This document shows, one piece after another, positions 1 to 64,000 of a stretch of DNA of 64,000 nt. This stretch comes from Yuukianura sp. NJ FZ-2021 (lineage: Eukaryota). Positions within the stretch are counted from its first letter, which is position 1. Each line of letters opens with the position of its first letter. The notes below the pieces were generated by a model that saw nothing but the letters and a program-made list of their open reading frames with translations, did not search any database and was not told the DNA's origin. A program made the translations under genes and the position numbers. Where the stretch lies: NCBI GenBank assembly GCA_046563655.1, contig CM102288.1, positions 1,364,001 through 1,428,000 on the forward strand, in the 5' to 3' direction.

Positions 1-41630: not shown

Positions 41631-42177
41631 ACCAAATTACTTGAAAAGATGTTTGGAGCCACAGCAATCATTGCAAAGTGAAAGAACGCGAAATCATTTA
41701 TTTTCAAAAAAAAAGTGAAAGAACGTGGAACATAGCGTGGTTTGACGTGTTGAGTGATGCGATGGCTCCATCTTGCCGAGTTGTTCCGAGTCTCTAAATC
41801 TGAAATTTTGTGAATTCAGTGAATTCCAAATTTTCTGAATCCGAATTTTACACGGACACAAGTTCATCCCAGCTGCGACTGTCTTATTTGCCTGCAACGG
41901 TAAGCTGAATATTACATAAATACTTGGGTTGTCGACTTGTAACTGTTTCTCTCATTTCTTTTGTTCTGATTTTCTTTGTCAAGAAAAATACTAAACTGAC
42001 GAAAGTTCTTTTGTTATTTCAAGGAAGTATTGATTGAACTGGGTTACTGTGACTGGAAGTGGAAGACGAATGTAAGCAAGGCAAAAGGAGGGTGAGGCAA
42101 TCAGACGCGACGCGATTGTTAGGTAGGTGTTAATTAAAGATCAGTGTCACCTTTGTGAATTGATTAAGAGGAAGGAG

Positions 42178-43965
42178 ATGTCAACTCCACAAGAAACGAA
42201 ACGGAGAAATAAAGGGAAGAAACGGAAAGAGGTAAGTCAATTGCTTGCTTTTATTTAGCAAATCGTTTCGTATGATACCGCTATTCATGCTCCATATGCT
42301 AACTGTGTTGTTTGTTATCTAGGGAGGAGCACCAGACGTCCCGGAAGGCAAAGATGTTGCCTCGAAGCAGGAGTATCAAGTGGCCCGGTGGATGAGAAAG
42401 AATATTCCAATCAAGAAAACGAAGTTTTTGAGTCACACTGTAGAGTATTTTACAGGTATGCTCAATCGTTCGATATCAGTTTGTCTTGGTTATAAACTAA
42501 CACGAATTCATGATTTCTTCAAACAGCATGCAAAGGTGTTGATGCATTGATGGATTCACCATGGGCGAAACCCGCTAAACCTGGAGAAGAAGCGCTGTTT
42601 ACTACTCGGGAGTCAATTGTGAAATACTTGGATGTGTGAGTTTCGATTCTGAGTACAGATCTTTAATCTAGCTAAGACTGATACTTATGAATGTTTAAAT
42701 TGTTCTAGAATGCTGCGACACAAGCTGTTTCATCGTGCCAGGAAAATCGTTGTACCTGAAAGTGAACTGAACAAGTCCAAGAAGAAGAAAGAAGAAAAGA
42801 AGGATGACAAGAAAGATAAAAAGGAGGACAAGAAGGAACCAGATGACAAGAAAGAGAAGAAGAAGGAAAGTGACGAAAAGAAGAATGTCACTGGAGAAAC
42901 TAGTGAAAAGGAAGCCAAAGAAGATGACGATGCAAACAGTGGTGATGGAGATGCTGCTGCAGAAAGCGGAGATGGGACAGTTGAGGGGAAGAAAGGCAAG
43001 AAGAAGAAAAAGAAGGTAATTGTTACGAAGTTAATAGTGTTGCGTAGGATAATGAACTAACAGTTATCATTTTAGGATGAGACAGAGAAGAAAAAGCGTA
43101 AGATTAGGTTGGACATGCACTTGGAGCAGCGATTCGTCGATGGTCTGGATGCTTACGTGTGGATTTACGAACCAACCCCGTTTTACTACTATTTCTTTGG
43201 ATTTCTTGTCGTGTTAGGCGTGATTGCCGTTTGTCTCTTTCCGTTATGGCCATCGTTTGTCCGGTATAGCTGAAATTCCGCCATTTCTTTCAAGTTTCGA
43301 TCAAAGACGAGCAAATAATTGTATCTTTACTGTCTTTTCCAGAGATTGGGTGTATTACCTCAGTGTAGCCGCCGCAGGTTTCCTGATTCTGGTTCTAGCC
43401 CTCGCCGTGATTCGTCTCATAGTTTTTAGTATCATCTGGTGCTTTACGCTTGGAAATCACCACTTGTGGCTCCTGCCCAACCTCACAGAAGATGTTGGAT
43501 TCTTCGCTTCCTTCTGGCCACTCTATCAGGCAAGTAGCCTCTCAGTTGTTCCTAAGAACGTTGTTCCTAAATCCTAAGTTGACTTTCATTTCATTAATCA
43601 ATTACTTATCCCTCTTGCAGTATGAATACAAAGGCAAAGTAAAGGAAGAAGAGGAGGAGGAGGAAGAAGAAGAGGAAGAGGAGGAAGAAGGACAGGCAGA
43701 ACCGAAGCAGGACAAAGAAGATTTGGAGTAAGGTTGTTGAGTTATGACAGAAAACGATTAAATATGTTAAATTAATTATAATTATACTTAACTTTTCGGT
43801 TTTAGTTCTGGCGAAACTTCTGAGAAGCTCAACTCTCGTGATCAGCAGCCTGCCACTGAAGGTTCAAATTCAAATTCCCATTCTGAAACTGAATCTGAGT
43901 CCAGCCAACGCTCTCAAACAGGGACAGATTTTGAAATGGTGACAAAAGAAGAAGTGGAATCTTAG
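42178..43965 (+). CDS. SEC62: Translocation protein SEC62 (8 coding exons)
   Basis: VEYFTA, LFHRARK, RKIRLDMHLEQRFVDGLDAYVWIYEP, two TM segments (CLFPLWP; YYLSVAAAGFL), HHLWLLPNLTEDVGFFASFWPLY, and C-terminal DFEMV LIR motif. Intron 43530-43620 has a GC donor. Confidence 0.95.
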
Positions 43966-44425
43966 TTTAGACAAGGAGAGGGTAATGGTAAATTAATTAC
44001 TATTCAGATTATTAATTTAAACTGTTCTAAATGTCAGATTAAGTGTGTCCTTTGTGTTTGTTTAACTAATTCAAGAGTATTCTCGTCTTTAGCGTTTATG
44101 TGAAAACTATTTATGAATCAATTAACTAATTCGTAAACTGCTGAGTCCCTCTGTTTTACTCTAACGTCTACGCTCAACATCTGACCATCGATAGATAGAG
44201 TTCTATTAAATGCTTAATTTACCGAAAGAGCCTACGGAAATCCTCTCATTCTTGCTTTAATAATTCATTTAGAACTTGGATTTTTAAACATTCTGGAACG
44301 TTTTCTTAAAACGGGATTGCATCTGCAATCCCAAAGTGGGTATTGATAAAATTCTGTTTCATAAACAATTTCTTAACTATGGAACTAATTAACAGTAAAA
44401 TAATTAACAGTTACGAAGATTATCC

Positions 44426-47400
44426 TCAACTGTAGTTCCTTTCCTTCTGTCTCTTGTGTCGATCAGATGATGCCGAATAGGAGTCCCTGGAGTGGTAGTA
44501 ATCTTTGTATGATCCCCCTCCAGGAGATCTCCTTCGACTCGCATAATCCCTGCTATCAACTCTATCTTTCTTGGATGAGCGACGCTCACGAGAGCGCGAA
44601 CGAGATCTAGAAGGTGACCGAGAGTCAGAATACTTGGATTTCTTACGTTTTTTGTGCTTTCGTCGATTTGGACTTCGCTGACCATCACGACTTCGGTCAC
44701 GATCATAATAGCTGCTGCTACTCCTTTTGTCGAATATTATTGGCGAAGGAGATCTTCTCACTCTTTTTGGTCTGCAAACAAAAAGTTTACTTTATTAGTT
44801 CAGTTTCTTAATTATAGTTTAGTTTTTACTATTTAGTTCATGTATAAACTAAAACTTACGCTGGTGAAAGTTCTTGGTCGTTCTTCTCCTTGTGACTTTT
44901 CTTAGTAACTTCGCCATTCACTCCGTCGCTTTGTCTCTTCCGGCTGGTCTCATTCTTTTCGCTTATAACAACTACATCGGCAGAAGTGACTTCCTGGACA
45001 CGAGCTGGAGAGGCTGGCCTAGATTCTGGACTTTGATTGGCAGACGATGAGGCTATGTCTTCCTTCTGTCCACTCAACAGGAATGATTTGCCTTTTTCCC
45101 TCAGCTCTTGGTAGGCTTTTGCAAGCACGTCGACCTTCTTTTCCAGCTCATCGTAGTTGATCTACAAACGTTATTCTATTATTAGTTTAATTAAGAAACA
45201 TTAAACATGAAAAGCAAATGGTTTATGTAAATAATCGGACTTACAGCTGGACGATCGTAGAGTGCAATAATATGCGAAGAAATCTCGGAGACTTCTTCTT
45301 CTGTCACGTCAAAGGCCAAAAACCACAATGGACTGGAAGGGAGTGGAATTTTAAGAAGCCTCGAGCTGAGAAAGACGCACGCACATGCGATTGCTTCGGG
45401 TTTGAAGCGTACGAAGACATTCGTTCGGAGTGCATCGTTCATGTAATTCCAAGACATCTGAACAAAGTTCTTGTCTTGATCGTATCCAAGAAGTTGCAAA
45501 TAGATGACGATGATCTGAAACAGAAACAATTTTACTTAACTACTAGAATTTAAAAGCTGGAAAGTTTTCATGAATTAATTCTCCTTGTTTTCATGATTGT
45601 AAGCTTGCCTTGTGCGGATGCTTGACGTGGACACAGAACCCCAGCTCCTTGAGAACTCTTCGTTCGGCCAGCATGACATCGTTCTTGAGTCTTAAAGCAT
45701 GTCTAAGTTCAAAGGACACATTTTTTTGATCATACAGTTCTCAGGTTTAGTGAGCCCTAGGAATTAGCTCTTTTGCCCGCGAAGTTTATACAACACATGT
45801 CTTCAAAATTGCAAATTTTCAGATTTTTTGAATCAGTTTTACAAAAATGACGAGAGCCGAAAGACAATCTTTCGCAAATCGTGTTGTAACATTTTATAAA
45901 AATGTTGCAAATCGGGTCAAATCGGTCACGGTAAAACATTTTTCAAGTGAGGATGTTCAACGCAAAACCATTTACCCTATCATAGACCGATACAATACAA
46001 GTGGTGAAAGTGTCTACAAGCAAAATAACACCCGAAAACCAACTGTCATGACCGACAAGGTCATTCAAAAGGTGAAAGCTGCTTTCACCAAACATCCAAC
46101 GACGAGTGTGAGGAAAGTCGCTGCTCAGTTGAAGCTGAAACCGTCAACTGTGTCGTACATTAAAATCAAAAAGCTCGGTATGACCGCCAGAACCCGCAAG
46201 GTCACCTCCAGAATGATCAATGACCAAGAACAACGAGCAAAAACTGGGTGCCTCCGACTCTACCGAAAATTGAGGGAGAAAGTTTTGGTGATTGACGATG
46301 AATCTTCTGTACTTTTGGACCCAAATAAGCGCCCCGGGAGAAAGTTTAGACCATAAACAAGTTGAACTTCAGTACAAGTTCATCGGAAAATCCAAATTTG
46401 CAAAATAAAGGGATGATTTGCCAAGCAATCGATTCCAAGGGCAAATCTTCGGAACAGTTTCTTTGCGAAGGCAGGATGCATCAGCACGTGTATTTGCAAC
46501 TTTTGCAGGAAAAACTCATCCCATTCATCAAAAAACATCATAATTTACAAGATGTACTGTTTTGGCCCGACCTAGCTTCGTGCCAATACGCAAAATCTGT
46601 GACTAAGTACTTGGGATCCGAAAATGTCAACTTTCTCCTGGAAGATCGGAACCCCCATAACGTCCCGCAGGCCAGAGGAATTGAGAAGTTTTGGATGTTA
46701 GGAAAGAAAAAGTAGTCTGCTCGATAGCCTCCAGCAATAAACGCCCGGGGATTTGTGCGAATTTGGTGCAATATGGCGGCGGAAGTGGAGAAAGTGCATG
46801 GGGAGAAAGTCATGGCCCCTGCCTTCAACTTTCTCCATGAAATCGGTCACAAGGGGTACCAACGCGCTCTGTGTCGTCTAGCGAACCGTAAAAAATATTG
46901 AAGTGTGATGCCTGACCCAATTTGCAATTGTTGTGCGATAAAATATACAAAAAACAAAATGTGTCCTTTGAACTTAGACATACTTTACGTAGGTCGGATC
47001 AAGGATGAGCGGTTGTATGAGCCTGGAATCAAATAAAGCTAATAATCAAAAGCTGTATTCTTAACTAAACAGTGCTTCATCAACATTTGTAAAACTTTGC
47101 GTTTCCAGTAAATTGTACACATCGGTTAGAAAGTAGTCAATTTCCTCCTTAGCATTTGAAACAAAGGACAACCTCATCAATTTCCTTTCCAATCAATTTG
47201 TGCTTAAGTTGGTTTGACAAAATACACTGTTCTTTTAGCAAAACGGCGAAGCTGGAAATTCTTTCTGGATTCCCTGGAACACAAAAATGCTAATCGGTTT
47301 GATGCCCCCGGGATTGGTGAAGCAGGAATGGCCGTACTACAGCTGGCATACACTTATATAACAGGGTAACATCTCTCCACGCAGCGAAATTACAACTTCT

Positions 47401-48911
47401 TTGTAACTGAAAGTTTGTGACAGCGGACAAAATGTTCTCAGTACATTTAGCTGTGACGCTGACAAAATACTTGCTTCGTTTGCAATGTATGGGAATAGTT
47501 TCGCCTAAACCCACCAAAGACTAAACAATCCGCGCCGCGCAGACGTTTTTTTTTTGTCGCTTTGACCAAGAAATCTTCAGTTGAATAACAGTCGTAGAAG
47601 ACGCAACCCCCACTAATTCACGCATCCATTCAGAAATCCAGAAGGAAAGATGTTTCCAACGACGCCGTTCTTGCTATCAAACCATTGACTTTGACATCGT
47701 ACGAGTGGAAAAGGCCCCACTCAAGAAACTACAACGTCAGCACCAAACATAAGACTTCAAATTGATAGAAAGAGAGAAAGACGAGTCTGACCTTGATTGG
47801 GCGATCGATAGTTCCGTTTCCGCAATGTCAGGGGTAACAAGATGGAGTTGTGAGTTGAAAACTCAGCAACGTTACTCTGACCTGCTTCTTCCCAAAAATT
47901 AACTAAACTTTGATTAGTAAGTGAGGACTAAGGAGTGGAAATGGAGAAATTAACTACTCATTACGTTTGTGTACAATTACCGTCCAGTTCATATATCTCC
48001 ACATCAAGATCAATCGTGCACAGGCAATTTAGTTCCTTTGTGCAACGGTAATCTCCTAGAATGAACATTAGTTTCTGTTATATCATGAAACGCAAAGTTT
48101 AAATGAACATTGTCTTCCATTTCAAAGTGGAAATTGTACTGAACAGTAGAAAATAACGACGAATTACAATGTGGTAAGTGTGTCCACTTATCAAATCCAC
48201 TTTGAGATGGAAAACAAGTTCATCAAGTAATGATTCATTTGTGTGTGACTTACTTTCCAGCGCGAATTTGCCGAATGTGGTGAAAGACATTGATAACGTC
48301 GCGGATTCGTCGGGGTGCTTCTTCAATCTTCGAAGCGAGATAAATACAAGCCATTGCAGTTACTTCCATCGGCTGTCGTACAAAAGACTCTGCAACAAAA
48401 ACATTAACAAAAAGGTAGAGGCGACATTAAGTTCAGTGTCTACTTGCACTTGTATTTCAAATTATCGGAACACGGAAACTTTAGCTTACTTGAGTAGTAA
48501 AAACGCTGGAAGAGGACCTGCCCAGTAGCCATCGCCGTCTGAAACATAAGGAACAGATACACCATATTAGTACTTCGGGACTTTCTCTATTTCTAGTAAC
48601 CACACCAAAGATAAACAAATTAAAAACTGTATTCAACTTACCTGTGGAAGTTTTAGAAGAATTCCCGAAGTTTGGATAAGCTCGCAACCACCTACCCTGA
48701 GAAACGTTTCGGTCTCTTCATCTAATCCATCAATGGCAGATGGACTAGGATGGAGCTTATCCGGTGGAATGAGGACGTTGTCCAATGTAATGACGATTGG
48801 TCCATAACTCCGTTTGCTAGTAATCGGAGCGGGAGCAGAGGTGCCACCGTTGGAAGTACCCCCAGCAGTTACACTCGAAGTTACCAATGACCCGTCTGTT
48901 GCGGCAGCCAT
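44426..48911 (-). CDS. CCNL1: Cyclin L (CCNL1/2-like; cyclin boxes plus RS domain); one exon interrupted by a DD37E transposon
   Basis: Exons 48911-48642, 48538-48490, 48389-48254, 47022-~46984 [transposon] ~45692-45609, 45514-45245, ~45162-44880, ~44771-44426. Motifs [109 protein letters not shown]. No stops or frameshifts apart from the insertion. Confidence 0.93.
45695..46985 (+). mobile_element. IS630-Tc1-mariner DNA transposon, DD37E type, 1291 bp, decayed
   Basis: 30-bp TIRs (45695-45724 AAGCATGTCTAAGTTCAAAGGACACATTTT; 46956-46985, 1 mismatch), TA duplication at 45693-45694 and 46986-46987, internal transposase remnant. Confidence 0.95.
45847..46901 (+). pseudogene. DD37E transposase pseudogene
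   Basis: HTH region ([12 protein letters not shown]), catalytic [14 protein letters not shown] and [10 protein letters not shown] with exactly 37 residues between the second D and E. Frameshift near 46340-46360 and in-frame TAG stops at 46713 and 46725. Confidence 0.9.
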
Positions 48912-49422
48912 GGTTCCGCTTCCACTAGTTCTTGAGTCCACGGCCGACCGAGCAGTATCTGTACATTAAAAAAAGGGAGTTTCAAACCTGGTATTCTACT
49001 TTATACTACTTTTACAATACTAACTTGAATGGATGCTTACCCTCGTCGAGACTCGAGATTCAAACAGATGATCAATATGTGGACCGTCTTCGTCACTACC
49101 AAAGCAAGGCCCGTATCTTCAGCAACCGATACAAAACGTAAACGTAAATTAGGTGAAATACGAAATGTTACCGGAAGTATGACTTGAGTGGTCGCTACAC
49201 CTTCCCGAAGAGCGACAGCAGGGAAAGAGAGATTCACTGCGTCAATTGACACGCAGAAACGAACGAACAACAGATGCAGAGTGGATATGGCGACACCACA
49301 ATACAGATGATATGAATGAACGTCCAATTTGTTACAAGTACAAGTAAGTAAAGCGTATCTTGAAACGTACCGTATATATGATGGTTAGTAAGTAAACCTT
49401 GTGGATTCCGAGAACTCCGATG

Positions 49423-49430
49423 TATCGATA
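49423..49430. promoter_or_regulatory. DRE (DREF-binding) element upstream of cyclin L
   Basis: Perfect TATCGATA about 500 bp 5' of the cyclin L ATG; typical of insect housekeeping promoters. Confidence 0.45.
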
Positions 49431-49735
49431 TATGCGAAGTGTAGTAACGCTGTGTTCGGCTTGGATTTGGATAGGAAGGGGACGGACGGAAAGGCAGAGT
49501 GGGAGACGGCGAAGAGTGTGAAGTGGGACTTCGAATAAGGACAGGCGCATTAGTGTGAAAAGCACTTAAGTTGTGGGTGTCACTCTCACTTGGCACCTCC
49601 CCCATGCCAACATAGGTTACTAATAAGTTAATTTGGTAATTAATTAATGTAAACCGCTTTGGCATAGTTAACACTGTTATATTTATGATACTTTTACTTA
49701 TGCACAATAGAGTTATAAAAGCTAAAAAAAACTAT

Positions 49736-51736
49736 TTATGGAACGACAATGGTATCGTCAAAGACAGTTTCCACTTCAATCATTCCCTCAACCTCGAGGT
49801 CATCTTGCTCAATCACTTGCGTATCGGGTAGAATTTCTTCATCGTCAAGCGTTTGCTCTACTGGAGCAAGCGTAGCGGCCTCCGTTTTTGGAGATGATGG
49901 TGTTGATTCCTCCACTGATTTGTTCATAATCTTCTTCGGAGATGATTTTTCGTCTTTTTTAGTAGACTTGACTGGTCGCGCTGCAAGTTTAGGCGGTGCT
50001 GACTGTTGTTTATTAGCCGCTAGTTTATAGTAGTTTGGAGATTTCTTGCACAATTTCTTCGAATGACGATTTCTGTACGTTTTTGTCGTAAATGTCTTGC
50101 CACAATCAAAGGGACACGAATAAATCTTCACCCGTTTTCCGCCGTCGTCCATTTTCTCCAGTTCCTCTTCTGGAACGTTACCTCCTATGCTTTTCAAAGC
50201 TACGTCAAGTTGTTCGTCGTCGTCACGCGGTCGTTTGAGGCAAATTCGATGATGCTGAAGGAGACTTCTGGAACGGGCAGTAGTTGACCCACAGCCATAC
50301 TTGCAAGCAAAAATAATCTTCTTGCCTTTGTTGCCATGATGTGATCTGTTATGGTCCCACAGCGTTCTCTGGTGTTTGAAGCTCTTATTCGGACAGATCT
50401 TGCAAGCGTACTTCCTTTCTACAGTGTCGTGGACATCTTTGACATGTTGACGAAGAGCTATCCTGCCTTTGAACTTGAGGTCACATTTAGAACAGGCAAA
50501 GTCTCTCACCGGAGCGTGGCGGGGTAAGTGATTTTTCAGAAGATACTCAAAGAAAAACTCCTTGTCGCAGTGTGGACAGGGCCAAATCTTCTCCTTTCCG
50601 TTCGCAATTTTGTGGCTCAACAGTTCATGTGTCCTCAAACCTTGACGGGATGTCAGCCCTGTTTACAAACCAATCTGATTAATCCGAAAAAAAAATCCTG
50701 AAAAATTGTTCTGGAAACATACCCGCGCCGCACAATTGACACAGGAAGGGCTTGCTAACGTTGAATGTTTCTGAATATTCAATTTCTTCTTCGATCCAGT
50801 CATCTGCGTTGTTTTCCGCAAGGTCGTCCACGGAACAAGAATCTTTATTTAATTATTCAATTAGTGTAAATCATATAGAAATGCAACAAACACGAAAACA
50901 AATGTTGAAAGTTAGAGGCTTACAACTGTTTAGCTCCAATTTGTTATCTGCCGGAGCCGCAGTTAATGTTGGTAGTCCACGCTGGATTTCAACTAACACT
51001 GGATCATCATGAACGTCTTGCACGACCTGGTAATCGTTCGGATCCAGAACTCGTATCATTGGATCGTCAATTAACGTTTGGTCTTGATTCTGTAGCAGAG
51101 GATTTCCGAGTTTCACATGTTGCGTAATTGGGCGATTGAGAATCTCCGTACCAATTTGATTCTTCTTCCCTTTAGGCTTTCTTGTTAACAGATTTGGAAC
51201 CAGTTTCCCCTTGGCAGTTGGACTCCCGACAAGATTATGTGATGTAGCATAAGAAATGAATTTGTCCAACGTTTTTGTAGTCAAAGTATCCATGAAAGAG
51301 TTAGAATGAGCCAAGGAATCGAATACTTTGATGGCTCCATATAATTTGGCAATGGCCACTCCGCAAATGCTTCCACAAACACGGAACTGAGCCGTAGAAG
51401 TGAAGTATTCTTCCATTGCATGTTCCGAGAATCCAAACAGTCGCCATTCAAAGATCTCCTTGATGGCTTCAGAGATAAGGACATTCTTCGTAACTAGCGT
51501 CCCATTTTCGTAGAATTCATAATAAAATTGTCTTGTGGGTAGGCAGCTCTTCGTATATTTCCGGTAACAGTTTGAACATCTCGAATTGTCCACACTTCTT
51601 CCGATCCCTGAAGTGTCATTATTTTGCTTGTCTGAATCTGATGCCTTCACAAACAATGAAAACCAATTAACCATGATCTCATAAACATAAAACATGCAAA
51701 TGGGCATTGTAAGTAACCGTAACTCTAACTTACCAT
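49736..51736 (-). CDS. Zinc-finger protein with N-terminal ZAD-like C4 motif and ~6 C2H2/C2HC fingers
   Basis: Likely ATG-only first coding exon (ATG|GTAAGT at 51736-51734), then exons ~51644-50924 (CSNC...CGSIC), ~50842-50723 and ~50658-49736 (CQLC..HELLSH, CPHC..HLPRH, CSKC..HVKDVH, CKIC..HNRSHH, CKYGC..HHRIC, CPFDC..HSKKLC). Start is less certain. Confidence 0.8.
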
Positions 51737-52619
51737 TTTCACTGCTTATACAGTAGTGAGAATACAGAGATGTCCAGGTGATACGTGACACCAAAAACGG
51801 AATTAACCAGCAGAACGTCAGAACTTTCCATCCAGAACGTCAGCTTCCCTGGGGTTGCTGAATGATTAGTCTAACTTTTAAGTAATTTATCTAACAATTA
51901 AATTCTAAATGTAAACAAACAAAGAAACTTAATTGACTTACAAAACAGATGATCGGATCTCATTGAGAGGGCACGAGATAAAGAGAAGACGACGAGTGAC
52001 GAGGAGGGGCGGGAGGTGGTGAACGGTAAAAAGATAAGAGAATTTGAAATTAGCGCCACAAAAAGTAAACAACTTTGAACCATGAAAGTGGAATTTTATC
52101 GTTCATTCATTTGGGAAAATTACGACAAGATAACGTTTGCGACCCTGGCCCATTTATCCTTATTAATCCCGTTAATGCGTTTTCATATTAAATTAGGTTA
52201 ATATTAAGTTGAGTTCTCTGCTAATGAAGGATAAAAGTGTGATATGACAGGAGCTAAACCGTAGGCACAACATGTGATCTTGTAGCGCCAACCGGCTTAT
52301 CCAGCCAAGTAGGTGGTCCTTTAATTAGAATTAAATGAGATAAAGCAATGAGACTACTGCGCGTATATCCGACCTTGGACAAACTTAATCCAACTTGGTG
52401 ATACGTGACCTCTTAATCTCACTCAATTATCACATAATAGTTCAATTTAGACAGGCCATTCTCTTATTTAGAAGTGTCAGTTCAAGCTTTCCTTATTCCG
52501 ATAATCATTTCAGTTAATTAAGTTATAACTCACTAACCGTCGCTTCCAATCCTCGGACTCCTTGTTGGTATACAAAACAACTGTACTTCTGTCGTTAAAG
52601 TATTCACTCCGGCCCCATC

Positions 52620-54198
52620 ATGAGTCGTGTAGCTAGAAAATTTGTATTAGCAAACAAAATTGTTGGATTTCCAAAATTAACTGACTTCAAAATAGTCGAG
52701 GAAACGCTGCCGCAGTTGAATGATGGCGGTAAGCACTAAGCAATCACTAATCACTGATTGGAATTGATCTGAAATAAATAAAATGGTATGTTGGTTACAG
52801 AGATCTTGGCCAAGGCAGAATTCTGGACTGTTGACCCTTATTTGCGTGCACGGAGCGTCGACCTAATGAAAATTGGTGATCCAATGCTTAGCGGCCAAAT
52901 TGCCAAGTTCGTCGTTACTCACTTAAAAACGAAATCTGATTTCGAGAGCATCGAGTTAACTGCGAATTTCTACATTTTTTAGAGTAATCGAAAGTAGATG
53001 TCCCGAGTTTCCTACCGGAACGAATGTCGTTGGGTACTTCGGTTGGCGTGACTATACAGTGTACAAACCAGTTCCAAATGGTCCACGCACACGGCACACA
53101 ATCTATGCACTTCCGGACTTGAAAGGGCTCCCCCTTTCCCTTGGCCTCGGTGCCTGCGGCATGCCAGGGTACTTATTTCTAATGGAAAATCATTGTTAAT
53201 TAGATCTTTCAATTAGTTAATCTGAATCCTTGAATTGTGTCTAGAATGACTGGGTATCTCAGTCTGTCTGAACTGGTAAAACCGAAGAAGGGAGAAACTT
53301 TGGTCGTTTCAGCGGCTGCTGGTGCTGTTGGCTCGCTCGTGGGCCAATTCGGGAAAATCTTTGGTACTAATTGAAAATTAGTTAGTGAGCTGTTTTTGAT
53401 GTTTTAGATTTGAATTTACGTTTGTATCGTTACAGGATGCAAGGTGATTGGTTTCGCTGGAAGCGATGACAAAGTGAACTGGCTCAAGAATGATCTCGGT
53501 TTTGACCTGGCGTTTAACTACAAGGGTGCTGATCTGGACAAGATCCTCAAACAATATGTACCGGAAGGTGTTGACTGCTATTTCGACTCTGTGAGTTTCA
53601 TCATTTCCAGTACAAATTACTACAAAAACTACTAATTTTAGTAATTGCAAATTAATTTTAACATAATATGCTAATTGATATTGAACAGGTTGGAGGAGAA
53701 ATGGCGTATCATGTCATCGAAAACATGAATCAATTTGGCAGAATCGCTCAATGTGGAAATATTTCAGCGTATAACGCTGTGCCAGAAGAAGGAAAACTCA
53801 TTACAGGTTTAATACGTCAAATAATTTTGAAGCTAAATGCCGAAGAACGATTAAAAGACTAAAGTTTTCGTGAATTTTTAGAGCCGTTCAACTACAAAGG
53901 ATTCCGTGTGAAGAACATATCTTTACTGGGCTTTAACGTCGGAAGATGGGCAGAGTCTCCGCTGTATATGAACGGAATACTCCAAGTTCGTGACTGGATA
54001 CTTGAGGTCAGTGATGCTTTCACAATTACTTTCAAGTTCACTGCCCTGCCTGCTTACTAATTCTGAAATCGAAATGGTTTGAAACAGGGCAAACTCAAAG
54101 CACGTGAAACTGTTAGCGAAGGATTCGAGTCGATACCGCAAGCCTTCATCGAAATGCTTCAAGGAAAGAACTTCGGAAAGCAAATCATCAAGGCTTAA
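52620..54198 (+). CDS. PTGR1: Prostaglandin reductase 1-like (NADP-dependent MDR/LTB4 dehydrogenase family), 8 exons
   Basis: GFPKLTDFKIVEE, WTVDPYLR, GYFGWR, LGACGMPG, VVSAAAGAVGSLVGQ, GVDCYFDSVGG, GRIAQCGNISAYN, EGFESIPQAFIEMLQGKNFGK; GT-AG introns in phase; stop at 54196-54198. Confidence 0.9.
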
Positions 54199-54447
54199 GG
54201 TGTTGAGCAGCAGCATTCCAGACTTAAACGCTCATACTGAATACTGCCTTGCTTTGGCTCAAAAAATGCATATCATGGATTTAGTTTGTGTAATTCAAGG
54301 AAAAATGGGAAAATCTAGGTGAACATTTAATTCAAGTTATAAAGAATTGCGAAATTAAATAGTAACAAGAAAAACGAATTGTACTAAATTAAGAAATAAG
54401 TAATTAATAAATGATAAAGACATCGACGAAGTTACCGTAGTGTTGGA

Positions 54448-55017
54448 TTAGTAGCGGTACTTGGTAGAGTAATCCTTGGGCGAAACAACCAAACCACGAC
54501 CTTTCCTTGCACCACGGTACACAGTCTCCAGGATATCAATCATTTCTTGCTTATCTTCCAGTGCCCAGTTGATTTTGTTATTGTTTCCTGTTCCGAGATC
54601 GATCATAATATGTTTGTTCCGGAAGAAGAACATAACAGTACATGGGTCGTACAACTCGTACCTAATAAGAGAAAACAAACGTTTTAAATTCACATTATCC
54701 CCAAATCCTTATTGCAAATCACTTGACTTACATTTTATTGAAGTCCGGAACTTCCGTGATGTCCACCAAGTACACGACAGCATAATTCTTCACTTTTTCT
54801 GCAATCCCGTACAGGATTTCGTCAAACTTCATACAAGTGGGATCCCAATCGTGTCCAAATCTAATAACCTGTGGAGAAACAATGAATAATGAATTAGTAC
54901 GTACTACATATGGCCAATTCATTTTGACATTTGACTTACCACAACGCGATCTTCCTCGCTAAGAATGGCTTGATCAACTTGCCAGCCATTGTGGAGATGA
55001 GGTAACATGTACGACAT
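54448..55017 (-). CDS. TXNL4A: Spliceosomal U5 snRNP protein DIM1 / thioredoxin-like 4A (3 exons)
   Basis: MSYMLPHLHNGWQVDQAILSEEDRVV|VIRFGHDWDPTCM...VPDFNKM|YELYDPCTVMFFFRNKHIMIDLGTGNNNKINW...SPKDYSTKYRY. Confidence 0.98.
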
Positions 55018-55679
55018 TGTTCACTCTTTTTTTGAACACTCAAGTCAAGGTAAACACTGCTAGAAACACCGAAACGTCGTCGCAAACTAACCTTTGACCT
55101 TCTCGTTGTCGTTGTCCCGTAGCACTTAAATTCTAATCAGCTGATTGATGAATGAATTCAATTAATTAAAAATCAGACTGACGAGGACGAGAGGACGACT
55201 GACTGACTGCTGTGCAACTAACAAAAGAAAGACTTTTCAATGAAAAGTTTTCATTTTAAATTTTTATTTTCGATTTCCCAAATTTTTAAGAATTTGAACT
55301 TCCCGCGAATTAAATTGTCCGAATTTTTTATGTTGAACTTTTTGTGTTGAGCGGGAACATTTAAAAATGTAAACAATAACAAATAAAGGACACTTCTAAG
55401 AAAAGAATTTACACAATTAGGAATTTGACCTCTTGACCTCTTACTTTCGCATAACCGTGCACCGTCACATTCTGTACTTTTCCATACCTTGTCAGTTGGT
55501 AGAACGGGAGTTAAACTTCAGATAAGTACGTAAACCAACAATCGGTGATCTAATAATATCTAAACTTAGTTCAAATTTTATCTTTTGTCCATCCTTGCAG
55601 GAATTTCCAGTGGTGATCAACCCAATGCTGAAATCGTGAACACATTGCTGATTATATTCTCCAAATCCTGCTGACGAAG

Positions 55680-56504
55680 ATGCATCTTCGAATTCAGACT
55701 CAACAACTTCTTAGAACATGGTCCAGGACTTGTTACGGCACTACTGCTACCACACTGGTTCCAAATTCCAGGATTTTCACCAAATGCGGCAGCACTTCCT
55801 TTGACAAGTCTGACGTCAACATGAGTACACTGGCAATGCGACTCATCATGTCAGATTCAAAGACATCCAGGCCTTCAACTTTAGTCACTTGCTGCTGGAA
55901 CTGCAAAAGCCAAGTAAAAACTCCAATTAGCGAGTTCCCCGGTTCATGTCACTGTTGCGGCTGTCTACAAAGATACTCGAAGGATCAAGTGCCTGATTAC
56001 TTTACGCTTCTGGGTCAAGAACGACAAGACTTCAATGTCAACTTGGCTTCACTGTCCATCAACATGAAAAACCTGCAGCGTCAACTCCATCCAGACTTAT
56101 TTGGTGGGAAACCCAAGCAGGAGCAGGAAGTCAGTCAAGAACTCTCCTCGCTAGTCAATACAGCAATCGTTACCCTCCAGAATCCAATCCAAAGAGCCAT
56201 CTACCTTCTATCTCTTCGTGGCGTTGACCTTGATCTGGAGAAGCAGCAGACACTGGACCCAGAATTCTTGTCTGAAATGATGGAACTCAATGAAGATCTT
56301 GAGAGTCTGTCAACAGCAGATCAATGGAGGAATTTCCGGAAGAAGAACAAAGAAGTGCTGGATAATCTTGAAAAAGAGTTGGGAGAAGCTTTTGAAAAGG
56401 ATGATTTGCATGGTGCTCAACGAATTCTGTCTAGAATGAAGTACTACGAAAACATGGGCCTCAAACTAAAAGAGATACAGAGCAAGTTTAACGTCGTTGA
56501 CTAA
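55680..56504 (+). CDS. HSCB: Mitochondrial Fe-S cluster co-chaperone HscB/Hsc20 (single coding exon; 5' UTR intron ~55526-55600)
   Basis: Presequence-like N-terminus, CWNC...CHCC tetracysteine motif, J domain with HPD (LQRQLHPD), LQNPIQRAIYLL, DPEFLSEMMELNE, RMKYY. Confidence 0.95.
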   Translation: MHLRIQTQQLLRTWSRTCYGTTATTLVPNSRIFTKCGSTSFDKSDVNMSTLAMRLIMSDSKTSRPSTLVTCCWNCKSQVKTPISEFPGSCHCCGCLQRYSKDQVPDYFTLLGQERQDFNVNLASLSINMKNLQRQLHPDLFGGKPKQEQEVSQELSSLVNTAIVTLQNPIQRAIYLLSLRGVDLDLEKQQTLDPEFLSEMMELNEDLESLSTADQWRNFRKKNKEVLDNLEKELGEAFEKDDLHGAQRILSRMKYYENMGLKLKEIQSKFNVVD

Positions 56505-56746
56505 AAACAATGTAGGAAATAGTTGAAAGTTCCATAGAAAGTTAAGTTTATCTCCGCCGGGATTCCTGAGTCATGAACCAGAACCAATTGCGGGTATTTT
56601 TCAATTGCAACTTACCGAGATTGAATTTATTTCGGTCTGACCCTGACTAATAAAATCAAAATCATCATATAAATATACTTTTTAACTTTCTGCTTCTGAT
56701 GGAATTATTGAGAATTCAGCCTCGATTTATGGGAACTTTAGACACT

Positions 56747-59159
56747 TCATGCCACGTGACTCAACCAATTGACGATGCCTTTGACATCAGCTTCCTCACC
56801 AGTGGTTGTTCCTTCAGCAAATTCGACCTAGTATGTGCCAAAACGTTAATTAATCAGATTACAATTACTGTAATTACAAGATGCTTTGTAAGGAATTTTT
56901 AAGTTTAGTAGTTTTTACAACTTACCTTTATGGGCAAAAGTTGATCAAATTCAAAATCACGGTCGGATTTTCCAAGAACCTTGGTTTGGGAACTGGCATT
57001 TCCACCGATAGTTTTCAAACTGGCGGACTTGGTAAGACGAAGAGTGGTTCTAAAAAGTAATTGAAGAATCAATTATTACAAACTGGACAACAAAGAAACT
57101 TTCATATTTTCTTTTGAATTCCATACATTTCACGTTCCAACTGAAGTCGAAGTACTTTAGGAGCTTTGGCAGTGGGTAGATCTTGCTTGTTAGCAAAAAT
57201 AAGTACGTTCGGCTTGACGGAATTGACAATCGGATCAGTAAGAACCTCGTACAATACTTCTGCGGCATCTCGAATAGCCTTGTTTCCTCCAGCAGCGTCA
57301 ATGACACAAATGATTCCTCTCACTCCAACTTTATTTTCATCCCAAAACTTCATCCGAACTTTCTCGTGACCCGGGAGATCTTTGAGCAGAAGTGGTGCTA
57401 CAATCTTGTCTGGTACTTCGTACTCTGTTACGTTCGGAGCAGTTGATGTCACAGTTTCCATGTCTTTTCCAAATCCAAGACGAAGGTAGATTGCTGTCTT
57501 GCCACTTTCAGATGGACCAACAATCAAAATGGAACGTCCTTTCTTCTTGTTACGAATGTAGAAGAACACTGAAAAGAAAAGATAAAGTTTCATTTTTTAG
57601 CAGCCATTTTTTAACATTTTCAGCTAAAGTAAAACATTTTCAAAAAAAAGAAGAAATGTTTCATGTTCATAACATTACATAAGACGCTAAACGCCATGCC
57701 CTCTTTTGAGAGTGCATAGAACCAAGTTCCATTTCGTTCGCATTACGTTCTCAGCCCTATAAAAGGCTTGGACGTCCTGGTCCTCTGTGCCATTCCGATT
57801 TGAGACACAGAAGGAGCAACATCAACTTCAACCCAGCTGCACATCAAGCGCTCAAACATTCAAAGAACTAAAGATCCAGTACAAATTCAGCGATTTTCAA
57901 CAACTACCACTGTCGATCATCGAATCATCCAAGTCACCGCGTCACGACAACTGCTGCAGCGATTATGATTACCCACGATCAGTCACCTGAATTGGAACCA
58001 TTCCATTTTACACAAAACGTTGTCGAAACGTCGGAAGACTCAGATGACGAAGCCAACGAAAACAACGACGAAATCGGAATGGCCGAAGATATGGACATGG
58101 AAAACGATGAATATGAAGACGCTTCAGACTTAAGCGATGAATTTTGGCCGGATGACCATGACATAATGGAAAACATTGAAAACGTAGGTCTTCATTTCCA
58201 TTCGCCACCAAGCAATGTTTTCCAGCTATCGCTGTACTACGAACTAGTTCCGACTGTTGCCAACCAACACTCTGGGCTGCTCAAAATCAGCGTAGGAACA
58301 ACCAATGTCGCTCAGCCTACGATTCCACGCCAACCTCAAACAGCCGGAGTCCTAACCGGAAGAAATCCAGCGATGTTCCATGCCGTAAGTGCTAACAGAG
58401 CACGGGAAGAAGCTGTTGCTGCGACTGGATCACGAGCAAGACTTGATATGATCGGAGTCATGGGGTCAACTGGTCCATTGAAAACGACGATTGGTAGCTT
58501 GGCCAACTTCAACACCAGTATCTGGTCCATCGTCAGTCAGCATGATCAGCGTCAACGGCAAGCTTTGAAACTGACTGGACACTTGGTACGAGCCGAAAAT
58601 GAAGCAGTCCCAGTCTATCCGAATGGCTCAAGTTTGAATCATGTCCAAGAAGTGTTGCTCCAGAAAATCGTCATCACTGGCCGTTTTGTCCAGAGTTTAC
58701 TCCTAGCGGGATTTGCATCAGCTGAAACAGCGATTGAGTTTCAAGATTTGATTGGACGCTGCATTATGACGCTCGTATGGGAATGTGTCCTGGATTCGTC
58801 GGAATCAACGGCCACGGCGCTAAGAATCTTTGAAGAATTCGTCCAAGTCAGAATCTTGAACAACTTGCGACGTGAAGATACTACAACTACGTCAAGGTTT
58901 GAGGTAAATTTGTAAATGAGTTTTGTGAAAGTAGCTCATCGCTTATCCCAGTTCCGATTCCGATCATACATAAATCATTCAGACATTTAAAATTATAATG
59001 AATTTTGAGAATTTTTGAAATGAACTTACTAATTGTCAAAAAAACGATTATGACCGAGAATAGAACTCCCACGAGCACAGGATTTCCTATTTGTCCAGCC
59101 GTAGGTCCACTGGATTTGCTACCATCAGCAGTATCCATCTTGCGTTTTGCGTCCGCCAT
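56747..59159 (-). CDS. SRPRB: Signal recognition particle receptor subunit beta (4 exons)
   Basis: Exons 59159-59030, 57568-57127, 57049-56926, ~56827-56747. N-terminal TM segment, G1 GPSESGKT, G3 DLPGH, G4 NKQD, LEREITTLRLTKSA, DFEFDQL. Confidence 0.93.
57758..57764 (+). promoter_or_regulatory. TATA box of the nested ORF
   Basis: cTATAAAAgg about 200 nt upstream of ATG 57965, with an initiator-like CCATTC about 30 nt downstream. Confidence 0.55.
57965..58915 (+). CDS. Uncharacterised intronless 316-aa protein with acidic N-terminus, nested antisense in SRPRB intron 1
   Basis: 951-nt ATG-initiated ORF with coding-like GC content inside an otherwise AT-rich intron; upstream TATA box; no recognised domain. 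Confidence 0.7.
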   Translation: MITHDQSPELEPFHFTQNVVETSEDSDDEANENNDEIGMAEDMDMENDEYEDASDLSDEFWPDDHDIMENIENVGLHFHSPPSNVFQLSLYYELVPTVANQHSGLLKISVGTTNVAQPTIPRQPQTAGVLTGRNPAMFHAVSANRAREEAVAATGSRARLDMIGVMGSTGPLKTTIGSLANFNTSIWSIVSQHDQRQRQALKLTGHLVRAENEAVPVYPNGSSLNHVQEVLLQKIVITGRFVQSLLLAGFASAETAIEFQDLIGRCIMTLVWECVLDSSESTATALRIFEEFVQVRILNNLRREDTTTTSRFEVNL

Positions 59160-59982
59160 GATTCGATCCTAATCAATTTCAAATTCAAACCAATTGGTTC
59201 AATTAATCAATCCTACAAGTTCATCTAATCGTATAACTAATAATTAATGATTTTATCGTTCCTTACAGCAGCAAAACAATGAACACGCAGTATTCAATCC
59301 TTGTTGAGATGAGCAATTAACAATTAACGGACCAACAGAGTCCAGGTCAACGAACTTTTCCTTCGTCCAGCCCGTGTCTCTCGGTGACAGATGATTTTTA
59401 CGCTCCCGTTATTACGAGTCGGTCTGGTACGCACACTTTGCACTTTCGCAATTTGAATTTTTGCACATTTTTAAATGAACTTTACGCGCTTTTGAGTTGA
59501 ACCAAAAATTACATTGCGTTCACCAACTTCGCCCAACCCATCATTGATGTGCATGTGAAGTAGACTAGTTTAATTAACTGTTCAAAGACACAAGCTGTCT
59601 TAACTAATTACTTTAATTGACTTTCGTTGAAATGAACTATCAACTAGTATTTTATCACAGCAGTTGTACTCGAAACAACTAAAATTTTTTTTTTAAATTT
59701 AATGATTTGCCTATCCATGTATGGTGCTCTGTATTGAATCGAAACACGATTTTTGTGTAAAAGTCAGAAAACACAAAAAACAAATGAACTTTCCCTTATC
59801 GCATAACGGAATTTTAATTTCTCAAACCACAGACTAATTAATTAAGTTTTCAATTAAACTAATTGACAGTTCTAGTTTTTCCTCAAAAAGAATCACAAGC
59901 GAGTAAGTCCAGTAATCTCAAAAATCTGGGTAATGAACTGACTTTCCCTAATTTATCCTCTTTTCTTCGTTTAGAACCTGAA

Positions 59983-60437
59983 ATGGATGAGGAGAATTCA
60001 CAAGACGATGGAGAGATGACCCCGAATTCTCGCGTAGAAGAAACGTTGACCTTGGATCCGTCCAGGAAGAGACTCTTTTCAAAGGAACTGAGATGCATGA
60101 TGTATGGATTTGGGGATGATCAGAATCCTTATACTGAAAGTGTGGACCTCCTTGAAGACATGGTCATTGAATACATCGCTGAAGTTGTAAGTCTGACTAC
60201 CGAATGCCCTGAATACGCTTGTTAATCGTGTAGTGTGTTTATTTTGCGATTTCTGTTTTACAGACACACAAGGCAATGGAAGTTGGGAAAACTGGTCGAG
60301 TACAAGTAGAGGATATCCTGTTCTACGTTAGAAAGGATCCGAGGAAGTACGCTCGAGTCAAAGATCTACTAAACATGAACGAAGAACTGAAGAAGGCAAG
60401 GAAGGCCTTTGATGAGGTCAAGTACGCCGGAACTTAA
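59983..60437 (+). CDS. TAF13: TFIID subunit 13 (2 coding exons; 5' UTR intron ~59903-59974)
   Basis: Exons 59983-60186 and 60264-60437; RKRLFSKELRCMMYGFGDDQNPYTESVDLLED...GRVQVEDILFYVRKDPRKYARVKDLLNMNEELKKARKAFDE. Confidence 0.97.
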
Positions 60438-60584
60438 CTCGTACATGAACTTTCTTCTTTTCCATCTTAATTACCTATAATTTCAATAACCTTATGACAT
60501 AATTAAGTTTAAATAAGATATTTAGTCCGCATTCATTCCCAAATCGGTGCTTCATTGTTTATTTCACCCGTTAGTTTCATCTGT

Positions 60585-61631
60585 TTAGTCTGATTTTGGT
60601 TTGAGACGTCTTTCAAGACTTTGTTCCCAAACGGCTTGAGCTAGGACGGCACCCACCGTTTCTCCAATCCAGTACACCAGGAAGTGCTCCGCCGGAGTAC
60701 TGCCGAAGCATCCGAACTGTGTTGCCGTCGCAAGTACCGAGTTGTAGTAACCTCCCGAAACGTTCAGTGCTGCAATTCAGAAATTTTTTCAAACATTTCG
60801 TTTTCAGAATTTTTTTTTAAATTTGAACCTGCAACGACGAGAGCAGTCCCAACAAATGCTTCTGCAAATGCTGTCGTCTTTTCTCCAAATCGTGTTGCTA
60901 CGATGTTTCCAGTCAGTAGCGTAATGAACACGCCTGCGCCTTCAACAATGGCGGCCACTGGGACAGGTGACTGAAATTTTTTTAAAATTTACTCATTTTC
61001 AAAAAATTTTCAAAAATTTCATGAATTTTGTTCTGGACAGATCGGAGCTGCTGGAGAAAAATGTCAACTTGGATACTTGTCCAGCATACCTGGATGTCGG
61101 AGTAACAAATTCCTTCTGCTATTTTGTCAACATGGAGTTGTCCATATCCAGTTTGCCACAGTGGTTTTGTGTAATACTGGTAGAACATGAGACCACCAGC
61201 GATTTGAGCAGGAATCACAACGGCCAAAGTGGTCAACGGTGTTTGGCCAAACACAAAGTTCACAACTTGGGTGTACGGAGCTGCCGTGGCGCCGTTCCAG
61301 GTCAACGTCCACCAAGCAGACGCCAGGAACAGGTACAACGCATAGAGCAGCGTGCCAAATGGGTACTCAAATACTGCAACAAGAGTCATAACTCAGCAAG
61401 GTCAAAGGTCAACTCCAAAATTTTAAAATTTCAACTTAAAATCTTACAAATGTTAATTTCATAACAAATTGCACAGAGTTCAAACGCTGCTATGAATTCC
61501 TGGACGGCGGTGTCCAGCAACGGCCAGGCTGGTTCCACCAAAAACCGACTCACTCTGCGTCCAACTTCGGCTAAACTTAGCGTAGCGACATAATAAACGG
61601 TGGTCACTAGAATGTCTGGAGCTAGTGACAT
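60585..61631 (-). CDS. Unorthodox (AQP11/AQP12-like, 'super') aquaporin, 4 exons
   Basis: EFIAAFELCAICYE, TWNGATAAPY (loop B), QIAGG, EGICYSDIQ, GTALVVAALNVSGGYYNSVLATA (loop E), EHFLVYWIG; exons 61631-61448, ~61373-61090, ~60971-60829, ~60769-60585. Confidence 0.85.
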
Positions 61632-62786
61632 TTTTAAAATCCAAAAATTTTGAAAACTTAGTTTAGTTTGAAAAATTTAAACTGAATTTAAAAAGAAATC
61701 AACAAATAAGTGGAGTAAATAACGCTTCCTAGCCATACTTTGATTTTGTTCTAAAATTCTACCAACATCCTCTCCACTCTGTTCTAATGAACTTGAAAAT
61801 GTAAAAAATTGGAGCTCGTATAAATTTTCTTGGCATACGGAATGGTTACATTGGATTCGCACTCGGTCCAAACTTCCTTTGCAAATTTTATTTTTAGAAC
61901 AAGGTGTTTGTTCAGAACAGGATCTCATGTCGCTAACATTTGAGATTAAAAAAACAAATCTAAATTAAAACGCTCCACTTCCGTCCAGCCCAGATAATTT
62001 CTCAAGTTTCGAATCCAGGACAACTTGGATTGACCTTTGATCTAACTCTACAATTCTAAAAAGTTTTGAAAATTTTGAAAAACTAAAAGAATTGCTAACA
62101 TTTTGATTCTGTTTTTAGTTTTTCAGTATTTTAGTTTTGAACATTACGTAAACACATTGACTTTACTCGATGCCGTTCACACAAAAATTCTAAGTTTATG
62201 TTGTATTATTAATTTTTTTTCCTAAAGTTCAGAAAATTTTTAAATTCTGTGGCATTTATGCTAGGTTTTTCAAAATTCAAAGAGTATATTTCAAATTTTC
62301 GAATTTTTTTGTTTTTCGATGTTTTTCTAATTCTGTACAGGTAAAATCTGAGATGCTTAGAAGATGAAGAGTGAAAGATGCCAAGATTCCTTGTCAATTT
62401 TTCTGCAGAATTCGACTTTCCCATTGTCTTTTTTTTGTCTTTTTTATGGACTTTTGACTTTTGCTGTTTGTCTGACGCCCACTTACAAACTTCACACTTA
62501 GCACTTTTTAGACAAGTCGATCCCTCAGACAAAAAATCAACTGCTAATTCCCTATTGTACACCATACTAATACACTTATGCTATGAACATACAGAGTACA
62601 TCTCACAGTACTTACTCAACTACAACATACACAACCCTAAACTTATACCAAAATTACTCACACCTTACTCATCTTACTCACAATTTACAAGGTTTAAGAT
62701 TTTAGTTTAAGGTTGAATATTTTTTGAATACGTTTTTAGAACAGAATTCTATAAACAAATCGCTTCTTTTTTGAAAAATTTGTATC

Positions 62787-64000
<1,214 letters not shown>

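Follow-up and report, generated by a model that had tools for sequence, protein, structure and literature searches.

The 1291-bp transposon that interrupts coding exon 4 of a cyclin L gene in this assembly is an insertion polymorphism and not yet an intron position. The insertion is segregating or heterozygous rather than fixed, and the locus is an ordinary polymorphic Tc1/mariner-type insertion, at which the birth of an intron is not demonstrated on present evidence. An initial annotation of the window (the whole 64-kb stretch of DNA that was analysed) had proposed that the element was neutralised as a new spliceosomal intron; that proposal is left unsupported by the recovery of a precise empty site both from the same sample and from a second organism.

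Five public runs were listed as containing the stretch, none of them recorded as RNA; contigs from four (X1, X3, X4 and X5) were aligned to positions 44900-47900, and the empty site emerged from this alignment. The contigs run unbroken across introns of the gene, for example at 45346-45669 and 47548-47900, which indicates that the runs are of DNA. In three of the four runs a contig passes directly from 45691 to 46985, with three ambiguous letters (TTA) at the joint and none in between; as the 1293 nt that are skipped correspond exactly to the element plus one TA, the joint represents a precise empty site. Its depth was 50.8 in X1 (neighbouring single-copy contigs 75-95), 190.3 in X3 (214-246) and 6.5 in X5, a second organism and study (3.3-5.7), values to be read in the light of the facts that contig depth reflects allele share poorly and that the sample may be one animal or a pool. 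X4 yielded no empty-site contig, which does not by itself show that the empty allele is absent there. SNPs in exons of the gene were also seen in the contigs, for example at 45263-45410. X1 and X3 come from the same sample as the runs that best match the window, and the empty allele therefore coexists with the filled allele that was assembled; support for the filled allele is the assembly itself. When intron positions were compared, the element was absent from the relatives, from the second organism and from part of this same sample.

Two other origins of the joint were considered. Spliced cDNA is ruled out, because the letters at the joint are those of the empty site, encoding Y-V-R-L, while the predicted spliced mRNA would encode Y-V-K-L with a joint from 45690 to 46984, and because the runs cover introns. 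Somatic excision is unlikely, since the joint is exact and its depth amounts to at least half of that of the flanks. Tc1/mariner excision usually leaves footprints. Of the "rare or heterozygous null allele" that the initial annotation had set against its own reading, the heterozygous or segregating part is borne out by the empty-site contigs, and the null part may or may not hold.

The identification of the host as cyclin L, hit in a conserved coding exon, agrees with the homologues, with Pfam and with the structures matched by the homologue P0003. Once the element and one TA are taken out, the eight coding pieces (Table 1) join into a single open frame of 497 codons from the first Met, so that the continuous exon predicted earlier is reconstituted and the rest of the gene is intact. 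Over 501 aa the joined product shares 69% identity with P0003, and over 271 aa 74.5% with P0001; it contains an Arg/Ser-rich tail. The minus-strand ORF pieces pass the Pfam cut-off for Cyclin_C (28.7 bits, cut-off 22), with Cyclin_N under its own cut-off. The peptide that spans the insertion site in the joined frame reads ...ILDPTYVRLKNDV..., and the corresponding stretch of P0003 (tblastn) is uninterrupted, ILDPSYVRLKNDV. Of the 145 candidates from a search with the next exon, 45 proteins reached E <= 0.001, and every named one of these is a cyclin L1 or L2; in the same search the best named relative was Folsomia candida cyclin-L1 (62%), with the unnamed P0001 (72%) and P0003 (68%) being closer. 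The host is an arthropod, with a probable position close to the springtails. Among solved structures, P0003 matched cyclin-L1 (6.4e-106) and cyclin-L2 (1.8e-102) at the top, and cyclin K at 2.9e-28. In its empty form exon 4 measures 121 nt, and skipping of the whole exon would thus shift the frame. Intron 3 is 1231 nt long and the other five introns 83-103 nt; a repeat search of intron 3 for an older element gave only weak repeats and nothing convincing.

Table 1. Features of the interrupted cyclin L gene and of the inserted element (positions in the window).
Feature	Position	Strand	Basis and remarks
Cyclin L coding span	44426..48965	-	tblastn of five cyclin L proteins; open joined frame; Pfam
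Cyclin L coding pieces	48965-48642, 48538-48490, 48389-48254, 47022-46986 + 45692-45609, 45514-45245, 45161-44860, 44771-44426	-	tblastn
Coding exon 4, 5' part	46986..47022	-	37 nt up to the TA; tblastn, joined frame
Coding exon 4, 3' part	45609..45692	-	84 nt; tblastn, joined frame
Tc1/mariner-superfamily element	45695..46985	+	1291 bp; inverted ends, transposase homology, breakpoints of other copies' contigs
TA target-site duplication, left copy	45693..45694	.	sequence; TTA ambiguity of the empty-site joint
TA target-site duplication, right copy	46986..46987	.	sequence and run contigs
Left terminal inverted repeat	45695..45727	+	33 nt; both candidate acceptors (cyclin L strand)
Right terminal inverted repeat	46953..46985	-	33 nt; candidate donor AAA/GTATGT, GT at 46983-46982
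Transposase, N-terminal part	45847..46347	+	from Met up to and including the first catalytic D region (LVIDDES); HTH_32, homologues, tblastn
Transposase, C-terminal part, other frame	46407..46856	+	second D (FWPD), E (GIEKFW), 2 TAG stops

The element has a G+C content of 42% and carries its transposase in the sense of the plus strand, antisense to cyclin L. A re-reading of the sequence upheld all of the element coordinates and letters reported before, including the TA duplication, which is present on both sides of the element and of which one copy is kept in the empty-site joint. A repeat search recovered the two ends as inverted arms (45693-45727 and 46953-46987) of 35 nt including the TA, 94% complementary to each other, and a 26-nt core of these arms occurs exactly twice in the 64-kb window, against none expected from 100 shuffles. 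Comparison of both ends also upheld the description of a single mismatch within 30 nt, falling on the donor dinucleotide: the first 30 nt differ only at element position 4 (T vs C), corresponding to the second base of the candidate GT when read on the cyclin L strand, where the upstream end has T and the downstream end has C. A 25-nt pattern from the inverted repeat had no matches in a public metagenome collection; the best public matches reached only 72% (cyclin L) and 48% (transposase), and hence the species is unlikely to be represented in that collection.

The transposase reading frame is broken, as had been described, by a frameshift and two stops. The frameshift lies between 46347 and 46407, where the tblastn blocks change frame, and translation places in-frame TAG stops at 46713-46715 and 46725-46727. 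The N-terminal part gave a Pfam match to HTH_32 with E 9.5e-07 and 29.7 bits, under the curated 33.7; neither of the two C-terminal pieces was matched by Pfam, and DDE_3 was found weakly in one of four full-length relatives (E 0.0056, under the cut-off). In a protein search the N-terminal 169 residues retrieved 374 relatives at E <= 0.001, 116 of them at <= 1e-10 and five at <= 1e-30; one relative, P0068 from a spider mite, bears in its source the name "Tc1-like transposase DDE domain-containing protein". Full-length relatives, to which the homology is clear, have about 349 aa. In a tblastn of eight such relatives, with alignments listed for four, they align with the two parts given in Table 1 and nowhere else in the window (for P0050, residues 3-168 align with the N-terminal part at 43% identity), and together with the count of the arm core this gives a single copy of the element in the 64 kb.

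Counted by hand, the distance from the second D (FWPD) to the E (GIEKFW), taken as catalytic residues from the position of their motifs, amounts to 37 residues in this copy as well as in P0050, which bears out the earlier assignment and supports the element as a DD37E-type Tc1/mariner copy. The DD37E families of the Tc1/mariner group include Mosquito (MS), TRT and L18 (PMC10379824, PMC5630946, in the parts available), and MS elements are described in the available part of the former as being of about 1.3 kb, with a transposase of about 340 aa, inverted repeats of 19-51 bp and a TA target. The present copy shares with them the D-E spacing of 37, a size of 1.29 kb, short inverted ends, the TA duplication and an arthropod host; the likeness to MS is thus one of size, repeat length, TA and host group as published, alongside the transposase length of its relatives. 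Unlike in those families, the catalytic domain here goes unseen by Pfam, and the closest relatives (the five best matches of the N-terminal part) are 43-48% identical.

The runs also inform on the family as a whole. In all four of them the depth over the element is several-fold above that of the flanks, the contigs of other copies diverge from the window at precisely 45693 and 46987, and the high-depth contigs agree with this copy at about 99% of positions (two differing letters in 247 nt and two in 232 nt). These data point to a young, multi-copy family. A derivative with a deletion of 362 nt (joint 46085 to 46448) was present in all four runs at a depth at least as high as that of the deleted stretch, and therefore the majority of the family copies probably have this shortened, non-autonomous form. 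As all other contigs listed read another letter at 46715, the first of the two stops is private to this copy.

Taken together, the locus is probably a recent insertion allele, still segregating or heterozygous, of a coding-defective element that was mobilised in trans. A DD37E-type Tc1/mariner copy with a defective coding region would have been moved by transposase supplied in trans and would have inserted, in antisense orientation to cyclin L, at a TA within coding exon 4; the filled haplotype would then be the one that the assembler happened to retain. Translation of the unspliced transcript reads ...YVKYV and then meets a stop three codons into the element, so that unprocessed transcripts would be degraded or truncated. 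The filled allele would accordingly be one of lost or reduced function, persisting because an intact allele is present, although full rescue at the RNA level may also occur and the reduction in function is to be read with that in mind. Part of the transcripts may lose the element at or near its inverted ends; this is unneeded to explain the existence of the allele, as the coexisting empty allele means that no rescue is needed.

Two observations that had been taken as signs of neutralisation are accommodated by this recent-insertion account. The intactness of the rest of the gene was one of them; as the insertion is young and unfixed, there has been no time for the gene to decay, and its integrity is uninformative on selection. 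The other was the combination of a decayed transposase with nearly perfect ends, which is normal for a trans-mobilised copy: a cut-and-paste copy that is moved in trans carries its old coding defects along. With a young, unfixed allele and inherited coding defects, neither observation bears on splicing.

One rival reading, possible though doubtful, is that the element is removed from the RNA by SOS splicing, in which the inverted ends pair in the pre-mRNA and the host proteins AKAP17A, CAAP1 and RTCB cut it out at variable positions within or close to these ends; some of the products would be in frame, resulting in a partial rescue. In cyclin L sense RNA the two ends are predicted in silico to be able to form a continuous duplex of 32 bp (-48.5 kcal/mol), in which the single mismatch between the repeats becomes a G.U pair, and the element is exonic, as are the substrates of SOS splicing. 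The removal of exonic Tc1, Tc3 and Tc4 insertions from C. elegans mRNA was reportedly described in a classical report by Rushforth and Anderson in 1996. These insertions are among the closest parallels known and share with the present one the Tc1/mariner superfamily, the inverted ends, the TA duplication, a location in a coding exon, the introduction of a premature stop and ends that are able to pair in the transcript. In the available part of a later study, exonic Tc1, Tc3 and Tc4 were excised from 90-100% of the C. elegans host mRNAs, with cuts at a range of positions, within or close to the inverted repeats, that were rarely GU-AG; the process depended on these repeats, did not depend on the transposase, required the three proteins named above and was active in human cells as well (PMC12779559).

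Several differences weigh against this SOS-type removal. The ends measure 33 nt here against 54 nt in Tc1, the host is an arthropod, and the present case is known from DNA alone. Function was rescued in the published work only at poorly conserved positions, whereas the present insertion lies inside the conserved cyclin core, and arthropods are not addressed in the part of that source available, in which the words "Drosophila" and "insect" have no occurrence (PMC12779559).

The removal of the element by the spliceosome, as the initial annotation had it, is unlikely. It would use the GT at 46983 with an AG at either 45703 or 45691 and give a cyclin L with four additional residues or with an R-to-K change, the locus then being a nascent, polymorphic, transposase-bearing introner. 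The sites themselves are real: the candidate donor AAA/GTATGT (intron start 46983) and the two candidate acceptors, ...CTTAG/ (intron end 45703) and ...TTTAAG/ (intron end 45691), are present where they had been reported and are in frame, and a check of the phase reproduced YVKHALRLKN and YVKLKN, the two peptides that had been predicted. For the second acceptor, the AG belongs to host sequence outside the left inverted repeat. Compared with the six native introns of the gene, the candidate sites give a mixed picture. The native donors are GTAAGT (four), GTAAGC (one) and GCAAGC (one), all six with AAG at positions +3 to +5; the candidate has a T at +4, unlike any of them, although one native donor also follows AAA. 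The native acceptors end in CAG (five) or TAG (one), in contrast to the AAG of the second candidate; the TTAG acceptor has 10 pyrimidines in the 20 upstream positions and so resembles the native acceptors, which have 8-15.

Both members of the GT...TTAG pair are internal to the element, and splicing between them would leave behind 12 nt (two plus eight of the element and the second TA). As this footprint is always 12 nt, the frame would be kept at any TA site. The footprint is free of stops in two of the three insertion phases. An in-frame pair of donor and acceptor is nevertheless expected by chance about once in three, and a GT near the end of an inverted repeat is not rare; the splice-site part of the earlier claim is therefore real and statistically not remarkable. 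In the alignment of homologs (46 rows, six of them without letters at the site), the R column that would change to K is variable among the 39 homologs (N in 31, R, Q and T in two each, H and A in one each), yet none of the 39 has a K in this column or an insertion between the Y and K columns. An intron of 1231 nt is already part of the gene; on the other hand, splicing would leave an exon of 37 nt between this intron and one of about 1290 nt, an arrangement that would be hard for exon or intron definition and is probably inefficient. The coexistence of the empty allele also makes a rescue by splicing unnecessary, and the rarity of GU-AG in the removal of exonic Tc1, Tc3 and Tc4 from C. elegans mRNAs, as given in the available part of PMC12779559, speaks against the spliceosome as the agent.

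What defines introners is a multitude of spliced copies spread over many genes. They are transposons that create spliceosomal introns (PMC9860276, in the part available), and the present element has in common with them that it is a DNA transposon in a coding exon, with candidate splice sites in its ends or target duplication and a footprint that is a multiple of three; it differs in that there is one copy here, in an insertion that is unfixed, with splice sites that are candidates by sequence only. The presence of a transposase had been viewed as unusual for an introner. According to the available part of PMC12130899, introners are mostly non-autonomous, but autonomous and non-autonomous elements with terminal inverted repeats both generate introns in several species; transposase-bearing introners are thus already reported, and one here would not be a new category. 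In its most specific form the idea holds that the ends of the family, with a GT preceded by two bases at one end and a TTAG followed by eight at the other, would give the 12-nt in-frame footprint as a built-in property, and that a transposase-bearing animal introner has been caught at its birth, already spliced and still polymorphic. We consider this form decidedly improbable.

It is highly improbable that the assembler wrongly placed a transposon copy into the cyclin L exon: no contig bridging a filled junction was found among the contigs listed and the empty site is well covered, but the insertion has the hallmarks of true transposition (the TA is duplicated, both inverted ends are complete, and the host sequence on either side is clean) and this copy has private letters, such as that at 46715, that set it apart from the other copies' contigs listed.

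What this means in the first place is that the reference assembly has captured a polymorphic transposon insertion in an essential-looking gene for a splicing regulator. For annotators the consequence is a practical one, in that this cyclin L will be broken or wrongly modelled by gene predictors. Should carriers of the filled allele prove to make mRNA that is in frame, the locus would offer a natural test in an arthropod, with the empty allele as an internal control. It could then separate two ways in which hosts cope with DNA transposons in exons, namely the use of inverted-end sites by the spliceosome, the beginning of an introner, and a removal of the element that is triggered by the pairing of its ends.

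The intron that follows the interrupted exon of cyclin L is a GC-AG intron, its donor reading AAG/GCAAGC and its acceptor being a normal TTTCAG. The target TA of the empty allele, that is, of the exon in its form without the element, is itself located in mid-exon within a donor-like motif, a GTAAGA-type hexamer preceded by TAC. Intron 3 is 1231 nt long, the other five native introns measuring 83-103 nt; when it was examined for repeats only weak ones were found, among them a perfect inverted pair of 14 nt with a spacing of 981 nt and a 37-nt pair at 70%.

Coordinates of the features in the window
Feature	Position	Strand
Segment missing from the shortened element	46086-46447	
Intron after the interrupted exon	45515-45608	-
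Target TA motif of the empty allele	46986-46991 with 45690-45692	
Cyclin L intron 3	47023-48253	-
Sites with differing letters	45263-45410	
Open frame, Pfam match	49736-50662	-
Open frame, Pfam match	55632-56504	+
Open frame, Pfam match	57102-57596	-
Open frame, no Pfam match	37707-38777	+
Open frame, no Pfam match	57872-58915	+
Open frame, no Pfam match	50871-51839	-
Open frame, no Pfam match	11270-12145	+

The surroundings of cyclin L are an ordinary, gene-dense eukaryotic region. Pfam matches of three open frames near the gene were to C2H2 zinc fingers, the HSCB C-terminal domain and the SRP receptor beta subunit; four long open frames (291-356 aa) gave no Pfam match at E<=0.001.

Public DNA runs described as one sample disagree in their letters at several positions, both intronic and exonic; at 45376-45410, run X1 has the other letter only, and X3 and X4 have the window's letter only. 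The cause is either heterozygosity or pooling of the sample, or retention of different branches by the contig builder.

An element form lacking 362 nt (contigs connecting 46085 directly to 46448) was present in all four runs compared, at a depth at least equal to that of the full-length middle part; X4 alone contained two more, near-identical joints. This form is a shortened non-autonomous derivative, common to both organisms.
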